Shown here: positions 1 through 26,672 of the stretch, one piece after another
Layout: each line of letters starts with the position of its first letter
Position numbering within the stretch: the stretch's first letter is position 1
From: a virus
Lineage: Duplodnaviria; Caudoviricetes
Virus record (IMG/VR): IMGVR_UViG_3300030376_003861
Location: 1-26,672 of that record
Length of the DNA: 26,672 nucleotides
Strand: one strand, 5' to 3'
Program-made: the position numbers and the translations under genes
Notes under the pieces: model-generated
Told to the model about the DNA's origin: nothing
Seen by the model: the letters and a program-made list of their open reading frames with translations, nothing else
Databases searched by the model: none

Positions 1-635
1 GTTGCTATTTCTTCAACGCTCCAATCATCTTGACCCGCACAAACTGATTGCATTCTGCGTTGTACTTTTTTATTTAATACCCCTTCTAGGTGTTCGCGTA
101 ATGAATCCCATGCCTCTTTTTTTGACATCATTTCATCAGTAGCAAAGCCTGAAAAAACTGTTCGATCAAAATCACTAACGTTTAGCGCGTGTTCTTCTGT
201 GATCTCTGTAATCATCTTTGCTTGATACATTTCATTGATTGGTTGAGTACCGCCAAACATTTGAAAGAAGTCTGAAGCCGTTGCAACTTCCCCTTTGTAA
301 TTCAATAATGGTTCTGCTTTTTTAAGACGATCAAGAACGCCTCGATTAAAATCCCCTTGCGTTGGCGGAAAGTCGTTTTCAGCAATTGCTAGGTTTATGT
401 ATTCGCGTGCATACCAAAAATCTATTTTCGGTTGAAGCTTTCCATTCTCCCAATATGCACATTGACTATTAAAAAAATTAACACCCGCCGCCGCGCATAA
501 ATTATGCAAATTTTGTTGACTAATTCCGTTATTTTCGCGCCATCTTTTGTCCATCTTTCCGGTTTCTATTTGAGCCTCTAATCTTTTAGCTTGTTGCTCT
601 GCCCAGTCTTTAGATCTGTTTTTTTTGGGGGCCAT
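1..635 (-). CDS. XRE/cI-like helix-turn-helix regulator, 3'-truncated by the window edge (>211 aa)
   Basis: Not in the ORF track. Manual translation from ATG 635 is open to position 1: MAPKKNRSKDWAEQQAKRLEAQIETGKMDKRWRENNGISQQNLHNLCAAAGVNFFNSQCAYWENGKLQPKIDFW... The pattern WRENNGISQ...SQCAYWENGKLQPK resembles an HTH_3/XRE domain. The gene is divergent from the early operon and starts 7 nt from an operator. Confidence 0.7.
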   Translation of the reverse strand, partial: MAPKKNRSKDWAEQQAKRLEAQIETGKMDKRWRENNGISQQNLHNLCAAAGVNFFNSQCAYWENGKLQPKIDFWYAREYINLAIAENDFPPTQGDFNRGVLDRLKKAEPLLNYKGEVATASDFFQMFGGTQPINEMYQAKMITEITEEHALNVSDFDRTVFSGFATDEMMSKKEAWDSLREHLEGVLNKKVQRRMQSVCAGQDDWSVEEIA

Positions 636-642
636 GCTTAGC

Positions 643-656
643 AGGGGTAAACCCTT
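643..656. promoter_or_regulatory. Operator-like pseudo-palindrome site 1 (AGGGGTAAACCCTT)
   Basis: 15 bp identical to site 2; immediately upstream of the XRE-like gene start. Confidence 0.75.
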
Positions 657-762
657 ATTAAGTAATACGCACCAATCTAACTTAGATTTCTTAAAGTACA
701 ATATTACATAGTGCTTAGTAACATAAAGCACGAAAATCGATATTTAAGCGCATCAAATAAAT

Positions 763-790
763 TTGACATACGGAGCAATAGCGGCATACT
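763..790 (+). promoter_or_regulatory. Sigma70-type early promoter
   Basis: TTGACA (763-768), 16-bp spacer, CATACT (785-790), followed by AAAGA as in the cassette promoters. Confidence 0.6.
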
Positions 791-811
791 AAAGAACCCA
801 TATTAAATAGG

Positions 812-825
812 AGGGGTAAACCCTT
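812..825. promoter_or_regulatory. Operator-like site 2 (AGGGGTAAACCCTT)
   Basis: Overlaps the GGAGG RBS and ends 2 nt before ATG 828. Confidence 0.75.
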
Positions 826-827
826 AA

Positions 828-1220
828 ATGCCTGATTCTGACATTGATTTAGACAAAGAGAAACGAGCATACGAAATGTTGCGTTGGGTTCCTTATTCGT
901 TCCCCGCAGATTTCAATATGGAATTAGCCCTATTGGGGACATATTCAAAAGCACAAAAAGAACGCTCTGATATAGCACTTGATGAATTTGACAAACAGCA
1001 CCCCTACGAATCAAGCCCCGAACTTTCCGCATTCCGTAAGCTCGAAGACCTTGGGCGATTTAGCCAAAAAGATTACTATTCACCCCACAAAGCAAAAGAA
1101 GGTTATTACACCCGTGAACTCGAACGATATACCCGAATCAGACACAGCGGAAATAGTCCGCGAGAACCGAAGAGATTTGCAGGAAATAAAAAATCACGCC
1201 GCCTATCTAGTAACTACTGA
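828..1220 (+). CDS. Hypothetical protein, first gene of the early operon
   Basis: 130-aa ORF with GGAGG RBS and promoter upstream; no recognisable domain. Confidence 0.7.
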   Translation: MPDSDIDLDKEKRAYEMLRWVPYSFPADFNMELALLGTYSKAQKERSDIALDEFDKQHPYESSPELSAFRKLEDLGRFSQKDYYSPHKAKEGYYTRELERYTRIRHSGNSPREPKRFAGNKKSRRLSSNY

Positions 1221-2832
1221 AAAGGATCAACAACAACAATTTTTTCTATTACGCCTGTTTGTTCAAGATTCACCCGCGCCTTTACGTGATAAGGAAATAC
1301 AAGGTTACTTAATCGAAGCAAGATCAAATTTAAGTGGAGCTGCAAAGCCTCGAAGGAAAGGCGAGCGAATGGATACAAGCCCGACGCCTTGGGTGTGGGA
1401 AGGCGTGATTATGGCAGGTACTACGAATCTTTTAGTTGCACCGCCGAAGGTAGGAAAATCAGCGTTAATGATCGGAATGATTGGCGCATGGTGGAGGGGT
1501 GAAGAATCGTATTTAGGGCATCAACTTCACGGCAAATGTCCAAAGGTTTTTATTGTCGGAACTGATCAACCTGAAAATGATTGGTTTACGATTCTCAAAC
1601 GTGAAAAATTAATTGACGGTGATGGAGAATTAGGCGGCCCAATCGAATGTCTTTGGCATACGGGCGCACCGTTGCACCTGAACGAAAAAGGAATTGCAGA
1701 GTTAGAGGTTATTGCTTCAGAAAACCCCGGCGCTTTTTTCTTGCTTGACTCCTACCACGCTTGTGTAAGTCCTCTAGGTATTGACGAATCAACGAGCGCA
1801 TTTGATGGGCCTGCTAGGGCGCTTGCATCGGCTCTAGCTGCTTATGGGTGTACTTTGACCATGATTCACCATACGAATAAGTCTGTTGCCGGAGGGAACG
1901 CGACAAATGCCTCTAGGGGTTCTAATGCTTTACCAGCGGCGGCAAGCTTAACAATCCTGCTTAACTGGCTTAAACAACCGCCAGAAGGTCAAACGCAAAC
2001 TGATTACCGCGTCATATTAAAAACACAAGGTAGAGCCAAATCTACAACCGCCGTATTTGAATTATTAGATGACGGTTGGATCACTCATGGTGACGGATCG
2101 GAAGCAATGGCACAAGAAGCGCGAGCCGAAGCAGAATTGGATTTACAAGGAAGACAAGCCGACATTTTCGATTACATCAAAGACAGGTTCGAGAATGGTG
2201 GGTTTGAAGTTTCATCGACTGACTTAATAACGCAATTTCGTTTAGAGCGAACAAAGGCAAATCGAGCATTAGCGCAATTAACAAGAAAAGGTTTGATTTA
2301 TAAATCAGGCGAGGTTGAAGTAACTTTGGACGGAGGAAGACCGGCGGCATTATTTAGACCTGTTACCCCCCTCCCCGCTGAAGGTGTGTTTAACGTGTTA
2401 AACGTGTTTAACCCCCCTGAAGATCAAGAGGTCGATTCCTCCACTTCGCATGCAATGAGAGGTTTAACACATAAAACACGTTTAATACATTTGTGCGAGG
2501 GAGGGGGTAGTAAAACACACCCCCCAAATAGGTTAAACACACCCCTATTAAATTCTCCTGTTGAACGTTTTTTGAATAATGAATGGGAGGGCGGTTGGCT
2601 CATTCACGATGCAAAAGAGCTGAATAACATCACGATTGTTAAGACAGGAAATCCACTGTTAACCGTTTCTAATTTGCGTTGGGATATTGACCTGCGCTTT
2701 TCCGATTCCCCTTTCTCTAATTCTGCTATTGCTACGCATGAACATCAAGACGATCAGAATGTGGCCCCCAATGACGAACCTGACCTTTCACTCATCGATT
2801 CACCGTTACCGCCATCAACAGAGATGGATTAA
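979..2832 (+). CDS. AAA (RepA/AAA_25-like) replication helicase/initiator with probable C-terminal winged helix; true start uncertain (possibly GTG 1114)
   Basis: Walker A APPKVGKS, Walker B FFLLDS, MIHHTNK and SRGSNAL motifs typical of RecA-fold RepA-like helicases; wHTH-like segment SSTDLITQFRLERTKANRALAQLTRKGLIYK. Confidence 0.85.
   Translation: MMNLTNSTPTNQAPNFPHSVSSKTLGDLAKKITIHPTKQKKVITPVNSNDIPESDTAEIVRENRRDLQEIKNHAAYLVTTEKDQQQQFFLLRLFVQDSPAPLRDKEIQGYLIEARSNLSGAAKPRRKGERMDTSPTPWVWEGVIMAGTTNLLVAPPKVGKSALMIGMIGAWWRGEESYLGHQLHGKCPKVFIVGTDQPENDWFTILKREKLIDGDGELGGPIECLWHTGAPLHLNEKGIAELEVIASENPGAFFLLDSYHACVSPLGIDESTSAFDGPARALASALAAYGCTLTMIHHTNKSVAGGNATNASRGSNALPAAASLTILLNWLKQPPEGQTQTDYRVILKTQGRAKSTTAVFELLDDGWITHGDGSEAMAQEARAEAELDLQGRQADIFDYIKDRFENGGFEVSSTDLITQFRLERTKANRALAQLTRKGLIYKSGEVEVTLDGGRPAALFRPVTPLPAEGVFNVLNVFNPPEDQEVDSSTSHAMRGLTHKTRLIHLCEGGGSKTHPPNRLNTPLLNSPVERFLNNEWEGGWLIHDAKELNNITIVKTGNPLLTVSNLRWDIDLRFSDSPFSNSAIATHEHQDDQNVAPNDEPDLSLIDSPLPPSTEMD
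2364..2540. repeat. Iteron array, putative replication origin inside the rep gene
   Basis: Three tandem 9-mers GTGTTWAAC (2386-2412), three inverted degenerate copies (2462-2488) and two more at 2510-2518 and 2532-2540. Near-inverted TACCCCCCTCCC (2364-2375) and GGGAGGGGGTA (2499-2509) flank the core. Confidence 0.7.
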
Positions 2833-3370
2833 ATGGAGCATTTCGCAAATTGTCGATACAAGAACCGACGCGGTGAAGGTTATACACGACAAGACCCGCG
2901 AGAAGTGGGAGCCGCGAGGAAATACCGTTCACGCTTGTTTAGAGGCCTTCTTGCAGGGCAAACCATACGATCCGGGCGAGTATCAAGACATAATCGATCC
3001 GCTGGTGAATTACGACCTTTTTAAACGTTGGCACGCGGTCGCGACAGAGTACAGGATGTTCAACATGACCGAAGGCGGCGGCGTTGCTGGTTCTCTTGAT
3101 TGCATTTTGAGGCATAACGAAACCGGGATTTATGCCTTAGCTGATTTGAAGACGTTGAGTAAATCAGGAAGCGCTAGGGATATTTCGGCACAACTTGGCG
3201 GGTACTTATCACTGCTGAGACATTGCCGCCCTGAAATCAAAATTGATAAATGCTTTGGCATCTGGGCCAAGCCCAAAAAAACGTGGACAACTTCTTACAA
3301 CGTTCAAGAGTGCATTGATAAATATCAAAAGATAAAAACTGACTTTTTCGCTAAACAACCCCAAATTTAA
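2771..3370 (+). CDS. PD-(D/E)XK exonuclease (RecB/Cas4-like phage nuclease)
   Basis: Motifs RGNTVHACLE, GSLDCIL, LADLKT and QLGGY. Start ATG 2771 (MTNLTFHSSIHRY) is preferred over the ORF-track start 2687. Confidence 0.8.
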   Translation: MTNLTFHSSIHRYRHQQRWIKWSISQIVDTRTDAVKVIHDKTREKWEPRGNTVHACLEAFLQGKPYDPGEYQDIIDPLVNYDLFKRWHAVATEYRMFNMTEGGGVAGSLDCILRHNETGIYALADLKTLSKSGSARDISAQLGGYLSLLRHCRPEIKIDKCFGIWAKPKKTWTTSYNVQECIDKYQKIKTDFFAKQPQI

Positions 3371-3372
3371 AA

Positions 3373-3705
3373 ATGGAACAAACAACCCTTGATTTTTCAA
3401 AGCCTGAGCAATTAAAAGAAATTGCAATGGAACAGGTAGAAGAAAACGCCAACGAGGAATTTAAACGCGTTGCCTTAAAAAGCATTCTTTCCTTTGCCGT
3501 TAATAAGCCCTATGTAACCGCTAATGATGTTTGGGATTCATTGGACTTGTTAGGAATTACCACGCATGACAACCGCGCTCTCGGGCCTATTTTTAAGAAG
3601 GCTGCAAAAGATGGATTGATTGAAAAGACAAACACCACAACCAAAAGCAACCGTTGTTCTCGACATGCGGGCGATGTGCGCGTTTGGAAAAGTCTTGTGT
3701 TCTAA
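3373..3705 (+). CDS. Hypothetical protein, possible winged-helix DNA-binding
   Basis: 110 aa, 2 nt after the previous stop; TANDVW...RALGPIFKKAAKDGLIEKT is wHTH-like. Confidence 0.7.
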   Translation: MEQTTLDFSKPEQLKEIAMEQVEENANEEFKRVALKSILSFAVNKPYVTANDVWDSLDLLGITTHDNRALGPIFKKAAKDGLIEKTNTTTKSNRCSRHAGDVRVWKSLVF

Positions 3706-3739
3706 CTTGCTATGAGTACGGAATAAATAGCGCTTACTA

Positions 3740-3767
3740 TTGACAAAGAGTAAACCCCTAGTAAATT
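3740..3767 (+). promoter_or_regulatory. Promoter with operator site 3 in its spacer
   Basis: TTGACA 3740-3745 and TAAATT 3762-3767; AAGAGTAAACCCCT (3746-3759) lies between the boxes. Confidence 0.65.
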
Positions 3768-3791
3768 TGATTTACGAAATTCAAAGATGAA

Positions 3792-3971
3792 ATGCGCGAA
3801 CTTCAAAAGACCCTTTTATTTGCGATTATTGGCCTCCCTTTTGTCGCCCTTACTTCTCATATTGTATCTAACCCTTTACCTGCCGTTAGCCTTGATTCTG
3901 AAAATTCTGGATCGCTTGTTACTATTGCTGCGTATGCCGAAGAAGAAGATCAAACCCGTTTCGCTCGTTAA
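3792..3971 (+). CDS. Small signal-anchor membrane protein (59 aa)
   Basis: Manual ORF MRELQKTLLFAIIGLPFVALTSHIVSNPLPAVSLDSENSGSLVTIAAYAEEEDQTRFAR directly downstream of the promoter; an alternative to the 5' half of ORF 3787-4140. Confidence 0.45.
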   Translation: MRELQKTLLFAIIGLPFVALTSHIVSNPLPAVSLDSENSGSLVTIAAYAEEEDQTRFAR

Positions 3972-4140
3972 AAAGACTGAACGAATTGAGCGAATCCCTG
4001 AAGAAGAAATAAATGATTTGCTTGATCCTGAAAGCGATCTTTTATCCACTCTTTTAGATGATGCGCTCATAAGAGAATCAATTATTTCGCATCTAGAAAT
4101 CTGTTACAACTACCAAATCAAACAAGCAAATGACGACTGA
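3934..4140 (+). CDS. Hypothetical protein (start 3934 or 3787)
   Basis: MPKKKIKPVSLVKK...; the stop overlaps the next start. Confidence 0.5.
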   Translation: MPKKKIKPVSLVKKTERIERIPEEEINDLLDPESDLLSTLLDDALIRESIISHLEICYNYQIKQANDD

Positions 4141-4477
4141 TTACACGCCCTCACTTTCACAAGACCTATTAAATCCATTAGCAAGGATCACCGAAGAATT
4201 TAAATCAATTAGGGAAGATGAAAAATATATAAGGATCAAGAAGGAAGCACTATTAAAGGAAATAAACGACCATCATTTTTATGGGAATATTCAAGACAGC
4301 TTTTCAGGAAATGGGGTGAAAATATCGAAAAGGAATTTACCTAAAAAATATCTATTCTCTGATGCTGTAAACCAATTAGAGACAAAGTTAAAAGAGCAAA
4401 AGAATTTAGAGATTGAGGATGAGATCGCAGTAGAAGAAAAGCGCGGTTTTACATGGGCGATCACTTTAGACAAGTGA
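4130..4477 (+). CDS. Hypothetical coiled-coil protein
   Basis: 115-aa ORF coupled to its neighbours. Confidence 0.7.
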   Translation: MTTDYTPSLSQDLLNPLARITEEFKSIREDEKYIRIKKEALLKEINDHHFYGNIQDSFSGNGVKISKRNLPKKYLFSDAVNQLETKLKEQKNLEIEDEIAVEEKRGFTWAITLDK

Positions 4478-4611
4478 ATTTACAAGAAAAAATCAAATGC
4501 GCCGAACAGCGCAAAAAAGAACTTGATCTATTAATTAACCACTGGAGGAAACAAAGTGAAGACGAAAGAACAATTATTGCAGGAGTTGAGAAATCAACTA
4601 GGGGAACTTAA
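4474..4611 (+). CDS. Small hypothetical protein (45 aa)
   Basis: GTGA start/stop overlap with the previous gene; MNLQEKIKCAEQRKKELDLLINHWRKQ... Confidence 0.55.
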   Translation: MNLQEKIKCAEQRKKELDLLINHWRKQSEDERTIIAGVEKSTRGT

Positions 4612-4711
4612 TCGGATATGGGAACAACAAGAACTTGAATTATCTGATGAGGAATACATACAAAAATTCGACTCAATTTATGAATCAATAAAAAAACTTG
4701 AATATGAATAA
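4556..4711 (+). CDS. Small acidic coiled-coil protein (51 aa)
   Basis: GGAGG RBS 7 nt before GTG; MKTKEQLLQELRNQLGELNRIWEQQELELSDEEY...; stop overlaps the next ATG region. Confidence 0.6.
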   Translation: MKTKEQLLQELRNQLGELNRIWEQQELELSDEEYIQKFDSIYESIKKLEYE

Positions 4712-5027
4712 GAACAAAGCCAAGGGTGATAAAGCCGAAAGAGAAGCCGCCGAACTTCTAACTAAAGTGACGGGCTATGAATGCAAAAGAACTTTAGCGG
4801 CGGGTATCCCTGACGATGTAGGGGACATTATTGGCATTCCTGATTGTGTTATTCAGGTCGCTAACTATAAGGATACTTCTACCGCATGTTTGAAGAAACC
4901 TAGAGAAGTAGAAAACCAACGAGAAAACGCGGGTGCAAAATACGCGGCCTCTATGGTGCGATGGCGTGGAGGGCATTGGCGCGTTGTTTTAACGGTTGAG
5001 CAATTCGCCAAGTTCATAAATGGATGA
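4704..5027 (+). CDS. Holliday junction resolvase, archaeal Hjc-like PD-(D/E)XK
   Basis: KAKGDKAEREAAELL, GDIIG and VIQVANYK; size and order match Hjc-type phage resolvases, with Q in the usual ExK position. Confidence 0.7.
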   Translation: MNKNKAKGDKAEREAAELLTKVTGYECKRTLAAGIPDDVGDIIGIPDCVIQVANYKDTSTACLKKPREVENQRENAGAKYAASMVRWRGGHWRVVLTVEQFAKFING

Positions 5028-5817
5028 ACTACGCCTTATTGATACCTTTTCAGGTATTGGCGGTTTTAGTTATGCCGCTGAAAAACTTGTTGGAGGATTC
5101 AAAACGGTTGCATTTGTCGAATGTGAACCCTATTGCCAAAAGGTATTAAAAAAACATTGGCCCGACGTTCCTATTTATGAAGACATCAAAAGTTACCGAC
5201 CAGAACCATATTCAGCAGAAATTGTTTGCGGGGGATTTCCTTGCCAGTCAATTTCAAACGCGGGCAAGCGCGAAGGGATCACAGAGACTTCAGAATCTGG
5301 TTTGTGGTACGAACTCTACAGAGTCATTTGCTTATTACGACCGCGATACGTCGTGTTGGAAAACGTCTCAGCAATCCTTTCTAGAGGACTTGGCGTCGTT
5401 CTCGGAAACTTGGCCGAGGCAGGCTATTGTTGTGAATATGCGTGCATACCAGCGTCATATATTGGAGCCTGTCACCAGAGGGACCGGATTTGGATTATTG
5501 CCTACCCCGAGGGCAGCAAAGGGAATGGAAATGAGACTATCGAAAAATATGGCAAAGCTAGAACACAAGAAATATTTAGAGACAGAAATGGCGGCAAGAA
5601 TACATACACATGGAGAAACACACCTTATGGACTCGAAGGAGGTTGGCGAAAATGGAGTGTTAAACCCGTCATTTGTAGAACTTCTAATGGGGTTCCCTCT
5701 GGGGTGGACAGAACTAAAAGATTAAAGGCGTTAGGAAATTCCATCGTGCCGCAGGTTGCAGCGATACCACTACAAAGGGTTTTAGATTTGCATAATGTTA
5801 CTATTCGTAAATATTAA
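5020..5817 (+). CDS. DNA (cytosine-5) methyltransferase, large (alpha) subunit
   Basis: Motif I FSGIGG, IV GGFPCQ, VI ENV, VIII QRDRIW and X LGNSIVPQVA; motif IX is not visible in this frame. Confidence 0.92.
   Translation: MDELRLIDTFSGIGGFSYAAEKLVGGFKTVAFVECEPYCQKVLKKHWPDVPIYEDIKSYRPEPYSAEIVCGGFPCQSISNAGKREGITETSESGLWYELYRVICLLRPRYVVLENVSAILSRGLGVVLGNLAEAGYCCEYACIPASYIGACHQRDRIWIIAYPEGSKGNGNETIEKYGKARTQEIFRDRNGGKNTYTWRNTPYGLEGGWRKWSVKPVICRTSNGVPSGVDRTKRLKALGNSIVPQVAAIPLQRVLDLHNVTIRKY
5177..5725 (+). CDS. Overlapping small (beta) subunit of the C5 methyltransferase carrying motif IX; start uncertain
   Basis: 183-codon open +1 frame nested in the MTase gene, with LLPTPRA and LNPSFVELLMGFPLGWT (motif IX-like E.LMGFP). 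Confidence 0.75.
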   Translation: MKTSKVTDQNHIQQKLFAGDFLASQFQTRASAKGSQRLQNLVCGTNSTESFAYYDRDTSCWKTSQQSFLEDLASFSETWPRQAIVVNMRAYQRHILEPVTRGTGFGLLPTPRAAKGMEMRLSKNMAKLEHKKYLETEMAARIHTHGETHLMDSKEVGENGVLNPSFVELLMGFPLGWTELKD

Positions 5818-5822
5818 ATAGT

Positions 5823-5847
5823 AGGGGTTTACCCTTTACGCTATGCT
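5823..5847 (+). promoter_or_regulatory. Operator site 4 and -10 box of cassette 1
   Basis: AGGGGTTTACCCTT 5823-5836; TATGCT 5842-5847. Confidence 0.65.
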
Positions 5848-5886
5848 TCAATAGTCAACTCGACCCGTGGAGACACGGACTAATAA

Positions 5887-6057
5887 ATGACTTCTTCAAC
5901 TCTTTCTCGATTGAACAAAGCGCCTCTACTTAAAAAGGCACAATCAATGGAGACAAGACTAAACAGACTCGAAAGTTTAATTCAAGTTTTGTTTGTTGTT
6001 ACAGGATCAAGCGTCTTTGCAGCATTCATTTCAAACATGAATCTTTCAGTTCTTTAA
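5887..6057 (+). CDS. Cassette 1 small protein (56 aa) with hydrophobic C-terminal helix
   Basis: Manual ORF MTSSTLSRLNKAPLLKKAQSMETRLNRLESLIQVLFVVTGSSVFAAFISNMNLSVL between the leader hairpin and a terminator. Confidence 0.65.
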   Translation: MTSSTLSRLNKAPLLKKAQSMETRLNRLESLIQVLFVVTGSSVFAAFISNMNLSVL

Positions 6058-6066
6058 ATACACCCC

Positions 6067-6089
6067 ACCCCCTTCATAGGGGGTTTTTT
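6067..6089 (+). terminator. Intrinsic terminator
   Basis: ACCCCC-TTCATA-GGGGGT followed by a T run. Confidence 0.8.
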
Positions 6090-6097
6090 ATTGCAAC

Positions 6098-6180
6098 GCC
6101 GGGGAGCCTGACGCCTGAGAGAAAGGGCTGAAAGTTATAACCAAGACAGGGCACGAATTGGTCGTGATCCATCCCCCGGT
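6098..6180 (-). ncRNA. Candidate structured small RNA 1
   Basis: GC-rich intergenic island whose ends pair (CCGGGGG/UCCCCGG on minus), with inner stems CACGA/UCGUG, CCUG/CAGG and GCC/GGC; -10-like CATAGT at 6190-6185. Confidence 0.45.
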
Positions 6181-6235
6181 TTTCACTATGTATAGGTATT
6201 GAATATTAATTGTGAATATATTGTTACGTTCTCAT

Positions 6236-6261
6236 AGGGGTCTACCCTTACTATGTATAAT
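6236..6261 (+). promoter_or_regulatory. Operator site 5 and -10 box of cassette 2
   Basis: AGGGGTCTACCCTT 6236-6249; perfect TATAAT 6256-6261. Confidence 0.7.
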
Positions 6262-6292
6262 AAAGAAGTAAACAAAGCGGAGACGCTACCAA

Positions 6293-6481
6293 ATGAAAAC
6301 TCCTTCTACTTCTCTAAAGCAAATCAAATGTGCAAGAGGCTATACATACAACGTATTGAAAGCCGAAAAGCATATTACATGGGGACTTGAAAGAGTGGTT
6401 TACACTTGCCGCAAGCCAAGAGGTAAAGTTCTTTATAACATCGTCGGATATGAGAACGGCACTTTCTCAACCGCTGCCTAG
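6293..6481 (+). CDS. Cassette 2 small basic protein (62 aa)
   Basis: ORF-track ORF lying between the leader hairpin and a terminator. Confidence 0.7.
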   Translation: MKTPSTSLKQIKCARGYTYNVLKAEKHITWGLERVVYTCRKPRGKVLYNIVGYENGTFSTAA

Positions 6482-6488
6482 ACCACCC

Positions 6489-6512
6489 GGCCCCGAAAGG
6501 GGTCTTTTTTTT
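6489..6512 (+). terminator. Intrinsic terminator
   Basis: GGCCCC-GAAA-GGGGTC followed by T8. Confidence 0.88.
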
Positions 6513-6527
6513 GCCTGTTCATACTAG

Positions 6528-6610
6528 AAAACCCCTCGACGAATGCCAAGAGGTTTAATAGATACCCATCCCTAGGTGTTTAACGCTTAAGTCGCATGAG
6601 TTAAGGTCAA
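6528..6610 (-). ncRNA. Candidate small RNA 2 with its own terminator
   Basis: Minus-strand TAGACT -10 (6620-6615); 3' 12-bp stem AAACCUCUUGGC-AUUC-GUCGAGGGGUUU whose three G-U pairs form only on the minus strand. Confidence 0.45.
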
Positions 6611-6678
6611 TTCAAGTCTAGCCAATAAAAGCACTTTTAATATCTTCAAATATTACAATTATATTAATATGACTTAGT

Positions 6679-6712
6679 AGGGGTTTACCCCTTAGAAAAT
6701 ATTCACTATACT
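6679..6712 (+). promoter_or_regulatory. Operator site 6 and -10 box of cassette 3
   Basis: AGGGGTTTACCCCT 6679-6692 (perfect arms); TATACT 6707-6712. Confidence 0.7.
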
Positions 6713-6741
6713 TAAAGAGTAGTTCACCGGAGACGGTACCA

Positions 6742-6870
6742 ATGGTAACAGTTAAACAAATTCTTGAAGGTTTAGCAGAGTTTCAAAGCTACGACGACAA
6801 AGGTTTCCCCTCACATCTAAAAAGCTTTAAAAGTAAAGTTGATTGGATCAAGCAACAAAAGGAGAGCTAA
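6742..6870 (+). CDS. Cassette 3 small protein (42 aa)
   Basis: Manual ORF MVTVKQILEGLAEFQSYDDKGFPSHLKSFKSKVDWIKQQKES between the leader hairpin and a terminator. Confidence 0.65.
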   Translation: MVTVKQILEGLAEFQSYDDKGFPSHLKSFKSKVDWIKQQKES

Positions 6871-6876
6871 ATCACC

Positions 6877-6900
6877 GAGGGCCGCAAGGCTCTTTTTTTT
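6877..6900 (+). terminator. Intrinsic terminator
   Basis: GGGCC-GCAA-GGCTC followed by T8. Confidence 0.85.
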
Positions 6901-6912
6901 GCCTAGAAATAA

Positions 6913-6965
6913 TAAACCCACTACGCGGAATCAATAGCGGGTATTAGGTGACGGGGATCGCCTTT
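6913..6965 (-). ncRNA. Candidate small RNA 3 (two hairpins)
   Basis: Minus-strand TAAAGT -10 (6974-6969); hairpin AGGCGA-UCCCCG-UCACCU, then terminator-like ACCCGCUA...UAGUGGGU-UUAUU. Confidence 0.35.
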
Positions 6966-7111
6966 AATACTTTAGACATACTATTTTTTCTTAGCAGCTC
7001 TAATTGTTTTTGCTGCTGTTTGATATTTCTACAATGTGAACAATCACAAATCAATATTTCTTGCCTATCCATCTAATTAATATCTAGACATAGTAAAAGG
7101 ATAAGCAGCCC

Positions 7112-7303
7112 ATGAAAAAGATCCTTGATTCAATAGGAAAGCTTTTTATATACGAAAGCCCTGAACCTCTAGACGGTATGAAAAGATTCTTGCGGGATAA
7201 AACAAGCCGACAATTAAGGGTGCTTGCAGAGACTCCTAGCCACTATTCAAAGACCATCATGATCAATATGATTATTGACGAAATAAAAGGATCTAATCGT
7301 TAG
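7112..7303 (+). CDS. Hypothetical protein (63 aa)
   Basis: AAGGA RBS upstream of ATG; ORF track. Confidence 0.65.
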   Translation: MKKILDSIGKLFIYESPEPLDGMKRFLRDKTSRQLRVLAETPSHYSKTIMINMIIDEIKGSNR

Positions 7304-7505
7304 CAATACGCCAATACCTATTTTTCCATTTCTCGTATATTTCTAATTCTTCTTTTAACCGCTTATAAGTCATCACCTCGGTATGAAGGCCCGTGAACGT
7401 GTTTGCGTGCTTATGTGTTTTATCGTCTCTATTGTCCAAACGGTAAAGCTCATTAATGTAATCGTTCCTAGCGGCGTTCTCTGCTACTGAAATTTGTTTA
7501 ATCAT
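7293..7505 (-). CDS. Hypothetical protein (70 aa)
   Basis: ATGA-coupled to the upstream minus-strand gene. Confidence 0.65.
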   Translation of the reverse strand: MIKQISVAENAARNDYINELYRLDNRDDKTHKHANTFTGLHTEVMTYKRLKEELEIYEKWKNRYWRIAND

Positions 7506-7657
7506 TTTGGATTATCGTTTACTTTAGTTTTCATTTTCTGCAAAGTCTCAAAGACTAATTGAATAACTGAGTTGCTTTTTAGTTTTGACGCGCCAACAAT
7601 TTCCGAGGCAAGCGCCACGGCACACCAAAAGATTGGGCTGGAAAATAGTTCTGTCAT
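7502..7657 (-). CDS. Small membrane protein (51 aa), holin-like candidate
   Basis: Manual ORF MTELFSSPIFWCAVALASEIVGASKLKSNSVIQLVFETLQKMKTKVNDNPK with ATGA overlaps at both ends. Confidence 0.65.
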   Translation of the reverse strand: MTELFSSPIFWCAVALASEIVGASKLKSNSVIQLVFETLQKMKTKVNDNPK

Positions 7658-7818
7658 CTAGTGTTTTTCATAGGGCAGCGTTCTTCTAATCTTGCGGTTG
7701 TTTGCTCAAGGCGATTTAAGCGCGTGAAGATTTCAACCTTTAACTCTGAATTTTTGCGGGCCTGCATAGCTAGGTAAACGAAAGCACCTGAAACAATGGC
7801 CGCGCCAATCTCGGTCAA
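7654..7818 (-). CDS. Small TM plus coiled-coil protein (54 aa), holin-like candidate
   Basis: Manual ORF from TTG: MTEIGAAIVSGAFVYLAMQARKNSELKVEIFTRLNRLEQTTARLEERCPMKNTR; ATGA overlap with the next gene. Confidence 0.6.
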   Translation of the reverse strand: MTEIGAAIVSGAFVYLAMQARKNSELKVEIFTRLNRLEQTTARLEERCPMKNTR

Positions 7819-7871
7819 AAGACATTTTTAGAAGCTAAGGTGATATTAATCATTCTTTACTATGGCGGCAT

Positions 7872-8336
7872 ATGGAAGAGAAAAAGCAAGAAAAGAAGAA
7901 AAACTTTATTCAAAAATTGCAGGAAAAAATACCTGATCGCGACGAACAGTTTGAATACGTCGGAATTGGGGTGCGTTTGCTCGTCGTTTTTTGGTCAGGC
8001 GCATTGGTTACATTGAATTATTTACCTAAGATCCCCGGCCTAACAAGTGGAGAAAAGCAAGATATAACTTTTCCGGCAAGTCTCTTAGCATCTTCCCTAG
8101 CTAGTTTCGGATTAGATAAGAACGCTAAGAAAAAAGGTGATGGAACATTTGAAGTACCGCCAGAGGATAAGCCAATGACGAAAAAAGAAATGCAAGCGAT
8201 GATGAGTGAATCAGGCGGGAACTATCAAACAATTCGGGTGGTAACTCCAATCGAAATTAAAGGCGCCGAAGTAGTAAAAACTGATCCGATTTCAGGTAAA
8301 GAAATAGACCCACAAACAGGCCGCTTAATCCAATGA
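7872..8336 (+). CDS. Membrane protein (1-2 TM), unknown function
   Basis: Hydrophobic segments VGIGVRLLVVFWSGALVTLNYL and ITFPASLLASSLASFGL. Confidence 0.8.
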   Translation: MEEKKQEKKKNFIQKLQEKIPDRDEQFEYVGIGVRLLVVFWSGALVTLNYLPKIPGLTSGEKQDITFPASLLASSLASFGLDKNAKKKGDGTFEVPPEDKPMTKKEMQAMMSESGGNYQTIRVVTPIEIKGAEVVKTDPISGKEIDPQTGRLIQ

Positions 8337-8821
8337 AAAAACTATTACCACTTTTGCTTTTAGCTTTTGCACCTTTACAAGCTAGAGCCGACCTTCGTCA
8401 TCAAGTAACGGCTTCAACTCAGCTAACAGTCAACGCCGCAGCAACTCAGGCTCAAAGAATAGGTTCAAGTTTCTCCGCAGCGGGATCGAATATAGACGTG
8501 ACGGATGGAACAACCAGCAATGTTATTTCAGCCGGTGGAATCACTTCAGGTATTTATTCGCCGGGTACAATTTCAGCCACAGTGGACGACCCCGGACAGG
8601 CGTTTTCCTTTAGCTCTAGTTACACCCAAGGGGACGCTGTTCCAACTAGCGCCCCAAGCGTCGGGGCAGTAGGAAATTTTTCCAACGTAACTTCTACGGC
8701 TGCCGGAACTGCGGGCAGTTTGGCCGGGACAATTTTGAGCGATCAAAGTATTACGCTAACAGCCGGATCAAGTGGGACTTCGGCTATAGGTCAAGTAATT
8801 ACAGAATTAAGCGTTGACTGA
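8333..8821 (+). CDS. Exported S/T/G/A-rich protein
   Basis: Sec signal MKKLLPLLLLAFAPLQARA; ATGA coupling. Confidence 0.85.
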   Translation: MKKLLPLLLLAFAPLQARADLRHQVTASTQLTVNAAATQAQRIGSSFSAAGSNIDVTDGTTSNVISAGGITSGIYSPGTISATVDDPGQAFSFSSSYTQGDAVPTSAPSVGAVGNFSNVTSTAAGTAGSLAGTILSDQSITLTAGSSGTSAIGQVITELSVD

Positions 8822-8916
8822 TGCACGTTCCTTTATTAGTTGCTTTTATTGCTGTTATCATTGTCGCCACATTTAATTTTTTAATGTGGAAACATTACAT
8901 GGACATTCATAAATAA
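8821..8916 (+). CDS. 31-aa single-TM peptide
   Basis: MHVPLLVAFIAVIIVATFNFLMWKHYMDIHK; TGATG and TAATG couplings fill the gap exactly. Confidence 0.7.
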   Translation: MHVPLLVAFIAVIIVATFNFLMWKHYMDIHK

Positions 8917-9344
8917 TGAAACGGATTTTCTTGTTGTTGTTTGTATTTAATGGCCCTTGTTTTGCCGGGGCTGTTATCCCAAACTTTCAACAAGGAGTCC
9001 TTCAAAATCACACCGAGACTTCCAGCGTTGTCGTGGAAAATATAAAAAGTTTTGACTTCCGTAATGGTTATCAACTGACCACGGGCGGGATGAACATAAC
9101 ACCTTCAACAAACAATGTTGCACCGACTGGACACACAACAAACACCCAAACAGTTCAGGGCGTTAGTACAACAGTTACAACCCCAAGCTATACAACAAGG
9201 CCGACTTATAACATCGTTGACGAGGGTGCGAGCTGGAATTATTTCGAAACGCTAGAGACTGGCGGGCTTTCTAATTTTACAGAAATAAATAGGACTACTA
9301 CAATCGAAAGTATCAGCGACTCAACGTCAACATTTAGCCAGTGA
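8916..9344 (+). CDS. Exported Thr/Ser-rich protein
   Basis: Signal MKRIFLLLFVFNGPCFA; ends in STSTFSQ. Confidence 0.85.
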   Translation: MKRIFLLLFVFNGPCFAGAVIPNFQQGVLQNHTETSSVVVENIKSFDFRNGYQLTTGGMNITPSTNNVAPTGHTTNTQTVQGVSTTVTTPSYTTRPTYNIVDEGASWNYFETLETGGLSNFTEINRTTTIESISDSTSTFSQ

Positions 9345-10099
9345 TTAGAGATTTTAAATATACTTTAGCGATTGCTTTTGTATTGTTAAATATTCCTGGA
9401 AAGGCTTACAGTAACACGGTTAATACGACATCAAATTCTTCTGGAAGTGTAACCAATCAAAGTATTCAGGTGGTTCCCTCTAGACAGTTTTCAAGTTCTG
9501 TTGGCCCTTCTATTCAGTGTCAAGGAAGCACCCTAAATATTAACCCATTTTTGCAAACCACCAATTCTTATGGTGAACCTTTTGAACCAACCTATAACGA
9601 ACCCGTCTACGATTTGCAAACAAATGATGACGGCGCGTTAATCAATCCCGGCTCTATTCTTTACTACAAGCCCGTTAGAACAGGTCAAAAACAAAACAAC
9701 ATGTCAATATCATCAGGAATAGCTATGACCTTTGCAATCCCATTAGATCGGGAACAAATAAGGCTTTGCAAATCTGCCATGAAAAAACAAGTTCAGTTAT
9801 ATGAACATTCACTCGAATCAAAAAAATTAAATTATCACGCGTCAAGAATTAATACCTGCGCCAAGTGGAAAAAAGAAGGCGTTTTATTAACTGAAAATTC
9901 ACCTTTGTTTGGTCTTTGTAAAGACGTTAATCTTGTTAATCCTCCGAACACTTTGCCCGATCACGCGCACGAAATAGAAAGCGTTACCATCCCTTTTTCA
10001 GCTTTCGATGAGCGCGGTTCAAATCTTTTTGAATCATCCGCCTCTGAAGGAGGCTTAACCTTTCAGGAGACTTTTTCAATACCTTCGCCTTCAAAGTAG
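9341..10099 (+). CDS. Exported protein with four cysteines, unknown function
   Basis: Signal-like N-terminus (YTLAIAFVLLNIPGKAYS); GTGA coupling; beta-strand-like SGIAMTFAIPLD followed by a helical region. Confidence 0.8.
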   Translation: MIRDFKYTLAIAFVLLNIPGKAYSNTVNTTSNSSGSVTNQSIQVVPSRQFSSSVGPSIQCQGSTLNINPFLQTTNSYGEPFEPTYNEPVYDLQTNDDGALINPGSILYYKPVRTGQKQNNMSISSGIAMTFAIPLDREQIRLCKSAMKKQVQLYEHSLESKKLNYHASRINTCAKWKKEGVLLTENSPLFGLCKDVNLVNPPNTLPDHAHEIESVTIPFSAFDERGSNLFESSASEGGLTFQETFSIPSPSK

Positions 10100-10718
10100 T
10101 AATCAATTTTTTAACGGTAGGCTTTACAACTTTTAAAATCAGATCAGCAATTGGCTTTGCTAAAACGGAACTAATGACAGCCGTCGAGGCGATTACGCTA
10201 GTTGTTGAAACTGTCGAGACTTGAGGAAGAAATTTTTCAATAGCTGGAATTTCAGAATATAAAACAACACAATTCCCTTCTCTTAATTCAAACCCTGAAA
10301 CTTTTTCTTTTCCGCTTGCCGCAATATCTCCGATTCGCAGATTGTTCTTTGTTGGGTCAGGGCAAGGCGTTTCTTCTGCTGGAGGAATATCAACAGGCGG
10401 AACTTCTGCCTTTGGTGTAGTTGCTGTATTGGTTGGCGGTGGCTGAATATTTGGCTGTTGTGTTTCTATTATTTGAATTTCTTTTGGGTTGTATTGAATC
10501 GGTTCAAACCAAGGAATGCCCGGACACAAAATACTATTTCCGGAAGGGTCGTCTGTGAAAATCTTTTTGCTTGTCGTATAATCCCGCCGGACTTCTGAAC
10601 AAGGGGAATAAATATAAGGAAGCGGGACGTGTGGCGAGCCTATTATTCTAGGCGGCGTGACATCTGGAACCGTCCAAATATTTATAGAGGGAACTTCAAT
10701 TTCTTTTATTTCATCCAA
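9984..10718 (-). CDS. Pro-rich membrane-anchored protein with paired cysteines
   Basis: Pro-rich N-half, four Cys, hydrophobic segment VIASTAVISSVLA and a basic amphipathic C-terminus. Confidence 0.75.
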   Translation of the reverse strand: MDEIKEIEVPSINIWTVPDVTPPRIIGSPHVPLPYIYSPCSEVRRDYTTSKKIFTDDPSGNSILCPGIPWFEPIQYNPKEIQIIETQQPNIQPPPTNTATTPKAEVPPVDIPPAEETPCPDPTKNNLRIGDIAASGKEKVSGFELREGNCVVLYSEIPAIEKFLPQVSTVSTTSVIASTAVISSVLAKPIADLILKVVKPTVKKLITTLKAKVLKKSPERLSLLQRRMIQKDLNRAHRKLKKGW

Positions 10719-10955
10719 TTAAAACTTAGGCATTGAAAGCCCTGCACTTGGCGCAGCTTTAGGAACTGCCCCACCTGTCACGCTAGGAACAGAAGGAATA
10801 TTCATCCCTTTCATTACATCATCAATTACCTTTTGTTTTACTTCCTCGATGTTCTTAGGGTTTTTTAACCACATAACCGAAAAAACAGTTGCACCCAAAA
10901 GGCTGCCAGAAATAACAAAAGAAACAGCGCCAAGAATCCCAAGAATGTTTTTCAT
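10719..10955 (-). CDS. Small N-terminal TM protein
   Basis: ILGILGAVSFVISGSLLGATVFSVMWL followed by a Pro-rich tail; abuts the next gene. Confidence 0.75.
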   Translation of the reverse strand: MKNILGILGAVSFVISGSLLGATVFSVMWLKNPKNIEEVKQKVIDDVMKGMNIPSVPSVTGGAVPKAAPSAGLSMPKF

Positions 10956-11016
10956 AATTTTGTCTTTAATGCTGCTATGTCGCCATAATAAGCAAAAGAA
11001 AGATTTTAAGCTTTAC

Positions 11017-11211
11017 ATGAATGAAATAATCAAAGACGCATTATTAAAAGCTTTACCCATAACCTTTGCAACTATCGGCGTTTGTTTTATTACTTTGATG
11101 CCTTTATATCTAATGCTTAAGTTGCAATCAAACCAGATTCGCGTAAACGAGCCAAGGCGGCTTCAAGCTTTGCCTCTAGTTCAACACAGAACTCAAGCAA
11201 CTCTGCATTAG
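11017..11211 (+). CDS. Small TM protein (64 aa)
   Basis: MNEIIKDALLKALPITFATIGVCFITLMPLYLML...; ATG 11017 lies in the intergenic gap and the 3' end overlaps the tail fibre gene antisense. Confidence 0.45.
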   Translation: MNEIIKDALLKALPITFATIGVCFITLMPLYLMLKLQSNQIRVNEPRRLQALPLVQHRTQATLH

Positions 11212-12361
11212 TAGGACTAGCAGCGTTTGAAATAGTGACAGAACCGTTAGCCGTAGGCAAAGTTCCACTAGAAGCTGAAACAGTTAAATCAGCAACGGCG
11301 GCGGGTTGATCGACTGGGGTTGTATTCCAGAACCCAATCTTTTGCCCTGTTGCAGTTCCAATCTTTGTTCCTGTACTTGTATTAGTTGCAATGTTTACAG
11401 CATCACCAACAGTTAATAAATCTGCATCAATAGAAAACTGTGTTGTTAATGTTCCCGCGTCCATTACTTTTAAATTTATTTGCCCGTCTTCTGTCCCGTC
11501 ACTTGCATCTATTATTTTTGATTCGATAGCGGCATAATCTACTTGCTCAGGTGTTCCATTATCATTTTTTCCGCGATAAAAAATAGTTGAGAGAATGTCA
11601 TTATCTTGACCAGCTCCAGACGCACCCCTTCTAGAAAATAAAGTTATATCAGCCGTCGAACCTGCATCATTAGCACTACATTCAACCCATAAAGCCGTAC
11701 CAGCTCCCGAGACTGTTATATGAACAGGGTAAAGAGGTGTTGTCTCTCCAAAGCCAACTTTATCTGCTGACAATCTTATTCTTGATGCAAGTGTTCCACT
11801 AGCTGACGACATCAAATCAAGAATGCCATCCTCTCCTCCATTAGTTACGGTTTTAATTGATGCGGCAATTGATGCGTAATCGTGAGCGTTGCCGCCTGAA
11901 TCTTCACCTCTATAAACAAGGTTGCCTAAATTATCAGCATTAGCAGGGCTGGCAGAATTTCGATAAAGAACAAGGTCAGGGGCTGTATCTGCACCTGTAT
12001 CACTGTTCTCTAAAATAATTTGGTCGGTTGTATCTGTGCTAAATAAATGAAGTTGAGCAGCCGGAGTACCTGCGCCTAATTGCAACCCACTTGATTGAAA
12101 TGAACCTACAAGAGTTTGGTTAATCGAAACCGATAGAGTATTAGCAGCCGATCTATAAAGGCCCGTTGCGCCACTATCAGCCAACCAACCTAAAGAGGGT
12201 GTTGTATTAGTTCCTGACGGTAGGTTTCTTAATAGCGTCGTATATTGTATTTTCTTATTTTTATCTGAGTTTGATGATTCGCTTGAATCAAGAATCTGAA
12301 TTACATCATCAGCAACAGGCGCCGTTAATTCTGTTAACGCACTAATTTTTCGATCTGCCAT
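11117..12361 (-). CDS. Tail fibre / virion structural protein
   Basis: N-terminal MADRKISALTELTAP..D motif and two related beta-rich repeats (GTPAAQLHL.../GETTPLYPVHI...); lies distal to the tail tip genes. Confidence 0.75.
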   Translation of the reverse strand: MADRKISALTELTAPVADDVIQILDSSESSNSDKNKKIQYTTLLRNLPSGTNTTPSLGWLADSGATGLYRSAANTLSVSINQTLVGSFQSSGLQLGAGTPAAQLHLFSTDTTDQIILENSDTGADTAPDLVLYRNSASPANADNLGNLVYRGEDSGGNAHDYASIAASIKTVTNGGEDGILDLMSSASGTLASRIRLSADKVGFGETTPLYPVHITVSGAGTALWVECSANDAGSTADITLFSRRGASGAGQDNDILSTIFYRGKNDNGTPEQVDYAAIESKIIDASDGTEDGQINLKVMDAGTLTTQFSIDADLLTVGDAVNIATNTSTGTKIGTATGQKIGFWNTTPVDQPAAVADLTVSASSGTLPTANGSVTISNAASPTNAELLEFCVELEAKLEAALARLRESGLIAT

Positions 12362-12375
12362 TTTTTACTTTTATT

Positions 12376-12573
12376 CTAATCGGTTTTTTCTTTGCCCTCG
12401 CCAATGATCTTTTCTAATACTCTTACGATTCCTTGATCTTCTAAAATTGGCTGCGTTAATTTCTGCCCATCTTCTTGAAGCTTTTTAATATCATCTTGTA
12501 TTTTTTGTAAACTTTCTAAATTTGCATCAAGTCGAGTTTTTGCCGCTTGTAATTCGCTTTCTTGAGTTGTCAT
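12376..12573 (-). CDS. Small coiled-coil protein, possibly fibre-associated
   Basis: 65 aa with heptad pattern; GAGG upstream. Confidence 0.7.
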   Translation of the reverse strand: MTTQESELQAAKTRLDANLESLQKIQDDIKKLQEDGQKLTQPILEDQGIVRVLEKIIGEGKEKTD

Positions 12574-12625
12574 AGAGGTTTAATATGTCCTCGTAATATA
12601 TGAAGGATTTTTAACGCGGTCAAGA

Positions 12626-12937
12626 TCAGGCACCACTTGTCTTATCAGCAATCAATTTAGCTTTCCAAGCATTCTTTATATCTGTAGTCCAAATTACAGC
12701 ACATAAATCTTTAATTTCTTGGGGAATTGCTGTAATTCCATCAGGTTCTTTATCTAATGGATTCTCAACAAGATTGTCAGAAGCGTCTAACTTTCCGGGG
12801 TCTAAAACATACCGTTCGAATGATCTAGTTAATTCTTTCCCCCCCTCTTTTATGACGCTAGCTTTTCTAATTTGGAGGTGTGCATAATCGCCAACAATTT
12901 CTTTTTTATCGTAAAGAATAGTCTTAGTGATAGCCAT
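12626..12937 (-). CDS. Tail-fibre-associated hypothetical protein (possible chaperone)
   Basis: 103 aa directly downstream of the fibre gene. Confidence 0.7.
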   Translation of the reverse strand: MAITKTILYDKKEIVGDYAHLQIRKASVIKEGGKELTRSFERYVLDPGKLDASDNLVENPLDKEPDGITAIPQEIKDLCAVIWTTDIKNAWKAKLIADKTSGA

Positions 12938-13006
12938 GATTTTTAGGAGCGTTTGATTAAACGAAACAGGTTTAAATTAGGCTTAGTTTATAGACGTGCT
13001 AACGGT

Positions 13007-14314
13007 CTAAACGGGATAAAAAGCCTCGAAAGCTAGACTTGTAGTATTTTCCCAAGAGGAGTCAGTGATATTAACTAAATCTCCACTATCGTTTCTATAA
13101 AATAGTTCTACATTTGTAGTGCCTACAGGGATATATGCTAAGACACTATACTTATCAAGGTTTGACATCCAATTACTTTGATAAGTGAAAAATGCTCCTC
13201 CTTCAATACTACTTGAACCCGATGTGTGATTACCTGCTGTAAAAGGTAAGTTTCTAATTGTTGCAGCTCCTGTTGAATCTCCTTTATCAGTAATATGTAT
13301 TCGCCCATGTACATAAACAAACCTTCCTATTTTAGTGTAGGAACCTCCTTGGGAACTACCATAAGTAACGTTGTTAGCATTACCTGCAAAACCTATGGCT
13401 GGAGTCCATGTGCCCTCTTCATAATCTGAAAGAGCATTCGCCGCTGCTGTATCGCCGTTAAACTTAAGACCATCTGAATCAATTCTTAGACGCTCAGCAT
13501 TTGCTGTATGAAAAGACATAATATCTGTATTATTCAGATATTGGATTCTTCCCATTGAATTATCACCAGCATCTGCCCATCTAATTGTTGCATCTGCTGT
13601 TGTTGCAAAAGTAATACCTCTAGATGTGCTATCACCTATTGAACCGATAATTATATCGTCACCACTTGAACTAGTGCCACTATTAGTAGTAGTACCAATC
13701 AGTAATCTTCCACCCGAATCCACACGCAGTCTCTCTGATCCTCCAGTTTCTATTGCAACCGTATCAGCAGCAGGAAATCTTACCGTAGTATCTACATCTC
13801 CAGTATGCATTATCTGATCTGAAACTGAGAGATAACCATTAGCAGTTATAGTTCCACTAGAAGTTACTGCACCAGTTATATCTAAAGTCGAACCATCAAA
13901 GGTAAGATTTGCCTCACCTTGAATAGCGTTTGCACCTGTAACTGTAGTAATGGTGTTATTAGTTGAGCCTGTTAATGCTGTTTGAGAAATAGATTGCCAA
14001 GAACAACTATTATCGCCGTCTTCTCTTAAGAATTTAGTTCCACCGGATTCACCCGTTGACTTAACAACAGTACCTTCAACAGGAATATCACTTAAAGTTC
14101 CATCAAGCTTGAACAATTGAATCCAAGCATTGTTAGCAGCATTCCTTATCTTTAAATATCCTCCACTCGTATCAGCCCAATATTGATAAGCGTATTTAGT
14201 TGACGGCTCAGAAGACGCTGAATTATTGCTAACAATTGCAGCTAAGACATTATTTAAATCTGTACGAAAACTACTGCCTGATTGGTTCGCTAACGCATAA
14301 TCGTGAGTCGCCAT
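13007..14314 (-). CDS. Tail fibre / receptor-binding protein
   Basis: N-terminal anchor MATHDYALANQSGSSFRTDLNNVL, ERLRVDS/ERLRIDS fibre repeats and a C-terminal DYEEGTWTP...YTKIGRFV head domain; follows J. Confidence 0.85.
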   Translation of the reverse strand: MATHDYALANQSGSSFRTDLNNVLAAIVSNNSASSEPSTKYAYQYWADTSGGYLKIRNAANNAWIQLFKLDGTLSDIPVEGTVVKSTGESGGTKFLREDGDNSCSWQSISQTALTGSTNNTITTVTGANAIQGEANLTFDGSTLDITGAVTSSGTITANGYLSVSDQIMHTGDVDTTVRFPAADTVAIETGGSERLRVDSGGRLLIGTTTNSGTSSSGDDIIIGSIGDSTSRGITFATTADATIRWADAGDNSMGRIQYLNNTDIMSFHTANAERLRIDSDGLKFNGDTAAANALSDYEEGTWTPAIGFAGNANNVTYGSSQGGSYTKIGRFVYVHGRIHITDKGDSTGAATIRNLPFTAGNHTSGSSSIEGGAFFTYQSNWMSNLDKYSVLAYIPVGTTNVELFYRNDSGDLVNITDSSWENTTSLAFEAFYPV

Positions 14315-14373
14315 GTTTGCTATGTCGCCTTAATATGCTTTTAGTTTAGACGGTCATATCAAGATTAGTATTT

Positions 14374-17300
14374 TTAAGCTCCTTCGGCTCCGTACCCATT
14401 GGCTTGATAAGCAAAAGTTCTATCCTGACTTGCGCCACCTTCATTTTTGAAATGAACAGTAAAACCTGTTCTAGATTCAGAACTAATCTCGTAATAATCT
14501 TTTGTCGCCATATTGTTCGCTGTAATGCCTAATTTTGGTGTTTGATAGAAAGCTTTCGTATAGGTAACGACTTTGGCACCTGCACCTGAAGCCATTGAAT
14601 CACTTTCTGTTCTATTTTCAAATTGCAGGGTGTAGCCTAATTCATCAATAATAGGGGTTTGATCAACTGTCGTACTTGAGAGGTCAACTTTGAATTGGAA
14701 TACTCGTCCTGTGTATCTTCCTGATTCCATCGGTGTCCATACCCCATAAGTTTGTGAACTTTCTTGTTCTGTATTACTGCCATCCTCTAGTAAAATTTTA
14801 TCGCCGTCTTCTGTGATGATGTCGTCGTCAGCAGGTGCGTCGTTGCTTTTTCTAAAATAAAGGTTTGCCGTTGTTTCATCTGCTAAGGCTCCATCGAAAT
14901 CACTCCATCTATCCATATTTGTTGCACGATCATCAATTGTATCGTTTGGAAGTAACCCCCTAGTTGTTAATTTCCTTTTGAAAACAACAGTAAAAACAGC
15001 ACCTAAATCAACAACATTATTAAAGTAATAAGTCCCTGAACTGTTAAGAGTACCAAGGAAATCTATTGTTCCCCATGTATCAATATCTCCTGAGTGGTCA
15101 TCCCATAAATCTGTGCCATCTAAAACTAAAGCGTCATATTCATCTGAATAAAAAACATTATCTTTTTGACCTTTAAATGGTGGGCTGTCTGTATCTTCTC
15201 GCCTTACTGTTTGATCTAATCTAGGTAAAGCATCGGGCAAACTTATCGTTGCACTTGTTTCATTAGCACTCTTATTATCATTCTTATCTTTAAATTTAAC
15301 CATATATTCACCTTCTAATAAATCTAAAACAACAGAGTCAGTATTTGTTTGAACTTCTCTTAAAAGTGTTGAATCAGCCCATGTTCCTGTGCCGTCTGTT
15401 TTATTTGAATGACGAATAATAGTGATTAAATCTGAAACGTTGCCACCCCAATTTGAAGGATCTCCATCCCATCTCAAAGTTACTTCATCTTTACTAGAAG
15501 CCTGAACACTGACACCCGTAGGATCAGGAGGCAAGACAACAACAGGAGTACTGTCATCACCATCACCACCACCACCACCGGAAGAAGGTGAGGGAACAGT
15601 AATTGTCTGAGAACTCCAAGGCGATGTTTTACTTACAGGGGCAGGGCCGACGGCTCTTACTTCAAAAGTTAAAGTTGTTCCAGACGCTAAACTATCAATA
15701 TCAAAAACCGTATTAGTAGTTGTTACTGTTGTGTAATTACCTCCGCCTACTTTATATCGAAGATCAAAAAGAATAGATGAACCATTTGTACCTCTTGACC
15801 AATTCCAAGTAATCCTATTAACAGTATTATTATTAATTCTTACTTCAGCAAAAGCCCAACTTAAATTAGTAACTGCATGGGGATTTTCATCAAAGGTTGT
15901 AACGTCTTCATATTCAAGAGCTGTTCCAGCATCAGCCGTTGAATAAATAGAATCATTAAATTCTGTTCCTGTAATTGAATATGTTCCATCAGGATTTTCA
16001 TCAATAGATAAACATCTAAATTTTTGTTCTGTAACTTCGCTAGAAGAAATCGACCATACTGATTGTGCTTGAGGTGCTGCGCTAAATGCTGAACAAGTAA
16101 CAACGGCTCCAGCGACAGAACTAATATCTCTTATTTCTCTATCACCATCAGGCATAATACAAGTTATTTGATGACTTGTACCCGAAGGTAAAACAATTGT
16201 TTGATCACAAGTAATAGCTGTAGTCGTTGAACTTGATACTCTTCCCGCTAATCTCACACCTGCAATTGTTTCATCAGCAACTGCGAAAACTTGCCCCGGA
16301 AAAACAGCAACACCTTCAAGACCTGTCGAGAAACTAATTACTTTTTGATCTAATTCTTCCGCTGCCATCATCCAACGGCCCATTCTTTGCGCTTGCCATT
16401 TTGAAGTACAACCAAAAGCAACGATGTCTTTCGTCTGATACCCGTATTTAGCGATCAAGTCATAATCTTCAACAACAACGAAATTAGGTTTATAAAAATT
16501 ATCAGGGTCGTTATATCTAACTCGTATTGATGTACTTCTTGTTTTTAATGATGTACCTGAATAATTAAAAAAGCCATCAGTAACGTTTGAATTGTTATAA
16601 AGATGAACAGGTGCAATGTCAGTCCCATCTATATTTCCATGATCTCCAGTTACTTGTATTACATTACTTGCCCAGTAGGTCATGCCCCTAAAGGTGCTTG
16701 CTAAATCTCTAAGAACTTGATACGCCTGCGCCCTATCTCCTACTACTGTATTCATTGCAAATCTTGGTTCTGTTGTCCCGTCTGGGTTAGTAATTAATTG
16801 ATTTGCATATTGACAAAGAGGATATAAATCGACCCAATTCAAACTTGAAGAGTCAACGAAATCACCTGCACCCCAAACTTTATTAGTAAGCATTGCATAG
16901 AAAATGCAAACAGGGCAGGTTGTCCAACGTGTATGAAGTGACCCGTCAAAAGGAGAATCTTCAAGAAAATCTAAACTTCCATCCTCTCTAACATTTGTAT
17001 TATGCGGTACACCTACTTTTACGCCTCTAACCAAATAAGCTCTCGTTGGAATAGATGTAAATTGTTTCGTTGAAAGACTTAAACCAATACAGGCGGTATT
17101 AGGGTATGCACTTCTTAGTTCTTGTTTTTCAACAATACTTGTCCAAAAAATTCTATTTCCTCGACTTGTTGATAATGGTGTTGTTTCTGAAATTTCATCA
17201 AATTGTGTATATCTAATCTCATAATCAGATTCACCATCTACTTTTTTTTCAACTTTTATATTCCACGGGCCTATTCCGGGTAATTCAATTTTTGGGGTTT

Positions 17301-17832
17301 TCACTTGATATTCAGTTGTTGAAATTCCTATTACATCACGATGATAAACTTGTGAATAGCTTCCTCCTTGAGGTTGCACATAAACAAACAGTCGAACTGT
17401 TGCATTAAATAATTGACCCTTCGCCAATCCTTCCTGTGCAGTTGAAAATAAAGCAGGAATAGAAAATAAAAGTTGAAATGATTCAACCTCTGTATCTGAT
17501 ATTTGTCTAACAACTTGCCCCTCGCCATAATCTCTTGCAGAGACTTCATTACTTGTGTTTAACGTCTCACTATAATTTGAACCAACTTCTACATTAACCG
17601 TATTAACTGTTGCTGTTCCATCGTTTAAATAATTATCAAGTCTTCCTTGTGTTGCACCTCCTAGTCTAAATTCCCAACCAATAGAATTATTATCGAAATT
17701 CCTTACTCCATCAGATGCCTCAATTGGTGTTTCATTCAAATAAACTCCTTTATCGGCTCCAACAATTCCATCAATTGTACCCTCACAAAGAAGATCAATA
17801 ATTTTAATCGTAGAGGTTGAATTTAAACCCAT
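14374..17832 (-). CDS. Tail tip / host specificity protein J-like
   Basis: 1152 aa; IIDLLCEGTIDG, FRGMTYW, AFGCTS..QA.R.GRW and FN3-like domains, as in the lambda gpJ family. Confidence 0.9.
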   Translation of the reverse strand: MGLNSTSTIKIIDLLCEGTIDGIVGADKGVYLNETPIEASDGVRNFDNNSIGWEFRLGGATQGRLDNYLNDGTATVNTVNVEVGSNYSETLNTSNEVSARDYGEGQVVRQISDTEVESFQLLFSIPALFSTAQEGLAKGQLFNATVRLFVYVQPQGGSYSQVYHRDVIGISTTEYQVKTPKIELPGIGPWNIKVEKKVDGESDYEIRYTQFDEISETTPLSTSRGNRIFWTSIVEKQELRSAYPNTACIGLSLSTKQFTSIPTRAYLVRGVKVGVPHNTNVREDGSLDFLEDSPFDGSLHTRWTTCPVCIFYAMLTNKVWGAGDFVDSSSLNWVDLYPLCQYANQLITNPDGTTEPRFAMNTVVGDRAQAYQVLRDLASTFRGMTYWASNVIQVTGDHGNIDGTDIAPVHLYNNSNVTDGFFNYSGTSLKTRSTSIRVRYNDPDNFYKPNFVVVEDYDLIAKYGYQTKDIVAFGCTSKWQAQRMGRWMMAAEELDQKVISFSTGLEGVAVFPGQVFAVADETIAGVRLAGRVSSSTTTAITCDQTIVLPSGTSHQITCIMPDGDREIRDISSVAGAVVTCSAFSAAPQAQSVWSISSSEVTEQKFRCLSIDENPDGTYSITGTEFNDSIYSTADAGTALEYEDVTTFDENPHAVTNLSWAFAEVRINNNTVNRITWNWSRGTNGSSILFDLRYKVGGGNYTTVTTTNTVFDIDSLASGTTLTFEVRAVGPAPVSKTSPWSSQTITVPSPSSGGGGGDGDDSTPVVVLPPDPTGVSVQASSKDEVTLRWDGDPSNWGGNVSDLITIIRHSNKTDGTGTWADSTLLREVQTNTDSVVLDLLEGEYMVKFKDKNDNKSANETSATISLPDALPRLDQTVRREDTDSPPFKGQKDNVFYSDEYDALVLDGTDLWDDHSGDIDTWGTIDFLGTLNSSGTYYFNNVVDLGAVFTVVFKRKLTTRGLLPNDTIDDRATNMDRWSDFDGALADETTANLYFRKSNDAPADDDIITEDGDKILLEDGSNTEQESSQTYGVWTPMESGRYTGRVFQFKVDLSSTTVDQTPIIDELGYTLQFENRTESDSMASGAGAKVVTYTKAFYQTPKLGITANNMATKDYYEISSESRTGFTVHFKNEGGASQDRTFAYQANGYGAEGA

Positions 17833-17838
17833 TTTTCT

Positions 17839-19101
17839 TTAAACAATGTAGTAACCAAATTGGATAACTTCTAACGTATTAACATTTAAATCAGCACTGT
17901 AATCAACAGGTTCGATAAAAAGTTTATAATTATCCTTATGAGGAATTTTCCCAATTGTAAACCAATTAACCCACGAATAAGATTGGGAACCTGTCATTAA
18001 TCCTTGAATCGTAAGAGGAACTTCTGTTACTCTTTTTCCTGTATCTCGTTCAGTAATAATTTTAAGTCTAATAAAACCATCAACTTTTGTAGAACCTGCT
18101 TCTCCTACTTCGTTGTATAAACCATTATTTAATCTAAAGGCAATTTGAAACCTATTAACATTTGTTTGCCCACTAAATTCAGCTTCAAAAATAGCAGTTC
18201 CTATTCTTTGCTCTGATTTATTGGTTAAATCAATTGTTTGGAAATCATCTAAAAATCTAAGATGATTAGTCCTACCTACAAGGGAATTGACTTCTTGGGT
18301 GCTAAGAGTTCTTGACTGCATCCCAGAAGTATCTTTGAAAACAGAATCTAATCTTTCACCTTGAATCCTCATCGTGTCAGGGCTAGGTTGTCTAACCCAG
18401 TCAGTCAAAGGATCTGATTCGTCTGTAATTTCCATATCTGCATGAACGATATGGCTACCGATTAAGGCTTTTCCAAAAACTACAGGGATTGTTGCACCAG
18501 CTCCAACTGAATTAACTGCGCCTCTATAAGCGTAAGATTGACGACCATCTGATCCTCTAACTAACGACTGAGGGCCATTATCCATAACACTTGACCCCGG
18601 CTTTAACATTGACATCTCGTCAGGTTGCGGTGACAACATTTGAGCAATACCGCCAAGAGTTAAAGCAATACCAATATTTCCACCAACGGCAATTGCAGCA
18701 GCAGCCGCAGCAGATGCTCCTCCAGCCATAACACCAGCAGAAGTAAAACCTGTTAGGGCTAAAGAACTAGCACCAAGTGTATAAACAGCTAAACCAATTA
18801 AGGCAACACCAACAATTACCTTTACTAAAGGATTATCCCCACTTCCTGTAATCACAGGTGTAATAATTAAATCTTTACTGCCAAAGGGCAGCAACATATC
18901 TTCTAACTCAAATTCTGTTTCTGATTGAACAACTTTATAAGCAATTCCCTTTTCACCTGATTCAGCTAAGTCTTTACCAAACTCAGGATAATTAATCATT
19001 AAAAGCCTTATCGCATCAGCAGGCGTTCTAAGATTGTGATACTCATGCACTGAGCCAAATTTTTCTCCTAGTTCATCTAGAAGAACGACCCGTTGCATCA
19101 T
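17839..19101 (-). CDS. Tail assembly protein I-like with C-terminal extension
   Basis: Ubiquitin-like N-terminus (LLDELGEKFG...PVITGSG), Gly/Ala hydrophobic stretch and GATIPVVFG. Confidence 0.85.
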   Translation of the reverse strand: MMQRVVLLDELGEKFGSVHEYHNLRTPADAIRLLMINYPEFGKDLAESGEKGIAYKVVQSETEFELEDMLLPFGSKDLIITPVITGSGDNPLVKVIVGVALIGLAVYTLGASSLALTGFTSAGVMAGGASAAAAAAIAVGGNIGIALTLGGIAQMLSPQPDEMSMLKPGSSVMDNGPQSLVRGSDGRQSYAYRGAVNSVGAGATIPVVFGKALIGSHIVHADMEITDESDPLTDWVRQPSPDTMRIQGERLDSVFKDTSGMQSRTLSTQEVNSLVGRTNHLRFLDDFQTIDLTNKSEQRIGTAIFEAEFSGQTNVNRFQIAFRLNNGLYNEVGEAGSTKVDGFIRLKIITERDTGKRVTEVPLTIQGLMTGSQSYSWVNWFTIGKIPHKDNYKLFIEPVDYSADLNVNTLEVIQFGYYIV

Positions 19102-19465
19102 ATCTAAAAATAGCCTCTACTCTTTCTACATAGTAGGCTCTAAAGGCTTCAACGCACGATAAAGATTTTAATTTTTGATGGAGAATCCTTTCGTTAGGTA
19201 ATAAAATTGCCGCGTGCATCGGTGTTTTAGTTCCTAACCTCATGATCAAGACATCATTTGGTAGTCGATATTTTAGTTCTATTTGTTTAAATCCGACTTT
19301 CAACGCTTGATCTAAAAAAATACTTTCGCAAGTTTCAAGGTTTTCTGGTCTTTTATATTCAGGAAGTTGAACACCTAATAGTTTGTAATAGTCTTTAATT
19401 AATCCATAACAATCTTTACTGCCATACTCCCATTGACGACCTACTAAGGATTGATAGTTGACCAT
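19073..19465 (-). CDS. NlpC/P60 tail tip protein (C-terminal half of lambda gpK)
   Basis: KDCYGL catalytic Cys; HAAI and ILHQ histidines. Confidence 0.85.
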   Translation of the reverse strand: MVNYQSLVGRQWEYGSKDCYGLIKDYYKLLGVQLPEYKRPENLETCESIFLDQALKVGFKQIELKYRLPNDVLIMRLGTKTPMHAAILLPNERILHQKLKSLSCVEAFRAYYVERVEAIFRYDATGRSSR

Positions 19466-19752
19466 TTATCTTGAGGGATTAAATAGATATGCCAAGGTAA
19501 TCTTAGCTGTGAACAAGCTTTGTGATCTGCTTGGCTTGCTTTTCCTCCTTTTGGATGTGAATGAATAACTGCTTGAATCTTTCCTTTCATTCTTGCTTTT
19601 AAATAGTCTTTAGGGTCTAAGACAAAATCATTATCAGGCTGATCTGCAATATTATTACAAGGAAAATATAAATCATTAACCAAGACACCACACGCTTCTT
19701 TTGGCGCCTCTTCCAGCGCGTGTTCCTTTGCGTTACATCTGAAGTCTTGCAC
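19444..19752 (-). CDS. JAB/MPN (Mov34) protein (N-terminal half of lambda gpK); probable GTG start
   Basis: KEACG and IHSHP...SQAD JAMM motif. Confidence 0.85.
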   Translation of the reverse strand: MQDFRCNAKEHALEEAPKEACGVLVNDLYFPCNNIADQPDNDFVLDPKDYLKARMKGKIQAVIHSHPKGGKASQADHKACSQLRLPWHIYLIPQDKWSTINP

Positions 19753-20425
19753 TTGGGAAACCTCCAAAAGGTAAATCTTCATTACCCGGAAATTTTGCAG
19801 CACAGTCTGAATATTTATGTCCGCAAGTTGTATCAGACCCCTTGTAAGTACATTGTGTTTCTTCAGTATTTGACGGGCTGTTAAATCTCCACGGGCAGTG
19901 TTCTAGTACTTGACGGCGTGGCAATGCGATATTTAATAAATCCATTTTTGTTGCTAATTCAAATTGCACAGTGTTCTTATTTTCAGAAGCAACACGGTCT
20001 ATATACCAAGTATCATTAGATTCAAATATTGCAGTAGGGTCAGCCGTTGCGTTTGATCCTGAACTAAAATTTGCAGCATCAAGGAATTTCTTACACGTTC
20101 TAATTCTTACAACTTTTGCATTTAAAGGGTTATAAGAAGCCATCAAAACAGAGATGGCACTATTAGCATTAGCAATTGTAAAAGTAGGTCTTGGTAATGT
20201 CCCCGTCGCTGATCTTTTAAAGCCATCCATTTCACAAGGAACAGCACTATAAGTAATTGAGTTAAAAACTATATTTCCGTAAATTTCATTTGTTCCCGCG
20301 TGGTAGTAATAAACAGTATCGGTTCCATTTACTGCCAACGTTAAATGTAATTGAAATAACTCGATCACCGCAGAGGGTTCGAGCATTTGAATTTGTTCTT
20401 GTATCGACTGGGGAACAGTTGGCAT
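19733..20425 (-). CDS. Minor tail protein L-like
   Basis: GTLPRPT, RIRTCKKFLDAANF, four C-terminal Cys (Fe-S in gpL) and LPFGGFP. Confidence 0.9.
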   Translation of the reverse strand: MPTVPQSIQEQIQMLEPSAVIELFQLHLTLAVNGTDTVYYYHAGTNEIYGNIVFNSITYSAVPCEMDGFKRSATGTLPRPTFTIANANSAISVLMASYNPLNAKVVRIRTCKKFLDAANFSSGSNATADPTAIFESNDTWYIDRVASENKNTVQFELATKMDLLNIALPRRQVLEHCPWRFNSPSNTEETQCTYKGSDTTCGHKYSDCAAKFPGNEDLPFGGFPSARLQM

Positions 20426-20427
20426 TT

Positions 20428-20769
20428 TTACGCCTCCGCTACTTCTTGAAAGGTTGCTGAAATACTTGCCAAAGTAGGGTAAGAAATTGTTTTATTCCAT
20501 GAGGTACAAATATAGTTAGAGCTTGCCGCCTCTCCCGGTGCTGTAAATGTAAAGCTTTCAGTTCCACCTCTTGCATCAAGAAAGTCTTCTATCGTGTCGC
20601 TGTCTGTTTCTGAAATATTTTCCCAACGCAAATTCCACCTTTTCAAATTCTGATTAATACCGAAAGTTGTACGCTGAGAATATCCCGACCCAAAGGCAGC
20701 CGTATTCGTCTTTGGTTCGCTGACCTTACTGAGGCCATAAGAAGATTCAATAGAGGGAAAGGTTGCCAT
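20428..20769 (-). CDS. Minor tail protein M-like (distal tail)
   Basis: FGSGYSQR..GIN, FLDARGG.ESF and ATFQEV. Confidence 0.9.
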   Translation of the reverse strand: MATFPSIESSYGLSKVSEPKTNTAAFGSGYSQRTTFGINQNLKRWNLRWENISETDSDTIEDFLDARGGTESFTFTAPGEAASSNYICTSWNKTISYPTLASISATFQEVAEA

Positions 20770-22427
20770 TATCCGTAAAGTAAACCCCCGGGCCTACGTT
20801 CATTTGCAATTTGATTTTGAACAGCGGTTGCAATTAGCTTGCCTAGCATTCGTGCTTGTCCTTCCTCTCCTTGCACTTCAGAGCCTCCAGTTGCGTCAAC
20901 ATTAACAACAACAGATGTACTTGAACCGCCTTGACTTACAACCCCTAAATTACCATCAGCACCACGTTTTAGGGGCAAAACGGCCTCAGAACCGGCCTCC
21001 CCAGCAACAGCAACGCCACCATCTGCCATGTATTTAAAATGAGGCTTATTTATAACTCCACCCTTTGCATAAGCCGTTACATGTTGACCATTCTCAAAAA
21101 CGTTTCCTTTCGCACTAAATAAACCACTAAACCAACCGCTTAAAGGCTTTGTTATTGATTGTTGAATTGCCATCCGAACCATATCTTTGATAATGCTATT
21201 AGCTAATGATTTAAAAGATAATTTCCCACCCATTACAAAATCAGTTAAGGCGTCTTCCATCCCTTTGATCCCTTTTATAAAGACATCAGACATACCCTCA
21301 CCAACTGTTTTAATTGAATTATTAAAGCTAGTTAATTTAGACTTCATTTGAGATCCAAAGGTTTTATCTATTTCTTTACCAAATTTATTTGCGTCTTCTG
21401 TTCCTTTCTTAAAGCCATAAGCATCACCGGCTTCTGATTCTCCAACAGTAATTTTCTTAAATATTTCCTGATTCCTTTTAAATCTTTCCATTACCCCTTT
21501 GACATATCCCCCGTCTGGATCATCCATTGCCTTACCGCCAAACATTCGCCCCGCCCTTCTCTTTAATCGTGCTAAATAATGCCCAACCTCTTCTAATGCT
21601 ACAGCCGTTGACATAAGGCCAAAAGCCAAAGTTCTAACGCTAATACTTATTGCTTCAAATAATCCATTCCAATCATTTTTACTATCAAACAAATCCTGAA
21701 ATGCTTCAACAATTGAATTTAAAGCCGGTAAAAGTTCATCAGCTAATTGTTTTCTGAAACCATCAAAGCCAAAACCTAACATTGTTAATTGGTCATTGAA
21801 ATATTCCGCGTTCGCTTCAAAACCTTCACTTGTCTCATAATTCCAACGTTCTAAAGCATCGCCGCCTTCATTCAACATTGGTATTAATTGCGCTCCTGAT
21901 CGACCAAATATTTCCATTGCTAAAGCCGCCTTTGTTGCACCGTTTGGCATCTCTTTAAAACGATCAGCCAATTGACCTAATACAACTTCTGAGTCTTTTA
22001 AATTGCCGCCTGAATCTCTAACTGTTACGCCTAACGCTTTATATGCATCTTCATAAGTAGCAACGCCTTGATTAGCTTCACGCATTGATTGAGCTAAACG
22101 CCTTAAGCCCTTTTCAATTGTTCCTTGCTCGACTCCCGCAAGTTTTCCGGCGTTAACGTAACTTTGCAGCGTATCGGCTGCGATTCCTGTTTGCCTGCTT
22201 AATTTCCCAAATGCGTCAGCCTGATTTATTGCACCTGTAACAACTCGACTAAATGCCCCCGCCGCTAAAATAACGGCCATTGCCTTAAACGCTGTATTAA
22301 CGCTTAACGCTGCCATTCGTACATTTTTTAATCTTCCTTGTAACCCCTGCATGGAGTTACCCATTTTCTTGATGCCAGCTTGACCAACTGTTTTCGCCTG
22401 AATCAATAAATTAAATTTTTGTGCCAT
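20769..22427 (-). CDS. Tape measure protein
   Basis: Helical Ala/Gly-rich 552 aa with lambda-type C-terminus (AGEAGSEAVLPLKR...RPGGLL); located between the chaperones and M. Confidence 0.9.
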   Translation of the reverse strand: MAQKFNLLIQAKTVGQAGIKKMGNSMQGLQGRLKNVRMAALSVNTAFKAMAVILAAGAFSRVVTGAINQADAFGKLSRQTGIAADTLQSYVNAGKLAGVEQGTIEKGLRRLAQSMREANQGVATYEDAYKALGVTVRDSGGNLKDSEVVLGQLADRFKEMPNGATKAALAMEIFGRSGAQLIPMLNEGGDALERWNYETSEGFEANAEYFNDQLTMLGFGFDGFRKQLADELLPALNSIVEAFQDLFDSKNDWNGLFEAISISVRTLAFGLMSTAVALEEVGHYLARLKRRAGRMFGGKAMDDPDGGYVKGVMERFKRNQEIFKKITVGESEAGDAYGFKKGTEDANKFGKEIDKTFGSQMKSKLTSFNNSIKTVGEGMSDVFIKGIKGMEDALTDFVMGGKLSFKSLANSIIKDMVRMAIQQSITKPLSGWFSGLFSAKGNVFENGQHVTAYAKGGVINKPHFKYMADGGVAVAGEAGSEAVLPLKRGADGNLGVVSQGGSSTSVVVNVDATGGSEVQGEEGQARMLGKLIATAVQNQIANERRPGGLLYG

Positions 22428-22763
22428 TTACTTCTTCTCCTTATTCATTTCAGCCATTGCCGTGATTTCCATGATTTGTAAATCTTCAAACACAGAAGGC
22501 AAATCTTCTACTAAATAGAGTTTAGCTGTACTTATTACGCTTTCATAGCATAAGCCCGTTACTCCGCCCATAGATGTTCTCCATTGTGTTTGACACCTAA
22601 GAAATAATTGAACAGCAGGCCAATTTTCCTCCCATACTTCAAAAGGTTTTTCAGGTTCAGGTTCAGGCAATGCAATACCAAAAGCCGCCGCCGCTTCCTC
22701 TAGTGAATCCCTTGAATCTTTCCCGCTACTACACCAATGAATAGCAGCGGCCTCTAGTTTTTT
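22428..22763 (-). CDS. Tail assembly chaperone GT extension (DUF1799-like), reached by -1 frameshift
   Basis: The -1 frame is open from the slippery site: KLEAAAIHWCSG...AFGIALPEPEPEKPFEVWEENW...TQWR...GLCY. Confidence 0.8.
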   Translation of the reverse strand, partial: KKLEAAAIHWCSSGKDSRDSLEEAAAAFGIALPEPEPEKPFEVWEENWPAVQLFLRCQTQWRTSMGGVTGLCYESVISTAKLYLVEDLPSVFEDLQIMEITAMAEMNKEKK

Positions 22764-23095
22764 CTTTTTGCCCCCATACGACTATCAATAAAAGCCGCAG
22801 CAATTGCCGTTGGTATTCCTAAGACATCAAGCAACTCATCAAACTTTGCCTTAATAAAAGGCATCTCTTCCCCTTTGTCATCCAATATTCCAGACCAACC
22901 AAGCACAACTTCTCTACAAACATCAACGTCGTTAATCTCACCCGCTGATGACTGATCAATCATTTCTTGAAAACGAGTTTGTGAGATATTTTTAAATTCC
23001 GCTTCAAAGGTATGTCTTCTTAATTTTCCGTCTTCTGGCAAATCAACTTTTACAGGCCAAGAATAACTACTTGATTGCTTTAAAACAAAAGACAT
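22754..23095 (-). CDS. Tail assembly chaperone G-like
   Basis: 113 aa between tube and TMP; VLGWSGI; ends A-AAA-AAC-TAG. Confidence 0.85.
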   Translation of the reverse strand: MSFVLKQSSSYSWPVKVDLPEDGKLRRHTFEAEFKNISQTRFQEMIDQSSAGEINDVDVCREVVLGWSGILDDKGEEMPFIKAKFDELLDVLGIPTAIAAAFIDSRMGAKRKN

Positions 23096-23117
23096 TAATT
23101 TACTATTTACTCATAGC

Positions 23118-23131
23118 AAGGGTAAACCCCC
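23118..23131. promoter_or_regulatory. Operator-like site 7
   Basis: AAGGGTAAACCCCC in the 55-bp gap between the tail tube and chaperone genes. Confidence 0.6.
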
Positions 23132-23150
23132 TCAACAATAAAAGCAATAT

Positions 23151-24080
23151 CTAATGGAACTTAAGGCTAAACTCATCGTTGCCCGAAGTTGTAGGAGTGG
23201 CTAGATAATCCATATTCAACATAACGACGCCATTATCATCAGAATAGCTAGGCGCTTGAATGTCTGTTTTAGGAAGGGTCAGAGTTACGCGGTTTCCGGC
23301 TGTTTGTCCGTGTTGGTAGGTTAAATTCCCAAGTGTTCCCGCTTCCGATATTGCAAAGAAATCTTTAGTTCCTAAAGCCGGTGCCTCTATTGAAATTGAA
23401 CCGCTTGGCTTTCTATCAGTAAATAAAACTTCTTTTGTTCCGCCGATTAATTCACGATAAGAAAGATCATTATTTAAATCAAACGTCATTGATTGCATAG
23501 CACCCGCGAAGGTGTGCAATTGGAACGCCGTTGTATTTGTCTTGTTTGGAATAACTGGAGTTGCTTGATTGGAATAACTTGGCGTCAAGTTGGCGCTTGC
23601 CCCCGGAGCCGAATACAACCCAATCATGTTGAAAGTTATTGTTGGGATTTCCGAGACAGACAGGGATATTGAAAAACTTCCTCTTGCTCCCAAAATCTTG
23701 TGCCTTTGCCCGTCAACGAAATAATAAATTGTTGAACTTCCAGCAGTTGCTATTGGCGCGTAAGTATCAGAAGTACTTGAGGCAGTCGTAAGAGCTGTAC
23801 CGCACGAAAGTAAAAGATTTGAAAACGCTGGCGCCGTTCCTGCACTTCCACTAGCCGCAAGTTCTACAACCGCTGTTAGTTGTACATGAGTATTTGCATT
23901 GATCGATTCATAATTTCCCATATATCCGCGCACTAATTCCCTGCTTACCGTGTCGCCGGTTAAGGGTGTTATCTCTATCGATTGACAAAGGATAGCGTTC
24001 GACCCCGCAACCGTTGGATCAGTTGCGTAACTTGATTCGGCCTTAGCGCAAATTATGGTTTGCGAGGTTCTTAATGCCAT
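23151..24080 (-). CDS. Major tail tube protein
   Basis: 309 aa, beta-rich, ending PTTSGNDEFSLKF; located between terminator and chaperone. Confidence 0.85.
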   Translation of the reverse strand: MALRTSQTIICAKAESSYATDPTVAGSNAILCQSIEITPLTGDTVSRELVRGYMGNYESINANTHVQLTAVVELAASGSAGTAPAFSNLLLSCGTALTTASSTSDTYAPIATAGSSTIYYFVDGQRHKILGARGSFSISLSVSEIPTITFNMIGLYSAPGASANLTPSYSNQATPVIPNKTNTTAFQLHTFAGAMQSMTFDLNNDLSYRELIGGTKEVLFTDRKPSGSISIEAPALGTKDFFAISEAGTLGNLTYQHGQTAGNRVTLTLPKTDIQAPSYSDDNGVVMLNMDYLATPTTSGNDEFSLKFH

Positions 24081-24139
24081 TGCCTAAATACAAACTCTTC
24101 TATGACTCCATATTAGACAGTGTTTATTATCCGGACGCA

Positions 24140-24574
24140 TTAAACAGTTGATAAATCATCGTTAGCCGTTCTATACCTGATCTGATAACTAGAAGTGACA
24201 ACGCCCGCAGGTTGGTCAGCATCGATTGATTCGTTTGTTGTCCCTGTTGGCACTAGATCCATCGCATAACCTCCAAGGGTTACATCACTCATTAAACGCG
24301 AATGCATATCTTCAACAATGGTATCTGCCACCTCGTCGGGTGTATCTCCAGAAACAAGGCAAGCAACTTCAATTTCTAAAGTCCAATTCAAAGTAGCCAA
24401 TGATGTTTCTTGAGCTGCTACGTCATTAGTCCAAGTCAGCAAAAGAGCTGGAAGTTGTGACCTTTGGGCTAGAGGTAAAACGCGGCTTCTATATGCGCGG
24501 CTGCTTATTCCTGTTGTTGCTGTTATCGCTGTTTTTACAGCGTCTAAAATATGTTCTCTTCTAGTCGTGGCCAT
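24140..24574 (-). CDS. Tail terminator / completion protein
   Basis: 144 aa, TRREHIL...LPALLL...YQIRYRT; synteny. Confidence 0.7.
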   Translation of the reverse strand: MATTRREHILDAVKTAITATTGISSRAYRSRVLPLAQRSQLPALLLTWTNDVAAQETSLATLNWTLEIEVACLVSGDTPDEVADTIVEDMHSRLMSDVTLGGYAMDLVPTGTTNESIDADQPAGVVTSSYQIRYRTANDDLSTV

Positions 24575-24856
24575 TTAAACTTTCTCCAGTGAGATTTGAC
24601 AAGTAAGGCCGTCTAAATCTTTTTCGTTTGTTCTAACTTTGTAGTTAACAGAATTAACAGCGATTGCATCACCAGCGGCAAGGCTCCCGAAATCGGCGAA
24701 TTTACAAGTAAGAACGCGGTCTACAAAAATTAACTGATCACCCGCAACTACCGAAGTCGGTTCATCAAGAATGCCATTTGCAGTAGTTCCCCCCGCAGTG
24801 CAAGAAACACCGAAGGGAGAACCAAGCATTGTGTCTATGTCATCAGCAAATGACAT
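24575..24856 (-). CDS. Head closure / head-tail joining protein (FII-like)
   Basis: 93 aa beta-rich, GDAIAVNSVNYKV...DG; synteny. Confidence 0.7.
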   Translation of the reverse strand: MSFADDIDTMLGSPFGVSCTAGGTTANGILDEPTSVVAGDQLIFVDRVLTCKFADFGSLAAGDAIAVNSVNYKVRTNEKDLDGLTCQISLEKV

Positions 24857-24862
24857 CTATTT

Positions 24863-25252
24863 TTATGTTGTGTACTTCTTAGAAGCGTAAGCAGTGACGT
24901 TTACGGCTCCTGTTCCTGTTCCTCCAGCCACAACACTTGCCACTCTTACATAGCGCTTAAGATCAGAAATGTTTAAAGAGATCTGTTCAAACGCTGCTGT
25001 ATTAGCTGCCGTAGTTGTGAATGCGCCTTTACCGTTTTGGCTTACATCTGACCAATCGGAGTTGTTAGCGCTTTCCTCAAGATGAACAGCAAGAGTTACG
25101 CTTGAACCCATTGCTTCAGAAGAAAGAACGAAAGCAGCGCTCGATTCGTAGCCCTGCAAGTCAACTCCGCTTCCATTTGCGCTCGATGCCAAGACGTCGT
25201 TTGGAAGTATGTCGATTGCGGTTCCTTTTGAACCTAAATTTTGAATAGTCAT
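24863..25252 (-). CDS. Putative capsid cement/decoration protein
   Basis: 129 aa beta-sandwich-like, LEESANNSDWSDV and KRYVRV; located just after the capsid gene. Confidence 0.55.
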   Translation of the reverse strand: MTIQNLGSKGTAIDILPNDVLASSANGSGVDLQGYESSAAFVLSSEAMGSSVTLAVHLEESANNSDWSDVSQNGKGAFTTTAANTAAFEQISLNISDLKRYVRVASVVAGGTGTGAVNVTAYASKKYTT

Positions 25253-25464
25253 TAGTCAGATACCTCTGGGGTAGAAGTTGATTTAGCTTTTTTAGCTTTT
25301 GGTTTTGCTTTTGGTTCCTCTTGTTGAACCTCACAGACAACGGCTTCTTTTGCCTGCCCTGAATTAATTAGCTGCCTTGTTTCAGAGGGGGAAGCCTCGA
25401 CAACCTCCCCAACCTGAACGACTTCGCCTTTTAATCCGAATGAACTTAAGGCTTCAATCTTCAT
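25252..25464 (-). CDS. Small capsid-adjacent hypothetical protein with Lys-rich tail
   Basis: 70 aa coupled to the capsid and the next gene. Confidence 0.7.
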   Translation of the reverse strand: MKIEALSSFGLKGEVVQVGEVVEASPSETRQLINSGQAKEAVVCEVQQEEPKAKPKAKKAKSTSTPEVSD

Positions 25465-26672
25465 TTATGCACCTAGACAGAAACTTGCTGGATGCTTAAC
25501 AGCAACGTCAACATCTTGAAGAACGCGAACGCGAACATTTCCAGAAGCACCGCCTGTATAAGGATCAACTTGAAGATCAAGACCTGACCAATAACCAAGG
25601 ATCAATTCTGACCAGTTACCAAACCAGATGTCACCGGCTTCAACTTGATTTGAGACGTAAAGTGGATAACCGTTAACGACTCCATCTTCATTAACAAAGC
25701 GACCAGAACCAGAATCTTTAGTCTTAACTTTCATCGCTCCGGCAATGTTGGCTCTAGTTACATAAGCAAGAGAACCAGTTAATGCGTTACCAACAGAAAT
25801 ATCAGATTCCATGTTGACGACATCAGCAAAACTAGGATCGTTATTGCCAACATTTTCAGTTGCAATGCCTGTGACATTATGCAAGCCAAGTGGTTCAGAA
25901 CTAGAACCTAATCCGTAAAGAGCTGCGCGATCTATTTCAAGAGCAACAGAAGAAGCAAGTGAAGATCTAACAAGTGATTCAACATCTAAAGAAGACTGAA
26001 TTAAAAGCTTCCTAGAAATATCTGTCATTGCGCCAATTGTGCGAGGGGTCATGTTGACCTGCTCAATTGTCATATCGGATTCAGTTACATTTGAACCTTC
26101 GCCGACCCAGTAGCTAGTTTGCTGGCTTCCTTGTCTAGGAATTGAAATGTTTCCAGAAAGGCCGGTCAAGATTGTTGATCCTGTTTGAGCCAATACAGAC
26201 GCATTCTTTAACAGACTTATAAAATCACTTGAAAGCTCTGTTGCAACTAAATTACCGCCCGCTGTATCGGGTGAGGTTTGCATATCCCTACGAAATACCT
26301 CGTTAGGAATTGTTATGCCTCTAGATGCTCTACCTAGTTTTGCAGCAGCGGCTTCAGATGCTTCTATTTCAAAAGCAGCGGCCTCACGCTTTGCAGCGCT
26401 ACCAGGATTAGCAAGGTAGTCAATTGCTCTAAGAACTGAGAAGCTACGTGTTTCAGTTTCAGTTAAACCGATGTCAGTAGCGTCTGCCTTTGGTGCGATT
26501 GCTTCAGGCTTCCACTCACGAAGAACAGCAGAATTAAAATCTGCAACGCTTCTATCTTCCTTAATGTAGGTTTCGCCTAAATCTTGAAGATTGTATTTTG
26601 CGGCAACAGTTTGAATTTCTTGGATTCTTGAACGCTCAGCTTTGATCACTTTTTGGGTGTCAACTTCTGAAC
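25465..26672 (-). CDS. HK97-fold major capsid protein, 5'-truncated by the window edge
   Basis: GGNLVAT, ISIPRQ, WVGEG, ISRKLLIQS, EP.GL, FGNWSEL and DVAVKHPASF; frame is open to the window end. Confidence 0.92.
   Translation of the reverse strand, partial: SEVDTQKVIKAERSRIQEIQTVAAKYNLQDLGETYIKEDRSVADFNSAVLREWKPEAIAPKADATDIGLTETETRSFSVLRAIDYLANPGSAAKREAAAFEIEASEAAAAKLGRASRGITIPNEVFRRDMQTSPDTAGGNLVATELSSDFISLLKNASVLAQTGSTILTGLSGNISIPRQGSQQTSYWVGEGSNVTESDMTIEQVNMTPRTIGAMTDISRKLLIQSSLDVESLVRSSLASSVALEIDRAALYGLGSSSEPLGLHNVTGIATENVGNNDPSFADVVNMESDISVGNALTGSLAYVTRANIAGAMKVKTKDSGSGRFVNEDGVVNGYPLYVSNQVEAGDIWFGNWSELILGYWSGLDLQVDPYTGGASGNVRVRVLQDVDVAVKHPASFCLGA

Follow-up and report, generated by a model that had tools for sequence, protein, structure and literature searches.

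A covarying GAGA-loop hairpin in the leaders of exchangeable small-gene cassettes of uncultured marine siphoviruses

In the 26,672-nt stretch of viral DNA analyzed in this work (hereafter, the window), three neighbouring small genes are each preceded by a short inverted repeat centred on the tetranucleotide GAGA. This locus raises the question whether the repeats form an RNA structure kept by selection or are only the surroundings of an ordinary Shine-Dalgarno (SD) sequence and, if a structure is kept, what it may do for the genes that follow it.

Three leader hairpins and their cassettes

Hairpins A, B and C (Table 1) were found as described in the initial annotation, ending 8, 5 and 4 nt 5' of the ATG codons at 5887, 6293 and 6742, respectively. 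All of them are in the sense orientation, shortly upstream of a start codon, in three consecutive cassettes, and they are retained in the minimum free energy folds of the leaders computed with ViennaRNA. Of the 135 GAGA sites on both strands of the 26,672 nt, no others form the loop of a hairpin with four or more Watson-Crick pairs. The count of three taken alone is within chance, as the mean in dinucleotide-shuffled sequences was 0.92 and 28 of 300 shuffles reached three, and the whole-leader fold z-scores were weak (-1.64, -0.75, and +0.30 for leaders A, B, and C, respectively). Both results, together with the shortness of the stems, are what would be expected of a mere SD (GGAG) with chance-pairing flanks, inherited by leader duplication. 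What stands above chance is the placement of the hairpins and their conservation, not their number. The fold of the minus strand at 6058-6190 was not significant (z-score -0.65).

Each of the three cassettes runs from the motif TAGGGGTYTACCC through the leader hairpin and a small ORF to an intrinsic-terminator-like site. The window contains the motif 7 times where 0.48 occurrences are expected, and none of 100 shuffles reached 7. Its form in cassettes 1 and 3, TAGGGGTTTACCC, may be read as a near-palindrome, AGGGGT-TT-ACCC(C)T, which would include the -35-like TTTACC. The AATAGT of cassette 1, with 8 of 12 consensus matches, is under the threshold of the promoter scan; the predicted transcription start at about 5862 would place hairpin A from approximately +3/+4. 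In the case of cassette 2, neither of the alternative -10-like hexamers was reported by the promoter scan. Its AGAAGT is placed 17 nt past TCTACC, and hairpin B would start at about +9 if TATAAT is used, or at about +1 if AGAAGT is used. The cassette 3 promoter showed 9 of 12 consensus matches in the same scan. Pfam and PHROGs searches with the scanned window ORFs, and Pfam searches with 19 hairpin-led ORFs of the relatives, yielded overall no family, save one sub-threshold match, and the three small ORFs of the window remained without a family assignment.

Table 1. Features of the three cassettes (window coordinates; ORF, open reading frame)
Feature	Position	Strand	Details
Cassette 1 promoter/operator motif TAGGGGTTTACCC	5822..5834	+	motif count
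Cassette 1 predicted -10-like hexamer AATAGT	5850..5855	+	16 nt past TTTACC; inspection
Leader hairpin A, CCGTG-GAGA-CACGG	5865-5878	+	-6.9 kcal/mol isolated; model R1 match 24.3 bits
Small ORF 1	5887..6057	+	56 aa; hydrophobic C-terminus; no family match
Cassette 1 intrinsic-terminator-like site	6067..6092	+	stem 6067-6084, then T run
Cassette 2 promoter/operator motif TAGGGGTCTACCC	6235..6247	+	motif count
Cassette 2 alternative -10-like hexamers	6256..6269	+	TATAAT 6256-6261; AGAAGT 6264-6269; inspection
Leader hairpin B, AGCG-GAGA-CGCT	6276-6287	+	-4.3 kcal/mol isolated; then ACCAA-ATG
Small ORF 2	6293..6481	+	62 aa; no family match
Cassette 2 intrinsic-terminator-like site	6489..6512	+	stem 6489-6504, GAAA loop, then T run
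Cassette 3 whole indel unit	6623..6934	+	in window and G001; missing from G002-G005
Cassette 3 promoter	6678..6712	+	TAGGGGTTTACCC at 6678-6690; TTTACC-17 nt-TATACT at 6684-6712
Leader hairpin C, ACCG-GAGA-CGGT	6726-6737	+	-4.3 kcal/mol isolated; then ACCA-ATG
Small ORF 3	6742..6870	+	42 aa; no family match
Cassette 3 intrinsic-terminator-like site	6877..6901	+	stem 6877-6894, GCAA loop, then T run

The hairpin is located within conserved linkers consisting of terminator, promoter and leader, and between these linkers unrelated small ORFs are swapped from start to stop codon. The blocks of homology (85-97% identity) span terminator, promoter and leader; they break at 6292 (the ATG being at 6293), 6744 (ATG at 6742) and 5895, and restart at 6479/6482 (the stop codon ends at 6481) and 6878. 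In the four relatives G002-G005, the homology ends at 6622 and restarts only at 6935, i.e., cassette 3 is missing from them.

Conservation and covariation in related phages

The hairpin recurs in an uncultured marine siphovirus lineage, whose closest cultured kin are the Synechococcus phages S-CBS3 and S-CBS1. Approximately 15 different stems were found among the relatives, and all of them remain paired, so that the covariation claimed initially from the window holds in the relatives also: where both sides of the stem change, they stay complementary. Type A orthologues vary to CGCGG and TCGTG, both with G.U pairs, and type C varies to GCCG/CGGT (GCCG-GAGA-CGGT in G002, 22 nt from its ATG); the stems of remoter phages include GCCG/CGGC, AGCTG/CAGCT, GCTG/CAGC, GGCCCTG/CAGGGCC, and others. 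All four single-step variants in orthologous leaders were G.U-compatible, and on permissively extended stems the G.U versus A.C comparison gave 10 vs. 12 in leaders. Leader B is identical in G001-G005, where it precedes four unrelated ORFs, leader C is unchanged in G001, but precedes another ORF, and a homologue of ORF 1 sits behind the same leader in G003.

Pairing at the four inner positions, each of which takes 2-4 pair types, was 100% both in 15 seed leaders and in 33 distinct model hits, and 90.9% of the cells of the 33 hits pair (59.9% when shuffled, at most 42% with the partner slid), percentages which are overstated, as the seed leaders and model hits were selected for pairing or fitted to it. 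The covariation score of the 33 hits was 0.81 vs. 0.23. A comparison unselected for pairing was based on the proximity of GGAGAC to ORF starts: a stem of 4 bp or more encloses GGAGAC at 18 of the 29 distinct sites located 3-18 nt before an ORF start and at 13 of the 167 other sites. Homologous leaders hence keep the pairing and not GGAGAC alone. Ordinary SD words are seldom found in such stems (GGAGG in 1 of 152 cases, AGGAG in 2 of 154). On these grounds we consider it highly likely that the leader hairpin is a selected, RNA-level structure.

Two features ascribed to the hairpin initially are true of the three leaders of the window and fail in the relatives. The closing G-C pair, thought to be invariant, is replaced there by C-G and A-T pairs, and the SD, thought to be enclosed by the hairpin, is in some orthologues a separate one located downstream. 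The variants of orthologous leaders comprise C-GAGA-G, A-GAGA-T, a GCGA loop and a 7-nt loop, and these variant hairpins are often situated 14-23 nt from the ATG, beginning at the predicted +1. Judging from the leaders compared, enclosure of the SD is not a defining feature of the hairpin, and its constant part is a GNRA (mostly GAGA) hairpin with a clade-specific 3' flank. The stem is variable (4-9 bp), the GNRA loop is nearly always GAGA, and the low-GC clade has ACCAAT as its flank where the high-GC clade has (A)CTGTTC, regardless of the distance to the ATG.

Hairpins located 4-10 nt from the ATG are always G-GAGA-C, and their leaders contain no second SD-like word upstream of the start codon. 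A different closing pair is almost confined to distances of at least 14 nt; in L238, TGCC-GAGA-GGTA departs from this at 8 nt, and may be a chance match. The spacing between GGAG and ATG is 9-15 nt in hairpin leaders (mode 12). In these phages, GGAG outside a structure most often lies 8-9 nt from the ATG, an SD-like spacing which indicates that the hosts use SDs. Within the MTPLERL-type gene family, the hairpin begins 5-7 nt past a -10-like hexamer whichever loop it carries (GAGA closed by C-G, G-C or A-T, GCGA, or 7 nt). In some H-type leaders, another hairpin occupies the predicted +1, and the GAGA hairpin is still found 6 nt from the ATG.

The element had been presented as undescribed, and the comparison with Rfam (window positions 5000-8000, both strands, E ≤ 10) is in agreement with this, giving nothing at the hairpins; its sub-gathering matches were McaS (20.4 vs. 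42 bits, 6916-7011) and the serC leader (14 vs. 35 bits, 5037-5080). Similarly, among the titles and abstracts reached by a literature search, none describes this motif. Screening of three picocyanobacterial genomes (approximately 9.3 Mb, with 150 candidates per genome scored) gave only chance-level results, i.e., 4 matches at E ≤ 1, apparently in G+C-rich coding regions, and the same was true for phage S-CBS3, in which the best match (12 bits) lies within structural genes.

The IMG/VR database was searched with three patterns. A 14-base promoter word was present in 119 stretches, nearly all by chance; 6 of the 119 carry GGAGAC at most 90 nt downstream, and the relatives among them are L025, L054, and L118. 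The promoter word plus GGAGAC gave 48 stretches, 10 with a related hairpin leader, and L158 with the promoter only. Finally, GGAGAC-NNNN-CTGTTCATG matched 63 times in 55 distinct contexts, of which 5, all of the known family, form all four free pairs and 50 form 0-2, and this search returned no new stem type and no motif outside the lineage.

Possible roles of the hairpin

We lean, tentatively and with less than even confidence, towards a cis-acting role, in which a 5'-proximal hairpin would protect the mRNA and tune both its stability and the start of translation. The structure would form in the RNA and, lying near the mRNA 5' end, would shield the transcript from 5'-end-dependent decay. In short leaders GGAG is the putative SD, and by holding this only SD-like word of the cassette half-paired, the hairpin would tune translation start. 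The predicted promoters and start sites (-35/-10-like hexamers) would place the start of the hairpin at about +1 to +8. As the distance of 5-7 nt from the -10-like hexamer is constant across loop types, the need appears to be for a stable 5' hairpin and not for a particular SD. Several observations count against the proposed mechanism. In Escherichia coli, protection by a 5' hairpin tolerates an overhang of only a few nucleotides, and the 5' overhangs of 6-8 nt predicted for several leaders (cassette 3, F and H types) exceed this tolerance; moreover, the GGAG spacing in hairpin leaders is longer than the unstructured 8-9 nt peak. Protection of the 5' end would not be the whole role either, since the H-type leaders keep the GAGA hairpin despite the other one at +1.

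A nearly invariant GAGA and a conserved flank point to sequence-specific recognition, because stability alone would tolerate any stable loop. A close rival of the protection and SD-tuning reading, although in our estimate a less likely one, is an operator formed by the hairpin and its 3' flank for a trans-acting RNA-binding protein of the phage or the host. Such a protein would act on all cassette mRNAs jointly, repressing or activating their translation or their decay, as in the MS2/PP7 coat-protein or T4 RegA/gp32-type translational operators. It would account for the retention of the GAGA loop with approximately 15 stems and closing pairs of three kinds, for the single-stranded flank kept by clade in paralogous leaders that precede unrelated ORFs and over distances of 4-23 nt to the ATG, and for the GAGA hairpin retained in H-type leaders. 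In short leaders, with 4-10 nt separating the hairpin from the ATG, the bound protein would block the 30S subunit. However, no RNA-binding family was detected by Pfam and PHROGs among the scanned ORFs of the window, and 19 hairpin-led ORFs of the relatives gave no Pfam match. Furthermore, the loop is 7 nt long in one orthologous clade and GCGA in another, so that no single recognition code would serve all of them, and the conservation of the flank may stem from recombination within the linkers.

It seems very unlikely that the hairpin is an antitermination signal, i.e., a hairpin of the boxB/nut kind in RNA or of the ops kind in the non-template DNA, at which a factor would be loaded on RNA polymerase and then read through the cassette terminators. 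The GNRA-type loop and short stem near each promoter, the intrinsic-terminator-like sites ending the units, the linear conserved box adjoining the hairpin, and the lambda-like tail genes present in this phage (window ORF scan) are all consistent with such a signal, and RfaH is reported to be recruited by a small non-template DNA hairpin. Nevertheless, a genome carries 3-4 hairpins, all on separate one-gene transcripts, the position of the hairpin follows the ATG in short leaders, and no NusG/KOW family match was obtained among the scanned window ORFs. The boxA consensus is GCTCTTWA (GCTCTTTA-like); with at most one mismatch, it is absent from the three leaders, and its total in the window (55) is close to that expected by chance (57). 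A crude scan of ORFs of 35-160 aa in the window, which is a partial genome, and in the complete relative G003 revealed no convincing basic 18-residue stretch, and no arginine-rich N-terminus of the N type in the small proteins. The boxB-type reading offered in the initial annotation is not supported as it stands: the leaders carry no boxA-like box, and none of the proteins scanned is obviously N-like and arginine-rich.

A purely DNA-level explanation, either a protein-binding palindrome or linker DNA kept by recombination (PeSL-like) with no role in RNA, is in our view highly improbable. The homology breaks exactly at the ATG and restarts at the stop codon, which makes the leader the 3' edge of the linker, and leaders B and C are almost unchanged from phage to phage, with unrelated ORFs behind them. 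Recombination accounts for this identity, but not for approximately 15 complementary stems around an asymmetric GAGA centre, and the hairpin is always in the sense orientation relative to the downstream gene. The single-step variants of the core are G.T and never A.C, which is a weak argument, as the model favours G.U. Finally, the mere SD with chance-pairing flanks is disfavoured and scarcely credible, since pairing survives two-sided changes at all four inner pairs, the stems are specific to GGAGAC among SD words, and orthologues with a GCGA loop, a 7-nt loop or C-GAGA-G keep the hairpin without GGAG.

It is possible, although we regard it as doubtful, that the GAGA hairpin and the ACCAAT/CTGTTC box constitute a common RNA operator of a phage cassette regulon, read by a putative phage or host factor. 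If so, the factor would switch the exchangeable early-gene cassettes jointly, whether through decay, a block of translation, or read-through of terminators, and any ORF inserted between the linkers would immediately come under the timing control of the phage. This would be a logic like that of nut/N or RegA operators, unrelated in sequence, in uncultured marine cyanosiphoviruses, and a dedicated binding factor, if it exists, would represent a new post-transcriptional switch in phages with no cultured representative. If the protection and SD-tuning mechanism is true, the operator-bearing promoter, leader hairpin and terminator would form a compact, portable expression signal, through which this marine cyanophage lineage would plug in and swap small accessory genes.

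The translation signals of picocyanobacteria are poorly understood, and the hairpin offers a defined RNA element for studying mRNA protection and SD control in these bacteria. It is also a candidate for a new entry in RNA-family libraries and a marker for cassette genes in metagenomic phage contigs. The leader hairpin is a real but simple, putatively regulatory motif.

Comparison with known systems

The sarcin-ricin loop of 23S rRNA, a C-GAGA-G tetraloop, has its GAGA in common with the leaders, and with those of types E and G its C-G closing pair also. One publication joining GAGA tetraloop, Shine-Dalgarno and phage concerns this rRNA loop. The leaders, in contrast, have no bulged-G or flexible region beside the loop, and the likeness was treated as a coincidence.

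The hairpins of the three window leaders, which overlap the SD, resemble CsrA/RsmA sites in that they are short and present GGA at the top. They differ from them in that the first G is paired, GGA spanning the closing G and two loop bases, and in that variants closed by C-G or A-T, or with a GCGA loop, do not present GGA. CsrA targets usually carry several sites, whereas one site per leader is found here. None of the 40 scanned window ORFs matches the CsrA family, and the CsrA-type reading suggested at the outset has no support on the side of the phage proteins.

With lambda nut, the leaders have in common a GNRA-type loop, a stem of 4-5 bp, a predicted promoter-proximal position upstream of terminators, and a lambda-like siphovirus as the carrier. 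The canonical loop of lambda boxB is a GNRA-like pentaloop, unlike the true tetraloop found here, and a lambdoid genome has two nut sites, in contrast to the many hairpin copies, each on a one-gene transcript, of these phages.

The T4 RegB/S1 site is, in its published description, an 11-nt single-stranded GGAGRAYARAA, structured GGAG being resistant (PMC1702504). Like RegB targets, the leaders carry GGAG where the ribosome would bind, and the phage genes concerned are small and probably early. A RegB target was rejected by comparison with this published site, as the GGAG of the three leaders is part of a stem-loop, with ACACGG, ACGCT, or ACGGT coming next.

Stabilisation of mRNA by 5' hairpins, ribosome-binding sites and bound proteins is described in a review (PMC3997798). 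The 5' stabilisers with which the leaders were compared are ompA, papA and bla with an added hairpin of E. coli, and the aprE leader and cryIIIA STAB-SD of Bacillus. The likeness consists in a short stable hairpin near the predicted 5' end of short monocistronic messages, often purine-rich and SD-like. However, the GAGA loop and 3' flank are conserved in sequence here, which stabilisers do not need, and several of the hairpins adjoin the ATG and not the 5' end.

The surroundings of the hairpin recall the PeSL (promoter-early stem-loop) motifs of T4-like phages, where small conserved regulatory sequences border variable ORFs and indicate the sites of indels or replacements between close relatives (PMC4122927, PMC2839356). 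In the cassettes, too, the homology blocks of terminator, promoter and leader break at the ATG and the stop codon. The stem-loop of PeSL is, however, a terminator upstream of the promoter, and the hairpin studied here lies downstream of it, in the 5' UTR, with a covarying stem, in siphoviruses and not in T4-like phages. Conserved promoter and terminator sequences at the indel borders, the mark of PeSL-type and moron-type units, were found in the cassettes, a result that concerns the context of the hairpin and not the hairpin itself. A moron is a promoter-gene-terminator unit held by some lambdoid relatives and missing in others, and cassette 3, a unit of this composition present in some relatives only, corresponds to it.

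Placement of the hairpins in the phage genome

The three GAGA hairpins ahead of ATG codons (A, B and C, leading cassettes 1, 2 and 3) were found exactly as the initial annotation gave them, and no other of the 135 GAGA sites on both strands of the window is the loop of a hairpin with four or more Watson-Crick pairs. Folding predicts that all three form (−6.9, −4.3 and −4.3 kcal/mol, respectively). Their count by itself is not remarkable (0.92 expected; three reached in 28 of 300 shuffles of the window), and the fold z-scores of the whole leaders are weak. Their placement is remarkable: each hairpin lies 28–35 nt downstream of a TAGGGGTYTACCC copy and 4–8 nt upstream of the ATG of a 42–62-aa ORF, which is followed by an intrinsic-terminator-like site.

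The TAGGGGTYTACCC motif, present in 7 copies versus 0.48 expected, forms a near-palindrome (AGGGGT-TT-ACCCCT) with an overlapping −35-like TTTACC. It looks like an operator common to seven promoters on both strands. At the same places relatives carry GGGTATACCC, GGGTTAACCC or GGGGTTGACCCC, and in the high-G+C clade a GGCGCGCC palindrome lies within the promoter spacer instead. Given −10-like hexamers 16–17 nt downstream of TTTACC, inspection places the predicted hairpin start at about +1 to +7; among the three cassettes, only the promoter of cassette 3 passed a promoter consensus scan.

Features of the window, with the basis of each assignment
Feature	Positions	Strand	Basis
ORF overlapping helicase start	828-1220		
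RepA-like helicase	979-2832	+	family search
C5 DNA methyltransferase	5020-5817	+	family search
TAGGGGTYTACCC copies	645-657, 814-826, 3748-3760, 23120-23132	-	motif count
TAGGGGTYTACCC copies	5822-5834, 6235-6247, 6678-6690	+	motif count
Hairpins A, B, C	5865-5878, 6276-6287, 6726-6737	+	
Exchanged ORFs of cassettes 1, 2, 3	5887-6057, 6293-6481, 6742-6870		comparison with L192-L197
Site of the fourth cassette	6058-6190	-	
Cassette 3 (indel)	6623-6934		comparison with relatives
TTTTTTGCCT(A/G) copies	6507-6517, 6895-6905, 7057-7067		

The window covers the entire virus record (26,672 nt, 40% G+C). Its minus-strand half encodes a lambda-like module for head and tail, comprising capsid, tail tube, gpM/L/K/J-like proteins, fibres, and a tape measure protein with the lambda C-terminal domain. 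Family searches also assigned an exonuclease, a RusA-like resolvase and numerous small ORFs to the plus-strand part. An AAA_25 domain was assigned in the helicase, and its residues 388–442 gave weak winged-helix matches of LexA/MarR type, under curated cut-offs; the ORF overlapping its start is kept in the relative G003. By helicase identity, Synechococcus phages S-CBS3 and S-CBS1 (48% and 39%, respectively) are the closest cultured relatives, with Cyanobium and Vulcanococcus MAG contigs further off; DNA-level similarity to deposited phages is confined to the methylase. At least half of the words sampled from positions 5000–7400 were present in two marine metagenome runs. On the basis of these helicase relatives and marine runs, we infer a picocyanobacterial host.

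Probable selection on the stem

Relatives were gathered with DNA patterns and the helicase, which yielded five close relatives (G001-G005, including the complete 38.5-kb record G003), 18 IMG/VR loci and, at 36–92% helicase identity, 80 metagenome loci. All three leader types are retained in the close relatives, where the type A stem varies only to CGCGG or TCGTG (each G.U), type B is without variation, and type C occurs also as GCCG/CGGT. Additional stems were found in distant higher-G+C phages, i.e., GCCG-GAGA-CGGC, AGCCG/CGGTT, AGCTG/CAGCT, GCTG/CAGC, CGGTGCCG/CGGCGCTG, GGCCCTG/CAGGGCC and GCGG/CCGC.

All 15 seed leaders keep complementarity at each of the four inner pairs, with 2–4 pair types per position. 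A search of the family loci (0.95 Mb) with the covariance model built from these leaders gave 62 matches, 33 of them distinct. Paired cells made up 90.9% in these matches versus 59.9% when shuffled and at most 42% when slid; as the seeds were chosen for pairing and the matches fitted to it, the pair-type diversity is the informative part. The stem covariation claimed from the window alone is borne out and extends lineage-wide; in the proposed check, homologous leaders kept the pairing, and the hairpins matched no Rfam entry. The model gave only chance-level hits in three picocyanobacterial genomes (~9.3 Mb) and no hairpin match in phage S-CBS3. A GGGG-GAGA-CCCC palindrome conserved within the helicase coding region of high-G+C relatives (L205:11382-11419; also L206, L208-L210, L212, L214 and L289) scored low with the model (14.5 bits) and could be a chance product of the coding sequence.

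An unfiltered test took every distinct GGAGAC context of the family loci regardless of pairing, and counted as start-proximal those 3–18 nt before the ATG of a reading frame of 30 codons or more. Stems of 4 bp or longer surrounded 18 of the 29 start-proximal sites and 13 of the 167 elsewhere; the same test gave 1/152 for GGAGG and 2/154 for AGGAG. When all 256 tetraloops were compared, GAGA hairpins were the most frequent ahead of ORF starts (31/45), with 11 distinct stems versus 10 for the next loop, the genomes being related and the counts not independent. The word GGAGAC-NNNN-CTGTTCATG, its 5′ arm left free, occurred in 55 distinct IMG/VR contexts: 50 had 0–2 of the four free pairs, and the five with all four came from this family. 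These three comparisons argue that the pairing is more than an artefact of our own filter.

Constant traits and possible role of the hairpin

The invariant G-C closing pair enclosing the Shine-Dalgarno (SD), proposed in the initial annotation, holds in the window but not across the family. Upstream of an orthologous small gene starting MTPLERL or similar, 25 distinct regions carried (T)GCC-GAGA-GGC(A) (n = 7, some 3 bp only), GCCG-GAGA-CGGC (n = 1), CGGGA-GAGA-TCCCG (n = 1), TTGCCG-GCGA-CGGCA (n = 4), a 9-bp stem with a 7-nt loop (n = 7), or GGGA-GAGA-TCCC (n = 2, from a different small gene), and three were unaligned at the start codon. In such leaders the hairpin lies 14–23 nt from the ATG and starts 5–7 nt past a −10-like hexamer, i.e., at the predicted +1; some have a separate downstream SD, AGGAG (GGGA-GAGA-TCCC type) or GAGG (locus L201). 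The constant traits are a stable leader hairpin, mostly with a GAGA loop, and the 3′ adjoining bases. The latter are AC (18 and 28 of the 33 distinct hits, respectively), extended to ACCAAT in the low-G+C and (A)CTGTTC in the high-G+C clade.

Leaders with the hairpin 4–10 nt from the ATG are all G-GAGA-C and have no other SD-like word, and therefore GGAG is the sole candidate SD in the three window cassettes. Its distance to the ATG in hairpin leaders is 9–15 nt (mode 12), versus a peak at 8–9 nt for unstructured GGAG in the same phages. Some H-type leaders (L232:1960-2062, L230:12070-12167, L235, L241:6900-6998) have a second hairpin of another kind, GGAGGCG...CGCCTCC. It lies at the predicted +1, and the GAGA hairpin lies about 25 nt downstream of it.

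A cis-regulatory RNA element, as initially annotated, is likely, but SD enclosure is not its defining trait, since family leaders differ. We tentatively favour a cis-acting hairpin which would shield short monocistronic messages from 5′-end-dependent decay and, in short leaders, would hold the sole SD half-paired and so set the rate of translation. This is suggested by the predicted 5′ position, by orthologous leaders retaining a stable +1 hairpin despite a differing loop, and by the well-established role of hairpins and SD-like sites at mRNA 5′ ends (PMC3997798). Four points weaken this reading and speak for its main rival, an operator recognised by a protein: GAGA hardly varies, the 3′ flank is conserved, the SD lies far from the ATG, and some H-type leaders keep an ATG-adjoining GAGA hairpin behind another 5′ hairpin. 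Family searches of the scanned ORFs of the window and of hairpin-led ORFs of relatives gave no candidate protein. We consider such an operator rather unlikely. Ranking below both readings are, in descending order, an antitermination signal, a role as linker or at the DNA level, and an SD whose surrounding palindrome has no function, all improbable. RegB-type cleavage is excluded by the published definition of its site (PMC1702504).

Exchange of cassettes

Comparison of the window with G001-G005 shows blocks of 85–97% identity that span terminator, promoter and leader, end at start codons (6292, 6744, 5895) and restart at stop codons (6479/6482, 6878). Between these conserved linkers, ORFs are swapped precisely from start to stop codon. 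The identical B leader precedes four unrelated ORFs (six phages), the C leader two and the A leader three; family searches in the window and relatives gave no match for hairpin-led ORFs. The whole cassette 3 is absent in G002-G005. In turn, G001 and G005 carry a fourth, divergent cassette absent from the window (GGGA-GAGA-TCCC-ACCAATT leader and 44-aa ORF; L192:4766-4943). At its site the window retains a divergent promoter region and a CACG-ACCAATT-CGTG hairpin; the minus-strand fold there is no better than shuffles (z-score −0.65). The TTTTTTGCCT(A/G) sequence, part of a conserved linker, directly follows the terminators of cassettes 2 and 3, with a third copy downstream.

We regard the motif as a probable 5′-UTR regulatory hairpin within an unusually clean cassette-exchange architecture. 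Morons follow the same pattern of exchangeable cassettes. So do the PeSL promoter/terminator motifs of T4-like phages (PMC4122927, PMC2839356). Compared with both, the window cassettes have an extra 5′-UTR hairpin.
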